From an uncultured Nitrospiraceae bacterium (GTDB lineage: Bacteria > Nitrospirota > Nitrospiria > Nitrospirales > Nitrospiraceae), in contig CAVSTP010000001.1 in NCBI GenBank assembly GCA_963730935.1, positions 32,001 to 96,000 of the forward strand: a stretch of DNA of 64,000 nucleotides. Reading direction: 5' to 3'. The notes under the pieces are model-generated. The model ran no database searches. It saw only the letters and a list, made by a program, of their open reading frames with translations, and had not been told where the DNA came from. A program made the translations under genes and the position numbers. Positions 1 through 64,000 of the stretch are shown here, one piece after another. Numbering within the stretch: the first letter of the stretch is position 1; each line of letters opens with the position of its first letter.

Positions 1-347
1 ATGACCATGAAGCCCTCTTCAACAATCTTCCGGCAGAAATTGAAGGCGAGCTGGTAATTCGGGTCGTCGGGCATTGTGCGGGCGGAGCCGAAGATGCTGA
101 CTTTTTTCCGGTGGTGGTAGTCCCGAAACACGCGAAACGCATGCCGCAGCTCCTTGATGGCGCGGTTGACGATCTTGAGGTCCAGGGGTTCGAGGTGTGC
201 GTCGTGGAGCTTGAGCATGCCGACCAAGATCTCCTTGACCAGGGCGGCGGAAACGTCGTCTTCGGGCGATTCCAAGAGCGAACGGACTTGGCTCAGCACA
301 TCCTCATTGGACGGCATCGTGCGCGAGCGGCTGGGGGTGGTTTTCAT
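1..347 (-). CDS. LOG-family (TIGR00730-type) nucleotide monophosphate nucleosidase-like protein, 3' end runs off the window
   Basis: Not in ORF track. Manual translation from ATG at 347: MKTTPSRSRT...DLKIVNRAIKELRHAFRVFRDYHHRKKVSIFGSART...EEGFMVI. The VSIFGSAR motif is typical of the LOG family. Confidence 0.85.
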   Translation of the reverse strand, partial: MKTTPSRSRTMPSNEDVLSQVRSLLESPEDDVSAALVKEILVGMLKLHDAHLEPLDLKIVNRAIKELRHAFRVFRDYHHRKKVSIFGSARTMPDDPNYQLAFNFCRKIVEEGFMV

Positions 348-433
348 GAAGTCTTATCCATTTCTGTAAGTGGTGGTCGAGAAAAAATCTTATCATAGAG
401 CGGCGTTTGGTCAAAGAACTGACGAGACAATGG

Positions 434-1207
434 TCAGGCCTGATCGGGGGGAGCAGGAATCGCTTGCAGTGCCCACGCTTTGAGGCGGGCCATGTCGGTG
501 TGCGACAGATCGGCGAACTGGACTTCGATGGCGAATGCACGCTGTCCGAGAGAACCGCCTGCTGTCGGTGGCAGAGAGCCGGACGACAATACCTTCCCGT
601 GAATGGTCAGAGGTGCGTTGTGCCCGGGTAAGGAAAATGCCAGCATCACGTGCGTCCGGCTTCGCAGGCTTGAAGCCGATTCCAGACGGGCACCGGAGTG
701 ACCGAGTTCGACGACGTTCGCGTTGTGAGCCTGCTGCTGAGATGCGCGTTCATCGAAGACGGTGACGACGGCGGAGATGTTCGTCGAGCGTCGTGGGGGC
801 GTCAGCATGAGGTCCTGGGCGCTCAATACGCCGACCGGCTGATTATGTTTCGTGACGATCAACAAGGAAGCGCCAGTTGCCACCATCATTGTCGAGGCTT
901 CTTCCAGCGCTTGATCGTATTCGATGAACTGCACGGGGCGCGTCATGATGCTGCGCACTTCGATGTCATGGGGCTCCAGACCTCGCGCCACGACTTTTTT
1001 CACAATGTCGCCGGGCGTCATCAGCCCGAAGACGGTCTCGGTCTCTTTCACCAAGAGGCAGGGCGCATGCTCGCGTTCCAGCAGCAAAGCAGCCTCGCTC
1101 ACGGATACATCTCCTGGCACTTGTACCACTCCCGGCGTCATCATATGGGCCACCACCGTGCGTATAGGACGTTGCGGCTGCGGGGGCGGGTCATTCTGAC
1201 CGAGCAT
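434..1207 (-). CDS. Tandem CBS-domain protein with C-terminal PilZ-like domain
   Basis: CBS pair (VAHMMTPGVV...GLMTPGDIVKKVVARG...VRSIMTRPV...VGVLSAQDL) followed by a PilZ-like segment (NVVELGHSGARL...LAFSLPG...IHGKVL...IEVQFADLS). Confidence 0.75.
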   Translation of the reverse strand: MLGQNDPPPQPQRPIRTVVAHMMTPGVVQVPGDVSVSEAALLLEREHAPCLLVKETETVFGLMTPGDIVKKVVARGLEPHDIEVRSIMTRPVQFIEYDQALEEASTMMVATGASLLIVTKHNQPVGVLSAQDLMLTPPRRSTNISAVVTVFDERASQQQAHNANVVELGHSGARLESASSLRSRTHVMLAFSLPGHNAPLTIHGKVLSSGSLPPTAGGSLGQRAFAIEVQFADLSHTDMARLKAWALQAIPAPPDQA

Positions 1208-1392
1208 CGGCCTCTCGCGGTTCGGTGTGATTCATTGACCATTCGTGACGGGCCGATCCCCTGCGGCGCAAACCAAGTATACCAGACAGGGTGAGGCGTC
1301 CCTCATCGGCAGTTGCCTTGTCAAACAAGGGTTTGTGAGACTAGACTAGGCCAATTATTGTCACAGCACAAGAGTGATCCTGGAGCAATCGG

Positions 1393-2862
1393 ATGTCGGT
1401 TGAACAGCAGTTTGAGCGACGGGCTGAGGCGGTTCCAAAGCTGGGCTTGGGGTTGTCGGTCGACGTCTACTCTCCTGATCTCTTTGAACTCATGAGCCGG
1501 TTCGAAGGCCTTGCTGCTCGGCCGGCCTACTTGGAAATTTTTCGAGCAACAACGACCGCGCTGCAGGGGGTGAGGAACCACCTGGCCGGCGTGCCACTGG
1601 CTTACCATGGTGAAGGACTGTGGATTACACAGCCAGATTTCTCGTCCGCGCCCTTTATGGAGAACGAGCTTGTCGAGGTTGCGTCGCAACTGAACACCCT
1701 TTGCAGTCCCTGGCTGAACCACGAATGCGCGACCAAGCAGATGGCGGGCTATACCTTCGGCACCTATCTGCCTCCTTTATATACGGCTGAAAGCGCCGAG
1801 CTGGTGGGAGGCAACATCTCGCTGGTGCAAGAGCGGCTGGATCAGGGGCGCAGGCCGGGAGCGGCCTTTGGACCTCTCTTTCTCCTGGAAATGCCGCCGC
1901 TCACCTATTTTATGGCCGGGACGATCAGCGTGCCTGAGTATTTCCGACTGGTTACTGAGCGGACTCCCTGCGGGCTTGTGCTGGATATCGGGCACCTGTG
2001 GACCGTCTATCGCTATACGACTGCCAGCCGACAGTCATCACTCGCGCAATTCGTCGAGCGATTTCTCGATGAATTTCCTATGGAGCGTGTGATTGAAATC
2101 CATATCGCCGGGCTGTCGGTGCACGAAGCAGGACAGCACGCGGCTGTGCAGGGCGGCTCTCCTGAATGGATCGATGCGCATGCGGCACCCATTTCGGCCG
2201 AATCTTGGACAATCCTCGAGGAAGTTTTGATGCACCCTCGTCTCCGGCATCTTCGCGGCGTAGCGCTCGAAGTCGATACGAAGCCGCTCGAACTCATCCT
2301 TGAGGAATTTACCCATGCGCGCGGGCGTGTTGCACCGATGATCGAGCGCCTGATGGACAACGAGACGCCGGCACTTACTGCCATTTTTGAGCCACTGAAA
2401 GGTGATGGTCGAACCCAGCAGGCCGAGATGGATCATCGCAGGCTCGAAGCCGACTATGTCCGGTATGCGCGAATCGCTTCCGGTCAGGAACCGCCGGACG
2501 GACCTGCGTGGCAGGCCGTCGCAGAGGATCCGTCGGGTTTGGAACGCTACATTCATGCCTATCTTCCCCATGAAATTCTGCATTGGGGAGGAGAACTGCC
2601 CGACATGTTTCCCGAAACTTGCAAAGGTCTGAGCGAACAGGGCCTCTCTCTGGATGGCTTCGTGCCATGGTGGTTTCACAGATCCAGGCCCGCCGACCGA
2701 CCGTACGATTTTTTTCTTGTTAAAATCGATCGTTTCGTCGAGTTCGTTGCTGAACGCGCTCCGACGCTTCTCATAGCCGCCTGCCGTGAAGCCAAAGCCT
2801 TGCGGCACGCGTATGAGGAGGTCAACGCCGGAAGCCGGTATCTCACGGAGTCTTGCCCATGA
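1393..2862 (+). CDS. DUF692 / multinuclear non-heme iron oxidase (MNIO) family protein with ~170-aa C-terminal extension
   Basis: LGLGL N-terminus, YHG, LNHEC, LPPLYT, LLEMP, CGLVLDIGHL, FPMERVIEIHIAG, WIDAH and ALEVD occur in the DUF692 motif order. Confidence 0.8.
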   Translation: MSVEQQFERRAEAVPKLGLGLSVDVYSPDLFELMSRFEGLAARPAYLEIFRATTTALQGVRNHLAGVPLAYHGEGLWITQPDFSSAPFMENELVEVASQLNTLCSPWLNHECATKQMAGYTFGTYLPPLYTAESAELVGGNISLVQERLDQGRRPGAAFGPLFLLEMPPLTYFMAGTISVPEYFRLVTERTPCGLVLDIGHLWTVYRYTTASRQSSLAQFVERFLDEFPMERVIEIHIAGLSVHEAGQHAAVQGGSPEWIDAHAAPISAESWTILEEVLMHPRLRHLRGVALEVDTKPLELILEEFTHARGRVAPMIERLMDNETPALTAIFEPLKGDGRTQQAEMDHRRLEADYVRYARIASGQEPPDGPAWQAVAEDPSGLERYIHAYLPHEILHWGGELPDMFPETCKGLSEQGLSLDGFVPWWFHRSRPADRPYDFFLVKIDRFVEFVAERAPTLLIAACREAKALRHAYEEVNAGSRYLTESCP

Positions 2863-4034
2863 CGTTTTGGAATAGGCTTCCGACGCCGGTCATCGGTCTC
2901 TCCCCGATGGACGGAGTAACGGACTCCGTCTTTCGACTCATGACGGCTCGGCAGGGGAAGCCTGATGTGATCTTCACCGAGTTTACCCATGTGCATGACG
3001 TCTGCCGCGGACCAGAGTTTTTGTTGGACTCGCTGCACTATCATGAGGCCGAGCGTCCGATCGTAGCGCAGTTGTATGGAAAGGACCCGGAGCTGTTCTA
3101 TCAAGCGGCGCACGTGGTGTGCGAACTGGGCTTCGACGGTCTGGACATTAACATGGGCTGTCCTTCCCGCAATGTGGCATCATCGGGCTCGGGAGCCGGA
3201 CTCATCCGAACGCCTGATCTCGCGCATGCGATCATCCGTGCCGCGCGGCAGGGCATCGCTGATTGGACCGCCGGGCGCACGCTGGAAACCGCAGGGCTGA
3301 AAGCCGCCAGAGTCGACATCGTGAATCAATTGAATGCGCGCAGGAACCATGCGCCAGCCCCTATTCGATCGACGATTCCACTCTCCGTCAAGACGCGTCT
3401 CGGTTACGACGAGGTGATCGTGGAACGCTGGATCGAACATCTGCTTCTCGAGTCCCCCGCCGTGGTTTCGCTGCATGGACGAACCTTGCAGCAAATGTAC
3501 AAGGGAGAAGCCGACTGGGCGGCGATCGGTCGGGCAGCTCAACTCGTTCGCGGGAGCGGAACCCTGCTGTTCGGCAATGGGGATGTCCAGAGTTTGAGAG
3601 AGCTAGTGCGTCGTGTCACGGAGACCGGTGTGGACGGCGTGCTGGTGGGGCGGGCGGCGTTGGGAGCGCCATGGTTCTTCCACGGCAAGGAAGAAGCTCG
3701 GCACCGCGCGAAGATCGCAGAGCCGTGGGAGCCCGATTCCTGGACACCCTCACTGGCCGCCCGGTTCGAGATTCTCCTCGCACACGCACGCCAATTCGAG
3801 GCGCAATGGGGGCCGCAACAATTCAGGCGCATGCGAAAACATCTGGGATGGTACTGCAAGGGATTCCCGCATGCCGCTGCTTTGCGGGCCCGCATGTTTC
3901 ACGTCTCTTCCGTCGCGGACGTCGAAGCGGTGCTTGCGGAGTATCGAGGCGGCTGGCTGATCGACGGCGGCCAGACCAATGATTCGTCCCTTACCGAACG
4001 CGAGACCGCTCACCTGGCATCGCGATGCGGCTAG
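2859..4034 (+). CDS. dus: tRNA-dihydrouridine synthase (Dus family)
   Basis: LSPMDGVTD, DINMGCP, SVKTRLG, LHGRT, GNGDV and GVLVGRAALGAPW motifs. ATG overlaps the upstream stop (ATGA at 2859-2862). Confidence 0.93.
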   Translation: MTFWNRLPTPVIGLSPMDGVTDSVFRLMTARQGKPDVIFTEFTHVHDVCRGPEFLLDSLHYHEAERPIVAQLYGKDPELFYQAAHVVCELGFDGLDINMGCPSRNVASSGSGAGLIRTPDLAHAIIRAARQGIADWTAGRTLETAGLKAARVDIVNQLNARRNHAPAPIRSTIPLSVKTRLGYDEVIVERWIEHLLLESPAVVSLHGRTLQQMYKGEADWAAIGRAAQLVRGSGTLLFGNGDVQSLRELVRRVTETGVDGVLVGRAALGAPWFFHGKEEARHRAKIAEPWEPDSWTPSLAARFEILLAHARQFEAQWGPQQFRRMRKHLGWYCKGFPHAAALRARMFHVSSVADVEAVLAEYRGGWLIDGGQTNDSSLTERETAHLASRCG

Positions 4035-4660
4035 TGCTGGCGTCGACGTCGCCGCGCCGTCGCGAATTGCTCTCCCTGCTCCATATTCCCTTCGAGGTCA
4101 GAACCCCCCTCTGCGAAGAGTTGATGCCGCCGCACCGTTCTGCCGGCGATCTCGTGGCGGATTTTGCCAGGGGCAAAGCCGATTCTGTCGCGGCGCAGGA
4201 ACCTCGATCCCTGATCCTGGCCAGCGATACATTGATCGAGTGCGATGACGTCGCCGTCGGAAAGCCTCGCGATCTCGCCGAGGCCCGCTTGATCCTGCGA
4301 GACCTTGCCGGCCGCGCTCATCTGGTCAAGACGGCTGTGAGTGCCGTGTGCCGTGACCGGCGCTTCCAGGCCACCGAAATCTCCACGGCCCGGGTCTGGA
4401 TGAAGCCGTTTGATGAGAAAGTACATGAACGCTATCTCGCGACCGAGGACAGTCTTGGCAAGGCGGGCGCCTATTCCATTCAAGGTCTCGGTGCGGAATT
4501 GATTGAACGGCTGGAGGGCGATTTTACGACCGTCGTCGGATTTCCGCTCCGTGTCGTGTCACGGCTGTTGGTACAGGGAGGGATCGCCGTTCCGGTCGAC
4601 GTCGATACGCTGTATGTCAGCAGACCTTACGGCACCTGGGCACGTTTCCCCGCAGATTGA
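4025..4660 (+). CDS. maf: Maf-family nucleoside triphosphate pyrophosphatase
   Basis: LVLASTSPRRRELL, SDT, GKP, GKAGAYSIQG and GDFTTVVGFP motifs. Confidence 0.95.
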   Translation: MRLVLASTSPRRRELLSLLHIPFEVRTPLCEELMPPHRSAGDLVADFARGKADSVAAQEPRSLILASDTLIECDDVAVGKPRDLAEARLILRDLAGRAHLVKTAVSAVCRDRRFQATEISTARVWMKPFDEKVHERYLATEDSLGKAGAYSIQGLGAELIERLEGDFTTVVGFPLRVVSRLLVQGGIAVPVDVDTLYVSRPYGTWARFPAD

Positions 4661-4719
4661 AAAGGAGAGAGGCTTTTCGTAGAATGCCGCCTTCATTTGC
4701 TTTTTTAAGGAGGGGTCTC

Positions 4720-5364
4720 ATGGTCGCTCAAGGGAACCTCGTTGCAGGCCTTCTGGCTGGTCTCTTTTTGGTCCTTATCAATCCGGCCTTTGCCATCGAC
4801 GTCAAGCTTACGACCGAGGAAGCCCAGAAGGCATTGGAAGCCGGCCGGGCACCGATGGAAAAGGCGAACAGCCCGGAAGAAGTGAAGAAGGTGTTGCAGC
4901 ATGCCTCGATGGCGACCCGCGTGGGCGCTGATCCTGAAAAGGATGCTTGCGGGGCGAGCGCGATTCTGAGGACGAAACGCTACCGGCTCGAGGCATTCGG
5001 CAGGCAGGAGGCCTCGGAGTCTAAAAAGCGCAAAACCGACATCCGCATGCCGGACGAATTCATCAGGAAAGTCGTCGACATGCCGAATATGGAGGTTGAG
5101 GTGCAGCTCTGCGGCGATGATGAATATTTCGCCGAAGGCGCACTGATCGAGTTGCAGCAGGGGAGCAAGAAGGTGAAGGCGATCGATGTCGGCAAGGCGG
5201 AGCGCGGGCGCAAGAATGAAGGCAGCGGACCCGCCTACCGGTCCCGGTTCACGGCCGTCTTTGCGTACGAGAGTTTTGATCCCAACGCCCAGTCGGCGTT
5301 CGTCGTCAACCTGCAGGACGGCAAGGAAATCCGCATCCCCGCCGACTTTTCAAAGGTCAAATAG
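4720..5364 (+). CDS. Exported hypothetical protein
   Basis: SD AGGAGGGG before ATG 4720; signal peptide ending PAFA; strong coding-like codon usage. Confidence 0.75.
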   Translation: MVAQGNLVAGLLAGLFLVLINPAFAIDVKLTTEEAQKALEAGRAPMEKANSPEEVKKVLQHASMATRVGADPEKDACGASAILRTKRYRLEAFGRQEASESKKRKTDIRMPDEFIRKVVDMPNMEVEVQLCGDDEYFAEGALIELQQGSKKVKAIDVGKAERGRKNEGSGPAYRSRFTAVFAYESFDPNAQSAFVVNLQDGKEIRIPADFSKVK

Positions 5365-5539
5365 GCCCGACCTACCGCCCTCAGTCCTGTCCCCTTTCCG
5401 TTGCAGGGACGAAATCCATCCCATCTTCCCCTTGCGGCAAACGCACCCGACCGGCTATAAGTCTCATGCTTTAAGAAGTCCCTCGCGAACCCGCAACACT
5501 CGGCGGGGGGCTTGTCATTCACGTAGGGAGAGGTGGGCA

Positions 5540-6187
5540 ATGCCACAATGGGTGATTCCACGCGTCATCTCAGCGGTGTTCCTTTGTTCCATCATCGTTG
5601 CACCAGTCATCGGCTGTGGGAAAAAGGTGACGTCCTCGACAGGAGAAGCCGCTTCGAGCAGCAAGGGCAAAAGCGCCACCGGGCCAGTGGAGAAGATCAC
5701 GCCCGACACCATGGCGACCTTTCCCGGGGAAAAAAGCGCGAGCACGACGATAGACACGGCACGTGAACCGGTGGAGGCCGCTCCCCCGACGTCGAGCGCA
5801 GCAGGTCCTCCGGCCACATTGTCCGCTCCCTCTGGGGCAGCGCCCTCGGGAGAAGCGTTGGGCCTCGAAGACATCTTCTTCGATTTCGATCAATATACGA
5901 TCCGAAAGGACGCTCAATCGACTCTGAGCGCCAATGCCGCCTGGATCAACGGCAGATCGGGAAGAGCTGTGGTCATCGAAGGACACTGCGATGAGCGTGG
6001 CACACAGGCCTACAATCTGGTGCTCGGTGAGAAGCGAGCTCGCTCGGTCAAACGCTACCTGGAGGATCTCGGGGTACCGGCGTCGCGGGTGAAGACAACC
6101 AGTTATGGAGAGTTGCGTCCGTTCTGCAAGGAGCGCGACGAGAGTTGTTATCAACAAAATCGACGAGCGCATTTTGTCGCCCAGTAA
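5540..6187 (+). CDS. pal: Peptidoglycan-associated lipoprotein (Pal/OmpA C-terminal domain) with S/T/A/P-rich linker
   Basis: Lipobox VIGC; DIFFDFD, IEGHCDERGT, YNLVLGEKRA, SYGE and QNRRA motifs. Start trimmed to ATG 5540 after GGGAGAGG. Confidence 0.9.
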   Translation: MPQWVIPRVISAVFLCSIIVAPVIGCGKKVTSSTGEAASSSKGKSATGPVEKITPDTMATFPGEKSASTTIDTAREPVEAAPPTSSAAGPPATLSAPSGAAPSGEALGLEDIFFDFDQYTIRKDAQSTLSANAAWINGRSGRAVVIEGHCDERGTQAYNLVLGEKRARSVKRYLEDLGVPASRVKTTSYGELRPFCKERDESCYQQNRRAHFVAQ

Positions 6188-6245
6188 TCTCGGAGGGGTG
6201 CTGGCAGCTTGTCGGAGTTGGTCTTATAAGACTCAGGAGGAACGA

Positions 6246-6854
6246 ATGCATCGAGTGAGAATCCTAGCCGTCTGTCTCGCGGTGTTGGCAGGTTGTGCGA
6301 CCAATGAGCCCGTGGATCTCGTGATACCGAGTACGAGCACGTCCAATGCTTCTTCGACCACTGGCATGGCTACAGGACCCAAAGTGGTGGTGAAGCCGTT
6401 CGACGATGCCCGAATGGATCGCACACACCTCGGCAGTCGATCCCACTTTTGGGGAGACATGAGTTATTTCGATCTGCCGAAAGACACGGCGGGAGAGGCG
6501 GTTGCGAAGGCAGTGGTCCAACAGTTGAACAAGCGCGGCTGGCAGGCCAGTCTGGACGGCGGCGGCGGAGCGGCGCCCGATGCAACGATTACGGGAACGA
6601 TTCAGGATTTATCGGTGATCGCCGTCAGCAAGTTCGGCCGCACTGTACTCGTCGCCAAGAACACAATGATGATGCGGGTGGCGAACAATGACCAGAGCAC
6701 GATCCAGGAACGTGTGCTGAGCAGTGGGACCGATCAAGTGTTCTGGTTCGACCCGGAGGACGCTCAGCAACTCCTCAATGAAGTGCTGGAAAAGAACATC
6801 GAAAAGTTCATTGCCGACACCCAGGTCGAGGGACGGGTGGTGAAGCTGCGGTAG
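6246..6854 (+). CDS. Lipoprotein, YajG-like alpha/beta fold (tentative)
   Basis: SD AGGAGG; lipobox LAGC; VVVKPFDDAR...VVQQLNKRGW...ITGTIQDL pattern. Confidence 0.7.
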   Translation: MHRVRILAVCLAVLAGCATNEPVDLVIPSTSTSNASSTTGMATGPKVVVKPFDDARMDRTHLGSRSHFWGDMSYFDLPKDTAGEAVAKAVVQQLNKRGWQASLDGGGGAAPDATITGTIQDLSVIAVSKFGRTVLVAKNTMMMRVANNDQSTIQERVLSSGTDQVFWFDPEDAQQLLNEVLEKNIEKFIADTQVEGRVVKLR

Positions 6855-6875
6855 GACTGACCTTCGCCCTGACCG

Positions 6876-7836
6876 TCACCCCTCGACGGTCACCGTGATT
6901 TCGTGTATCCCGGACGCACCGTCGGGTGCTGCATCCTGCTCAGTGGGTGATTGAAGAGCGCCCGTGCCGTCGGTCGCTCGCACTGACAACGTATAGCCTC
7001 CGTTTTGTGGAACGATCCACTCATAGTGCCAAAAGACCCAGGATGCCGCGGATACCGGCACTTCGAGCGTGGCGTTGGTCCATGAGGCGCCCTCGTCGGT
7101 TCGAATCTCGACTGCAGAGATTCCTCTCGTACCGGCAAAGGCAAGGCCGGCCACCTTGTGGCGCAACCCTGTGAGAGTTGACCCGTGTCCAGGGACATCG
7201 ATGCGTGAGGTGGTCTTGATGATCGCTCGTCGGTCCAACCTTTCCTCGCGTAATATCCTTTATAGTCATGGTCGACGACCTCGATGTCCGTGAGCCACTG
7301 GACGCTCTTCATGCCGTAGTGGCCCGGCACGATCGTGCGTGCGGGAAACCCGTGGCTCTGCGGAAGAGCGACCCCGTTCATCTTGAATGCAACCATCACA
7401 TCTCCAGCCATCGCCCGAGTCAGGGAAATGCGGTCCGAATAGTCGTCGGCCGCTTGAAACACGACGTCAACGGCATCGGTCCTGACCCCCCGCCGCCTCG
7501 AGAAGTGACCGAAGTGAGCAGCCTTCCCAGTGGGCAGTCCCGATATACTCTCCGGCGACCGTATTCCCGACACATTCGAGCGTGACGACGTGCGAGACGG
7601 AGGGTCGGGCGCATAGCTGCTCATAGTCCAATGTCATGAATACGAACCGTGGGCGGGCTTCGATACGATGTGAGATAGAACTCTTCGTTCAGCGTAATCG
7701 GGGAGGTCAGCGTCGATACACGCCGGCCGAACCATTGCTCGAGCCACCCCGCAGACGACGGACGGATGCCTCCCAACAGCCAGGCAGTCGCAAGACTCCC
7801 AAGAAGCAGGACGCGGCGGCGTGACAAGTCAATCAT
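6876..7836 (-). pseudogene. Tat-exported sulfite-oxidase-family molybdoenzyme (SorA/MsrP-like), disrupted by three lesions
   Basis: Pieces in different frames join into one protein: Tat signal LSRRR; SPIT.NEEFY; TLECVGN (Moco Cys); A.WEG; AFKMNG.ALPQSHGFPAR.IVPG.YGMKSVQWL; YY.RKGW; GLAFAG.RGIS.VE; LSVRATDGTG. Breaks near 7635, 7486-7491 and 7226. Confidence 0.85.
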
Positions 7837-7905
7837 GACGGCGCAGCCTCATCTTATATCATCCACGGTTGAAACGGGCACTGTCGCACCACGCTGTGCG
7901 TCGGT

Positions 7906-9225
7906 TCACTGCCTTGCAACAACGACGGCCAGGTCTCGCACGACTCTTTCAGTTGCCCCCAGATGCTCCGCTACGACGCCCCGAGCCCGTTCTCCTATGA
8001 CTCTCGCCTGTTCCGGATCTGAGAGCAGCCGATCACAGGCAGCGAAGAGATCGTGTTCGGTTTCGGCTTGAATCGCGCCGCCGGCCTTGAGGAGCCATGC
8101 GGAGACATCCGGAAAATCGTGCATATCCGGGCCGAACAGCACCGGTTTTCCGCAGGCCGCCGGTTCAATCGGATTTTGCCCGCCTTGCGGCACGAAACTC
8201 CCTCCGACCACTGCGACATCGGCGAGAGCGTAAAGCCGGCTCAAATAGCCCATGCGATCGACCACGACGACCGGCGTAGAACGGTTCACCCGTGAGGCGA
8301 GCGTCGCCTCGGTACCGTCCTGCTGAAACAGCTGGAGGACCTCGAGGCCACGGTCTGGTCGGCGCGGTACGATGATCAGCCGAAGGGTGGGAAAGCGGCT
8401 TCTGAGGCGCAGAAAGCAAGAGCGGACGATCTCCTCCTCCCCACGATGGGTGCTGCCGGCTATCAGGATGCGCGAATCAGGAGAGACAAAGAATTCCTGT
8501 TGAAGCGCCGCCACGACAGTGGGATCTGGGACCGACGCGGCCACATCGAATTTCAGATTGCCGTGATGGCGCAGCCGATTCGGCGCAACCCCGACGGCCA
8601 GAAACCGCTCCGCCTCGCCGGCCGATTGCGGATAGATTCCGTCAAAGGTATTGAAAGACGACTGGAAGAGGAGACGTAGGCCGCGGTAGAGGCGGAACGA
8701 ATCGGGAGACAGGCGCCCGTTGACCAGGACACAGGGAATCTGTCTCCGGCGAACGTCGTCCAGGAATCCTGGCCAGATATCGGTTTCAACGAGGACGATC
8801 AGCGCCGGATCGACCGCGTCGAGGCACCGGTCGACCGCAAACGTCACATCGTAGGGAAAATAGAACATCCCGTCACAAAATCCGGAAAAACGATCTTGCG
8901 CCATCGCAAAGGCGGATGCGGTCGAAACCGAGAGATACAACGGCCGGTCCCCGAGTTCGAGCCGTAGACTCTGAATGAGACTGCCGGCCGAGAGCAGTTC
9001 TCCGATCGAGAGGGCATGGATCCACACCGGCTTCCTGGAGGATGGCTTCGACTGAGGGTATGGTTGCCATCCCAAGCGCTTGAAAAGGGTGGCACGGCGT
9101 TTTGCGCTGAAGATCCAGAGCGGAAACACGATCACGAACAGGACAATCGCGAGCGTGAAGGCCGCACGGTACAGTCTGAATAGCGTCCAGTGGCGCCAGC
9201 GACCTTGCAAGACGCCTCCCTTCAT
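7906..9225 (-). CDS. waaA: 3-deoxy-D-manno-octulosonic acid (Kdo) transferase
   Basis: VWIHALSIGE, FPYD, VETDIWPG, VNGRLS, GNLKFD, IAGSTH.GEE and VGGSF...GGQNPIEPA motifs. Confidence 0.93.
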   Translation of the reverse strand: MKGGVLQGRWRHWTLFRLYRAAFTLAIVLFVIVFPLWIFSAKRRATLFKRLGWQPYPQSKPSSRKPVWIHALSIGELLSAGSLIQSLRLELGDRPLYLSVSTASAFAMAQDRFSGFCDGMFYFPYDVTFAVDRCLDAVDPALIVLVETDIWPGFLDDVRRRQIPCVLVNGRLSPDSFRLYRGLRLLFQSSFNTFDGIYPQSAGEAERFLAVGVAPNRLRHHGNLKFDVAASVPDPTVVAALQQEFFVSPDSRILIAGSTHRGEEEIVRSCFLRLRSRFPTLRLIIVPRRPDRGLEVLQLFQQDGTEATLASRVNRSTPVVVVDRMGYLSRLYALADVAVVGGSFVPQGGQNPIEPAACGKPVLFGPDMHDFPDVSAWLLKAGGAIQAETEHDLFAACDRLLSDPEQARVIGERARGVVAEHLGATERVVRDLAVVVARQ

Positions 9226-10301
9226 GTCGAGGCATTAAGGGGTGCCGCCGCGACTTTCTCCATCACCGCATGCGTGACTTGATCCACAGTCAGGCGCTTC
9301 ATGCAAGCCCGTTCCTCATAGGCCGTGGTCAAGCACTGTTTCTTGAAGCAGGGACTACAGCTGAGATCGGCTCGGAGCACCACATGGCTTGGCCCGTACG
9401 GCCCCGTTCGCCAGGGTGCAGTGGGTCCGAAGAGGGCGATGACAGACGTTCCGACCGCTGCCGCGAGATGCATGGGGCCGCTGTCCGTCGTCACCACGAC
9501 CTGCGCGCGCCGGTAGAGGGCTGCCAGTTGGTTCAAACTGGTCTTTCCGTCGAGGCGCCGATGGCGACGCGTCATGAATCCGCCGATCTCATCGAGCGCC
9601 GGGCCATCCTGTGGGCCTCCCGTAAAGACGACGCAAATGCCTTCCCCCTCGAGTCGGTCTGCCAGCGCCGCAAACGACCGGGAGTCCCAGAGCTTCGTCG
9701 GCCAACGGGCCACGGGATTCATCGCGACCATCCGATCCTGTTCTCGCACACCGCACCCACGCAGCAGGGCTGCCGCCTCGGATTCATGCTGCGCCGATAC
9801 AGGGATCTCATAGCGAAGGTCCGCGGCAGGCACTCCAATGCCCTTCAGTAACAGCAGGCTTCTGTCGATAGCGTGCTGATTCATGTCCACCGCGGGTACT
9901 CGTTCGTTGAGCGCCAGGTAACTGTACTCCGCGTGCTCCATACCTTGGCCGAACCCTGCTTTGCGCACTCCCCGGGCCAAAACCACCCACATGGCGCTCT
10001 TGAGGAGGCCTTGGAAATCGATCACGAGATCGTAGCGCGTGTCCCTCAGCTCTCGGACGAATCCCAGGAATCCGGAGAGCCCGCGGGGGACGCGGCCGGA
10101 ACGCAGGTCCTTCAGCCAGGTTTTTCGACGGGCCACCAAAACGCGGTTAACGGCCGGATGGCCGATGACGAGATCGGCGGCCGATTCTTCCACGAGCCAG
10201 GTGATCTGCGCTTCGGGAAAGTGAGCGCGCAGCGACCAGAGCGACGGGAGTGTATGAATGACATCTCCTATGGCGCTGGTTTTGACGATCAGGATGTTCA
10301 C
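9222..10301 (-). CDS. LPS heptosyltransferase, GT9 family (WaaC/WaaF-like)
   Basis: ILIVKTSAIGDVIHTLP, YDLVIDFQGLLKS, DSGPMHLAAA and LFGPT motifs. Confidence 0.9.
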   Translation of the reverse strand: MNILIVKTSAIGDVIHTLPSLWSLRAHFPEAQITWLVEESAADLVIGHPAVNRVLVARRKTWLKDLRSGRVPRGLSGFLGFVRELRDTRYDLVIDFQGLLKSAMWVVLARGVRKAGFGQGMEHAEYSYLALNERVPAVDMNQHAIDRSLLLLKGIGVPAADLRYEIPVSAQHESEAAALLRGCGVREQDRMVAMNPVARWPTKLWDSRSFAALADRLEGEGICVVFTGGPQDGPALDEIGGFMTRRHRRLDGKTSLNQLAALYRRAQVVVTTDSGPMHLAAAVGTSVIALFGPTAPWRTGPYGPSHVVLRADLSCSPCFKKQCLTTAYEERACMKRLTVDQVTHAVMEKVAAAPLNAST

Positions 10302-10377
10302 TGGTCGGATCAGACTCCCTGAGGACGCGCGGGCTGTGGTGGCGTCATCGATAGAGGCGGCAGGCGTCGAGAGGCGC

Positions 10378-11451
10378 TTACATCTTCTCGTATAACGAGC
10401 GGATCTTGTCGCGGGTAATCAGCTGCTTCCAATTCTCTCCAAGCGCGTTCTTCCACAAAGGTTCAAGCCCAAGCGCCGTATCGATCATCTTGCTCATGCC
10501 GGGTTCGTCGATCCCCTTGGTCACGCCCGTCGGCAGGTCGATCCGGTTCTTCCGGATCATCTGCTCGAATTCGCGCACATCGCGTCCGTAGTACTCGTCC
10601 AATTGGTTGAAGACGATGCAATTCCCCACGCCGTGCCTCACGCCGAGCACGTACGAGAGGCCGTACGACAGCGCGTGACAGACACCGACTTGAGAGTAGG
10701 CGATGCTCAATCCGCCAAAGTAGGACGCTACCATCAATCGCTCATCGGCAACGATACTGTCCAAGTTGTTCAGGAAGACGTCGCGGCAGATGTCACGGGC
10801 GCTCTCGGCGAAGGCACGGCTGAACTCGTTGATGAACGTCCCCTGGAGTGACTCGCAGGAGTGGATGTAGCAGTCCATCGCCGTAAAGAACCGCTGGTTC
10901 GATGGGACGCTGGCGATAAGGTCGGGGTCCATGACAATCTGGTCAAAGGGAGTAAAATCCGAATTGATGCCCAGTTTCTTGACCGGTCCCGTCAGGACGG
11001 CCGTGCGAGAAACTTCTGCCCCGCTGCCGGCCAGCGTGGGAATGCCCACATGGAAGATGGCCGGATACTTCACGAGGTCCCACCCCTGGTAGTCGGCTGC
11101 GGAGCCAGGATTGGTCAGCATGATCGACACGGACTTGGCTAGATCCATGGCGCTGCCGCCGCCGATTCCGACGATTGCATCTGGTTGCCGGTTCGAAAAC
11201 GCCTTGACCCGTTCGGTGAGTTCATCGACGTATTGCGTCTTAGGCTCCGTCCCGACGTCGACGAGGATCACGAGGTCGTTCGCACGCAGCGGCAGTTTCT
11301 CGAGGAACGCACGCTTCTCATGGACGCTGTCGATTAGAAACACGACCGGCGAGCCGGCATCGGTGCGTTGTTTGGTGAGAATGTCGCCCAACTGATTGAT
11401 GCTGCCCCGTCCGTAGATCAGTTGAGGGACCAGACGCAGATTTCGATACAT
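10378..11451 (-). CDS. kdnB: Kdo 8-oxidase (iron-containing alcohol dehydrogenase family)
   Basis: EPKT, IGGGSAMD.AK, YQGWDLV, KKLGINSD, MDCYIH..ES, VGVCHALSYG and RHG motifs; clustered with kdnA and kdsB. Alternative GTG start at 11472. Confidence 0.85.
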   Translation of the reverse strand: MYRNLRLVPQLIYGRGSINQLGDILTKQRTDAGSPVVFLIDSVHEKRAFLEKLPLRANDLVILVDVGTEPKTQYVDELTERVKAFSNRQPDAIVGIGGGSAMDLAKSVSIMLTNPGSAADYQGWDLVKYPAIFHVGIPTLAGSGAEVSRTAVLTGPVKKLGINSDFTPFDQIVMDPDLIASVPSNQRFFTAMDCYIHSCESLQGTFINEFSRAFAESARDICRDVFLNNLDSIVADERLMVASYFGGLSIAYSQVGVCHALSYGLSYVLGVRHGVGNCIVFNQLDEYYGRDVREFEQMIRKNRIDLPTGVTKGIDEPGMSKMIDTALGLEPLWKNALGENWKQLITRDKIRSLYEKM

Positions 11452-11478
11452 GCGATTGCCTTCACGCTTCACAAGAGA

Positions 11479-12237
11479 TTACCGAAACGGAAACCGTTCT
11501 GTCACGACCTGTTCAAACTCGACCGCCTGTTCGGGGGTGTCGATCTCGATCAACACTTCCTTGGTCACTCCGATTTTGATCCGATGCCCGCGTTCCATGG
11601 CGCGCAGCATCTCGAGCTTCTCGACCTGTTCGAGCCTGCCCGGCGGCAGGGTGCAGAACAGCTCGAGGAATGACGCCGTGTAGGCGTACAGTCCGAGATG
11701 AATGAGCACCGGGATGCCGGCAGCCAGTTCGGCGTCGAATGCCCCATGCGTATCGCGCAAGTACGGGATGGGCGACCGTGAAAAATAGACCGCATAGCCC
11801 TTGTCGTCACACACGAGCTTGACGTGATTCGGATTGCGGTAATCCTTATCGTAACGCAGCGGCGTGCCCAGTGTCGCCATCTCGGTATCCCGTTGAATCA
11901 GTTCAACCAATTGCCGGATCTGCCCGCCCGTCACGAGTGGTTCGTCGGCCTGGACATTGACCACGTACTTGGCCTTCAGTCGACGGTTGGCTTCGGCGAT
12001 CCGGTCGGTACCGCAGGTATGGGCCGGATCGGTCATGATGGCGTCATAACCCTCCCGACGAAGCACGTCGGCCAGGGATTCATGATCCACGGCGAAATAC
12101 AGTGGAAACTCCGGTGCCTCTTTTTTGATGCGGTCGGCCGTCCAGACAATGACGGGTTTGTCTTTGATCCGGTGCAGCAGTTTCTTCGGGAAGCGCGTCG
12201 AGCCGATACGGGCCGGGACGATAATGGCGGCGTCCAT
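11479..12237 (-). CDS. kdsB: CMP-Kdo (or CMP-Kdo8N) synthetase
   Basis: IVPARIGSTRFP.K, GTDRIAE, VNVQADEP, YFSRSPIP, HLGLYAY, EKLE.LR and IDTPE motifs. Alternative TTG start at 12261. Confidence 0.93.
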   Translation of the reverse strand: MDAAIIVPARIGSTRFPKKLLHRIKDKPVIVWTADRIKKEAPEFPLYFAVDHESLADVLRREGYDAIMTDPAHTCGTDRIAEANRRLKAKYVVNVQADEPLVTGGQIRQLVELIQRDTEMATLGTPLRYDKDYRNPNHVKLVCDDKGYAVYFSRSPIPYLRDTHGAFDAELAAGIPVLIHLGLYAYTASFLELFCTLPPGRLEQVEKLEMLRAMERGHRIKIGVTKEVLIEIDTPEQAVEFEQVVTERFPFR

Positions 12238-12272
12238 CAAGTTCTGCTTTCGATTGGCCAACGGAGACGGGG

Positions 12273-13457
12273 TCAGGCCAAAGCGGATTTCATTCGCGCG
12301 AGTCTATCACGCACCTGCTCCGGCGTCCACCGCAGTTTGACCAACATGGAAATGGTCCGGCTCATGAACGCGTCGGACTGCGGCAACTCGATCTTCGTGA
12401 GATCGGTCCCGTATCCAAAGCGGTCAATGGGCAGCCGCCCGGGTGATGCCAGGGTCTTAATGTGGTCCCATTTCCGGTGGTAGTGCCAATTGTTGTCGTA
12501 CCAGTAAAAGCATCCGTCGACGCCCGCGGCTGCCAGCGCCTTGGCGGCCTGCCGCGCCTCATCCTCGGTGGGCAATAGGAAACTCAGAAAGGTGGCCGAA
12601 TCACCGGCTGGATCGGGCAAGGTCCGAAACTCGAGACGGCGAAGGCCTGTAAGCCCCTCTTTGAGGATGGCTTTGTGGCGGCGCTGCACTTCCAGGATAT
12701 GGTCCAATCGGGCGAGTTGCGCCACACCGACCGCCGCATGAAGCTCGCTGAGTCTGTAGTTGATGCCGATGTGCGGATGTTGGTCGGCCCCTCGATCGGC
12801 GCCGAGATGATCGTGGCCGTGATCGGTGAAGGCTTGCGCCAGGCGATAGGCCTCCTCGTCGTCGGTGAGGATGGCCCCACCTTCACCACACGTGATAGTT
12901 TTGACATAGTCGAAAGAAAAACATCCCACCTTCCCGAAGGTTCCCAACGTTCGCCCGCGAAACGCCGCTCCGGCCGCCTGGGCCACGTCTTCGATCAGCG
13001 TGAGGTGATGTCTGCGGCAGACGTCTTCGAGCGCGTCGATTTGCGCCATGGCACCGCACATGTGTACGACCAGGACGGCCTTCGTTTTTGGCGTGATGGC
13101 CCTCTGCACTGACTGCGGATCCAGACACAGCGTCTGGTCAATCTCCGCAAAGACAGGGACGGCGCCCGCGAGCAGGACAGTTTCCAGATCGGCGACGAAG
13201 GTAAACGGGGGAAGGATGACTTCGTCGCCCGCTCCGACACCGCAGGCCGCCAGTGCCGTGCTGAGGGCTGCGGTGCCGCTTGAGCAGACATGGGCATAGC
13301 GGGCTCCAAACCGCACCGCCAATCGCTGTTCGAGTTCGCGGCATTTCCATTGGCCGTTTCTGGCCCCGTCGAAGCCGTAGCGCATCAACACGCCCGAGTC
13401 GAGCACTTCCTGAACTTGCCGTCGTTCGTCTTCCCCGATCAATTCAAATCCCGGCAT
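12273..13457 (-). CDS. kdnA: 8-amino-3,8-dideoxy-D-manno-octulosonate transaminase (DegT/DnrJ PLP family)
   Basis: MPGFEL start, SSGTAAL, VHMCG, SFD.VKTITCGEGG, DHGHDH.G.DRGA, GVDGCFYWY.NNWHY and MSRTISML closely recall Shewanella KdnA. Confidence 0.88.
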   Translation of the reverse strand: MPGFELIGEDERRQVQEVLDSGVLMRYGFDGARNGQWKCRELEQRLAVRFGARYAHVCSSGTAALSTALAACGVGAGDEVILPPFTFVADLETVLLAGAVPVFAEIDQTLCLDPQSVQRAITPKTKAVLVVHMCGAMAQIDALEDVCRRHHLTLIEDVAQAAGAAFRGRTLGTFGKVGCFSFDYVKTITCGEGGAILTDDEEAYRLAQAFTDHGHDHLGADRGADQHPHIGINYRLSELHAAVGVAQLARLDHILEVQRRHKAILKEGLTGLRRLEFRTLPDPAGDSATFLSFLLPTEDEARQAAKALAAAGVDGCFYWYDNNWHYHRKWDHIKTLASPGRLPIDRFGYGTDLTKIELPQSDAFMSRTISMLVKLRWTPEQVRDRLARMKSALA

Positions 13458-13469
13458 CGTGTTCCTCTA

Positions 13470-14024
13470 TTACAGTGCTCCAGCAGCTTGCGCTTCTTTG
13501 ACAAATGACGCGATGCAGTCCCGGACGCCGTGCTCGATCAGCGAGCCGCTTTTCATCCAGTCTTTGACTTGCTGGTGCTCCGACCGGCAGGAGGTCGTGA
13601 ACCCCGGAGCTCCCTCGCGCGCGACCAGGAACGTGGTCTCGATCTTGAACAGTTGATCGTGCTGGCCGACATAATCGAGATAAAACTGCTCGATGTTGCC
13701 TGAGACGGCTCTTGATGAGTCCGGCCCGGGTTCGTAACCCGCGAGGACCAACTCCTTCGTGAGCGCAGCGGCGAAAAACTCACCGATGTCCTGCGAGAGA
13801 AACAGGACCTCGGGGTCCTTCTGGCCCGATTCCACTTCCTTTTGTCGCATGAGGCCGGTCGGATGCCCGGCATAGGTGAAGACACTCACTCGAACAGGCC
13901 CGCTGCCTTTGAGCGATGCCGAAGGCTGATAATCCAAATACAACACGCGCGGACAGCCGGTCAGCACCGTCACAGCTACGAGGGCAGCGGAGATCCGTTG
14001 GACCATCAGACAATGTGAGGTCAT
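13470..14024 (-). CDS. Hypothetical lipoprotein
   Basis: Lipobox LTGC; co-oriented between mdtC and kdnA. Confidence 0.7.
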   Translation of the reverse strand: MTSHCLMVQRISAALVAVTVLTGCPRVLYLDYQPSASLKGSGPVRVSVFTYAGHPTGLMRQKEVESGQKDPEVLFLSQDIGEFFAAALTKELVLAGYEPGPDSSRAVSGNIEQFYLDYVGQHDQLFKIETTFLVAREGAPGFTTSCRSEHQQVKDWMKSGSLIEHGVRDCIASFVKEAQAAGAL

Positions 14025-14110
14025 GCGAGTCGGCTGTGTCGAAGCCTACGGAGAGAGACGCCATCTGTCAATAGCGAATGGCATAGGTGAGAAGGGGAGA
14101 CCCGCTGACA

Positions 14111-17100
14111 TTATTGAGGGAGGGGTTTGGCTTCGACCCGGTGAGGGTGCCGCCGCAGGAAACGTAGGCGTATCCGGTCGAGATAGAGATAGACCACGGG
14201 CGTCGTGTAGAGCGTCAACAACTGGCTCACCAGGAGACCGCCCACGATGGCAATGCCAAGCGGCCGGCGTAGCTCGGAGCCGACTCCGGTGCCTAGCGCC
14301 AGCGGCAGGGCGCCAAACAGCGCGGCCATGGTCGTCATCATGATGGGTCTGAAGCGCAGCAGGCAGGCCTCGAAGATCGCCTGGTCCGGCTGCTTGCCTT
14401 CTTTCCGCTCGGCGTCTAACGCAAAGTCGATCATCATGATGGCGTTTTTCTTCACGATGCCGATCAAGAGAATGATGCCGATCAAGGCAATCATGCTCAA
14501 TTCGGTCTTGAATAGCAGGAGTGCTAGCAACGCGCCCACCCCGGCGGACGGCAACGTGGATAGAATCGTCAATGGATGGACGTAGCTCTCGTAGAGGATG
14601 CCCAGCACGATATAGACGGTGACCAGCGCCGCGAGAATAAGAATCGGCTGGTTGCCAAGCGAGGACTGAAAGGCCCTCGCTGTTCCTTGAAAGCTGCCTC
14701 GCACACCGTCAGGAAGGCCGATTTCGTTCATTGCTCGCTCGATTGCTGCGACGGCGTCACCAAGAGACAATCCCGGCGCGATCGCAAAAGACAGCGTGAC
14801 TCCCGGGAATTGACCATGATGATTGACCGACAAGATCGTATTTGACGGTTCGAACCGCGCCACCGCGCTCAGCGGGATCTGCGCTCCGGTCTGCGAGCGC
14901 ACGTAAATGTCATGCAGCGTGGCGGGATCTTGCCAGTACTGGGGGGCGACTTCCATCACCACATGGTATTGATTGAGCGGCGTATACAGGATGGCCACCT
15001 GGCGTTGCCCGAAGGCATCGTACAGCGTGTCGTCGATGAGTTGGGGACTTACCCCGAGCCGCGACGCCGTCAGTCGGTCGAAGACCACCAGCGACTGCTG
15101 TCCTTTGTCCTGCTGGTCGCTGTTCACATCGGTAATCTCCGGGAGCATCCGCAAATGACGTTCCACTTTGGGAGCCCAGGTGTTCAATTCGGCAAGGTCC
15201 ACGCTCTGCAGCGTATACTGGTATTGAGCGCTGCTTGCCCGGCCGCCGATGCGCAAATCCTGGATCGCTTGTAGCACGGTCGGCGCTCCCGGAACTTGCG
15301 CGAGCTTCGGACGCAGCCGTGCTATGACCTGGTCCACACTTAGCCGCCGTTCATGAAGCGGCTTGAGGCCGATGAACATCCGGGCGGAATTCGTGCTCCC
15401 TGGTCCGCTGAATCCCGTCACCGTCTCGACGGCTGGGTCGTTACTGATGATATTCAGCACTTCTGTCAATTTCTGGCGAATGACGGCAAAGGAAATGTCC
15501 TCCGCAGCCTGAATAGACCCGGAAATGCGGCCGGTATCCTGTTGAGGGAAAAAGCCCTTGGGAATGATGGTATAGAGATACACACTCAGTACCATCGTCC
15601 CGAGGGTCAAAGCCAGCATGCTGCCGGGATGATGGAGAACCCATCCCAAGCTGCGTGCATACCCGTTTCGCATGCCGTTAAACATCCGCTCGCTCACACG
15701 ATACCACCGTCCGTGAGTGCGACTGGCTTGGAGTGTTAATACCCTGGCGCACATCATGGGGGTGGTAGTAAGTGAGACGACTAGCGACATCAGAATCGCG
15801 ACCGACAGCGTCACGGCAAATTCTCGAAACAGCCGTCCCATCATGCCGCCCATGAACAGGATCGGTACGAAGACGGCCACCAGCGAAAGCGTCATCGAGA
15901 GGACGGTGAAGGTGATTTCCCGGGCGCCCCGAACGGCGGCTTCGAGCGGGGCCATGCCCTGTTCACGGTACCGGCTGATATTTTCCAGGACGACGATCGC
16001 GTCGTCGACCACGAATCCCGTGGCGATGGTCAACGCCATGAGCGACAGATTATCGAGACTGTACCCAATGAGGTACATGACGGCGAACGTGCTGATCAAG
16101 GACACCGGTACTACGACCGAGGGTATCAGCGTCGCGCGCACGTCCCGAAGGAAAAAGAACACAACGAGGATCACGAGAAGCACCGAGATGGCAAGCGTCC
16201 GTTCCACATCGTGCAGCGATGCCCGAATCACCGGTGTGCGGTCCACCACCACGGCGAGGCTCATGCTTCCGGGGATCGAGGCTTCCAGTTGAGGCAGTAA
16301 AGCCCGGACGCGATCGGCGGTTGCAATGATGTTGGCTCCCGGTTGACGGTTAATGACGAGCAGAACCGCGGGGATCCCGTTCGCGAGCCCTGTCGTCCGG
16401 ACGTCTTCGACTGAATGCTCGACGGTCGCAATGTCCGAAAGCCTTACCGCCCGGCCCTCGCGATAGCTCACGATCAAAGGAAGATAATCCTCTACTGCTT
16501 GCAATTGATCGTTGACCTTGATTTCCCAAGTGCGGGTCGCATCGCTGAGCTGCCCTTTGGGGCGGTTCACATTCGTTCGACTCAGGACCTGCCGCACTTC
16601 GCCCAATCCGATGCCGTACTTGTTCAGCGCCGTTGGGTTAAGGTCGACGCGCACGGCAGGGAGCGAGCCACCGCCCACGTGTACCAGCCCCACACCGTCG
16701 ATTTGGGCCAGTTTCTGTTGGAGGATACTCGTGGCCACGTCGTACATGTGGCCTCGGCTCACGATGTCCGAGGTCAGCGACAGAATTAAGATGGGCGCAT
16801 CGGCCGGATTCACCTTCCAATAACGCGGGTTGCCCGGCAGGGCTGCAGGGAGATCGGCTTTCGCGGCCGCGATGGCGGCCTGAACGTCCCGTGCGGCGCC
16901 GTTGATGTCGCGGCTCAGATCAAATTGAAGCGTGATCGTTGTTGAACCAAGTGAACTCCCTGAGGTCATCTCCGTGACGCCTGCTATCCGTGTAAATTGA
17001 CGCTCGAGGGGAGCCGCCACCGATGTCGCCATGGTTTCGGGGCTGGCTCCAGGAAGGTTGGCGCTAACGTTGATGGTTGGAAACTCCACCTGAGGGAGCG

Positions 17101-17206
17101 CGGCGACGGGAAGAAAACGGAATGCGACGATGCCCACGAGCGTGACGCCGATCGTCAGGAGGGTGGTCGCGACAGGCCGATGAATAAAGGTCGCCGTAAT
17201 ATTCAT
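14111..17206 (-). CDS. mdtC: RND efflux transporter subunit, MdtC-like
   Basis: [51 protein letters not shown] and RFRPIMMTT motifs. Confidence 0.9.
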
Positions 17207-20200
17207 GCCGAGCCGGGGGTCAAAAGTGGAGCCTGCGGCTCTGACATGCGGCGGGCATTGACGCGGCGGGCCAACCGGTCAAACGCCAGATAGACGACAG
17301 GCGTCGTATAGAGCGTCAGCACCTGACTGAGGATAAGGCCGCCGACGATGGCGATGCCGAGCGGATGCCGCAATTCCGAGCCCACGCCCGACCCGATCGC
17401 CAAGGGCAGCGCGCCGAGCAGGGCGGCCATGGTCGTCATCATGATCGGCCGGAAGCGAAGGAGACAGGCCTCGTAGATCGCTTCGGTCGGCGGTTTGCCG
17501 TCTTTGCGCTCTGCATCGAGTGCGAAGTCGATCATCATGATCGCATTTTTTTTCACGATGCCGATCAGCAGAATGATGCCGATCAGCGCAATCACGCTGA
17601 ATTCAGTGTTGAAGAGCATCAGTGCTAGCAGCGCGCCGACGCCGGCGGAGGGCAGCGTGGACAGAATCGTGAGCGGATGGATATAGCTCTCGTAGAGGAT
17701 GCCGAGCACGATGTACACCGTCACCAGCGCCGCGAGAATCAGCCACGTTTCGTTTCCCAAGGAGGCCTGAAACGCCTGGGCGGTCCCCTGGAAGCTTCCG
17801 TGAACGCTGGCGGGCAGGCCGATGCGTTCCGCGGCCTGCTCGATCGCGTCGACGGCCTCGCCGAGCGAATAGCCCGGAGCCAGATTGAAGGAGAGCGTGA
17901 CAGAAGGGAATTGCCCTTGACGGCTGATGACCAACGGCGTGGTGATCTCGGTAATTTGGGTAAACACGTTCAAGGGCACCTGGCCTCCGGTCAAGGAACG
18001 GATGTCCAGAAATTGGAGTGCCTGGGGGCCGCTCTGAAATTCCGGCATGACCTCGAGCACCACCCGGTACTGGTTCAACTGGGTGAACATCGTGGACACC
18101 TGCCGTTGCCCGAAGGCATCGTAGAGAGTGTCGACGATCACTTGCGGTGTAATACCAAGGCGCGAGGCCGTGCTTCGGTCGATCACCAGCAGTGAGGCCA
18201 GGCCCTGGTCCTGCTGATCGCTGCTGACATCGCGCAGCGCCGGAAGCTTCTGTAGTTCCTCGACCAAGGCGGGCGCCCATCGGCTCAATTCCTTGGGGTC
18301 GGCGTCTTCCAGCGTGTATTGATACTGCGTGCGGCTGACGCGGTCTTCGACCGTTAGGTCCTGCATCGGCTGAAGGTACAACGTGATGCCGTCGACGGCG
18401 GTGGCTGCCTGCTGCAACCTCAAAATCACGTCCTGCGCGCTCTCCCGGCGTTTGTCGAACGGCTTGAGATTGATCTGGACCCGTCCGCTGTTGAGCGTCG
18501 TGTTGATGCCGTCCACTCCGATAAAGGACGACAGGCTCGAGACGGCCGGATCCGCAAGGATGGCGGCAACCAGCGCCTGTTGTCGCTCGACCATGGCGAC
18601 GAAGGAAATAGATTGAGGCGCCTCCGAAATGCCGAGCAGCACGCCGGTGTCCTGCACGGGGAAGAAGCCCTTGGGGATGGCGACGTACATTAAGATTGTG
18701 ACCACGAGCGTGACGACCGCCACGGTCAACGTCGCCGGCTGGTGATTGAGCACCCAGCGAAGGGTCCGCCCATAGGCGGCGATCGTCCGATCAAAGACGG
18801 TTTGAGACCATCGATAAAACGCGTTCTGCTCCGTGTCGTGTCGGTAACGGAGCAGGCGGGCGCACATCATCGGCGTTAAGGTCAGTGAGACGATGGCGGA
18901 AATCACGATCGTCATGCTCAGCGTCACGGCGAATTCCCGGAACAGTCGGCCGACGACGTCGCCCATGAACAGGAGCGGGATCAGCACGGCAATGAGCGAA
19001 ATAGACAGCGAAAGAATGGTGAACGCGATCTGTTGGGATCCCTTGAGGGCAGCTTGTAGCGGCGAATCGCCGCGCTCGATGTACCGGGAAATGTTCTCGA
19101 TCATGACGATCGCATCGTCGACGACGAATCCAGTGGAGATCGTGAGCGCCATCAGCGTCAGATTGTTCAGGCTGAATCCCATGAGGTACATCGCCGCGAA
19201 GGTGCCGATTAGCGACAGCGGGACGGCTGCGGCGGGAATAACGGTGGCCGACAGGGTGCGGAGGAATAGAAAAATGACCATCACGACGAGCCCGACTGCG
19301 AGCATGAGTTCAAACTGGACGTCACGGACCGAGGCGCGGATCGACGTCGTCCGGTCGGTCAAGACGGTCACCTGCACCGAGGAGGGCAGGGTGCTCTGCA
19401 ATTGAGGTAGGAGCTTCTTGATGCGGTCGGAGACTTCAATGACGTTCGCGCCCGGCTGCCGCTGGATATTCACCAGCACGGCCCGAGTCTCGTTCATCCA
19501 GGCCGCTTGTCTCACGTTCTCGACGTCATCGGCGACCTCCGCCACGTCGGAGATGTGCACCGGGCCGCCATTACGATAGGCGATGATGAGCGGCTCATAG
19601 TCGCGGCTCGACAACAATTGATCGGTGGCATTGATGATGGATGACCGCCGGGGCCCGTCGAAGCCGCCTTTGGCTTGGTTGACGTTGGCTGCAGCCACGG
19701 TTGCCCGCAAATCCTCGAGCGTCAGTCCGTAGGCCGACAGCGCCCGGGGGTTGGCGCGAATGCGTACGGCCGGACGCTGTCCGCCTCCGAGGCTGACCAA
19801 GCCGACGCCCGACAGTTGGGAGATCTTCTGCGCGAACCGCGTCTCGGCCAGATCTTCGATCTGGGACAGCGGCAACGTGGGAGAAGTCAGTGCCAGCGTC
19901 AAAATGGGTGCGTCGGCCGGATTGACCTTGCTATAGATCGGCGGATTCGGGATGTCGCGCGGGAGAAACGTTGATGCCGCATTGATCGCCGCCTGCACCT
20001 GCTGCTCGGCGATGTCCAGGCTCAGGTCCAGCGAAAACTGCAGCGTGACGACGGAACTGCCGCCGGAACTTGTCGACGTCATCTGATTGAGTCCTGGCAT
20101 CTGTCCAAACTGCCGTTCGAGCGGCGCCGTGACGGACGACGCCATCACGTCGGGACTGGCGCCGGGGTACAAGGTGAGTACTTGAATGGTCGGGTAATCG

Positions 20201-20319
20201 ATCTGAGGCAGCGCGGAAACAGGCAACTGGCGGTACGCAATGGCGCCGGCCAAGAGAATTGCAACCATGGTCAGCGCAGTCGCCACCGGTCGCATGATGA
20301 ACAGACGGGACGGGTTCAC
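17203..20319 (-). CDS. mdtB: RND efflux transporter subunit, MdtB-like
   Basis: [37 protein letters not shown] and [10 protein letters not shown] motifs. Confidence 0.92.
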
Positions 20320-21542
20320 GGGGCGTTTCCTCTGCGCGGCGAGGCGGTGGCAGGCGGCGCCTCGGCCTGGGCGGCGGGCTTCTCATCCCGGTTGCGTACC
20401 TCGACCTTGCTGCCCTCGCGCAATTTCTCCGTCCCGTCCACGACGACGAGTTCATCCGGCGCAAGGCCGGTGTTGATGGAGGCGTCCTCGCCATGTGATA
20501 TGCCGAGGGTCACAGGCCGGACGGCGACCGTCTTGTCCTCCTTTACCACATACACGAAGGTGCCTTTGGCCCCGCGTTGGACGGCAGCGGACGGGACAAG
20601 GGTTACCGCGTGCTTCACCTCCAACAACAGCCGTGCATTGACGAACTGATTGGGAAACAGAGCGCCGTCCTCGTTGGGGAAGACGGCCTTGAGACGCACG
20701 GTGCCCGTGTTGGGATCGATCTGGTTATCGACGGTCAACAGCATCCCGGTCGCGAGTTTGTTTTTCTGTTCACGGTCAAAGGCGTCTACGCTCAATTGCT
20801 GGCCGGCTTTCAGTCGTTCCAGCACCGCCGGCAGATTGTCCTCGGGAATTGTGAAGACTACGGTAATGGGCGTCAGTTGGGTAATGACCAACAGTCCATT
20901 GCTGTCGTTCGCACGGACCATGTTGCCCTGGTCCACCAGCCGCAGGCCGACACGGCCGCTGATGGGTGCTGTGATCCGGCTGTAGACCAATTGCAGCTTC
21001 ACATTGTCGATCTGCCCTTGATCGGTTTTCACGATCCCTTCCGATTGACGGACTATGGCATCTTGCGTATCCAACTGCTGCTTGGGAACGAAACCTTGTT
21101 GGTACAGTCCTTTATAACGTTCGTAGTCCAGCTTGGCATTTTTCAATTGCGCCTGGTCGCGCGCCATTTGCCCTTCGGCTTGAATCAACTGCACTTCGAA
21201 CGGGCGGGGATCAATCTGGGCCAGCAGCTCGCCGCTTTGAACGATCTGTCCCTCCTGGAAGAGCACCTTCATGAGTTGTCCGTCGACCCGGCTTTTCACG
21301 TTGACCGTATTCAACGGGACCACGGAACCCAGGCCGTTGAGATACACGCCGATGTCGCCGATACGCGCCGCAGCTGCGAGCACCGGCATCGAGCGTGCGC
21401 CGACCGGCGTCTGCCCTGCCCGAGAAGGCTCTTCACCCGACTTGGCCAACAGGACGTATCCTGCCAGGGCCAGGAAGCATGCGGCCGCCAGTCCGAGGAG
21501 ACCTCGCTTGACGGAGGTTGCAAAGTGAGTGGAGTCAGGCAT
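20316..21542 (-). CDS. mdtA: RND membrane fusion protein, MdtA-like
   Basis: [47 protein letters not shown] and LFPNQFVN motifs. Confidence 0.92.
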
Positions 21543-21569
21543 GCTGTCCTTTATGGGCCGGCCGGCGCA

Positions 21570-21995
21570 TCATGGCGACCCCAGTTTGCGTTTTTGTGCT
21601 TCCAAATAGTCGCGCGAACTCTGCCACCGCCGTTCCAATCCTTGATACATCCGGTCCAGCTCGGGCTGTTGGGCCGGCGAAAGCTTAGCCTTGAGGTCTG
21701 CCATGCCTCGGGTCAAAATCTGTTCAACTTCGGCCTGGTGCGCGAACCGTAACTCCAGCAGGGCCACATGCGCGCGCGAGACAATGGGCTCGATCTCATC
21801 CTGCTGTTGGGCGGTCAACGACAGGCCTTCCGTGAGCCGTTTCATCATCCGGTCGTGATGGGCAGCCGCGCCATGCTCACCGCGAGAACCGGTTGGCTCA
21901 GCGTACAGGAACATCGAGCCCACAACAGCGCCGCCGAGCGCTCCGGCGCAAAAGAGGACGACGAGACCGCCCCACAATTTCAGTCGAGATGTCAT
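21570..21995 (-). CDS. Membrane-anchored periplasmic helical protein with LTxxQ-like repeats (Spy/heavy-metal-sensor-like)
   Basis: N-terminal TM segment; L.LTAQQQ and LSPAQQ motifs; several His residues. Confidence 0.65.
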   Translation of the reverse strand: MTSRLKLWGGLVVLFCAGALGGAVVGSMFLYAEPTGSRGEHGAAAHHDRMMKRLTEGLSLTAQQQDEIEPIVSRAHVALLELRFAHQAEVEQILTRGMADLKAKLSPAQQPELDRMYQGLERRWQSSRDYLEAQKRKLGSP

Positions 21996-22010
21996 GGTTC
22001 CTCCAATCCG

Positions 22011-22328
22011 TTACTCCCCAAAGAAGGGAACGGACTCCAACTCCTCGGCGACCAAGGCGGGGCTTCCCCCGTTTGGCGGCCGCCACAGCCCGACCGTCAA
22101 CACGGTGGCCGTCAGCACAACGGCCGCGGTGATGGCCGCAGTACGCCAAACGAGCTGATCCAAGACGGCGGCCGGCGTCCACCGGTTGCGCTCCGTCGCT
22201 GACCGCCGGATATCCCGCATGACGTCCTGCGTGACGTCGACCGCGTGCGAGACACGGGATTGCGAACGGTAGCCGTCGATCAAGGCACGCTCAAGCTCGC
22301 TAAGGCTCTTTTCGTCATGGTGCGTCAT
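22011..22328 (-). CDS. Putative single-TM anti-sigma factor
   Basis: Overlaps the ECF sigma 3' end; cytoplasmic T.DVM..I helix followed by one TM segment. Confidence 0.65.
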   Translation of the reverse strand: MTHHDEKSLSELERALIDGYRSQSRVSHAVDVTQDVMRDIRRSATERNRWTPAAVLDQLVWRTAAITAAVVLTATVLTVGLWRPPNGGSPALVAEELESVPFFGE

Positions 22329-22935
22329 GAGCACTCTCCGTAAGTGTGTGGCGTAACAATGCACGCAGAGCCCGTCGCGCCCGATGCGCGCGAACCTTTA
22401 CATTGACCAGACTCCAACCGAGCAATTGCGCCGCCTCTCGTACCGAATAGCCGTCGAGGTGGACCAATGTCAGAACGGCGCGATTTTCTGGAGACAATTG
22501 CCGCAGTGCCCACTCCAGCACCTCTGACGCGTCCTGTTTGGCGGTCTGATCGCGGAACTGGCGATCGGACTGTGAGGACAGCGTCTGTTCGATCCAACGT
22601 TGGTGCTCCTCGCTCAAGGCACTCACCGGCACTTCCTCTCGAGCGCGCTCTCTCCAAAAACCGTAGCAGGTGCGCACGGCGATGCCGGCCAGCCAATGTT
22701 CGAAGGGAACCGAGTCCGAAAACTGCGCCAGATTGACGTAGGCTTTGACGAACACCTCATGGACGAGTTCCCGTACCCGCTCAGCCGGCACGCGCCGGCC
22801 GACGATGCGGCCGACGTGGAGTTGATACCGGTCGATCAGCTCGGCAAACCGCTCGGTCTCGCCCTGTCTGATCCGACGGACAAGCTCGCTCTCCTCGCGC
22901 GAAGACCGTTCAACGGGTAACGAGTCATCGGCCAT
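22315..22935 (-). CDS. ECF RNA polymerase sigma factor
   Basis: Region 2 (ELVHEVFVKAY..L..F...F..WL..IA) and region 4 (L..LSPENRAVL.L....GYS..E.A..LG.S..NVKVRAHRAR). Confidence 0.92.
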   Translation of the reverse strand: MADDSLPVERSSREESELVRRIRQGETERFAELIDRYQLHVGRIVGRRVPAERVRELVHEVFVKAYVNLAQFSDSVPFEHWLAGIAVRTCYGFWRERAREEVPVSALSEEHQRWIEQTLSSQSDRQFRDQTAKQDASEVLEWALRQLSPENRAVLTLVHLDGYSVREAAQLLGWSLVNVKVRAHRARRALRALLRHTLTESAHDAP

Positions 22936-23031
22936 CGACAGATGAATTCCCGGAATGATCCCTCTGACCGTCAGTACCGCAGCGTGGCTCATGATACCAC
23001 CGTGGAAGGGCCGAGCGAATGTGAATCGGGT

Positions 23032-23583
23032 TCAGCTGGCCGACGTCGCCGATGCTGGTTCCTGAAGATCGCTCTGTCGCGAGCGCTCTGGCTGAGCGGG
23101 CGTCCGATCATGATGCCGAGACGCGTGCCGTAGCGTCTTGAGCTTTGCTTGCTGCTCCGGCGTCAGTATGGCCATCAGTTCGCGCTTGGCACGAATGCCG
23201 ATGATCCGAACAGCCGCCTCGAGCGATTCCGCTTCCTTCACCTTCGCCTCGATGGCTGGCATATCGGCCTTGGCGTCCCACACCATCGCGCGAAGTTCCC
23301 GTTCACTGACCAGCCGGTCAGCCGAGGCGCGAATGGCGGAACGGTCAGCATCGAGCGCCACGGACCGTAGCTTGGCGACCTGCTCATCGCTCAGACCGAT
23401 CTCCTGTTGATGGGACAAAAGCCGCCGGAGCATGTGGCCGGTGACTCCAGTCTGTCCGTGTCCATGGTGGAACATTGCATGTCCCTGGCCGCAGCGGAAC
23501 CCGCCGTCGGCCCAGGCGGTCGGAATGGCGAGCAACGCACTGCCGAGGGCAATCGTGAAACCAAGCGCGAGACGTGTGTGCAT
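23032..23583 (-). CDS. Spy/CpxP-family periplasmic protein, His-rich N-terminus
   Basis: SD AAAGGAGG; signal peptide ending AWA; HAMFHHGHG; IGLSDEQ and ILTPEQ motifs. Confidence 0.8.
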   Translation of the reverse strand: MHTRLALGFTIALGSALLAIPTAWADGGFRCGQGHAMFHHGHGQTGVTGHMLRRLLSHQQEIGLSDEQVAKLRSVALDADRSAIRASADRLVSERELRAMVWDAKADMPAIEAKVKEAESLEAAVRIIGIRAKRELMAILTPEQQAKLKTLRHASRHHDRTPAQPERSRQSDLQEPASATSAS

Positions 23584-23633
23584 GGAGGCCTCCTTTAACA
23601 TGGTTCGAAATGCCTGTCTTCTCCTCTGCTTAC

Positions 23634-23661
23634 TAGTCGCGAGGAGTCGAAAAAGGTTACA
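23634..23661 (-). promoter_or_regulatory. Putative ECF sigma promoter TGTAAC-N16-CGACTA
   Basis: AAC-type -35 and CGA-type -10 with a 16-nt spacer, ~50 nt upstream of the Spy-ECF operon. Confidence 0.6.
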
Positions 23662-23755
23662 GACAGCTGAAGTCATTGGAATTATTCAGGAATGATGGAG
23701 GGCCGCCCCTTGGGCAGGGTGATACTCTTAAAGCCGGAGCGCACAAGCTGGAGGG

Positions 23756-24340
23756 TTACTGTGTTTGGAATTCTCCGTGAAGCCCATCGGGGATCGACGG
23801 CACGTAGGCCGGATCGATCGAAGCTTCCCAGGTGTCCTCGTTCTTGCCTGAGTAGTCCCACCCGCGCGCATACATCAACAATAGAATCGGTTCCTGATTC
23901 GTCGTGCCGATGACGCGTCCCACTACCGTCATGCGGGCCCATTGTCGATACTGGGGTGGGAGTTGCTCACGGTTTGCGACGGTCACCCAGAAGTGTCCGG
24001 CTTCGGGTCCATCGAGCGAAATAGGACGATGAGGATGATACTTGGGATCGAGCGGCCGATTCTTCAGGTGGAGCCACACCTGACCGCCTTCTTCCCGCTC
24101 CTTCACGAGGACTCCGCCGAGGATCACCACCTTGTCGCGATATTGCTGAGGGGAAGCGGTCAGCGACGTGAGGGTGACTCCCTGTTCGGCCTGCTCGACA
24201 TATTTGGTGGGGAGCGTGTGACATGCGGTGAGGACGAGCGCAAGCACGATCGATGAAATGCTGTGGGCCCAGCGCTGTTGGCTGCTCGGCGTCTCGCTGA
24301 TAGATAGGGCGTCATCCAGCGGTATCACAGAGGCCTCCAT
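23756..24340 (-). CDS. Slp-family outer membrane lipoprotein
   Basis: Lipobox LTAC; P..Y....VILGG, L..RPLD....P, G.F and TVVGRV.G motifs. Confidence 0.75.
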   Translation of the reverse strand: MEASVIPLDDALSISETPSSQQRWAHSISSIVLALVLTACHTLPTKYVEQAEQGVTLTSLTASPQQYRDKVVILGGVLVKEREEGGQVWLHLKNRPLDPKYHPHRPISLDGPEAGHFWVTVANREQLPPQYRQWARMTVVGRVIGTTNQEPILLLMYARGWDYSGKNEDTWEASIDPAYVPSIPDGLHGEFQTQ

Positions 24341-24362
24341 ATGTTAGACCAGAAGCACAGCG

Positions 24363-25004
24363 TCATGGACGGGATGATCTCGGTGTTCGAACGAGTTCGA
24401 CTGCCGCAATGTCCTTGGCAACGTCGACGAGGACGGCCCGCAACGCCTCAGTGAGCCCACGGGCCAGCGCATCGGACGACCGATCGCTGAGCGCCACATC
24501 CTGATGGTAGGTTCGCCGGAAGAACGACTGGCGTTCATGGATCGCGTCGAGCAGATGTAGCTCAAGTCCGAGCACCGCCCGGGGAGCCGCACGAAAGTCT
24601 CCGTAGAACTCGGTGACCGTGCCTTCCAAGAGATGCGTCGGCTCTACGTGGTTCGTGCCCACGACTACCATTTGGAAGCCTGCCGATCGGGAGAGCCACT
24701 GGTGAACTTGCTGCGTCACCAACGTCCCTGGAGCGACGAACCACTCGTCGTAAAAGTCGCTCTCGTACTGAAGATCGGCGACGCGATACACCATGGCGCG
24801 CCCCGAAAAAAGAGGAGAGACACGGAGCTTGTTGATTTTCAATACGATGGCGCCGTTAGCTGGGGTGTCCTGCGGCGGTGCGCCCACGTCGATGACAAAC
24901 GAGCGCTTTTCCGGATAGCTCTTTTTGAGGTCGAGACAGCCGATTGAAGACATCATGATGATGGCCAAGCACGTGCATGCTGCCGTCTTAGACCATGCCA
25001 TCAT
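24363..25004 (-). CDS. ABC-transport auxiliary lipoprotein (PqiC-like)
   Basis: Lipobox SIGC; MVYR, Y.EW...PG and LEG.V.EFYGD motifs; follows mlaD. Confidence 0.8.
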   Translation of the reverse strand: MMAWSKTAACTCLAIIMMSSIGCLDLKKSYPEKRSFVIDVGAPPQDTPANGAIVLKINKLRVSPLFSGRAMVYRVADLQYESDFYDEWFVAPGTLVTQQVHQWLSRSAGFQMVVVGTNHVEPTHLLEGTVTEFYGDFRAAPRAVLGLELHLLDAIHERQSFFRRTYHQDVALSDRSSDALARGLTEALRAVLVDVAKDIAAVELVRTPRSSRP

Positions 25005-26038
25005 CGCTTCACCGCTTGCGAATGCGAGGGCGGCTCGCCGAACAGCACTTGGGAAGGATAGTGCTCGACGGTTTTCGTGAGATAGTTCAACTCCTCTGAG
25101 ACCGAGCGCAGATTCTCCAGTACATCCTCGATGGTTTCACCCTTCGCGGCCAACAAGGCATCGATACGGCGCAAGCTGGCGTTCAGGCGAGCGGTGATCT
25201 CAGGCAGTTGCGTCATCGCGTGACGCATGTCTTTCGCCGTGTAGCTCAGATCCGACGCCGTACGGCGGAAATCTGCCATCGCGGCGGACGAATCTTTCAG
25301 CGCCTTACTGAGATCCGGGCTGCCCAACACTCGCCTCGCGTCCTCCACAGAACCGCGCAGTTCCCCCACGACGCGTTTGATTTCCATGCCGAGCTGCTCT
25401 CCCTGGACATCGTTGACCAAACGGGTCACGGAGGTGATCATGGTGTCCAGATTTTTTGCCATCTTCTCGATATCCACTTGCTCCAACTTTCTGGTGATCG
25501 ACCGCAAATCTTCACCCAGCTCCGAAATCGTGCTCGGCGCCGAGGGAATATAAGGGGTTTTCGGCGTCCAGACGATCCGGATCGGCGGATACCGTTCGGG
25601 GTCAAGAAACTCCGACTCGATATAGAGCACTCCGGTGATCCCCTGTGAGGCCAGGCGGAACCGAAACCCGGCATCGACGGCCTTCTTCATGAGCTCGGCT
25701 TCATCTTCTTCCCTAATATGCGCCGCGACGCTGGGACGGACCGACATCCGCACGAGGACCAGTCCTCGGTAGGGGAACGAGTCGGTCTTGGGATCGAAAA
25801 AGACGCCGTACTCCTCTCTGGCCAATCGTATGGATTCGACCCGACCGACGCGAACACCGCGGAGCCTGACGGGCGCGCCGACCTCGAGCCCCTGGACCGA
25901 TTCAAAGAAATAGGTCTCCACCATTGCGGAACGTTCGAACCATTTGCCTGCCCCTAGGACGATGATGCCGATCACGGCGAGCGCGGTTGCGCCGACGACA
26001 AAGAGGCCGATCTTGAAGTAGTGTGCCTGCTGACTCAT
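25001..26038 (-). CDS. mlaD: MCE/MlaD-domain protein with long helical tail
   Basis: KIGLFV, F.ESVQGL.VGAPV.LRGV.VG.V, L.SQGITG..YI and YIPSAPS motifs. Confidence 0.85.
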   Translation of the reverse strand: MSQQAHYFKIGLFVVGATALAVIGIIVLGAGKWFERSAMVETYFFESVQGLEVGAPVRLRGVRVGRVESIRLAREEYGVFFDPKTDSFPYRGLVLVRMSVRPSVAAHIREEDEAELMKKAVDAGFRFRLASQGITGVLYIESEFLDPERYPPIRIVWTPKTPYIPSAPSTISELGEDLRSITRKLEQVDIEKMAKNLDTMITSVTRLVNDVQGEQLGMEIKRVVGELRGSVEDARRVLGSPDLSKALKDSSAAMADFRRTASDLSYTAKDMRHAMTQLPEITARLNASLRRIDALLAAKGETIEDVLENLRSVSEELNYLTKTVEHYPSQVLFGEPPSHSQAVKR

Positions 26039-26059
26039 GACGTGGTCCGAGGTCCGACC

Positions 26060-26839
26060 TTATCCCACCGCCTCCACTTGCCGATTGAAAAATTGCCGCA
26101 CCCAGGGGTTCTCGGAATGGTCCCGCAGCTCTTGCGGACGTCCTTCCGCAATGATGCCTTGTGTCCGTTTGTCGAGCATGATCACCCGGTCGGCAATCGT
26201 CTCGATGCTGGGGAGTTCATGAGTGACGACGACGAACGTGATTTTGAGATGGGTCGCTAGACTAATGATCAGCTGATCGAGTTCGGCCGAGGTGATCGGA
26301 TCGAGGCCGGCAGATGGCTCGTCCAAAAACAAGATGGGAGGGTCAAGTGCCATGGCCCGAGCGATGGCGGCCCGTTTTCTCATGCCTCCGCTGATCTCGT
26401 CCGGCAGCTTATAAGCCGCAGGACCCAGCCCGACCAATTGCAGTTTCATGAGCGCAATCCGATCAATGGCATCTCCTGGGAGATCCGTGTATTCCTCCAG
26501 AGGCAGCCGGACATTTTCTAGTAACGTCATCGATCCGAACAGGGCTCCCTGCTGGTACATCACCCCGATTCTGGCCAGAATGTCCAGTCGTTGTTGGCCT
26601 TGGGCGGTCACAATGTCCTTGCCCTCAATGTGGATCGACCCCTTCAGCGGCTGATAGAGTCCGATCATGTGTTTGAGCAGCGTGCTCTTCCCGGACCCTG
26701 ATCCCCCCAAAATCACGAACACCTTACCTGGGTAAATGTCGAATGAGAGATCGCGCAACAGCACCTGGCCGTCATATCCTGCTGTGAAATGTCTGACGGC
26801 GATGATTGGGGTCTCTTGGCTCAGCGATCGATAGATCAT
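26060..26839 (-). CDS. mlaF: MlaF-type ABC ATPase
   Basis: GGSGSGKS, QQGALF.SMT, ISGGMRKR, LDEPSAGLDP and VTHE motifs. Confidence 0.9.
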   Translation of the reverse strand: MIYRSLSQETPIIAVRHFTAGYDGQVLLRDLSFDIYPGKVFVILGGSGSGKSTLLKHMIGLYQPLKGSIHIEGKDIVTAQGQQRLDILARIGVMYQQGALFGSMTLLENVRLPLEEYTDLPGDAIDRIALMKLQLVGLGPAAYKLPDEISGGMRKRAAIARAMALDPPILFLDEPSAGLDPITSAELDQLIISLATHLKITFVVVTHELPSIETIADRVIMLDKRTQGIIAEGRPQELRDHSENPWVRQFFNRQVEAVG

Positions 26840-26840
26840 T

Positions 26841-27962
26841 TCAGATGCCCAGGCAATAAAAAATGACAGCGAATATTCCGTCGACAATGGTGATCAGCAC
26901 CAAACCGCTCACGACGGCGCGCGTGGTGGATTCGCCGACCGCGCCAGCGCCGCTTTTCGTCTGAAGTCCCCGCAGGCACCCGATCGCGGCCACGACAATG
27001 CCGAACACAAACGACTTGCCAAGCCCCCCGATCAGGTCACTGACGGTTACGGCGCTCTTGACCTGGATGATATAGGTGACGAGCGGAAAGCCCAGTGAGA
27101 GCATGACGACCGCTCCGCCGATGAGGCCGAGCAGCCCGGCGAACACGGACAGCAGCGGCGTCATGGCGACTGCTGCGATCACCCGTGGAACGACCAGGAA
27201 GCGGACCGGCTCCAAACCCATAGTGGTCAGGGCATCGATTTCTTCGCTGACTTTCATTGTGCCGAGCTCGGCAGCAAACGCAGAGCCGGATCGACCGGCC
27301 AGGATGATGGCCGTCAGCAAGGGACCCAATTCACGCAACATGGAGAGGCCGATCAGGTTGGCGACGTAGATGTCTGCGCCGAACTGCCGCATAGGAATCG
27401 CCGATTGAAAGGCCATGATGAGGCCCAGCAGAAATCCGAGCAGCATGATGATGGGCAGCGCGTTCACGCCAGCCAATTCGGCTGTGAGGAGTGCGTCCTT
27501 CCACCGCACGAGGCGGGGGCGACGAGCCGCACTGGCCAAGGCTGCAGAGAGTTGCCCGACGAATGAGATCAGGACGACGACGTCGCGCCAGACCGCCACC
27601 GTGGCGCGGCCGATTTGTTCGACGGGTGAATCGGCCGGTGCAAGTGGTTCGGGTCGCTGCGCATCCCACCGACCATACAAGTCCAACAAGGCCTGATAGG
27701 CCGGATCCAGCGACTGAATTTCATACGGCTGCCGTCGGCTCTCTTGGCGGCGGCGCAATTCCAGAAGCAGCGCTGCTCCTGCTCCGTCGCAATAGGTGAG
27801 GTGGGAGGCATCCACGATCAGCCGTTTCGGCTGGTGCTCAGTGATCAACTGAAGAGCGCGGCGCCAGGCTTGACCGGTGCTGGTGGTATCGAGCGCGCCG
27901 TTGATCGACAAGATCAGCGCTCCATCGGAGGAGTGATGCCCCTCAAGGACGCCCTGGGCCAT
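26841..27962 (-). CDS. mlaE: MlaE-type permease with N-terminal STAS domain
   Basis: STAS segment (L.I.G.LD...VDASHLTYCDGAG) plus RELGPLLTAIILAGRSGSAFAAELGTM...EEIDAL and VG.STTRAVV. Confidence 0.9.
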   Translation of the reverse strand: MAQGVLEGHHSSDGALILSINGALDTTSTGQAWRRALQLITEHQPKRLIVDASHLTYCDGAGAALLLELRRRQESRRQPYEIQSLDPAYQALLDLYGRWDAQRPEPLAPADSPVEQIGRATVAVWRDVVVLISFVGQLSAALASAARRPRLVRWKDALLTAELAGVNALPIIMLLGFLLGLIMAFQSAIPMRQFGADIYVANLIGLSMLRELGPLLTAIILAGRSGSAFAAELGTMKVSEEIDALTTMGLEPVRFLVVPRVIAAVAMTPLLSVFAGLLGLIGGAVVMLSLGFPLVTYIIQVKSAVTVSDLIGGLGKSFVFGIVVAAIGCLRGLQTKSGAGAVGESTTRAVVSGLVLITIVDGIFAVIFYCLGI

Positions 27963-28224
27963 CAAACGAACCTCCATCGATTGGCCGATCTCCTAACTCG
28001 GAAGGGGTGAAATTGTATGAGATAATTGGTTGATGATTCAACCGGAAGTCATCAGGGTACTTCCATAAGATGAAAGACGGATGAGGGGCGGTAAGACGTC
28101 GCTTTCTTGCGGTTCTGTCGCATGCAGCTTGATCGGCCTTGCCGTCCAATGGCAGATTACCGCTCGGTGCCCGTATCGGCTGCTGTTCGAGTCAACGTGA
28201 ACCGTTAGCGTGGAGAGCACGACA

Positions 28225-28956
28225 ATGAATGACAGGCCTCTCGGACGACTGCTTTCGCGTCGTGAAGCCATGCGGTGGCTTGGTGGCGGCGCGGCCTGGT
28301 TGATCACCGGCACCATGCTGGCTCGTGGGAGTGCGGCCAGCGGAGAGAGTCCTGTCTGTCTCTTCCGCCCAGAGCAGACGGAAGGGCCCTATTTTGTCGA
28401 TGAGGAATTGCGTCGATCCGATATTCGCTCAGATCCGACCACTGGCGAAGTCAAACCCGGAGTACCGTTGGCGTTGACGGTAGCACTCTCCCGTGCCGAT
28501 CATGGGCGTTGCCAGCCGCTTCCTGGTGCGCAGGTCGACATCTGGCACTGCGATGCGCTTGGTATCTATTCAGACGTGAAGGATCCCCAATTCGACACGA
28601 CCGGCAGGAAGTTTTTACGCGGCTATCAACTCACCGACGCACAGGGTGAAGTGAAGTTTCTCACGATCTACCCGGGTTGGTATTACGGCCGGACCGTGCA
28701 CATTCACATCAAAGTCCGTGCGGTAGCCGGCGCCAAGCGGACGTTTGAGTTTACCTCGCAGATGTATTTCGAGGACAATCTTTCGGACCGCATCCATGCC
28801 GCCACTCCTTACGCGACAAAGGGAAAACGTACCGCCCGCAATCAAGATGATCGGATCTTCCGGCGCGGCGGCGAACACCTCGTGCTGGCGCCGAGGCAAA
28901 CGGCCGATGGCTATGCGGCGACCTTTGCTGCGAGCCTGCAGCTTGCTCCGGGCTAA
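28225..28956 (+). CDS. Tat-exported intradiol ring-cleavage dioxygenase-family protein
   Basis: LSRRE Tat motif; EGPYF, WHCDA.G.YS, FLRG.Q.TD and YPGWY.GRT.HIH (Tyr/Tyr/His/His Fe ligands). Confidence 0.85.
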   Translation: MNDRPLGRLLSRREAMRWLGGGAAWLITGTMLARGSAASGESPVCLFRPEQTEGPYFVDEELRRSDIRSDPTTGEVKPGVPLALTVALSRADHGRCQPLPGAQVDIWHCDALGIYSDVKDPQFDTTGRKFLRGYQLTDAQGEVKFLTIYPGWYYGRTVHIHIKVRAVAGAKRTFEFTSQMYFEDNLSDRIHAATPYATKGKRTARNQDDRIFRRGGEHLVLAPRQTADGYAATFAASLQLAPG

Positions 28957-29031
28957 CCGGACCCCATTCCTCATCGCCTCTTGAAGCATCAAGGGCAGAG
29001 GCATACAGTGTATCCCCCGGGAGGGAGCCGC

Positions 29032-29619
29032 GTGCGGGCGATTCTCCTCATCCTGCTGCCCTGTCTATTGACGAGTTGTCTTTCTGCGACACGCGAACGA
29101 GAGGCCAATTGCCTCGCCGCCACCATCATGGATGTGTGGCAAACGGAACATGAGCTGACGTCAACCGAACAGGTCTGGCGCAAGGCTCAACAAACCCGTT
29201 CCGAACGAACAGCGCAGAGTCGCGGTTCCTCAGGGCTATCCGTTCGGGTCGCCGATGCTCCTTCCATCATCGGAGAAACTGCTGCTCGGTTCGAGAGCTT
29301 CGGGTTTCCCGCGTCGAGAAGCCAGGAGGACGCAAGGCTCTATCAGCGCATGATTGATGCCCGTGTCAGCCATGGGCAGGCGTCGAAATGGTACGGTCTT
29401 GTCGCACGCCGGGTGCAGACCAGAATCGAAGAAGATGAGATGCTGTATCCGGTGCTAGGGATGCTGGCGACTTCGACGGCGATCGTGCTGTATCCATTGG
29501 TCCGATGGAACGTGCGCTCTGTGCTGTGGGACGGGACCGACCCGGATGCCGACGATGATCCTGTACAACGCTTTTGCTCGACCCGATTGGGACAAGAAGA
29601 TAGAAATCCGCACCCTTAA
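29032..29619 (+). CDS. Hypothetical lipoprotein with C-terminal hydrophobic segment
   Basis: SD GGAGGGAG, GTG start, lipobox LTSC. Confidence 0.6.
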   Translation: MRAILLILLPCLLTSCLSATREREANCLAATIMDVWQTEHELTSTEQVWRKAQQTRSERTAQSRGSSGLSVRVADAPSIIGETAARFESFGFPASRSQEDARLYQRMIDARVSHGQASKWYGLVARRVQTRIEEDEMLYPVLGMLATSTAIVLYPLVRWNVRSVLWDGTDPDADDDPVQRFCSTRLGQEDRNPHP

Positions 29620-29757
29620 CGCAGCATCCCTCGTCGCCTCACCATGCTCCCCGCTGAAGCAAATCGGCTTTTTGTTGACGACGCGACGATTTGATTTTCA
29701 AATAAAGGGATCCGACCGGCGTCTTGCCGTTCGTACGAGTGCAAGGAGGAGGGTCCC

Positions 29758-30266
29758 ATGAACCGATTTCATCGTTCTGCCACGATCCTGTGTGCGATCT
29801 GGCTTTCCGGGTGCATCTCGCATCCGCAGAGTCCAGAAGACTTTCGCAAGGCTGTCCCTACGGCATTTTCAGCCAAGGTAGAAACTTTCGAAGTCGATCG
29901 TCCATTCAGTCAGGTGGCCAACACCTTTCAAAAGATGGGACCGAATTGCTTGTCAAAAACGGTCAAGACGACGTCTCAAACCAGGACGAGTTATCAGGTC
30001 ATCGTGACCACCTACAAGCCAACTGTGCTGTGACCCCCAAAAAGGCAGAGTTGCATGTGCAGTTTCACCATGATCAAGGCGTCATCGGTGTCGGAAAGGA
30101 GCCTGAGGGCGGATATTACCTTCTCGTTGCCGATGCCAGCCCAGTGGGTCAAACAAGGACTCGTATCGATCTGTATCGTCCCTCAATGGGACACGGCGTA
30201 TTGATTCAGGCTGTCAGGAACTGGGCGACAGGGGAGAATGTTGGATGCCCGGATCTCACGAAATAA
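29758..30266 (+). pseudogene. Frameshifted hypothetical lipoprotein
   Basis: SD AGGAGG; lipobox LSGC. Frame stops at 30031-30033 (CTG TGA); inserting one base gives ...TYKPTVLVTPKKAELHVQ...GCPDLTK to 30266. Confidence 0.7.
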
Positions 30267-30293
30267 TTCATTTTGCCGAGAACGACTCGTCCG

Positions 30294-30773
30294 ATGAAGC
30301 AACTCTCCACGAAAGATTCGATCATCCTGGCAGTTCTGTTGGCCGCGACCTTCCTGGCCGGCTGCTCCGGACTGAAACCCTACAAGAATACGCCGGACAA
30401 CAATCTCCACGTACATACCGCGGCAGATTCGGACTCGTGGTTTTCAAGCGTACGCGCCGCCATCGATATTCATCGTTTGACGGCAGACTGCGGGACGGAG
30501 TACGAAGGCACTGTTCAGTTGAATCGACCCACCATCGATGTCGGAATAACGCCGAAGAGGTGGAGTCGATTGGTGTTTGTCTTTGCCAGCTCCTCGTTCT
30601 TGGCCAATCGGAGCGGCTCCATCACCTATGAGACTCTCTTGAAACCCCGATCCGGATATCAGTATGAAATCAAAGCGACCTACAGGGATGACATATACAA
30701 TGTCATAGTTCGGGAAACTCATCCGAGCAGCTCCGTCACCTCTGAGGTTGAGCACACGGATTTACGTGCCTGA
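30294..30773 (+). CDS. Hypothetical lipoprotein
   Basis: Lipobox LAGC after a hydrophobic stretch; directly follows the frameshifted lipoprotein. Confidence 0.7.
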   Translation: MKQLSTKDSIILAVLLAATFLAGCSGLKPYKNTPDNNLHVHTAADSDSWFSSVRAAIDIHRLTADCGTEYEGTVQLNRPTIDVGITPKRWSRLVFVFASSSFLANRSGSITYETLLKPRSGYQYEIKATYRDDIYNVIVRETHPSSSVTSEVEHTDLRA

Positions 30774-30869
30774 CATGCGAAATTCCCGAACGATCGCGAG
30801 AGTCTCCTCCAATAATTCCCCCCGTTGACACCCTTCCCTCTGCCACGTAGCCTGCCAGGAGTGCACGCA

Positions 30870-32153
30870 ATGGCACGCAAGCGGGTCGTCATTATTGGAG
30901 GTGGGTTTGGGGGCCTGACGGCTGCCAAATCGATTCTCCACGCCGACGTGATGCTCATCGATCGTACCAACCATCACCTCTTCCAACCATTGCTCTACCA
31001 GGTGGCTACCGCGGCGCTATCTCCAGGCGACATCGCATGGCCATTACGCACGATGTTTCGTTCTCAGCCGAATGTCCACGTCGTGATGGACGAAGTCATT
31101 TCGATCGATCGGCGTACCCGGCTGGTGGCGGTCCGAAACGGCTCACCGATTGCGTTCGATATCCTTGTCGTCGCTCCCGGGTCTCGCCATGCCTATTTCG
31201 GGCACGACGAGTGGGAGTCCTTTGCCCCGGGTCTCAAGACCATGACCGACGCCGTCGGGCTTCGCGAGAAGATGCTATCCGCCTTCGAGGAGGCCGAACG
31301 GCGACGAGCCGCTACGGGCACACACGACCCGCTCACCTTTGTTATCGTCGGTGGCGGTCCCACCGGCGTCGAATTAGCGGGTGCGCTGGCCGAAATTGGA
31401 CGGAAGGCGATGGGACCGGACTTCCCTTCCTTGCGGCTCGACGACATGTGCATCCTGCTCGTGGAAGGTGGCCCCCGCATTTTACCGGGGTTCAGCGAAG
31501 ACCTTTCGGCGAAAGCCTCAACCGCCCTAGCTCGTATGGGGGTCACGGTGAGGCTGAAGAGCCTGGTGAGCGAAGTTCGGGAAAATGGCGTAAAGATCGG
31601 TGAGGAGTTTGTCCCGTCAACGAGCGTCATTTGGGCGGCAGGCAACAAAGCCTCACCGCTCTTGAACACCCTTTCGGTTCCTCAGGATGCGTCCGGTCGC
31701 GTCAACGTCCAACCGGATCTGACGATTCCAGGTGAGCCTTGGATCTTCGTGATCGGCGACGGCGCCCACTGTGTCGGGAATGATGGAAAGCCTTTGCCGG
31801 GCTTGGCTCCTGTGGCGATGCAGCAGGGCCGCTACGTCGCCAAACTCATCGATCGGCAGACGATTCCTGAACAGCGCCAGCCGTTCTCCTATGCTGACCG
31901 AGGCATGCTCGCCACGATCGGACGGGCCAAGGCAGTGGCGCAAATCGGCCGGCTGCATGTCTCAGGACTCCTCGCATGGCTACTCTGGTGCGTCGTACAC
32001 ATTTTTTTTCTGATTGGGTTGCGCAGTCGGGTTCGTGTGATGTCGGAGTGGATCTGGTACTACGTGACCTTCAAGCCGGGGGCAAGATTGCTCTTCGAGC
32101 AGCCGGCACGACCCCACAACGAGCCGGCGACGAGGCATCAGTCGAGCGAATAA
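30870..32153 (+). CDS. ndh: Type II NADH:quinone oxidoreductase
   Basis: IIGGGFGG, NHHLFQPLLYQVAT, VGGGPTGVELAG, WAAG, IGD, LAPVAMQQG and G.LATIGR motifs. Confidence 0.92.
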   Translation: MARKRVVIIGGGFGGLTAAKSILHADVMLIDRTNHHLFQPLLYQVATAALSPGDIAWPLRTMFRSQPNVHVVMDEVISIDRRTRLVAVRNGSPIAFDILVVAPGSRHAYFGHDEWESFAPGLKTMTDAVGLREKMLSAFEEAERRRAATGTHDPLTFVIVGGGPTGVELAGALAEIGRKAMGPDFPSLRLDDMCILLVEGGPRILPGFSEDLSAKASTALARMGVTVRLKSLVSEVRENGVKIGEEFVPSTSVIWAAGNKASPLLNTLSVPQDASGRVNVQPDLTIPGEPWIFVIGDGAHCVGNDGKPLPGLAPVAMQQGRYVAKLIDRQTIPEQRQPFSYADRGMLATIGRAKAVAQIGRLHVSGLLAWLLWCVVHIFFLIGLRSRVRVMSEWIWYYVTFKPGARLLFEQPARPHNEPATRHQSSE

Positions 32154-32628
32154 TCGAGGTGTCCGAGCCTCTCTTCAGCTGTTCGCGCGCTTCGCTCATC
32201 CCGGGCAGCTCAAAAATGAAATCGCTCGATGATTTTCCGTGACGAGTACACAGAGCCTACGGGGGTCCGCATGGAATCCTGATCGCCGTACCGTATCTCG
32301 TTCATTACGAAGCTCCACACGCAGGATCTTGAGTCCTGTTCAAGTCTGAGCCCTGCGGAATGCGCTTTGCTCTCGTCCTTCGGTGAGGAGGGCCATCACA
32401 TGCGCGATCCCGCCTTATGGACGAGTTGGTACATCGTTCTGCTGTGTTCCCATTCATGATCATCATCTTGCTGGTACGTGATTTTCTCGCCGGCCGCGGC
32501 CGCCGCCACCGCCACTGAAGGGACTGCCGCCTTCTGGTGAGCGTTGACTTCGCCCTCGAGAGATCACACACTGGCCTGAATGGCACGTGAAGCGGTGTGG
32601 TTGCCGTCGCCTGAGGAGTTACGCTGCA

Positions 32629-33252
32629 ATGAAGAGAAGATGCGCGGTTTCGGTCCTCGCTGGGGTGCTGGCCATGAGCGTGGTGGCGTTTCTGGACCGA
32701 GCGCAGGGAGGAGGAAAAACCGAAGTCATGCCGATGGTCAAGTCCGCGCCAGCGGCTGTTGTGATTGAAGCGACCGGGAACGAACCGGACCTCCGCAAGC
32801 AGTTACGGAGCAGGAATGTCGTTATGGAACTCGGCGCAACAGGGGTTCTTTTTTCCCAGGCGCCGACGGGAACCTACGGGTTCATTGCGCCGCAGGCTCT
32901 CGGGTTGGCGCTGGTGACCCAAAGTCCCGATCTCTTGCTGGAACGCAGCGCTCCTGCGTCCAACGCGTACGAAATTCACAAACTCGCAGACGGCAGCGGC
33001 ATGGTCGTGGGATTCATTGAGAAAGCGCTCATTGCCCAGGTGACGCCTGAGAACCGCCCACATCACATCCGGATTGCCCTCTGTTCGAATCGATCAGACA
33101 AGATGCTGTACATCGCCGCCGTGCCGCTGACGAAGCTCATGGTCGATCGGATGCCGGTCCGCTTGGAGCCCAAGAAGGCAGATGGTCCGGTCGTCCTCGA
33201 GATGGATCTGCAGGGGACGGCCAACCGCAAGTCCGTGCCGGGCCTGCAATAG
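32629..33252 (+). CDS. Exported hypothetical protein
   Basis: SD GAGGAG; N-terminal signal-like segment; coding-like codon usage. Confidence 0.65.
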   Translation: MKRRCAVSVLAGVLAMSVVAFLDRAQGGGKTEVMPMVKSAPAAVVIEATGNEPDLRKQLRSRNVVMELGATGVLFSQAPTGTYGFIAPQALGLALVTQSPDLLLERSAPASNAYEIHKLADGSGMVVGFIEKALIAQVTPENRPHHIRIALCSNRSDKMLYIAAVPLTKLMVDRMPVRLEPKKADGPVVLEMDLQGTANRKSVPGLQ

Positions 33253-33271
33253 CTTTTGCAGATGCGGGCTT

Positions 33272-34513
33272 TTAGAATCCCAGCTCTTTTTCGAGATCGG
33301 CCTGACCCTTCTTGAATTTGCTCTTTTCCGCTTCGTCCTTTTTCTTCGTCAACGCGTCGAGCTCCTCGGTCTTTTTCTTCGCGGCGGCCTCGTCCTTCTT
33401 GCGTGCGAGGTCTTGATGCTCTTCCTTCAATGACGCGACCTGCGCCGACTTGAGCGCCTCGTCCGTCACCGTCGTCCACACGAGGCGATATCCCGGCTGT
33501 CTGAGCGCTTGATCCTGATAGAGGACCACGTAGCGGGTGGGGTAGGTGCGCTGGCCGATTTGCCGCTCTTCAAGCACGTAGACCGTCGGCGAACCATAGA
33601 GATTGGGCTGATACATATCTAACGACAGTCTCATCATGTTACGGCCCTGCATGGATTGAATCCTGCCCATATACTCCGTGAACGCCTGCATGTTCTTGGG
33701 ATCAGGCGGCTTCTCGGTTTCCAGTTGCTTGCTTGCGGCATCCTGCGCCTGATCGAACGCCTGGTGTTCGTCCTGCAGCTGGTAGCGGAACTTGTCCTGA
33801 AAGTCTTCCAGTTTGAAGGGCCCTTTCTTGGCCTTGCTCTTGAAAAATCCTGCCGCATCGGCGCCCTTCGTGACATAGGAGACACGACCGAGCGCGGTGT
33901 TACTTGAATCAAAGAGGTACGCACTGCTGGGCGCGACCGTCAGTCCCAACTTGGCGGGATCCGGCGGCTGATCCGGTGTGTTGCCCGATCGCATGGAGAC
34001 GATACGTTGGCTCAATACCGTGAGCGCGGGGCCCTTTCCACGAGCCACCATTTGCATGACGGCTCGCCGCACATCCGGCACCGGATCGTTGGTCAATGGA
34101 ATCAACGCATCGACGTCGCTATCCTGAGGGCCGATCATGCCGATGGCGTCCGCCGCGGCAATCCGCAACTCGACATCGTCGTTCTTAAAGATCTTCAGGA
34201 TAGTGGGCATGTAGGTGCGATCGGCCGATGACCCAAGAGTGTGTAAGTCTTCTTTCACGATTTCAACCGCATCCTTCCGGACCTTCCCGCACTCTTCTTC
34301 CTTCGCAGGTTGAGGAAGGCAGCTACTGACGTACTTGGCCACGATTTCGTCTTTTGTGAGACGAGCCACTCTTGGCGAGGCACCGGAGCCTTTCCCTGGT
34401 GACGCATCTCTCGCCGCGAGCGAGGTCGCGGCGGAGGGAGTAGGTCCCGCCGCCGACCCGACGAGAAATACAGCAATTGCTGCAACGCCAGTACAGATTG
34501 AGCGTATCTTCAT
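33272..34513 (-). CDS. Exported HEAT-repeat protein with C-terminal coiled coil
   Basis: SD AGGAGG; signal peptide; HEAT-like units (ELRIAAADAIG.IG, LIPLTNDPVPDVRRA); K/E-rich tail. Confidence 0.75.
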   Translation of the reverse strand: MKIRSICTGVAAIAVFLVGSAAGPTPSAATSLAARDASPGKGSGASPRVARLTKDEIVAKYVSSCLPQPAKEEECGKVRKDAVEIVKEDLHTLGSSADRTYMPTILKIFKNDDVELRIAAADAIGMIGPQDSDVDALIPLTNDPVPDVRRAVMQMVARGKGPALTVLSQRIVSMRSGNTPDQPPDPAKLGLTVAPSSAYLFDSSNTALGRVSYVTKGADAAGFFKSKAKKGPFKLEDFQDKFRYQLQDEHQAFDQAQDAASKQLETEKPPDPKNMQAFTEYMGRIQSMQGRNMMRLSLDMYQPNLYGSPTVYVLEERQIGQRTYPTRYVVLYQDQALRQPGYRLVWTTVTDEALKSAQVASLKEEHQDLARKKDEAAAKKKTEELDALTKKKDEAEKSKFKKGQADLEKELGF

Positions 34514-34548
34514 ACGAGTTCCTCCTGAACCGGATCCCAAGGCTTGGG

Positions 34549-35250
34549 CTATTTCTTGGCGTCCGCCACGCTTTTCACCCGGGGATGAGCTTCCCCCTGC
34601 CGTTCTTTCTCCGTTGCGATCTGCCTCAACGCGTCTTGAACGCTGCGATCGAGTGAACAAAACGGTTTCATTTTGTCTAGCTCAGCTTTGAGTCTCTCCA
34701 GTTCCTTCCGGTAACCGGCCTGTTCTTCCCTCATGTAGTCCACCACGCGCTGCTTGTCCCGCCAGTCCACGAAGGGATTCACACTCTTGTTCGCCTCGCA
34801 GGCTTTCCTATGGACCGACTCATGATCTTGCAGTGCACCGCGCAGGCAGAGCGTGGCGTCCGGATCGATGGTGGTTGCGCAGGTGGCATCCGTTTCAGCT
34901 CCAAACGATCGCGCGTTCGATATTCGGACGCCGGACATTCGAAACCCTACGGAGCCTTGCACGCTGCCTCGGTTTTCGTGGGTCAGGAAGAGCGATTCCT
35001 TCGCCCCCTTCTCCTTAGTCTCCCATTCCTTAATTAAGGCCTCATATTCCTTGATCGCAGCTTCCACTTGCTTGATACGGCTTTCCAGGTCCGTTTTGTC
35101 TTGATCCCTGCAACTGCAGGCGACTGGGACATTCAAATTCTTTTTGATTTCGGCGGCCAAATCGACTCCGGTCGCTCCCATGGAGGATGGGGGCCAGAGG
35201 AAGGCCATGAACAGGAACAGGCGAAAGGTCGTAGCATTCAAAATCGTCAT
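34549..35250 (-). CDS. Exported hypothetical protein with HExxH motif
   Basis: SD AGGGGG; signal-like N-terminus; DHESVH; downstream EE..GY..E; six Cys. Confidence 0.65.
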   Translation of the reverse strand: MTILNATTFRLFLFMAFLWPPSSMGATGVDLAAEIKKNLNVPVACSCRDQDKTDLESRIKQVEAAIKEYEALIKEWETKEKGAKESLFLTHENRGSVQGSVGFRMSGVRISNARSFGAETDATCATTIDPDATLCLRGALQDHESVHRKACEANKSVNPFVDWRDKQRVVDYMREEQAGYRKELERLKAELDKMKPFCSLDRSVQDALRQIATEKERQGEAHPRVKSVADAKK

Positions 35251-35276
35251 AGATCCCCCTATACCACCAAGGCTCA

Positions 35277-36701
35277 ATGCAGTATAACGGCGCCGTGAAT
35301 CTGTCGAGACTACGTGACGCGCTTCTTTTTGCCGTACTTGTAACAGGTGGCCTGGCCCTTTATTCCGGCGCCTTTCGTGGCGGGTTTCAGTACGACGACT
35401 ATTTCGCCATTCTTCTCAACCCCCACCTTGAAGGGTGGCGCACATTCGCCCACGATCTCGATCATATGGTCAGACCTCTGTTGCAGGTGACGTTCCTCCT
35501 GGATCGTTCTCTGCATGGAAACAGCCCGGCCGGCTATCATCTGCTGAATCTCATTCTCCATTTCGCTTCGACCGTTCTCGTCTATCGAATTCTCACTGTC
35601 GCTGTTGCGGAGGAAAGTCGGGCCATTCCTTGGTGGACGGCGGTTGTGTTTTTTATCCATCCCATCACAACTGAGACGGTCACGTACATTTCCGGACGGG
35701 CCTCAGGTCTCATGGCATTTTTCTATCTCTTGGCATTCTTCCTCTACATCGAGGCGGCGAAGAGGCACGATAATGGCCAGGTCCGACGGCTCTGCCTGGC
35801 AGGGGCGGTCGTGTCCCATCTGTTCTCGTTCGGCTCGAAAGAAACCGCGATGACATTTCCGCTCGTCCTCCTGCTGTGGGATGTGGTGATTCGACGGCAT
35901 GATGCGGTCTCGCTCCGCCGAAGCGTTCTCACCAACCATCTTCCGTTTTGGATCGTGCTGTTGGCGGTCGCAAGCTGGGCATGGAAGCATCCGCGCTATG
36001 CGAATCTTGCAGAATTCAGCTTCACCTTGCGCCCCTTATGGGATAACTTTCTGAGCGAAATCCACGCGGTCGCCTATGCCGTTGTTCTGTTCTTGTGTCC
36101 CTGGAAGCTAAACATCGACCATGATCTGCCGGAATTCCATTCGCCAGCGCAGTGGCCGTTGCCCCTCGATGTTTGTCTTCTCGCCGGATTGGTCACCGCG
36201 GGCCTCGTCGCTGTCCGGAGACTGCCGTTGTTCTCGTTCGGCATAGGATGGTTCTTTGTCTTGCTCCTGCCGACCAGTCTTATTCCGCGTGCCGATCTGT
36301 TAAGCGAACGAAACCTATACCCGTCTTTTCTCGGCCTGGCGCTAGCTATCGTCGTCTTTGGCTCGCGGGTCGTCGAGTGGCTCGTGACGCTCCTGGGACG
36401 AGCGAGATTGGTTCGGTTGAGCGCGAACGGTCTTGCGATTGCGCTCTTGCTCATGCTCTGTTTCTTCACGTACCAACGGAATGCGCTGTACCGTAGCGAG
36501 GTCTCGCTCTGGGGTGATGCAGTTCATAAGTCTCCGACAAAGGCGAGACCGCACAACAACCTGGGACATGCCTATGCGATGCAAGGCGAATGGGACCGAG
36601 CGATCGAGGAATTTCGCATTGCCGCCCAATTGGACCCAGAGTATGCGCTCGCTCGGAAAAACCTCCGTGACGCCTACCTCCACGTCGTTGGCCGGAATTA
36701 A
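35277..36701 (+). CDS. TMTC-like GT-C membrane glycosyltransferase with C-terminal TPR
   Basis: F.YDD...I..NP, RPL, YHL.NL.LH, HP..TE.V.YISGR, SKE.A and ER.LY motifs plus TPR (RPHNNLG...AIEEF..A..LDP.Y..A..NL). Alternative GTG start at 35295. Confidence 0.75.
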   Translation: MQYNGAVNLSRLRDALLFAVLVTGGLALYSGAFRGGFQYDDYFAILLNPHLEGWRTFAHDLDHMVRPLLQVTFLLDRSLHGNSPAGYHLLNLILHFASTVLVYRILTVAVAEESRAIPWWTAVVFFIHPITTETVTYISGRASGLMAFFYLLAFFLYIEAAKRHDNGQVRRLCLAGAVVSHLFSFGSKETAMTFPLVLLLWDVVIRRHDAVSLRRSVLTNHLPFWIVLLAVASWAWKHPRYANLAEFSFTLRPLWDNFLSEIHAVAYAVVLFLCPWKLNIDHDLPEFHSPAQWPLPLDVCLLAGLVTAGLVAVRRLPLFSFGIGWFFVLLLPTSLIPRADLLSERNLYPSFLGLALAIVVFGSRVVEWLVTLLGRARLVRLSANGLAIALLLMLCFFTYQRNALYRSEVSLWGDAVHKSPTKARPHNNLGHAYAMQGEWDRAIEEFRIAAQLDPEYALARKNLRDAYLHVVGRN

Positions 36702-36704
36702 CAC

Positions 36705-37541
36705 CTAGCCGCTCGGCGTTTGCAATGCCATTTGTCCGTATCGAAGGAGCCTGGTTGCCTGTTCCCAGCGATCCGTGACATTCAGTCCCACCAGCAGCAG
36801 TCGATGTCCGTCTTTGAACATGCTGGCGATGAGGCAGCGCCCCGCTTTGCTGGTATAGCCGGTTTTCACTCCGTTGACGTCCGGGTCGGTCAGTAGGTCG
36901 TTGGTGCTGTGGAGCACTATATGACGGGCGCCATCAACCGTGCTGATGTCGCGGACCACGGTTCGGACCATCATCGAAATCGCGGGGATGTCGAGCGCGT
37001 GTTGTGAGAGTTTGGCCAAATCAGTGGCCGTGGAATAATGGCCGGGCGCGTCGAATCCGCAGGCGTTGGTGAAGTGGGTATTCATCAATCCCAAGGTCCT
37101 CGCGCGCTCATTCATCAGCGTTACGAATTTATCTGCACCGCCCCCGATGTGCCAGGCCACGGCCTCACAGGCATCGTTCGCACTTGTCATCAGCATAGCG
37201 GTGACGAGATCGCGGAGGAGATATTCTTCACCGCCTTGGAGATGGAGCGAGGAGCGGTGAATCAGCGCCCGTCCATCGATCTTCACCACTTCTTGAAGAG
37301 GGGCCGTTTCCAGCGCTACCAACGCCGTCATGATTTTGGTGAGGCTGGCGGGGGGAAGCCGGCGGGTCGCGTTTTTTTCCAACAGAACCCGCCCGGATTG
37401 GAGTTCGATCAGGTACAGGGCTGAGGCATTGATGATAGGGCGGTCCGCCGAGTCCTGCGCGGGGACGCTATGAGGAAGCGCGGTCAACACCGTCGCCATC
37501 GCGGCGACGACCAGCCACTTTTCCCGCCGGAAATGGACCAT
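36705..37541 (-). CDS. D-alanyl-D-alanine carboxypeptidase (peptidase S11)
   Basis: PASLTKIMT (SxxK), SAND (SxN) and KTG motifs. Confidence 0.92.
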   Translation of the reverse strand: MVHFRREKWLVVAAMATVLTALPHSVPAQDSADRPIINASALYLIELQSGRVLLEKNATRRLPPASLTKIMTALVALETAPLQEVVKIDGRALIHRSSLHLQGGEEYLLRDLVTAMLMTSANDACEAVAWHIGGGADKFVTLMNERARTLGLMNTHFTNACGFDAPGHYSTATDLAKLSQHALDIPAISMMVRTVVRDISTVDGARHIVLHSTNDLLTDPDVNGVKTGYTSKAGRCLIASMFKDGHRLLLVGLNVTDRWEQATRLLRYGQMALQTPSG

Positions 37542-37550
37542 GTGGGACGC

Positions 37551-38372
37551 CTATTTGCCGAACAGGCCCTTCATGAAGTTGGTAGCCTTGTCCATATCGG
37601 ACGGCTCTTCGGCCGGCGGCTGAGGTTCCGGAGTCGGAGTCGTCTCTTGCGGTGTGACAACCTCGGGTCTTGTGCCGGGCTGACGCATACCAGGCGACTG
37701 CCCTGTTCCGCTCATATCTGGCCTGCCCATTGGTTGCCCCATCCCGGGGCGGCCCATGCCCGGCGCGCCCATCATACCCATACCGCTCATATCGAGCTTC
37801 GTGAAGTCTTCTGGAATCTCGAAGAGCTTTGGATCCTGCCTCTCGATCTTGAGATTGCTGAGTTCTGTCAGCATCCGCTTTTTGTCGTTCCCTTCCTTGT
37901 AGAGGAGGTCCTGCTTTAGGTTGATGCCTTCTTTCGTGCGCCAGGAAAAGCCGCCAAATTTCTTCCCGTCCGTGCTCGTGGCGATGGTCTTGTACTTCGT
38001 CACCTTCACGCCGTTGAGCGTTTCTTCGCCCATCGCCGTGTCTTCATAGGTCCACTGCGACGGATCGTTGCCTCGGCTCTGGCCGCCCATCATGGAATGC
38101 TCCATGTACATCTTTTGCGACGGCATGAGCATCCACATGACTTTGTTGTCGTACCGGAAAATCTGGACCGCTCCATCTCCGGAACCTGTGAGTATTTCCT
38201 TGCGCTCCTTCGTCGGTGTGACGTAGACACGTTGCTGGATCGTGCCCTCTTCATTTTGGATTGTCGAATCGGCTGAGTACTCGGCTTGAGGACGGCTCAT
38301 TTGAGCTGCATCTGCAGGAAACCAGGCCAAGAGATTCACAAGAGCGACTGCCACTGCGATAAGATGTGACAT
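37551..38372 (-). CDS. Exported DUF4412-like protein with M/G/P-rich low-complexity tail
   Basis: SD AAGGAG; signal peptide; I.R.D....W.LMP..K.Y, G.ET.NG....KY and LFEIP.DF motifs. Confidence 0.7.
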   Translation of the reverse strand: MSHLIAVAVALVNLLAWFPADAAQMSRPQAEYSADSTIQNEEGTIQQRVYVTPTKERKEILTGSGDGAVQIFRYDNKVMWMLMPSQKMYMEHSMMGGQSRGNDPSQWTYEDTAMGEETLNGVKVTKYKTIATSTDGKKFGGFSWRTKEGINLKQDLLYKEGNDKKRMLTELSNLKIERQDPKLFEIPEDFTKLDMSGMGMMGAPGMGRPGMGQPMGRPDMSGTGQSPGMRQPGTRPEVVTPQETTPTPEPQPPAEEPSDMDKATNFMKGLFGK

Positions 38373-38553
38373 AGCGAACTCCTTCCCTTTGCGTTGCGTG
38401 TAAAATTGAGCTCGGGTCTCTTTCGGCCGGGCTACCAACGAACCGTTCCATCTTGAAATGCCGAGGAAGGGTATCGCCGCATAGGGAAGAAGTAAAGAGG
38501 GCAATTCCGTAGGATGATCAGCTAGCCTCACTGAATTGGTCATACGCTCCGGG

Positions 38554-41235
38554 CTATTCCCCGGACTGCTGAATGAGCTTCGCGACTAACCCCGTCCAAC
38601 CCGTTTGATGACTTGCGCCGATTCCGGCGCCGTTGTCGCCGTGAAAGTACTCATAGAACAGGAGATGGTCCTGCCACTGCGGATCCCGTTGGAATAGCAC
38701 TTCTCCACCGAACACCGGTCGCCTGCCTTCGGCATCCCGAAGAAAAATGCCGATCAGCCGCTGTGAAAGCTCTCTCGCCACCTGCCAGAGCGTTGCCTGC
38801 TGTCCTGACCCGAACGGATACTCCACCCGATAATGATCGCCGAGAAAGTAATGAAATTTTTGCAGTGATTCGATCAGCAGATAGTTGACGGGAAACCAGA
38901 TCGGGCCGCGCCAGTTGGAATTCCCGCCGAACTGGTAGGTGTACGACTCCGCCGGCTCGTAATCCACCCGGTGTTCGTGCCCCATGACGTTCAGCACGTA
39001 GGGATGATTCTTATGGTACCGAGAAAGAGCGCGAATGCCGTAGGGGGAAAGGAACTCGTTCTCGTCGAGCAGATACCGCATGACCGAGCGTAGCCGGTGC
39101 CGGTTGACGAGTGAGAGAAAGCGACGCACACCGCCCTCATAGGTCTGCGTTTCCACGTGCTGTGAAAATTCCGGCCGATTTTCGAGGAACCACTGCATCC
39201 GATGTTTGAACCGCGGCAGACGGTCGATGAGCGTCGAGTCAAGGGTTTCCACCGCGAACAACGGGATCAAGCCCACCATGGAACGGACCTTCATGTGGGT
39301 CGTGTCTCCGTTCGGCAGATGCAGCACGTCGTAAAAAAAACCGTCGGTGCGATCCCACAGCTCGATGTGCTTGCCGCCCATATTGTTCACTGCACGGCAG
39401 ATGTACACGAAATGCTCAAAGAATTTGCTGGCGACATCTTCGTACGCCCTGTTGTCACGCGCGAGCTCCAGCGCCATGGTCAGCATGTTGAGGCAGTACA
39501 TGCCCATCCAGCTGGTGGCATCGGACTGTTCGAGGTGCCCTCCCGTGGGCAGGGGTGCGCTGCGATCGAAGACCCCGATATTGTCCAGGCCGAGAAAGCC
39601 GCCCTCAAAAATGTTCTTGCCCTCCGTGTCCTTCCGGTTGACCCACCAGGTGAAGTTCAACAGCAGTTTGTGAAAGACCCGTTCGAGAAAGACCCGGTCG
39701 CCGGACCCTTTTCGTTTTTGATCGATTTTGTAGACCCGCCAGGCCGCCCATGCATGTACCGGAGGATTGACGTCCCCGAAGGCCCATTCATACGCGGGCA
39801 TCTGACCGTTGGGATGCATGTACCACTCCCGGAGCATCAGCACGAGCTGTTCCTTGGCGAACGTCGGATCGACGAGCGCGAACGGGATGCAGTGAAACGC
39901 CAGGTCCCACGCGGCGTACCACGGATACTCCCACTTGTCCGGCATGGAGAGGACGTCCGCATTGTAGAGGTGAGTCCAGTCGGCATTGCGGCCGCGCTCT
40001 CGCTCGGGCGGCGGTTCCGGTCCCATGGGATCGCCCTTCAGCCAACGACTCACGTCATAGTGATAGTACTGCTTGCTCAGCAGCAGGCCGGCGAAGGCTT
40101 GCCTCTGGACGCGTCGGGCGTCTTCGGACAGGCGACGGGGAGCCAGCGTATCGTAAAATTCGTTCGCTTCGTGGATCCGGGCATCGAAAACCGCCTCGAA
40201 ATTCTGCCGCGTGAAGGTATCCGGATGCGCCTCATTGGTGAGGCGCATCCGGATGCTGGCTGTGGCGCCGGGCGGCAGCGTCAGTGTGTATTGGGCCGCT
40301 GCTTTGCTGCCGACGTGATCAGGATTGACCGCCGTCTTGTGCCCATTCACGACATAGTCATGAAAGCCGTCCTTGGTATAGCGCGGCCCCTCTTCGTCGT
40401 CATACAGGCGTCCCGAGTTTGTTTCGTTTTCGGTGAACAGGAGCGTCGGCTGTTTGTCGCAGAGCAATCGCCGCAATCCGTAGTATTCGTGAACGGTCTC
40501 GATGACACTGGCATCCGCGACCGGCTCGCCTGCATGAAAACGCGGACGTCTGATATCAGAGCCCCATGACCAGGTGTTGCGATACCAGATGGTGGGCAGC
40601 ACCGTGAGTTCTGCCGTGTCGGGCCCACGATTGACCGCCTGTACCCGTATGCAAATGTCTTCGGGAGACGACTTCGCGTATTCGACGAAGACATCAAAGT
40701 AGCGATGCTTATCGAAACAGCCGGTGTGGACAAGTTCGTACTCAGGCTCGAGACGGCTACGACGTCGATTCTGTTCGACTAACCGATCATAGGGAAAGGC
40801 CGTCTGCGGGTACTTATAAAGGTACCTCATGTAGGAGTGGGTCGGCGTGGAATCCAGATAGAAGTAATACTCCTTGACGTCCTCGCCGTGGTTGCCTTCA
40901 TGGCCGGTGAGGCCGAAGAGGCGTTCTTTCAAGATCGGATCATGACCGTTCCAGAGCGCCAGGGCAAAGCAGATGTACTGGTGACGGTCACAGAGGCCGG
41001 CGAGCCCGTCTTCATTCCAACGGTAGGCTCGTGATCGTGCGTGCTCATGCGGAAACGCTTCCCAGGCGGTACCGGAGGCACTGTAGTCTTCGCGCACAGT
41101 GCCCCAGGCGCGTTCGCTCAGATAGGGGCCCCAGCGTTTCCAATGCTTTTCGCGGCGTGCGTCCTCTTCGAGACGTTGCTCTTCGGCCGTGAGAGGGGGA
41201 CGTGTCGTCAGACGGGGTTGTCGGCGTGAAGCCAT
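38554..41235 (-). CDS. GH63-like (MGH1-type) glucosidase
   Basis: [54 protein letters not shown] and [18 protein letters not shown] motifs. Confidence 0.88.
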
Positions 41236-41441
41236 CCGGGACCCTTACTAGGAGGATGACAAGACATCAGTCGGCCAGCGACAATAGAGGACAGGGCAGC
41301 CTAGTCGTGCCTCCAAGCGGAGTCAAGCGATCGGCGCAGGGGAAGAACGGCTCCGAATGCTCAGTGATCATTCCCCATTTCGCTAGAATGTTTCCTAGTT
41401 CTGCATTTCCTGGACCGGCGAACAAATAGAATGAGGTCATT

Positions 41442-42527
41442 ATGATCGAAGTAGCGATCGTCGTGCTGTGCCTGCTCGCCAATGCGCTCATCGCCGGCGC
41501 TGAGATGGCCTTCGTTGCCGTCTCCCGTCCGAGCCTCCGCGAATTGGTCCGTCAGGGACACAAAAAGGGCGATATCCTGCTTCGCCTGAGGGAGCGTCCC
41601 GAACGGACGCTCGCTGTCATGCAAATCGGCATCACGCTTCTCGCCGCACTGGCAGGGGCGGTGGGCGGAGCGGGTGCCGAGGAACAACTGAGTCCTCTGT
41701 TCGAGAAACTGGGCGTCAGCGAGAGCACGGCGGATACGCTGGCTATCGGAGTAGTAGTCGTGCCTCTCACGTACTTCACGGTCGTCATCGGGGAACTCAT
41801 CCCGAAAACACTTGCGCTCAGGCACTCCTTGACGGTCGGGTTGGCAGCGGCTCCATGGCTGGCGTTCTTCGATCGCGTGCTCGGACCGCTCGTGACCATC
41901 TTTGAGTGGTCGACCAAGAGCTTGCTCCGGGTTCTTCGATTGACAAGAGGGTCGCAGAGCGCAGCCCGCGGTGAGGAGGCGCAGGCGGCTACGGTGGAAC
42001 TTGGATTGCTCTCCAGTCAACACCGCCAGTATGTGATGAACCTCGTCGATCTCGAGCGCAAGCGGGTGAAAGATATTTATCTGCCCTGGAAGCACGTCGT
42101 CAAAGCCGATGTCCGGCTCAGTGCGCGTGAGGTGGAGACGATCCTGCTTGCCTCCGGCCACACACGTGTGCCGGTGCTCGATGAAGAAGCACTGGTTGGC
42201 ATCTTAAATGCGAAGGAGTTTTTTGCCCTCCATGCCACGGGATCGGGGCAGTGGCTGTCTCTTGTGCGGCCGGCCGTCGAACTGCAGGACCATCTTCCCC
42301 TGTTGGCGGGCCTGAGGATGCTGCAGGACCGGCGCGTGCACATGGGCATCGTGTATTCCCATCAGACGCGGGTGGGAATCGTCACCCTCGAGGACATCCT
42401 AGAGGAAGTCGTAGGCGAGATTTACGATGAAGACGACGATGGAGCGCTGAAAGCAATTCTCACGGCTTCCCCCAAGACGAGGGGATACTGGAGCGAATTT
42501 TCTCTCGGGCCTTCACGAAACCAGTGA
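41442..42527 (+). CDS. CNNM/hemolysin-family (DUF21 + CBS) membrane protein
   Basis: NA..A..EMA, QIGIT, GELIPK.LA, SGHTRVPV and GIVTLEDILEEVVGEI motifs. Confidence 0.9.
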   Translation: MIEVAIVVLCLLANALIAGAEMAFVAVSRPSLRELVRQGHKKGDILLRLRERPERTLAVMQIGITLLAALAGAVGGAGAEEQLSPLFEKLGVSESTADTLAIGVVVVPLTYFTVVIGELIPKTLALRHSLTVGLAAAPWLAFFDRVLGPLVTIFEWSTKSLLRVLRLTRGSQSAARGEEAQAATVELGLLSSQHRQYVMNLVDLERKRVKDIYLPWKHVVKADVRLSAREVETILLASGHTRVPVLDEEALVGILNAKEFFALHATGSGQWLSLVRPAVELQDHLPLLAGLRMLQDRRVHMGIVYSHQTRVGIVTLEDILEEVVGEIYDEDDDGALKAILTASPKTRGYWSEFSLGPSRNQ

Positions 42528-42573
42528 GCCGGCGCCGTTCCTCATCGCTCCACAGAGTTCCTGCACATATAAG

Positions 42574-42738
42574 ATGCGTGCCTTGTTCCTGATGTGTTGT
42601 CTGTCCGGCCTGGCGGGGTGCTCATTCATCCTCCCTTCCACGCCGCACTCAACCACTCCTGAGAGCTCATGCGCGCCGCTCCATCCCACGTGCTGTGGGT
42701 ATTCCTTCCGCGTGTCCGCAGGCTTCAGAGGATGCTGA
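42574..42738 (+). CDS. Possible small Cys-rich lipoprotein (54 aa)
   Basis: Manual translation MRALFLMCCLSGLAGCSFILPSTPHSTTPESSCAPLHPTCCGYSFRVSAGFRGC; lipobox LAGC; fills the intergenic gap; no clear SD. Confidence 0.4.
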   Translation: MRALFLMCCLSGLAGCSFILPSTPHSTTPESSCAPLHPTCCGYSFRVSAGFRGC

Positions 42739-42756
42739 GCGGGCCCGGTTGACGAT

Positions 42757-44496
42757 TCAGGCGCTTGAGGCAGGCGCTTCCGCGAGCCGTATGCTGTATA
42801 GATAGTGATACAGACCCTGCCGCGCCATCAACTCGCCATGCGTGCCGGACTCCACCACGCGCCCCTTGTCCAACACCAGAATCCGATCGGCCCGCTGAAT
42901 GGTCGTCAATCGATGCGCGATGACAACGGTGGTACGGCCTTTCATCAGCCGTTCGAGCGCTTCCTGAACCAGTCGTTCCGATTCTGTGTCCAAAGACGAC
43001 GTTGCCTCATCGAGCAGCAAGATTCGTGGATTCTTGAGCACTGCCCGTGCGATCGCAATCCGTTGTCGTTGCCCGCCTGACAGATTGATGCCCTTTTCGC
43101 CGACCAGCGTCTGATAGTGATCGGGAAAACCCATGATGAAGTCGTGGGCGTAAGCCGCGCGGCTCGCCTCCTTCACGGCCTCTTCCGTCGCGTCTCGATT
43201 CCCGTAGCGAATGTTGTCGAGGATCGTTCCCCCGAAGAGAATTGTCTCTTGAGGCACGAGAGCGATCTGGCGGTACCAACTCTCCAGCGTCACCAGACGC
43301 AGATCGATTCCATCGACAGTGATGCGGCCTTCAGTCGGATCGTAGAAGCGATGGAGCAGATTCATGACTGTGGTTTTGCCCGCGCCCGTCGGACCGACGA
43401 TGGCCACAAGTTCGCCCGGGGTTGCGTGGAAAGACACGTCCGTCAGCACGGGTTGGCGGGCATCATAGGCAAAACTCACGTGTTCGGCCGCGATGTGGCC
43501 AGAGACCGGGGGCAGGGCGATCGCGTTCGGCAGGTCACGGATCTCCGATTGGGTATCCAGGATTTCAAACACGCGCGCCGTCGCTCCTTGAGCCTCGCGA
43601 ATCTGGGCGAAGACGCGCGCGGCCGAACTGAAGGGCCCGATGAGAATACCTGCGAACAGCACAAAGGCGAACAACTCGCCTGGCGAAACGGCGCCGTCGA
43701 TGACCTGACGCCCCCCGTACCACAAGACGGCCGCCGCGGCGGAGAAGGTGAGCAGACTGATGATCGGAATGAATACGGCCATGATGCCGGCGCGCCGCAT
43801 CGTCAACGACAGCGTCTGTTCGATCTGTGCCGAAAAGCGTGCCTCCTCCCGCGTGGTTTGGACGAACGATTTCACAATGCGAATGCCGGCAATGACTTCC
43901 TCGATCAGCGTGCTGAGCGCGGCGGTCTGATCCTGGATCGAGGTGGAAAGCGACTTGAGCCGGCGGCCGAAGAATTTTGCCACAAACACGAGCAGAGGCA
44001 ACAAGACCAGGATCAAGAGGCAGAGGCGCCAGTTCATCGCCAGGAGAAAGGCGATGCCTCCGACGAAGGTGACGAGCTGTTTGGCGGCGTCGATCGGCGT
44101 CTCGGTGACGACCGATTGAATGACCGTGACATCGTTCATGAGGCGGGAGAGCAGTTCGCCGGTCCGGCGCCGTGCAAAAAAACCCACCGAGAGGGTTTGC
44201 AGATGCGCAAAGAGATGGCGCCGAAAGTCGGCTACGATGCGTTGGGACACCGATGCGGTCAAATAGCTGTGTCCCATCGAACAGAGCCCTTGAATGACGA
44301 CCAATCCGAGAAACAGGGCGATGAGCTCGTTCATTCGGCCGGCATCGTGCTGGACGGTGATGACGTCCCACAGCACTCCGGCAAGGCGCAGCAACGCGAG
44401 ATTGATGGCGGCGACCGCCATCACAAGCAGGCCGGCCAACACCATGCGGAAGAGATACGGTTTCAGGAATGGACGGAAGCGCGCAAAGGTCGACAT
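42757..44496 (-). CDS. ABC exporter, MsbA-like (fused TMD-NBD)
   Basis: Six-TM domain; GELLSRL.ND, GPTGAGKT, LSGGQRQR, LDEATS and IAHRL motifs. Confidence 0.9.
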   Translation of the reverse strand: MSTFARFRPFLKPYLFRMVLAGLLVMAVAAINLALLRLAGVLWDVITVQHDAGRMNELIALFLGLVVIQGLCSMGHSYLTASVSQRIVADFRRHLFAHLQTLSVGFFARRRTGELLSRLMNDVTVIQSVVTETPIDAAKQLVTFVGGIAFLLAMNWRLCLLILVLLPLLVFVAKFFGRRLKSLSTSIQDQTAALSTLIEEVIAGIRIVKSFVQTTREEARFSAQIEQTLSLTMRRAGIMAVFIPIISLLTFSAAAAVLWYGGRQVIDGAVSPGELFAFVLFAGILIGPFSSAARVFAQIREAQGATARVFEILDTQSEIRDLPNAIALPPVSGHIAAEHVSFAYDARQPVLTDVSFHATPGELVAIVGPTGAGKTTVMNLLHRFYDPTEGRITVDGIDLRLVTLESWYRQIALVPQETILFGGTILDNIRYGNRDATEEAVKEASRAAYAHDFIMGFPDHYQTLVGEKGINLSGGQRQRIAIARAVLKNPRILLLDEATSSLDTESERLVQEALERLMKGRTTVVIAHRLTTIQRADRILVLDKGRVVESGTHGELMARQGLYHYLYSIRLAEAPASSA

Positions 44497-44528
44497 GGCG
44501 AAAAGTGAATGTTAGAGAACCCCGGCAC

Positions 44529-44553
44529 AAAAAACCAGTCGGGCGTTGCCGAC
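44529..44553 (-). terminator. Possible intrinsic terminator after the bS22 operon
   Basis: Minus strand GTCGG-CAACGC-CCGAC hairpin followed by TGGTTTTTT; short stem. Confidence 0.35.
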
Positions 44554-44611
44554 ATTCGAGATTTTTGCGAGCGAAGACGGGTAAAGAGGGCGAAGGACCG
44601 AGACGGTGACC

Positions 44612-44830
44612 TTAAATTTGTGCGATGGATTCGATGAGGTTCTTGTTGACGGCCACGAAATCCGAGCGGTCTTTATCGTTCACGACAACATCGGTGAGGC
44701 TGATGAACAGCCGCTGCTCCTCGTTGATCGCATCCGAGACCCGGTTCCGCATGGGCGGAATCAAAAAATCGCCCACGTACACGCAGTTGACCGTGCGGAC
44801 GCGAATGCGAACCTTCTTGCCTTCAGGCAC
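44612..44830 (-). CDS. Small beta-rich conserved protein (DUF6812-like, tentative)
   Basis: SD GGAGG, GTG start; V.T....Y.G...., R.SD.IN, FI.LTD and F.AVNK..I pattern. Confidence 0.7.
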   Translation of the reverse strand: MPEGKKVRIRVRTVNCVYVGDFLIPPMRNRVSDAINEEQRLFISLTDVVVNDKDRSDFVAVNKNLIESIAQI

Positions 44831-44860
44831 AGGTTCTTCCTCCCGGATCCGGTATTGCGA

Positions 44861-44956
44861 TTAGCTCTTACGACGCAGGAACTTTTGACGCCGGCGCAAC
44901 TTTTTATACTTATGCTTGCGCATTTTCTTCCGGCGCTTTTTGAGCACGCTGGCCAT
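44861..44956 (-). CDS. 30S ribosomal protein bS22 (AURKAIP1/COX24/mS38 family), 31 aa
   Basis: Not in ORF track. MASVLKKRRKKMRKHKYKKLRRRQKFLRRKS; SD AAGGGAG; matches the SV.KKRRK.M.KHK..KL.R family signature. Confidence 0.9.
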   Translation of the reverse strand: MASVLKKRRKKMRKHKYKKLRRRQKFLRRKS

Positions 44957-44979
44957 ACGGTTTCTCCCTTACGAGCGGG

Positions 44980-45008
44980 AGTCTAGAAGTTTTCGGCCGA
45001 AATTGCAA
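44980..45008 (-). promoter_or_regulatory. Sigma70-type promoter of bS22, with palindrome in the spacer
   Basis: TTGCAA-N17-TAGACT on the minus strand; spacer holds perfect palindrome TTTCGGCCGAAA (44991-45002). Confidence 0.55.
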
Positions 45009-45055
45009 GACAACGGCGCGATCATGCTGCCGTGTGTCCACGAGATGTCGCGCGC

Positions 45056-45085
45056 TTGACCTACCTGATGAGCCGTTCCTATACT
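45056..45085 (+). promoter_or_regulatory. Sigma70-type promoter for lipoprotein-nadB
   Basis: TTGACC-N18-TATACT, ending 10 nt before ATG 45095. Confidence 0.55.
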
Positions 45086-45094
45086 GCGCACACG

Positions 45095-45598
45095 ATGCAT
45101 GTCTCGAGACGCTTCAGTGTTGCGCTGGCGATGATCGGTCTTGTATGGATTGTCGGCGCCGGGTGTGGTGGCAAGACGATTCAGTATCCAGAAGACCATG
45201 AGCGGTATCTGCGCATCGACAAGGCCGTGGAATCGCTCCGTCAGGCCTACGTGGGCAAAAATGTTTCCGGTCTGGCCGCGCTCATGGTGCCGATGGAGGC
45301 CACCGACCGGTTGCAACAAGAAGCCGAGAGCGATTTCGAAACCTTTCACGACATTGTCATGGATTTTCGCGTCGAACGGATCATGATCGACAATGACGAC
45401 GTCGATGTGTATGTGCACTGGTCCGGATTGTGGAAAAAAGATCCGGAGGATCCCGGCATGCGTCACCGCGGCCATTCGCGCCTGAAGTGGGTCGGCACGC
45501 AGTCGATCTTGTTGGTCGGCATGCAGGGCGATGTCCCCTTCGGCGCAAAGGGTCGTCAGTCGTTGACGAGCCAATCCCCTGTGCCACCCAAGAAGTAA
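45095..45598 (+). CDS. Hypothetical lipoprotein
   Basis: Lipobox GAGC after a hydrophobic stretch; ends 5 nt before nadB. Confidence 0.7.
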   Translation: MHVSRRFSVALAMIGLVWIVGAGCGGKTIQYPEDHERYLRIDKAVESLRQAYVGKNVSGLAALMVPMEATDRLQQEAESDFETFHDIVMDFRVERIMIDNDDVDVYVHWSGLWKKDPEDPGMRHRGHSRLKWVGTQSILLVGMQGDVPFGAKGRQSLTSQSPVPPKK

Positions 45599-45603
45599 CT
45601 GCC

Positions 45604-47247
45604 ATGCGAGCCCGCCGGTCACCATCTCCGCCCGCAGCCGACTTTCTCGTTATCGGCAGCGGCGTCGCCGGTCTGCGTGCAGCGATCGAACTCAGTCGCA
45701 GCGGTCGGGTGCTGGTGCTAACCAAGGGCCATCCGCTCCAAAGCAGTTCGATTCATGCACAGGGCGGTGTCGCGGTCGCGTTGAGCGAAGAGGACGACGT
45801 CGCCATTCATTTGACCGACACACTCAAAGCCGGTCACGGGCTGTGCCGCAAGGAGGCGGTGCGCGTGCTGGTCGAAGAGGGGCCTGCTCGGATTCAGGAA
45901 CTCATCCGATGGGGCGCCAGGTTCGACAAAACCGGCGGCAAATTTGCCTTCGCTCGTGAAGCGGCGCACAGCCGGAGCCGTATCTTGAGAGCTCGCGGCG
46001 ACGCGACCGGAAACGAAATGGTGCGCGTATTGATCGGTGAAGCAATGCGGCAGCGACGCATCCAGCGGCTGGACTATCATTTTACCGTCGACTTGATCGT
46101 CGAAGGCGGCCGCTGCGCCGGGGCGCTTGTCCTTGACGAGCATTCCGGGCGGCGGTTCCTCCTGCCGGCCCGGGCTGTCGTGCTGACCACCGGCGGAGCA
46201 GGACAGATCTTTGCCCGAACGACCAATCCGGCGAACGCGACCGGCGACGGGGTGGCGATGGCGCTTCGGTCGGGCGCCGTGCTGCAGGACATGGAGTTCG
46301 TCCAGTTCCACCCGACGGCCCTATACCTGCCTTCGAGCCCCCCCTTCCTTCTGTCAGAGGCGATGCGCGGAGAGGGAGCCCAGTTGCGCAACAGCAAGGG
46401 TGAAGTGTTCATGCACCGGTATCATCCGATGGGGGCGCTGGCTCCGCGTGACATCGTGTCGCGCGCCATTTGGGCCGAGATGGCGGCGACCAAATCCCGG
46501 CATGTCTATTTGGACGTCACGCACCTCGGGGCCGAGTTCGTCAAACGGCGATTCCCGACAATCTATTCCACCTGTCTTCGGTACGACATCGACATCACCG
46601 AAGAGTGGATTCCGGTGTCGCCAAGTGCGCATTACATGATGGGCGGCGTCTGGACCGATCTAAACGGCGCGACGACGGTTTCAGGCCTGTTTGCGGCGGG
46701 CGAAGTAGCATGCAGTGGCGTGCACGGCGCCAACCGGTTGGCGAGCAATTCCTTGTTGGAAGGGCTGGTCTTCGGCGCCCGAGCTGCAGCAGCAGCGGTC
46801 GCCTATGCCGACCGTCACGAAACGCCGTCCGTTGCCGTTCATGAAGCGGCCTTGAAGGACGAACACTACGGCTCGTTGGACGACGCGGAAAAACTACGGA
46901 GTTCGCTGCGCCGGACGATGTGGGGACAGGTCGGCGTCATCAGGTCTGGCGAATCGCTCATTCGTGCCTGCGCGCAGCTCTCGCGCTGGTCTCAGCTTGT
47001 TGCGCAACCCTTTTCTCAACGCGGCGCTTTGGAAGTGAAAAACATGGTGCAGGTGGCACAGTGTGTTGCCGAAGCGGCGCTGTGGCGCGAAAACAGCATC
47101 GGCGCCCACTACCGCTCGGACTTTCCTCAAGCCAAACGGCCGGGGTGGCAGCAACACAGCCGATTGTCGATGGGGGATGGAATCAGCGGAACGGCGCCAC
47201 GGAAATCTCGTGGTCTTCTGCTGGCGCTGAAGGGGCGAGCTGGGTGA
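45604..47247 (+). CDS. nadB: L-aspartate oxidase
   Basis: IGSGVAG, AQGGVA, REAAHS..RI, EFVQFHPT, SEAMRGEG, LAPRDIV, HYMMGG, HGANRLASNSLLEG and GAHYRSD motifs. Confidence 0.93.
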   Translation: MRARRSPSPPAADFLVIGSGVAGLRAAIELSRSGRVLVLTKGHPLQSSSIHAQGGVAVALSEEDDVAIHLTDTLKAGHGLCRKEAVRVLVEEGPARIQELIRWGARFDKTGGKFAFAREAAHSRSRILRARGDATGNEMVRVLIGEAMRQRRIQRLDYHFTVDLIVEGGRCAGALVLDEHSGRRFLLPARAVVLTTGGAGQIFARTTNPANATGDGVAMALRSGAVLQDMEFVQFHPTALYLPSSPPFLLSEAMRGEGAQLRNSKGEVFMHRYHPMGALAPRDIVSRAIWAEMAATKSRHVYLDVTHLGAEFVKRRFPTIYSTCLRYDIDITEEWIPVSPSAHYMMGGVWTDLNGATTVSGLFAAGEVACSGVHGANRLASNSLLEGLVFGARAAAAAVAYADRHETPSVAVHEAALKDEHYGSLDDAEKLRSSLRRTMWGQVGVIRSGESLIRACAQLSRWSQLVAQPFSQRGALEVKNMVQVAQCVAEAALWRENSIGAHYRSDFPQAKRPGWQQHSRLSMGDGISGTAPRKSRGLLLALKGRAG

Positions 47248-47875
47248 CGGGCCGCTCGGTGATCACCCCGTCGCGCACGAGGAAGGTCCGGTAATAGCGC
47301 AGCACCTTGCGGACGTATTGTCTGGTTTCGTCGATTGGCGGCAACGACTGATACCGATCGACGATGTTTTCGCCAGCGTTATAGGCCGCCAGAGCGAGCG
47401 GCAGGTTGCCGTGGAACCGGTCGAGTAGTTGCCGCAGATATTTCGTGCCGCCTCCCACATTCTCGTCCGGATCGAACATATCCCGTACATCGAGCCGCAC
47501 CGCAGTCTGGGGCATAAGCTGCATGAGCCCGATGGCCCCGGCGCGGGAGACGGCGCGAGGATCGAAGTTCGATTCTGCCTTGATGACGGCGCGAATCAAT
47601 GCCGGATGCAATTGCTGTTGAGATGAATGCCGCTTGATCAGCGGTTCTAGTTCACGCTCCGACAGGATGGAGTGGAAACGCGCCGATTCGACCTCGATTT
47701 TGCGGTAACGGGCATCGGAGGGAACGTTGGTGAGTGAGATGGTGCCGTTGGGGCTTATATATTGGTAGATTTCCGCCTGCAGCCCCGCCGGCGCGAGCAA
47801 CGCCGATGCGACGACGGCAGCGCGTACCGTGCCCATTTGGTACCGGGTCATTTGAGATTTCCTGGTCATACGCAT
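47183..47875 (-). CDS. SLT-domain lytic transglycosylase with N-terminal DUF4124-like segment
   Basis: IYQY....G...LTNVP; ESNF...AVS.AGA.GLMQLMP.TA, ALAAYNAGE and ETRQYV. True start may be downstream (47850 or 47836). Confidence 0.88.
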   Translation of the reverse strand: MRMTRKSQMTRYQMGTVRAAVVASALLAPAGLQAEIYQYISPNGTISLTNVPSDARYRKIEVESARFHSILSERELEPLIKRHSSQQQLHPALIRAVIKAESNFDPRAVSRAGAIGLMQLMPQTAVRLDVRDMFDPDENVGGGTKYLRQLLDRFHGNLPLALAAYNAGENIVDRYQSLPPIDETRQYVRKVLRYYRTFLVRDGVITERPVTQLAPSAPAEDHEISVAPFR

Positions 47876-47981
47876 CCCAACGATAGCAGCCTGTCCCAGC
47901 CTGTCAAGAAAATGCAGATCCCATGCCGGATGTCAGCATAAAAATAACCAAGTAGAACAAGAGGATCGAAGGCGGGCCCGC

Positions 47982-48857
47982 TCACGATTCGAGAAATTTC
48001 CGGCGCTGAGCGACAAAAATTTGATGAAGGCGGCCGGTCAGGGGTCCGGGCGTTCCATGGCCAATCGGATGTCCGTTCAGCTTCGTCGCCGGCATCACCT
48101 CCATCGTGGTATTGCTGAGAAAACTTTCTTCTGCGGCCATCAGCGCCTCGGCGGTGAACCGGCCTTCGTTGACCGGAATCCCGGCTTCCCTCGCTAAGCC
48201 CAGAATGATGCCCCTGGTGATGCCATCCAGAATGCCGCAGGACAGGGCAGGCGTGCAGAGCCGGCCCGACTGCACAAAGAACAAGTTGCTCACCGTGCAC
48301 TCGGTCAGGTGCCCCTCCCAATTGAGCAAGATGCTGTCGAACGCACCCGCAACGATCGCCTCCCGTTTGGCTTGAATGTTGTTCAAGAAATTGGTGGCTT
48401 TGATCTGCGGATCAAGCGCGCTGGGGAGGTTTCGTCTCGTCTGGGCCACGACGAGGCTCACGCCTGTCCGATAGCGCTCGGGGGGAGGGGGCTTGAGCGG
48501 TTGGGTCATGATCACGACCGTGGGCGTGGGACACAGCGCCGGGTCCAAGCCGATGTCGCCCGTGCCTCGCGAAATGGTGATGCGAATGTAGGCGTCCGTG
48601 CGATCGTTGCCGACGCCGTTACGCTCCATTGATTCATGCAGCAGCGACGGCCAGTCGCGCTTGGGAATCGTCAAGCCGATGCCGTCTGCCGAGCGCTGCA
48701 GACGCGCCAGGTGCTGATCGCGCATGAAGATTTGGTCGCCGTAGGAGCGGATGGTTTCGTAGACGCCGTCACCGTAGAGGAAGCCGTGATCAAAGACGGA
48801 GACTCGCGCCTGTTCTTCTGTCACAAAGCGGTCGTTCAGATAGATCCACACCATCAT
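47982..48857 (-). CDS. Class IV PLP aminotransferase (PabC/IlvE-like)
   Basis: DHGFLYGDGVYET, HL.RL..SA, IKATN, E....NLF and ILDGITR motifs; coupled to the PabB-like gene. Confidence 0.88.
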   Translation of the reverse strand: MMVWIYLNDRFVTEEQARVSVFDHGFLYGDGVYETIRSYGDQIFMRDQHLARLQRSADGIGLTIPKRDWPSLLHESMERNGVGNDRTDAYIRITISRGTGDIGLDPALCPTPTVVIMTQPLKPPPPERYRTGVSLVVAQTRRNLPSALDPQIKATNFLNNIQAKREAIVAGAFDSILLNWEGHLTECTVSNLFFVQSGRLCTPALSCGILDGITRGIILGLAREAGIPVNEGRFTAEALMAAEESFLSNTTMEVMPATKLNGHPIGHGTPGPLTGRLHQIFVAQRRKFLES

Positions 48858-50311
48858 GCCCGCTGGAACGAACTGAAAAACGCCTGCGCTTTGTGAAGCG
48901 TCTCTTCGTACTCTTTGGCAGGATCGGAATCGGCGACGATTCCGGCTCCCACCTGCAAATACGCCTTCGGCCCTGTCAGGACGAGCGTCCGGATGACGAT
49001 GTTCAAGTCCAGATCACCGTTCCAACCGATATAGCCGAACGATCCCGTATAGGGACCCCGGCGGACCGGCTCCAACTCCTCGATGATTTCCATGCAACGG
49101 ATTTTCGGAACGCCCGTGATCGTGCCGCCTGGAAAGGTGGCGCTGATGAGGTCGAACGGTGAGGCGTCCGTCCGCAGGATGCCGCACACGTTCGAAACGA
49201 TGTGGCTGACGTGCGAATACTGTTCGATGGTCATGAACTCATCGACCCGCACGCTGCCAAAGTCGCAGACGCGTCCAAGATCGTTCCGTTCCAGGTCCAC
49301 AAGCATGACATGCTCCGCCCGTTCCTTCGGGCTCGCCAACAGTTCACCCACGAGACGTTGGTCATCGTCGGCATCGGATCCTCGAGGGCGGGTGCCCGCA
49401 ATCGGCCGGGTTTCTGCTCGCCGTCCTCTGAGGCGTACCAACCGTTCGGGCGAAGAACTGATCAGCGAGAGATCCCCAAAACGCAGCAGGCCGGAGAACG
49501 GAGACGGATTGACCCTGCGAAGCTGCCGGTAGAGCGCATGCTCATAGCGGAGTCGTTTCGATGCCGAACGATGCTGAGGCGGAAGGTCCGCCGCAAAGCG
49601 ATGAGAGAGGTTCGCTTGATAGATATCTCCGGCGGCGATGTAGGCTCGCGCACGCCTGACCCGATCCAGATAGGCCTCTTTGGTTTGTTCCGGCGCAAAC
49701 GACAAGGGCTCGACCGCCAACGATTCGCGCTCCGGTGCGCGAGCCTTGAGCCGTGCTTCCCATTCTGCCAGCCGATCCTGTCCCTCACGGTAAAGTTTCT
49801 CGCGGGTCTCACCGAGAAAGCGCTCCATCGGAGGACAGAATATGATCTGCAGGCGCTCGGTCCGATGATCCACCGCCGTGACGAGGTCGTAGAGCGCAAA
49901 TTGCATGTCAGGAATATTGAGATCGTCCGCTGCGAGCGGAGGCAGCGATTCGAGACGGCGTGCGAAGTCATAGCTGAAGTATCCAACCGCACCGCCGAAG
50001 AAAGGCGGGAGATCGGGCGCCTGTTCAAACCCAGGCGTGCTAATCGCTTGGCGGAGAGGTTGGAAGGGGTCTTCACCCGACGGTCCGATCAACCGTCCGG
50101 GGACGGAGATGATGGAAACCGGGCCGCTCCCTAAAAATGAATAACCCGGGGCGGTTGTCCGCCCTTTTCCGCTTTCCAATAGGAACGAGGGCTGGGACAC
50201 AGCAGCGATTTTTTCGTAGAGCTCGAGGGGGTGCTGGCCCTGGCTGTCTGTGGAGAGCACCAGCGGCCGCGGCGCGCCGCGCAGGAAGGAAGGTTGCGAG
50301 AATCGGGTCAT
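48854..50311 (-). CDS. pabB: Chorismate-binding enzyme (aminodeoxychorismate synthase component I / TrpE-like)
   Basis: FLLESG, GGAVGY.SYD, GDIYQAN, SSSPE, PIAGTRPR, KE.AEH.MLVDLERND, FPGGTITG.PK and GAGIVADS motifs. PabB vs TrpE assigned by adjacency to the class IV enzyme. Confidence 0.75.
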   Translation of the reverse strand: MTRFSQPSFLRGAPRPLVLSTDSQGQHPLELYEKIAAVSQPSFLLESGKGRTTAPGYSFLGSGPVSIISVPGRLIGPSGEDPFQPLRQAISTPGFEQAPDLPPFFGGAVGYFSYDFARRLESLPPLAADDLNIPDMQFALYDLVTAVDHRTERLQIIFCPPMERFLGETREKLYREGQDRLAEWEARLKARAPERESLAVEPLSFAPEQTKEAYLDRVRRARAYIAAGDIYQANLSHRFAADLPPQHRSASKRLRYEHALYRQLRRVNPSPFSGLLRFGDLSLISSSPERLVRLRGRRAETRPIAGTRPRGSDADDDQRLVGELLASPKERAEHVMLVDLERNDLGRVCDFGSVRVDEFMTIEQYSHVSHIVSNVCGILRTDASPFDLISATFPGGTITGVPKIRCMEIIEELEPVRRGPYTGSFGYIGWNGDLDLNIVIRTLVLTGPKAYLQVGAGIVADSDPAKEYEETLHKAQAFFSSFQRA

Positions 50312-50389
50312 CGTATGCGGTATGCGGCTCAACTGGGCCGAGACCGCTCACTATACCCCATGGATTCGGTGATTTCCCAGCGGCCAAAC

Positions 50390-50419
50390 TTGACAACTTC
50401 ACGGGCATTCTGCTTGAAT
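50390..50419 (+). promoter_or_regulatory. Putative sigma70 promoter of the atp F0 operon
   Basis: TTGACA-N18-TTGAAT with TG extension. Confidence 0.4.
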
Positions 50420-50479
50420 TGCGCGCCCGCCCTTCGGGAGAGTCCTTACTCAGGTACTCGCCTCAGTGGGTCATGGACC

Positions 50480-50698
50480 ATGCCCCAGTCACAGGATCCG
50501 ATTTATGCGGGGCTCGGCCAAGCCATTCGGATCGGAACAGAACTGCTGGCTGCGCTGATCGTCGGTGGGGGGCTCGGATGGGCCATCGACACGTATCTGT
50601 TGGACACGGGTCCATGGGCGCTGGTTGTCGGGTTGATATTGGGTGCGCTGGCCGGTGTCAGAAATGCCTATCGCATGGCGCAGCGGTGGCCGAACTAG
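50480..50698 (+). CDS. AtpZ/AtpI-family ATP synthase accessory protein
   Basis: IG.ELLAA..VG..LGW.ID....T.PW...VGL.LG..AG..N; first gene of the F0 cluster. Confidence 0.85.
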   Translation: MPQSQDPIYAGLGQAIRIGTELLAALIVGGGLGWAIDTYLLDTGPWALVVGLILGALAGVRNAYRMAQRWPN

Positions 50699-50724
50699 TC
50701 GATTGATGCATCGCGAAAGGTTCC

Positions 50725-51474
50725 ATGGAAGAAAGTCCCCTGCATCCGTTTGAACTCCACAATTACATTCAGATCAATCTCGGCGGCCTCGATATTTCCA
50801 TCAACAAGGCCGTCGTCATGATGTGGGTGGTGGTGGGGCTCATCTCCATCCTCATGATCATGGCAGGGTCAGCCCGGCGCCTGGTGCCGGGGAAGCTGCA
50901 AAGCCTTGCTGAGATGATGGTCGATTTCATCCGCGGCATCATTTTGGACACGATGGGAAAAGACGGCCTGAAATTTTTCCCATTGATCGCCACGCTGTTT
51001 CTGTTCATTTTGTTTTGCAACCTCATCGGCTTGATTCCCGGGTCGTACACGGTCACCAGTCAGATCGTGGTCACGGCGGTGTTTGCCTGCACCGTGTATG
51101 CGCTGAGCCTCCTCATGGGCTTCCTCTTACACGGCGGCAAGTTTCTTGGCATTCTGGTGCCGCCCGGCACGCCAGGCTGGCTGCTGCCCTTGATGATTCC
51201 CATCGAACTCATCAGCCAGCTCGCTCGTCCGATCTCGCTCGCCGTGCGGTTGTTCGCCAACATGACCGCCGGCCACGTGATTTTGGGCGTGCTGTTCGGG
51301 CTGGCCGTCAGCGGAGGGCTCTTGATCGGCTGGCTGCCGTTCGTCTTTACGATCGCAATGAATGGATTGGAAGTCGGCATCGCATTCATCCAAGCGTATA
51401 TCTTCACGGTATTGACGTGCGTGTACTTGGGCGATGCATTCCATCTGCATGGGCATGACGAGCACGCGCACTAA
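50725..51474 (+). CDS. atpB: F0 ATP synthase subunit a
   Basis: VPGKLQ, NLIGLIP, RPISLAVRLFANMTAGH and FIQAYIF motifs. Confidence 0.97.
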   Translation: MEESPLHPFELHNYIQINLGGLDISINKAVVMMWVVVGLISILMIMAGSARRLVPGKLQSLAEMMVDFIRGIILDTMGKDGLKFFPLIATLFLFILFCNLIGLIPGSYTVTSQIVVTAVFACTVYALSLLMGFLLHGGKFLGILVPPGTPGWLLPLMIPIELISQLARPISLAVRLFANMTAGHVILGVLFGLAVSGGLLIGWLPFVFTIAMNGLEVGIAFIQAYIFTVLTCVYLGDAFHLHGHDEHAH

Positions 51475-51554
51475 CGACAGGTGACGCCGCCGCCGTAAGC
51501 GGTCGGCCTCAATTCACAGGGAGATTCTTTCTAGCAAGAGAGGAGTAGGACACG

Positions 51555-51785
51555 ATGGATTCTGCAGCCGCAGCACTGTTGGGCATGGGCCTCGCCGCCG
51601 CTGGATTTGCCGGAGCAGGCGTGGGCATTGGATACATTTTCGGAAAGATGATTGAGGCGGTCGCGCGTCAGCCGGAAGCGGAAGGGCGTGTCGGTAAGTA
51701 CATGTGGATCGGATTCGCGTTGGTCGAGGCCATCGCGCTGTATGGGCTGGTCATTGCGTTCATCATCATGGGCTTACGCAAATAG
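51555..51785 (+). CDS. atpE: F0 ATP synthase subunit c
   Basis: GxGxGxG, ARQPE and ALVEAIAL motifs. Confidence 0.97.
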   Translation: MDSAAAALLGMGLAAAGFAGAGVGIGYIFGKMIEAVARQPEAEGRVGKYMWIGFALVEAIALYGLVIAFIIMGLRK

Positions 51786-51867
51786 CCCAGCTCTGTATGC
51801 CGAGTTCTGAGCGTTGATCCTCGATTCAGGACTCACCATTCACTGATTGCCGAAGCGAAGGTGTACT

Positions 51868-52371
51868 ATGCCGCAGTTTGAATCGCATTTTTTCTCCTCC
51901 CTGATTTTCTGGGAAGTGGTGTCCTTCGGGATTCTGCTCTTCGTACTCTACAAATTTGCGTTCCCCGGTATTCTGAGCGTCCTGGAAGAACGGGAAAAAA
52001 AGATCAAGGACAGCTTGGACCAGGCCGAAATGCACCGGTCGGCCGCCGAGCGGAAGCTTAGGGAGTATGAGGCGAAGCTCGAAGGCGCCTCACGGGAAGC
52101 CGAAGGGATGCTGTTGGCGGCGAAGGAACGGGCGCAGCGAGTCATGGAAGAAAACGAGCAGCGCCTGATTGCCGAAGCAGAACGCATCAAAGGCGATGCG
52201 ACCCGTGAAATCGACCACGAACGACGAAAGGCGATTCAAGAGATCCGCACTCAAACGACCGATCTGGCTTTGATGGTGGCCGAAAAAGTCGTCCAGCGGA
52301 GCCTTACGGACGCGGACCACCGGCGGTTGGCCGACGAAGCCCTCGACGCGCTTTCGAAATCCTCACGGTAG
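51868..52371 (+). CDS. atpF: F0 ATP synthase subunit b
   Basis: MPQF, W....F.IL, P.I...LEER...I...L..AE, then coiled coil. Confidence 0.93.
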   Translation: MPQFESHFFSSLIFWEVVSFGILLFVLYKFAFPGILSVLEEREKKIKDSLDQAEMHRSAAERKLREYEAKLEGASREAEGMLLAAKERAQRVMEENEQRLIAEAERIKGDATREIDHERRKAIQEIRTQTTDLALMVAEKVVQRSLTDADHRRLADEALDALSKSSR

Positions 52372-52463
52372 CATGCGACCGTCGCCACACGCGGCGTCTC
52401 TTAGACACTTCCAAGAAAAGGGTACGACGACCGTGGACGCTCGGCCGCAGGCCAAGCGTGCGC

Positions 52464-53273
52464 TCAGGGTAAGCCTGAGCCCCCCGGACGATACCCGTCC
52501 AGATCCACGCAGATGAAGCGGAAGCCGGCCTCGCGCAGGCCAGCGCTGATCGATGCGCGGAGGGCCGGGTGGTCGAGCCGTGGGAACTCGTCTGGCGCGA
52601 TCTCGATCCTGGCGATATCGCCGTGATCCCGGACGCGGACCTGGCGGAAGCCTGCGGCCTGCAAGATGGCCTCGGCCTGCTCAACGCGGCGCAGTTTCTC
52701 GACGGTAATGGGCACGCCGCGGGGAATCCGCGAAGATAAACAGGCCGCCGCCGGCTTGTCCCACGCTGAAAGGCCGAGCGCCTGAGCCGCCACTCGGACG
52801 TCGGCCTTCGTCAGCCCCGCCTCCACGAGTGGGCTTCGCACTTGCCATTCGCGCGCTGCTCTGATGCCCGGACGGTCATCGCCGAGATCGTCCATGTTTG
52901 TGCCGTCCAGGATCCATTGCGTGGACCGAGCGGTTCTAAGCCCTTCCATCAAGCGATACAGATCGGTTTTGCAATGGAAGCAACGGGCGGCATCGTTTTC
53001 GACGAAAGCGGGAATCGCCAGTTGATCGGTCGTGACGACTTCATGCCGGACGCCGATCTCCAGCGCGGTACGAGTCGCGCTTTCCAATTCGGCGGCCGGG
53101 TAGGTCGGCGACACGGCCGTGACACCGACGGCGTTCTGTCCAAGCTCGTCGTGTGCGATCTTCAGCACCAGCGTGCTGTCGATGCCCCCTGAAAACGCGA
53201 CTAGCACGGAGTGCATCTCCGCCACGAGATGACGGAGACGGTCGAGTTTATCCGTCAGAAGCGCCGTGACCAT
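52464..53273 (-). CDS. larE: LarE-family PP-loop ATP-dependent sulfur transferase
   Basis: AFSGGIDS, RCFHCK, DGTN.DD..D.RPG, DKP..ACLSSR and RVR.HG.IARIE motifs. Confidence 0.88.
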   Translation of the reverse strand: MVTALLTDKLDRLRHLVAEMHSVLVAFSGGIDSTLVLKIAHDELGQNAVGVTAVSPTYPAAELESATRTALEIGVRHEVVTTDQLAIPAFVENDAARCFHCKTDLYRLMEGLRTARSTQWILDGTNMDDLGDDRPGIRAAREWQVRSPLVEAGLTKADVRVAAQALGLSAWDKPAAACLSSRIPRGVPITVEKLRRVEQAEAILQAAGFRQVRVRDHGDIARIEIAPDEFPRLDHPALRASISAGLREAGFRFICVDLDGYRPGGSGLP

Positions 53274-53279
53274 GGTCGA

Positions 53280-54644
53280 TTACTGCTTCAGCTTGGCCTT
53301 TGCCGCGTTGCCGACGACGACGAGCGCATACCGATGCGGGTTGAGGTATTGCTTGGCGACCCGGAGGACGTCCTCCTTGGTGACCCGCTCGATCCACTTG
53401 GGATATTGGGAAAAGTATTCGAACCCCAAACCGTAAAACTCAACCTGGGCCAATACCTGAGCGAGCTTGGCGGTGGAGTCGAGCCGTAGCGGAAAACTTC
53501 CGACCAAGAAGGACTTGGCCTCCGAAAGTTCCTGATCGGTGACGGGCGCTTCGCGGATGTTCTTGATCTCGGCCAGCACCCCTTGGATCGCTTGGTTCGT
53601 GGCTTCCGTACGGGTTTGAAAGTTGACCCAAAAGGACCCGGGCAGGAGCCGCGCATCAAAATGGCTCATGATCCCGTAGACCAAGCCCTGTTTGTCGCGG
53701 ATGGATTCCATCAGCCGCGAGGAGAATCCGCCGGCCCCTAGGATGTAGTTCATGACGGTGACGGCGTAAAAATCGGGATTGTTCCGACTGATTCCGCCGT
53801 GGCCGAGAATAACGTTTGACTGCGTCAAATCCTTCTCGATGAGCTGTACCGTCTTTTTCTCGACCGGTGCCGGATTCTTCAGATTTCGCGACGGCGCTGC
53901 AGACTTCTTCCAGGCACCGAAATGGGTCTGCACGAGTCCAATCACCTGTTCCGCCGTGACGTCGCCCACGATCGTAAGAATCACCTGACTGGGAGTGTAC
54001 TCTCGGTTGTAGAAGCCCAACACGTCGGCATGAGTAATTTTATTAAGCGACTCCTCGCTGCCGTACAACGGCCAGCGGTACGGATGCCCGTGAAACACTA
54101 GCTGGTTGAAAGATTTCATCGCGACGTGACCGGGATCGTCGTTGTCACTGGCCATTTCCCCGAGTACTTGGGAGCGTATCCGTTCGAACTCGGGCTTGTG
54201 AAACGCCGGGTGCTGCAGGATGTCGGCCAGCAACGTAAAGCCCAACTCCACATCCTTCTTCAACACGCGGACAGAGGCGGTCGTGAAATCTTCGGCAGCC
54301 CTGACTTCCAAGGCGCCGCCGACGAAGTCGATCTGCTCGGCGAGTTGTTTCGACGACCGGGAGGTCGTGCCTTCGTCAAGGAGACTAGCGACCAGATTCG
54401 CAAGGCCGGCTTTCTCGGGAGGATCATGCGCCGAGCCGCTCTTGACCATCGCATGGACTTCGACAATCGGCAGGAAATGCTGCTCCAGCACGAGGACTGT
54501 CATGCCGTTGGGCGTGACGGATTTCGTGGGAACAATCTCGGCGGCCGAGAGAGGGGTGGCTGCAACGGCGACTGCGAGAGAGCCGAGCAGGAGCCAACCA
54601 GGTCGCGTATGGAACACCATCGAGCGTAACAACGTGGCGATCAC
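53280..54644 (-). CDS. M16 peptidase, non-catalytic subunit (exported)
   Basis: M16 fold motifs but no HxxEH (GLANLVASLLDEGT); NYILG.GGFSSRL...IR...GLVY. GTG start overlaps the upstream stop. Confidence 0.88.
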   Translation of the reverse strand: MIATLLRSMVFHTRPGWLLLGSLAVAVAATPLSAAEIVPTKSVTPNGMTVLVLEQHFLPIVEVHAMVKSGSAHDPPEKAGLANLVASLLDEGTTSRSSKQLAEQIDFVGGALEVRAAEDFTTASVRVLKKDVELGFTLLADILQHPAFHKPEFERIRSQVLGEMASDNDDPGHVAMKSFNQLVFHGHPYRWPLYGSEESLNKITHADVLGFYNREYTPSQVILTIVGDVTAEQVIGLVQTHFGAWKKSAAPSRNLKNPAPVEKKTVQLIEKDLTQSNVILGHGGISRNNPDFYAVTVMNYILGAGGFSSRLMESIRDKQGLVYGIMSHFDARLLPGSFWVNFQTRTEATNQAIQGVLAEIKNIREAPVTDQELSEAKSFLVGSFPLRLDSTAKLAQVLAQVEFYGLGFEYFSQYPKWIERVTKEDVLRVAKQYLNPHRYALVVVGNAAKAKLKQ

Positions 54645-56047
54645 GGTTTTCCCTGCACTGCCGCAGTGGGCGATTCCGGTGGCTTGGGTATGACGGGAAT
54701 CAAGGTGCCGACGGTCCGCGCGTCCTCGATCAGATACTGTGCTGCGACGCGCTGTACCTCCTTCGCCGTGACGGCATGGATCCGCTCCAAAAACTGATCT
54801 ACTTTGCGCCATCCCGCTCCCACGGACTCCGCCTGGCCCAGCAGCATGGCGTGCCGGAAATTGGAGTCCTGTTCGAAGACCCTGGACGCCTCCACCTGGT
54901 TCTTGGCCCGTTGCAGTTCCTGTTCGGTCGGCGGCTCGGTCTGGAGCCGCTTGATTTCCTTATGGAGCGCTTCTTCCACGATCTCGACCTTCTGGCCGGG
55001 ACTCACGAGAGCATAAAAATAAAACAGGCCTGGGTCGGTCTGCATCAAGCCATACTCGGCGCCGACTGCGAGAGAAAGTTTCTGATCGTAGACGAGACTT
55101 TGATAGAGTCGGGAACTTTTCCCGTGAGAAAGGACGGATTCCAGCACATCCAAGGCATAGGAATCTTCGCTCGTATAGTTTGGGACGCGATAGCCCATCA
55201 TCACAAACGGCACCTGCGCTTCACGTTTCAGCAGAAACCGTCGCTCGCCCTTCTGCTCACCCTCCATGGTGGCCACCGGCTTGGGTTCGGGTCCACGCGG
55301 TATGGGCTCGAACAAATGCTTAATCGTCGGCAGCAATTGGTCGGCCTTGATGTCACCAACGACGACCAATGTGGCGTTGTTGGGAGAATAATAGGTGTCG
55401 TAGTGTCGCTGAAGATCGTCGAGCGTCATCGCATCCAAATCGCCGAACCATCCAATGACGGGCCAGTGATAGGGATGGCTGAGATACGCCTGGGCAAACA
55501 AGGCTTCCACGAGGGCACCTTGCGGATCGTCTTCCGTGCGCAGTCGGCGTTCCTCCTTCACGACCTCTCGCTCGGTCTTGAGCTCGTTCGCGTCAAGAAT
55601 GAGGCCCTGCATGCGATCGGCCTCCATTTCCAAGGCAAGTTGCACGCGGTCCGCCGCGAGATTTTCGAAATAGGCCGTGAAATCCTGACTGGTGAAGGCG
55701 TTGTCCATGCCGCCGTTCTTGCGAATGAGGCGCGAAAACGATCCCTTCGGATATTTTGCCGTGCCCTTGAACATCATGTGCTCGAGCATGTGCGAGAGCC
55801 CCGCACGGCCCATGACCTCATTGCGGGAACCGACCTTGTACCAGACCTGAACTGTGGCAACCGGCGCTTTCGGAACCTCCACGAGCAGCACCTTCATGCC
55901 GTTCGAAAGGATGTACTCATGAGGCTCGGCGGCGATGGTTGATTGGATGGAAAAACACCAGACTACAGTCAGGATGGGAAGCCACCAGAAACGGCTGTGT
56001 CGGAGGCGCAAACTGGTCATGATTGGTGGTGAGGAGAACCGTTGCAT
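54641..56047 (-). CDS. M16 zinc peptidase, catalytic subunit (exported)
   Basis: WYKVGSRNE, HMLEH (HxxEH), NAFT, E.DRM and EREVV.EER motifs. Confidence 0.92.
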   Translation of the reverse strand: MQRFSSPPIMTSLRLRHSRFWWLPILTVVWCFSIQSTIAAEPHEYILSNGMKVLLVEVPKAPVATVQVWYKVGSRNEVMGRAGLSHMLEHMMFKGTAKYPKGSFSRLIRKNGGMDNAFTSQDFTAYFENLAADRVQLALEMEADRMQGLILDANELKTEREVVKEERRLRTEDDPQGALVEALFAQAYLSHPYHWPVIGWFGDLDAMTLDDLQRHYDTYYSPNNATLVVVGDIKADQLLPTIKHLFEPIPRGPEPKPVATMEGEQKGERRFLLKREAQVPFVMMGYRVPNYTSEDSYALDVLESVLSHGKSSRLYQSLVYDQKLSLAVGAEYGLMQTDPGLFYFYALVSPGQKVEIVEEALHKEIKRLQTEPPTEQELQRAKNQVEASRVFEQDSNFRHAMLLGQAESVGAGWRKVDQFLERIHAVTAKEVQRVAAQYLIEDARTVGTLIPVIPKPPESPTAAVQGKP

Positions 56048-56048
56048 G

Positions 56049-57146
56049 CTAACAACGGGATTCGATATGTGTCAAGGTTCGGATGCGAGGAGTAGAGAGA
56101 TTCCCGAGTTGTCCGCAGGCACCCAGCACGTCGCGGCCACGACTTTTCCGGATGAAGACGTCGATGCCGGCCTCGCGTACGATCGATTGGAACGCCAGGA
56201 TGTCGAGGTCGGACGGCCGGCGGAAGGCACTGCCGGGAAATGGGTTGAAGGGAATCAAATTGACCTTGCATGTGATCCCGCGGATCAGTTTGACCAGACG
56301 CAGGGCATCGGCCTCGCCATCGTTCACGCCGGCGAGCAACACATATTCAAACGTCAGCCGTCGGTGCGGCGCCAAGGGGTACCGGCGGCAGGCGAGCAGC
56401 AGTGTTTTGAGCGATGCCATCCCGTTGACCGCCGGCATGAGCCGAGCGCGCTGCTCGTCCGTGGTGGCGTTCAGTGAGACGGCCAGGTTCACTCCCAGCG
56501 GCGCAACCTCCTTCATGCGGGAGGCCAGACCGGCCGTCGATACGGTAATGCGGCGCGGGGACCACCCTAGCCCCCAGCGCTTGTTCGTCAGCCGGCGGAT
56601 CGCTTCCGACATGGCGTTGAAATTCGCCAGTGGTTCGCCCATGCCCATGAACACCATGTTCGACAATCGTTCGCCATCCTCGAGTTGGTCTTGAGCCGCC
56701 AACACCTGCTCGATGATCTCGTGCGGCTTGAGGTTCCGCTTCAAGCCCATCGTGCCGGTGAGGCAGAACCCGCAGTCCAACGTACAGCCGACCTGGGTGG
56801 AGAGACACAGCGTCAGCCGGCTCTCGTCGGGAATGAGGACAGCTTCCACCTCGAGTCCGTCCTCCAGCTTCAGGACCAGCTTTCTGGTGTCGTCTGCGGA
56901 GCGAAACACGAGGCAATGAGGGGTCCGTGCGATGCTCGCGCGGCCGCTCAATTTCGCCCGGTCCGCGTGGCTCAGATCCGTCATGTTGCTGATGGATCGT
57001 GCTCGCCGCTGATAGAGCCAGCGAAGGATCTGTGGAGTGCGATACGCAGGCCAACCGAACTCGGCGACGAGCCCAGCCATCTCCGTCTCGTCGAGGGAGA
57101 GCAGATTGATGCTGGATTGAGAAACCACGGCGTTCGAGCCCTGCAT
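56049..57146 (-). CDS. rlmN: Dual-specificity rRNA/tRNA methyltransferase RlmN (radical SAM)
   Basis: CLSTQVGC.L.C.FC.TG, FMGMGEP, ITVSTAG, FEYVLL.GVND, NLIPFNP and GACGQL motifs. Confidence 0.95.
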   Translation of the reverse strand: MQGSNAVVSQSSINLLSLDETEMAGLVAEFGWPAYRTPQILRWLYQRRARSISNMTDLSHADRAKLSGRASIARTPHCLVFRSADDTRKLVLKLEDGLEVEAVLIPDESRLTLCLSTQVGCTLDCGFCLTGTMGLKRNLKPHEIIEQVLAAQDQLEDGERLSNMVFMGMGEPLANFNAMSEAIRRLTNKRWGLGWSPRRITVSTAGLASRMKEVAPLGVNLAVSLNATTDEQRARLMPAVNGMASLKTLLLACRRYPLAPHRRLTFEYVLLAGVNDGEADALRLVKLIRGITCKVNLIPFNPFPGSAFRRPSDLDILAFQSIVREAGIDVFIRKSRGRDVLGACGQLGNLSTPRIRTLTHIESRC

Positions 57147-57250
57147 GGCGCAGCCTACCATATACGCGTCCTCTGCTGGCAAGGATGGAGAGACACTGTT
57201 ATATATGGTAGAGCCATGAACAGCGGGAGAGACGAGTGCTGCCTACGGTG

Positions 57251-59461
57251 ATGCGGTTGTGTGTGTGCAGTTTGCTGCTCCTTCTCGGCGGCGTGGCCGG
57301 ATCTGCCGTCCTCCCAAGTGAAGTAGAAATCTGCGATCAGGCGGAGCCGTGCTTTCAGGCTGCGGTGCTTCCCAAGGAACGCCTCGGAAAGGCTTTGGCC
57401 AAGGAGCAGGTATTGGCGCTCAAGCTCGAGCGTCTTCGGAGCTTGAGCGAGCGGTTCCCGGATACTCTCTGGGCAAGACGCGCCGGCCTTTTGTCCGGTG
57501 TGCTGTCGATCGAGCCGAACCCTGCCGCAGCCATTCCATTCCTTCGGAGTGCACAACATGATTTCCCGGTGCTGGATGACTACATCCGTCTTTGGATCGC
57601 TCAAGCACAACTGAATCTCGGCGAGACGAAAGAGGCAGCGGTGCTCCTGGAAAGTATCCCGATGGCGGTGCCTGATTCGAACATCCTGGCGAGGGCTGCC
57701 TATAAAACGGGGGAAGCATGGTATCAAGCCTCCGCTTGTCAGGAATCGACGCTCTGGTTTACGAAGGCCGTCGCCATGAATGACAAGGATACCAGCGCTC
57801 CACAGGCGTTCCTGCGCCGCGCCGCGTGCCGGTTGCGCGACAACAATGTCGCTGAAGGGCGCGACCTGCTCCAACAGCTGTGGGTGCGGTTTCCATACAC
57901 TCCGGAAGCCAAAGAGGCGGAAGCGTTGTTGTCGTCCAATTTGGGCGGAGAAGCATGGGTCGTGCAACCGTCCGACCGACTTACCCGCGCACAGGCTTTT
58001 TTAGGACAGGCGTTTCATGCCGAAGCCATCGAAGAGCTGAAAAAATTTCTCGCCGCCGATCCGCATTCCACCCGGCGAGCCGAAGCCAAGTTGAAGTTGG
58101 GCATTGCACAGGTGCGGCTCAAGCAATACGACCAAGCGCGTGAAACGTTTCGCGTATTGGCCAAAGAGGGCGGAGGACCCGAATCCCACGAGGCGGCGGT
58201 GTGGCTGGCTCGCGTCTATCTCCGGCAGGGACAGGGCGACAAGCTCTTGGAAGCCGCACGAGTGCTGCCCTCCTCGTCGCTGTCTGCGGAACAGAAGGGC
58301 CAGATTACACTGTTCGTCGGGATGTGGCTCGAAGACCAAAAACAATTCGACGACGCCATTGGGAAATATCATCAGGTGGCGAAACAGGGCGAGCCTGCGT
58401 CACAGCGGGCGGAAGGCCAATGGCGGGTGGGGTGGGTCTACTATCGGACCGGCCGGTATCGCGAGGCCGGTGAAAGTTTGCGGACGCTCGCTGAACTGCA
58501 TGACAGCGAATTCGAGCCCCAAGCCCTGTACTGGATGGGGCGCGCCGGTGAACAACAGCAACAGTCCGAGTCGCAAGAGTATTATAAGAAGCTCTGCCAG
58601 CGACATCGGTTCACCTATTATTGCCAACTTGCCCGGGAACGTGTGAAGACATTGCCCGTTGCTGACGCTCCTCTCGAAGTAACCGTCGCCTCCGTCGAAC
58701 CATTGAAGGACGGCGAGGCAGCCGCGCCTGTCGTCACGCGCGCCGACATCGCCCAGCAGACGGCATATCGACGAGCGATTGAACTCAAAACATTGGGGTT
58801 GGATGCCGATGCCGCTCAGGAAGTCGCGGTGTTGACGGACCGGTATAGCCGGGACCCAGATGCCCTGGTGGCGTTGTCGACGATGTTGAACGAGGTCGGA
58901 GCCTACCATCAGGCGCTGCGGCTCGCACGTGCACGATTCCGGGATCAGTTGGAGCGGACCGGCGGAACGTTTGCCCCTTCCTTATGGAACGTCGCCTATC
59001 CGACCGGTCTGCTCCCCACGATCAAGCTGCAAGGGGCCAAGGGTGTGGACCCGTATTTGATCGCCGCTATCATCCGTGAGGAAAGCCAATACGATGTCAA
59101 GGCGGTCTCCCGAGTCGGGGCGATCGGGTTGATGCAGGTGATGCCTGCGACGGCAAACAACGTGGCCCAGCGGGTCGGCCTTCCCGCCGTGGGACGGGAA
59201 GATCTGTTTGACCAAGAAACGAACATCCGGATCGGTGTTCGCTATGTCGAGCAGTTGCTGGAGCAGTTTTCCGGCAACCTGGTGTACACCATCGCCTCCT
59301 ATAATGCAGGACCTCTCGCGGTCGGCAATTGGATCGGTCAGTATCGGGGGCAGGGGCAGGACGAATTCGTCGAACTGATCCCGTATCAGGAGACCAGACA
59401 ATACGTGAAACGGGTTCTGCGGACGTACCGCGAATACGTGCGCCTCGGCGGCTTGTCCTGA
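57251..59461 (+). CDS. Soluble lytic transglycosylase with TPR-like repeats (Slt70-like)
   Basis: Signal peptide; TPR helices; IIREES.Y...AVS..GA.GLMQVMP.TA, ASYNAG and ETRQYV motifs. Confidence 0.88.
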   Translation: MRLCVCSLLLLLGGVAGSAVLPSEVEICDQAEPCFQAAVLPKERLGKALAKEQVLALKLERLRSLSERFPDTLWARRAGLLSGVLSIEPNPAAAIPFLRSAQHDFPVLDDYIRLWIAQAQLNLGETKEAAVLLESIPMAVPDSNILARAAYKTGEAWYQASACQESTLWFTKAVAMNDKDTSAPQAFLRRAACRLRDNNVAEGRDLLQQLWVRFPYTPEAKEAEALLSSNLGGEAWVVQPSDRLTRAQAFLGQAFHAEAIEELKKFLAADPHSTRRAEAKLKLGIAQVRLKQYDQARETFRVLAKEGGGPESHEAAVWLARVYLRQGQGDKLLEAARVLPSSSLSAEQKGQITLFVGMWLEDQKQFDDAIGKYHQVAKQGEPASQRAEGQWRVGWVYYRTGRYREAGESLRTLAELHDSEFEPQALYWMGRAGEQQQQSESQEYYKKLCQRHRFTYYCQLARERVKTLPVADAPLEVTVASVEPLKDGEAAAPVVTRADIAQQTAYRRAIELKTLGLDADAAQEVAVLTDRYSRDPDALVALSTMLNEVGAYHQALRLARARFRDQLERTGGTFAPSLWNVAYPTGLLPTIKLQGAKGVDPYLIAAIIREESQYDVKAVSRVGAIGLMQVMPATANNVAQRVGLPAVGREDLFDQETNIRIGVRYVEQLLEQFSGNLVYTIASYNAGPLAVGNWIGQYRGQGQDEFVELIPYQETRQYVKRVLRTYREYVRLGGLS

Positions 59462-59466
59462 CGGCG

Positions 59467-59495
59467 TTGACAAGCTGTGGGTAAGTTCCTATAGT
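59467..59495 (+). promoter_or_regulatory. Near-consensus sigma70 promoter of zapB-zapA
   Basis: TTGACA-N17-TATAGT. Confidence 0.75.
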
Positions 59496-59532
59496 GCGCC
59501 ACAATCGGTGGTGGTAACTCCGGAGAGTGTAC

Positions 59533-59787
59533 ATGGCGTTGGATCGTTTGGATGCGCTCGAGACGCGTATCAAAGACTTGGTGAAGTTGATTCAAGAACT
59601 GAAAAAACAAAATGCCGGCCTCGAGGATGATCTTCGATTAGCCCGGAAGCGGTTGGCCGACGAAAGCGATTCGAATCGGCGTTGGGCGCGGGAACGCACG
59701 GATATCAAGGTCCGGATCGAGAAAGTCCTTAGCGATATCGAAGTGTTGGAGGGGTTCGAAGAACGCAAGGAGGTGGCCTTTGACTAA
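59533..59787 (+). CDS. zapB: Cell division coiled-coil protein, ZapB-like
   Basis: LD.LE.RI..L...I..LK..N..L coiled coil; directly upstream of zapA. Confidence 0.75.
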   Translation: MALDRLDALETRIKDLVKLIQELKKQNAGLEDDLRLARKRLADESDSNRRWARERTDIKVRIEKVLSDIEVLEGFEERKEVAFD

Positions 59788-60076
59788 GACGACGGATGTC
59801 GAAATCTACGGCCAGCGGTACACGATCAGAGGCGAGGCGGACGAAGCCTATATCCGCCGCCTGGCAGGCTTAGTGGACGGGCAAATGCGTCAGCTTGCGC
59901 AAGGAATGAATACTACCACGCCGTCCCGTTTAGCTGTGCTCACAGCGCTCAATCTGGCCCACCAGTTGTTCGAAGCGGAAAAGAAGCGCACCCAGGGCGA
60001 AGCCGATGTCGAACGTCGGATGACGTCCCTCATGGAATCGATTGAAGAGCAGGTCCCCACGTCGCTGTTTCGCTGA
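59780..60076 (+). CDS. zapA: Cell division protein ZapA
   Basis: VEIYGQ.Y.I, Y...LA..VD..M and RLAVL.ALNLA motifs; SD AAGGAGG, TTG start. Confidence 0.92.
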   Translation: MTKTTDVEIYGQRYTIRGEADEAYIRRLAGLVDGQMRQLAQGMNTTTPSRLAVLTALNLAHQLFEAEKKRTQGEADVERRMTSLMESIEEQVPTSLFR

Positions 60077-60082
60077 ATGCGC

Positions 60083-60112
60083 TTGCAAAGGCCGCGAAGC
60101 CTTTGCTATCGT
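60083..60112 (+). promoter_or_regulatory. Putative sigma70 promoter immediately after zapA
   Basis: TTGCAA-N18-TATCGT with TGn extended -10; predicted start ~60119-60121. Confidence 0.55.
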
Positions 60113-60120
60113 GGTGTTGT

Positions 60121-60580
60121 GGTAGTGGTATTTGCGGAAGCAGGTTCATTGATCGGGAATAGGAAGAGGTCAATCAGACGCCGGTAAGGAATCCGGGATA
60201 CGATTACATCGCTGCAAGAATGAATGTGGGTTTGTCGATGCTGGTCCCGTTGAGAGAGTGGAATCTGTCGCAAGGAGTCCTGTTCCTCCTATCGACCCTC
60301 GCTGCCATCCTGGACACAATTGCTGAGTACGTCGTGCCGGCCGAATGGGAGTTCCGTGCCGGTAGACCGGCGGTCGTGACGGTGTCGATACCGTTACGGT
60401 CGGTCAGAGCGCGTCTCGGGCGAGTGCGTCCTCTGAGACAGACCGTGGGAGGTCAGGTGTGGAGACAGGCACGCTCCGCTCTTCCAACAACACGTTCATC
60501 CTTCCGAAGTCGTTCCTCTGGATAGCCGGTCGGTCGGCCTCCTCTCACGCTCCCATCTGTCCCCTTCCCTTTCCGCTACC
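60121..60580 (+). ncRNA. Putative large structured RNA (~460 nt) at the usual 6S RNA locus, or a structured rny leader
   Basis: 5' arm 60121-60191 is colinearly complementary to 3' arm 60513-60580 and encloses about six hairpins; own promoter; no convincing CDS. Confidence 0.55.
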
Positions 60581-60644
60581 CTTTTGAATCTCTGCCGTAA
60601 GAGTCATACGGTGGTGCGACCTCAATTTTGAAAGGGTCCATCCT

Positions 60645-62213
60645 ATGTCGACCTCCATGCTGTTGTACATATTCGTAGGTCTGATAGGCGCATTGCTCGG
60701 AGTCGGTCTCTATGAAGTGGCGCGCCGTTCCTCTGCGAACTCGAAGCGCGCTCAAGAAGCGGACCAGTCACGCCAAATGATCCAAAACGCCCAGCGTGAA
60801 GCCGAAAACATCGTGAAGGAAGCCAAGCTGGAGGCGAAGGATCTGGTGTTCCAATCCAAGACGGAACTAGAGAAGGAACAGAAGGCGAAGCTTCTGGAAT
60901 TCGCCACAACTGAGAAGCGCCTGGTCCAACGCGAAGAAGCCATCGACAAGCGGATCGGTGTCATCGACAAGCGTGATGGCGAGGGCCAAAAGCGTGAACA
61001 GGACTTGATGAAGAAAGAGGAGAAGCTCCTCGCGAAGGAAGCGGCATGCGCCCAGGCGGAACGCGAGCACCGCGAGGCGTTGGAGCGCGTCGCGGGCCTG
61101 ACGGCCGATGAAGCGAAGAAGCAGCTGCTCCAGGAAATGGAAAGTCAGGCCCGGCTGGATGCCGCCGGGATCGCCAAGCGGACGCTGGAAGAGGCTAGAG
61201 AGAATGCCGAGCGGGAAGCGCGAGAAATCATCACGACATCCATTCAGCGCGTCGTGCGCGATTATGTGTCGGAATCCACCATCTCAGTCGTGCCCATTCC
61301 CAACGATGCCATGAAGGGGCGCATCATCGGCCGAGAGGGGCGCAATATCCGCGCCATCGAAGCCGCGACCGGCATCGATCTGATCATCGACGAGACGCCT
61401 GAAGCGGTGATCATCTCGGGATTCGATCCGTTACGACGCGAAATTGCCAAAGTCTCACTCGAGCGGCTGATGCATGACGGACGCATCCACCCCACGCGGA
61501 TCGAGGAGATCGTCGAAAAGGTCAAGGTGGATATCGACAAGCTGATGTATGAGGAAGCGGAGAAGATCATCTTCGAGCTGGGCTTGTCCGACTTCCACCC
61601 TGAGTTGATCAAAGTCCTGGGTCGACTGAAATACCGGACCAGCTATGGACAAAATAACCTCTACCACGCACGTGAAGCCTCGTATATCTGCGGCATCATG
61701 GCCTCCGAACTCGGATTGGACGTGCGGCTCGCCCGACGAGGTGCCTTGCTGCACGATATCGGCAAGGCGGTGAGTCATGAAGAAGAAGGGCCTCATGCCA
61801 TGCTCGGTGCAGAAATCGCCAAGAAATACGGGGAGAGCGAAAAAATCGTCAACGCCATCGCGGCACACCACGAACAGGTGCCGCCCATTTGCCCTGAATC
61901 CGTGCTCGTGGCCGCCGCCGAAGCCTTGTCGGCCGCCCGCCCTGGGGCGAGGCGCGAGGCGCTCGAGTCTTACGTGAAGCGCTTGGAGAAATTGGAATCG
62001 CTCGCGCATGCGCTGAAAGGCGTGCAGAAGGCGTACGCCATCCAAGCAGGCAGGGAGATTCGCGTGATTGTTCGCCAAGAAGACGTGACGGACAGCGAGT
62101 CGTTTCAGTTGTCGAGAGAGTTGGCCAAGAAGATTGAGCAGGAATTGACGTATCCCGGCCAGATCAAGGTGACGGTGATCCGAGAAAGCCGCTACATCGA
62201 GTACGCCAAATGA
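60645..62213 (+). CDS. rny: Ribonuclease Y
   Basis: N-terminal TM, coiled coil, KH domain (MKGRIIGREGRNIR), HD domain (LLHDIGKA) and SAARPGAR. Confidence 0.97.
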   Translation: MSTSMLLYIFVGLIGALLGVGLYEVARRSSANSKRAQEADQSRQMIQNAQREAENIVKEAKLEAKDLVFQSKTELEKEQKAKLLEFATTEKRLVQREEAIDKRIGVIDKRDGEGQKREQDLMKKEEKLLAKEAACAQAEREHREALERVAGLTADEAKKQLLQEMESQARLDAAGIAKRTLEEARENAEREAREIITTSIQRVVRDYVSESTISVVPIPNDAMKGRIIGREGRNIRAIEAATGIDLIIDETPEAVIISGFDPLRREIAKVSLERLMHDGRIHPTRIEEIVEKVKVDIDKLMYEEAEKIIFELGLSDFHPELIKVLGRLKYRTSYGQNNLYHAREASYICGIMASELGLDVRLARRGALLHDIGKAVSHEEEGPHAMLGAEIAKKYGESEKIVNAIAAHHEQVPPICPESVLVAAAEALSAARPGARREALESYVKRLEKLESLAHALKGVQKAYAIQAGREIRVIVRQEDVTDSESFQLSRELAKKIEQELTYPGQIKVTVIRESRYIEYAK

Positions 62214-62989
62214 AAGTCTTGTTCATCGGGGATATCATGGGAGAGCCGGGACGGCGCGCCGTGGCGCGAATGGTGCCGCGCCTTGTCTCCCAGCGCCAGA
62301 TCGACGTCGTCGTGGGGAACGGCGAAAATGCGGCGGGAGGATTTGGAATCACGCCAGAGCTGGCTGAGGAATTGTTTCGCGCGGGCTTGTCTGCGATCAC
62401 TACCGGCAACCACGCATGGGATAAGAAGGAGATCCTGGATTATTTTCCCCGCGAACGACGCTTGCTGCGGCCCGCCAATTATCCGGACGGCGTGCCCGGT
62501 CAGGGCAGCGTGATCGTGCAGGCTAAGAACGGAGAAGAAATTGGAATCTTACAGTTGATGGGGCGCGCTTACATGCCAACCTTGGATTGTCCCTTCCAGG
62601 TCGCCAAACGGGAAATGGGGAAGTTGAGGAAGCGGGTCGCCGCGGTGCTCGTGGACATGCATGCCGAGGCCACGTCAGAAAAAATGGCGATGGGCCATTA
62701 TCTTGATGGCGAAGCGACGGCCGTGGTCGGTACTCACACGCATGTGCAAACCGCTGACGAACAGATTCTTCCCAGGGGCACGGCCTATTTGACGGATATC
62801 GGCATGACTGGCCCGCTGCATGGCGTCATCGGAGTGAAGAAGGAACTTGCCATCGAGAAGTTTTTGACCGGGATGCCGAAGCGCTTCGAGGTCGCCTCAG
62901 GTCCCACGGTGTTTTGTGCCGCCCTCCTCGAGTTGGATGCACGAATCGGGAAGGCTCTGTCGATCGAACGAGTGCGCATTCTCGACTAA
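62210..62989 (+). CDS. ymdB: YmdB-family metallophosphoesterase (TIGR00282)
   Basis: IGDI.G.PGR, NGEN.AGG.G, GNH.WD, RPANYP, DMHAEATSEK, GTHTHV and D.GMTG motifs. Confidence 0.93.
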   Translation: MKVLFIGDIMGEPGRRAVARMVPRLVSQRQIDVVVGNGENAAGGFGITPELAEELFRAGLSAITTGNHAWDKKEILDYFPRERRLLRPANYPDGVPGQGSVIVQAKNGEEIGILQLMGRAYMPTLDCPFQVAKREMGKLRKRVAAVLVDMHAEATSEKMAMGHYLDGEATAVVGTHTHVQTADEQILPRGTAYLTDIGMTGPLHGVIGVKKELAIEKFLTGMPKRFEVASGPTVFCAALLELDARIGKALSIERVRILD

Positions 62990-62992
62990 CGG

Positions 62993-64000
62993 ATGTCGGC
63001 CACCAAACAACAGACGTTGTTTCACCCCGCCAAGTCGATCCTCACCGTCTCCCAACTCACCGGCCTGCTCCGGACGTCCATCGAATCACAGTTTGCCGAT
63101 CTCTGGCTTGAAGGAGAGGTGTCTAACCTACGGATGCCGGGATCCGGACACGTGTACTGCACGCTCAAAGATGAATTCAGCCAGATTCGGGCCGTGCTGT
63201 TCCGTTCCAGCGCCGCGCGTCTGAAATTCACCCTGCAGGAAGGTATGTGCATCATTGTCCGTGGCCGGCTCACCGTCTATGAACCGCGGGGAGAGTATCA
63301 GATCGTCCTGGACAGCGTTGAGCCCAAGGGGATCGGCGCGCTGCAGTTGGCGTTCGAGCAGCTCAAGGCACGGCTCGCCGGCGAAGGCTTGTTCGACGAG
63401 GCCAAGAAAACACCGTTGCCCCCGTTTCCGTCCAGGGTCGGCGTCGTCACGTCCCCGACCGGAGCCGCTATTCGGGACATGCTCTCGGTGCTTCATCGGA
63501 GGTGGCCGACGCTGCATATCATCCTCGCCCCGGTGCCGGTGCAGGGAGAGGGCGCCGCTCAGCATATTGCGAATGCGGTGGCCTTGTTGAACGAGGAAGA
63601 TCTCGTGGATGTCATCATCGTCGGCCGGGGCGGCGGTTCTCTCGAGGATCTCTGGAGTTTCAATGAAGAGGTCTTGGTCCGCGCGATTGCGGCTTCTCGC
63701 GTCCCGGTCGTATCCGCTGTCGGTCATGAGACCGACGTGACGCTCGCAGATTTTGCCGCAGATCGTCGAGCGGCTACACCGTCCGCTGCCGCGGAAACCG
63801 TCGTGCCGGTGCTCGCCGAAGTGGTCGAGCGCTTGCGCGTACTGACGGTGCGCACGACACAGATGATGGGCAGACATTGCGTGTTTGAGCAACGGCGTCT
63901 TGAGGCCCAGATCGGCAGGCTGGCCCAGGTTCGGTTCCGCATCCGACAAGAATGGCAACGAACCCTGGAGATCGCCGACCATCTGAGGACGTTGACCTGC
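62993..64000 (+). CDS. xseA: Exodeoxyribonuclease VII large subunit, runs off the window
   Basis: Not in ORF track. Manual translation: ILTVSQLT..LR, W.EGEVSN, SGH.Y.TLKD, YEPRGEYQ, GVVTSPTGAAIRD, VGRGGGSLEDLWSFNEE, SAVGHETD. Confidence 0.95.
   Translation, partial: MSATKQQTLFHPAKSILTVSQLTGLLRTSIESQFADLWLEGEVSNLRMPGSGHVYCTLKDEFSQIRAVLFRSSAARLKFTLQEGMCIIVRGRLTVYEPRGEYQIVLDSVEPKGIGALQLAFEQLKARLAGEGLFDEAKKTPLPPFPSRVGVVTSPTGAAIRDMLSVLHRRWPTLHIILAPVPVQGEGAAQHIANAVALLNEEDLVDVIIVGRGGGSLEDLWSFNEEVLVRAIAASRVPVVSAVGHETDVTLADFAADRRAATPSAAAETVVPVLAEVVERLRVLTVRTTQMMGRHCVFEQRRLEAQIGRLAQVRFRIRQEWQRTLEIADHLRTLTC

Follow-up and report, generated by a model that had tools for sequence, protein, structure and literature searches.

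What occupies the 568 nt between zapA and rny, the gene for RNase Y, in an uncultured Nitrospiraceae bacterium? An earlier note on the window (the whole stretch of 64,000 nucleotides that was analysed) had described the gap as a structured RNA of many stems lying in the slot of 6S RNA, and had offered three readings of it: a greatly expanded 6S-like RNA, a new class of large non-coding RNA, or a very large cis-regulatory leader of RNase Y. We find that the gap is two things at once, a small open reading frame (ORF) and a long-range RNA duplex (Table 1). The observation made in the earlier note is thereby partly confirmed, and its interpretation is partly supported.

Table 1. Features of the zapA–rny locus, with positions numbered from the first letter of the window; pairs in the source genome (G000) and paired cells in the alignment of 53 sequences are given for the helices
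Feature	Position	Strand	Description
zapB-like gene	59527-59787		Upstream of zapA
zapA	59780-60076		5' neighbour of the gap
zapA–rny gap	60077-60644		568 nt
Predicted promoter	60083..60112	+	-35 TTGCAA at 60083-88, 18-nt spacer, extended -10 TGcTATCGT at 60104-12
Inverted repeat	60085..60106		GCAAAGGC-N6-GCCTTTGC; spans the -35 box and the spacer
5' arm	60120..60244	+	Purine-rich 5' UTR and start region of the small ORF
Helix H1	60136..60143 with 60561-60568	+	GGAAGCAG; 6/7 pairs in the source genome
Helix H2	60192..60198 with 60514-60520	+	UCCGGGA; 5/7 pairs in the source genome; 84% of cells paired in 53 sequences
Helices H3/H4	60202-10 with 60507-11		Short helices
Helix H5	60217..60227 with 60492-60502	+	AGAAUGAAUGU; 10/10 pairs in the source genome
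Helix H6	60239..60244 with 60484-60489	+	UGCUGG with CCAACA; 5/6 pairs in the source genome; 91% in 53 sequences
Small ORF	60238..60525	+	Predicted; 95 aa plus TAG; N-terminal helix, disordered Arg/Ser-rich tail
3' arm	60484..60581	+	Last ~14 codons of the ORF, stop, pyrimidine/C-rich tract behind the stop
Predicted rny ribosome-binding site	60630..60636	+	GAAAGGG; invariant in 17 close relatives; rny start codon at 60645
rny (RNase Y)	60645-62213	+	Pfam RNase_Y_N, KH_1 and HD; gene served by the proposed leader
ymdB	62210-62989		After rny; xseA next

Gene order and Pfam matches bear out zapA and rny as the neighbours of the gap, as well as its length. The gap was recovered by BLAST in 16 of 24 genomes of the same genus, and its length lies between 536 and 581 nt in all 17 loci (the source genome and the 16 relatives). 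The order zapA-gap-rny is found at 101 loci, with gaps of 424–735 nt; outside this count are G099, where a zapA match was not found within 1 kb, and G012 and G074, where contigs end. In each of the four families of the order, zapA and rny are retained with a gap of ~0.5 kb between them; this gap is rich in purines over its first two thirds and has a pyrimidine/C-rich tract close to its end.

The promoter-like sequence that had been placed at the head of the gap is present and nearly invariant among 53 relatives, in which the letters of the -35 and -10 boxes are invariant or at least 90% conserved. Similar boxes occur at the same place in the other families. The site is absent from the list returned by a consensus scan because only 8 of its 12 letters match the consensus. 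Transcription is predicted to start near 60119. The inverted repeat over the -35 box and spacer forms 8 of 8 pairs in the source genome and is paired in 88% of cells in the 53 sequences; it could be an operator, or a hairpin that ends the zapBA transcript.

A predicted small gene within the gap

Judged by its pattern of substitution, the segment 60238-60525 is a small, fast-evolving predicted protein-coding gene, which the earlier note had overlooked. In the alignment of the 17 close loci, invariant columns recur at every third base and the indels measure 12, 3 and 3 nt. The frame is open for 92–96 codons from the ATG at 60238 in 16 of the 17, the exception being a metagenome-assembled genome that is also frameshifted in rny, and 16 of the 17 have a stop codon (TAG, TAA or TGA) in the stop column. 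Among the eight same-genus genomes that BLAST had missed, seven carry a diverged ORF of 74–101 codons at the same place and the eighth locus, in G012, reaches a contig end.

A wider alignment (A2) comprises 53 distinct gap sequences from three Nitrospiraceae genera; four rows had been removed beforehand, two of them for the frameshifted genome, which had been entered in duplicate, one for a sequence in which a deletion follows the ORF and one for a sequence whose frame is odd. An aligned ATG and an open frame of 74–101 aa are present in all 53. No sequence has a stop in frame +0, as against 38–53 of the 53 in the other five frames. The pN/pS ratio of frame +0 is the lowest of the six frames (0.59 among the 16 close relatives and 0.73 among the 53 sequences), with antisense frame -1 close behind (0.66 and 0.79). 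Variability at the three codon positions is 0.312, 0.269 and 0.458, so that the third is the most variable, and 298 of 409 gap runs in the 53-sequence alignment are multiples of three. The earlier note had set a conserved, translated ORF against its own account of the gap; the conservation of the frame is found throughout the 53 sequences, and translation is predicted.

The protein itself is poorly conserved, with a mean column identity of 41% and M1 as the sole invariant residue. Since pN/pS is also only moderately below 1, the frame of the ORF may matter more than its product. Synonymous sites are conserved at the 3' end of the ORF (pS of 0.34, compared to 0.46–0.62 elsewhere) because the last ~14 codons are also the 3' strand of the inner helices described below.

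A search of Pfam and NCBIfam with the small protein returned nothing at E<=10, and public gene calls carry it as "hypothetical protein" only (18 matches). A profile search of 1.84 billion representatives retrieved 42 proteins, nearly all of 82–145 aa and belonging to the same small family; the two weakest matches (236 and 559 aa, E of 2-6e-4) are probably due to chance. AlphaFold2, run with the 53-row alignment, models one helix (residues 6–35, pLDDT about 84) followed by a disordered basic tail, with a mean pLDDT of 59.5. The N-terminal helix is predicted to be hydrophobic or amphipathic and to be suited to membranes.

Genus g2 and families f3 and f4 are without such an ORF, and ORFs of at least 50 codons in family f3 are either absent or not common between genomes. 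With hmmsearch, the small-protein profile reached a best E of 0.31 on 12 gaps of other families, taken as pieces in all six frames. Inspection by eye showed ORFs of ~83–137 codons with a hydrophobic start at the corresponding position in most of the other Nitrospiraceae genera, as well as in four family f2 genera.

The long-range duplex

The earlier note had drawn an imperfect rod of ~70 nt, consisting of six helices between a purine-rich 5' arm and a pyrimidine-rich 3' arm. Its pairs are not distinguished from chance among the 17 close relatives, in which 78.9% of cells are paired compared to 78.3% in shuffled controls (77/500) and no covariation is seen; RNAalifold applied to these 17 sequences gave -21 kcal/mol and did not recover the rod. 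The folding energy of the source sequence is ordinary as well, with MFE z scores for 60115-60585 of -0.95 (+ strand) and -0.59 (- strand) relative to dinucleotide shuffles. A long-range consensus duplex emerges from the 53 sequences, although its inner pairings differ from those first proposed. RNAalifold with RIBOSUM scoring returned 47 long-range pairs, with 83.3% of cells paired against 79.6±0.3 in shuffled controls (0/500). The same consensus has 26 pairs with two-sided change (16.8±2.3 expected; 0/500), 123 cells with two-sided change (49.5 expected; 0/500), a covariation score of 0.231 (0.181 expected; 0/500) and 81 further pair types (72.8 expected; 2/500), and controls in which it was slid along the alignment are paired in 40–50% of cells. 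Many of the two-sided changes in this wider set may be single events separating genera.

As this consensus structure was derived from, and counted on, the same alignment, column-shuffled alignments were folded too; this null and the swapped-arm comparisons below are the only tests that control for such circularity. The consensus energy of the 53 sequences is -77.7 kcal/mol, compared to -45.4±4.3 kcal/mol for 24 column shuffles, the best of which reached -52.9 (z of -7.5), and the 47 long-range pairs compare with a mean of 13 and a maximum of 32 in the shuffled alignments. Family f3, in which the ORF is lacking, is an independent replicate and gave a similar result under the same qualification. 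Its 13 sequences yield 40 long-range pairs, with 85.1% of cells paired against 78.1±1.0 (0/500), a covariation score of 0.315 against 0.210 (0/500), 18 pairs with two-sided change against 13.1 (8/500), and a consensus energy of -114.3 compared to -76.7±5.6 kcal/mol for 45 column shuffles (z of -6.8).

The pairing can also be followed independently of any alignment. Within single genomes, the first ~100 transcribed bases pair co-linearly with the pyrimidine tract at -63 to -88 kcal/mol; for the source genome, RNAduplex pairs 60120-60212 with 60504-60581 at -63.4 kcal/mol. In 15 lineage representatives, arms from the same genome pair better than swapped arms (-64.5 versus -56.4±1.3 kcal/mol; 0 of 20000 permutations), and the difference persists when just the outer arms are compared, across 18 representatives (-43.1 versus -38.8±1.1; 0 of 20000). 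With the arm definitions used, own arms are no better than swapped ones in family f2 (genus g2) and in family f4. Little weight is given to a swapped-partner test based on halves of the gap, which may be inflated by matching G+C content. A small gene with no RNA fold at all was considered and dropped on the results of the swapped-arm tests, the covariation (in the 53 sequences and in family f3) and the column shuffles.

The helix pairing 60136-40 with 60564-68 (GGAAG/CTTCC), first noticed in the source sequence, is confirmed; it shows G-C to C-G swaps and forms part of H1, in which 8 of 10 pairs show two-sided changes in the 53-sequence alignment, one pair being GC in 17 sequences and CG in 14. 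The inner pairings proposed earlier are replaced by H2, H5 and H6, and the outermost helix (60121-28/60573-80) is confined to the lineage of the source genome. H5 is paired in 91% of cells in the 53 sequences, with two-sided change in 4 of 10 pairs, and its 5' strand lies 11–21 nt upstream of the ATG of the ORF. The 5' strand of H6 begins at the second letter of the AUG, takes in codon 2 and ends on the first letter of codon 3. Local structure fares less well: the hairpin drawn at 60194-60249, which reaches into the start of the ORF, is paired in 55.5% of cells in the 53 sequences, and the internal hairpins drawn within 60267-60505, in the most variable part of the conserved ORF, are 50–71% paired. 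Conservation is shown for all three features, namely promoter, ORF and pairing.

Some further candidates concern short elements of the gap. A Rho-loading (rut) site in the C-rich tract was considered on the basis of composition and not adopted. A CCGG/CCGG hairpin is 77% paired, with no covariation. A GGA-containing loop of the CsrA type was rejected since the GGA in the loop of this hairpin is not conserved (by eye). Masking of the rny ribosome-binding site by the pyrimidine arm was also rejected, as the pairing is no more than expected from composition (mean z of -0.53 to +1.47 in six groups).

The joint conservation of frame and fold bears on two accounts in which the small gene is the main feature. 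[quoted passage not shown] We think this rather improbable: without any such ORF, family f3 and genus g2 have both the promoter and a gap of equal size, a covarying rod is kept in family f3, and conservation of the synonymous sites at the 3' end of the ORF coincides exactly with their pairing to the start region. The second account is a type I toxin mRNA of the hok kind. In hok-type mRNAs, the 5' end pairs with the 3' end and thereby blocks the start of an ORF for a small hydrophobic peptide, and the message would here be silenced by such a fold-back until it is processed. The start site of an ORF with a hydrophobic helix does lie under long-range pairing (H5 and H6, at 91% of cells), but the product is longer (74–101 aa with a long basic tail, whereas such toxins have fewer than about 60 aa), the locus is not mobile and is syntenic between zapA and rny across the order, the gene downstream encodes an essential RNase, and a consensus scan of 59400-60800 gave no hint of an antisense RNA, listing no promoter-like site on the opposite strand. 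A toxin of this kind is therefore very improbable.

6S-like RNA, separate RNA or leader

6S RNA, a non-coding rod of ~160–200 nt, imitates an open promoter through its central bubble, and in some bacteria it is located behind zapA. The paired 5' and 3' arms of the rod and the zapA neighbourhood are points of likeness, and the earlier note had accordingly proposed a greatly expanded 6S-like RNA, which would bind RNA polymerase. However, the element is ~460 nt long, 2.5 times the length of 6S RNA, and the Rfam model does not recognize it. At the gathering score, Rfam has no match in the whole window; at E<=10, RF00013 is absent from 59900-60800 and the gap has just chance-level matches to Oskar_OES and SMAD5-AS1_2 (E about 9). 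In the loci of 19 relatives, 6S in L001 was the one match at E<=0.1. A 6S match is present elsewhere in the genome, on another contig (C4:492560-492634(-), 48.8 bits compared to a cut-off of 46.4); it has a near-consensus apical hairpin and adjoins a gene for a Topo VI-B-like ATPase. The idea of a 6S slot fails because of the null result in the gap and this match on another contig. In addition, the element has at its centre an ORF that all 53 sequences conserve rather than a bubble resembling an open promoter, and the RNA apparently continues into rny (see below). We regard a 6S-like RNA as scarcely credible here.

A new class of large non-coding RNA, the second of the readings first offered, accords with a conserved long-range fold that is not in Rfam and conflicts with the coding nature predicted for the enclosed part in this family. 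A related possibility is an independent RNA of dual function, in which a stable regulator of ~470 nt closed by the rod also encodes the small protein, with rny expressed by read-through or from a start of its own. The nearest parallel is RNAIII/hld of S. aureus, a structured RNA of about 0.5 kb that forms helices over long distances and has a small ORF inside it; RNAIII stands alone, with terminators and targets in trans, whereas the element described here is apparently co-transcribed with rny. The 5' and 3' arms would close the molecule as they do in stand-alone structured RNAs, and the fold is kept in family f3 without the ORF. In four runs, contigs lie 2–4 times deeper over the gap than over its flanks, a poor measure that is not counted as evidence here. 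Against an independent RNA, a consensus scan found no terminator-like site in 59400-60800, and hence none behind the rod, where a T-run in the source genome is not conserved among the 17 close relatives; no second conserved promoter before rny was seen in the alignments (by eye). Contigs of relatives (90–99% alike) from soil and rhizosphere metatranscriptomes cover zapA, the gap and rny. One RNA contig (X7 record 21) spans 60347-60738 and so bridges the ORF and rny, and another runs from zapA into the gap. Since such contigs give no ends, strand or levels and may contain DNA, we go no further than to call co-transcription of the gap with rny likely. An independent RNA is, on this evidence, unlikely.

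A very large cis-regulatory leader of RNase Y fits best among the three readings of the earlier note. On balance, we favour the view that the gap is a structured leader of the rny-ymdB message of ~0.5 kb (~525 nt), in which the duplex encloses a small gene.

Possible function of the proposed leader

Leaders of this general kind are familiar from other ribonuclease genes. In E. coli, the 5' UTR of rne and the leaders of pnp and rnc are long and structured, and through them the ribonuclease senses and limits its own message. They belong to different enzymes and have different folds, and the gap has no Rfam match at E<=10 beyond the two at chance level; none of the three is known to contain a conserved ORF. 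To our knowledge, control of the level of RNase Y has been described for Bacillus subtilis alone. In that species, the enzyme limits its synthesis by cleavage within the 164-nt 5' UTR and the early ORF of its own message; cleavage is strongest in the 5'-proximal 50 nt, an A/U-rich stretch (U and A together 76%) that contains one stem-loop (PMC10303841). The leader proposed here would, like that of B. subtilis, lie between a dedicated promoter and rny. Going by the published description, which for the B. subtilis UTR mentions neither an embedded gene nor a long-range duplex in the parts consulted (PMC10303841), the leader described here differs in its length of ~525 nt, its G+C-rich composition, its closure by a rod and its 95-codon ORF. 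By analogy with this autoregulation of rny, we infer a leader function for the gap, and the leader probably helps to set the amount of RNase Y made.

In the structured leader that we favour, the first ~125 nt of the transcript would pair with a stretch ~280–450 nt downstream, and this interrupted duplex would close off a domain of roughly 240 nt. One strand would be formed by the purine-rich 5' UTR together with the ribosome-binding and start region of the small ORF, and the other by the last ~14 codons of the ORF and the C/U-rich tract behind its stop. The enclosed domain would, in Nitrospiraceae, be a small gene that looks translated, of 95 aa in this genome. As a sister family without a long ORF keeps an analogous rod, the RNA fold appears to be a shared feature and is probably older than the ORF.

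Several consequences would follow from this arrangement. The duplex would occlude the start site of the small ORF, whose translation may be limited or self-gated. A ribosome reaching the end of the ORF would have to melt the helices that hold the start (H2–H6), so that translation and fold would be coupled. How stable the rny-ymdB message is would probably depend on a 5' end buried in the duplex, together with the length of the leader. The leader is probably also a target of feedback by RNase Y or RNase III, like the 5' UTR of rny in B. subtilis.

A bolder extension of this proposal, which we put forward tentatively and as a possibility, is that the RNase Y of Nitrospirales is guarded by a giant rod-closed leader, which in Nitrospiraceae would also be the cradle of an orphan small membrane-associated protein. 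Translation of the ORF and formation of the rod would gate each other; the leader would tune RNase Y by sensing translation and RNA decay together, and the membrane-bound enzyme would be the target of the small protein. No published description of the element was found in literature listings on 6S RNA, RNase Y and small proteins in Nitrospira.

RNase Y initiates the decay of most mRNAs in the many bacteria without RNase E. A covarying leader of ~0.5 kb that occurs order-wide in nitrifiers and is not in Rfam points to an elaborate, undescribed device for the control of this enzyme. A structured leader of a ribonuclease gene is of a known kind; what is unusual is a covarying rod around a conserved orphan small ORF. 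The same RNA would combine a non-coding leader with a young, fast-evolving gene whose start and end are part of the fold, so that the birth of a gene within a regulatory RNA, or the coupling of translation to structure there, could be tested on this case. Cultured Nitrospira strains exist, so the element can be probed directly. If the reading in which translation and rod gate each other is true, the leader would represent a new class of dual-function cis-regulatory RNA.

Promoters flanking zapA

The zapB-like ORF that precedes zapA scores 29.7 against the Pfam ZapB model, slightly below the curated cut-off of 31.5, and lies downstream of a near-consensus promoter. A perfect inverted repeat covers the −35 box and spacer of the leader promoter. 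Both of its arms are retained among relatives, with 88% of cells paired in the 53 aligned sequences, and it could be either a repressor operator or a hairpin that terminates the zapBA transcript.

Location of the features considered in this section and the following ones
Feature	Location	Strand	Description
Promoter of zapB-like ORF	window 59467-59495		TTGACA, 17 nt, TATAGT; 5' of the ORF
zapB-like ORF	window 59527-59787		8-nt overlap with zapA start
Inverted repeat	window 60085-60106		GCAAAGGC-N6-GCCTTTGC
Long hairpin, genus g11 (L043-L053)	alignment A2 columns ~619-650; window ~60600-60618		CGAGGCUGAGAAG ... CUUCUCGUCUCG
6S RNA match	L001:1501-1575 = G000:C4:492560-492634	(-)	Rfam match on another contig

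Structures preceding rny in related genera

Genus g2 of family f2 (loci L029-L034) keeps the zapA-rny gap without any long ORF. The two best-conserved islands of this gap are mutually complementary (GGAAUGA and UCAUUCC), and the pyrimidine island is also able to pair with the ribosome-binding region of rny, UUUUCAUUCCCU with AGGGGGUGA. With both sides invariant, covariation cannot be assessed. The long hairpin of genus g11 sits 15-20 nt 5' of the rny ribosome-binding site, whereas the present genome has just a short, different hairpin at the corresponding place.

Within rny itself, two of the four runs, X1 and X9, show an abrupt rise in the depth of metatranscriptome contigs, to 37-317, at 61250-61400. 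This short stretch, approximately codons 200-250 around the KH domain, has many loose ends, and the rise most likely reflects conserved sequence drawn from other organisms.

A 6S RNA match elsewhere in the genome

An Rfam 6S RNA match (48.8 bits; cut-off 46.4) was identified on another contig, in a ~840-nt gap adjoining a Topo VI-B-like ATPase gene. The match spans model positions 59-134 only, including a near-consensus apical hairpin. Since the closing stem of the model found no match at this locus, the bounds of the full 6S gene are not fixed.

ORFs at the same position in other genera

In the metagenome-assembled genome G006 (locus L011), a one-base insertion shifts the frame of the small ORF, and rny likewise carries an internal frameshift; both probably arose as artefacts of assembly and have no biological basis. 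Among loci L055-L097, from other genera, most of the remaining Nitrospiraceae genera contain ORFs of ~83-137 codons with a hydrophobic start at the same position, as do four larger-genome genera of family f2. No sequence similarity is detectable between the small protein of the present genome and the ORFs of L055-L097, which suggests either that the gene is old, though evolving very rapidly, or that ORFs have been born repeatedly at this position.
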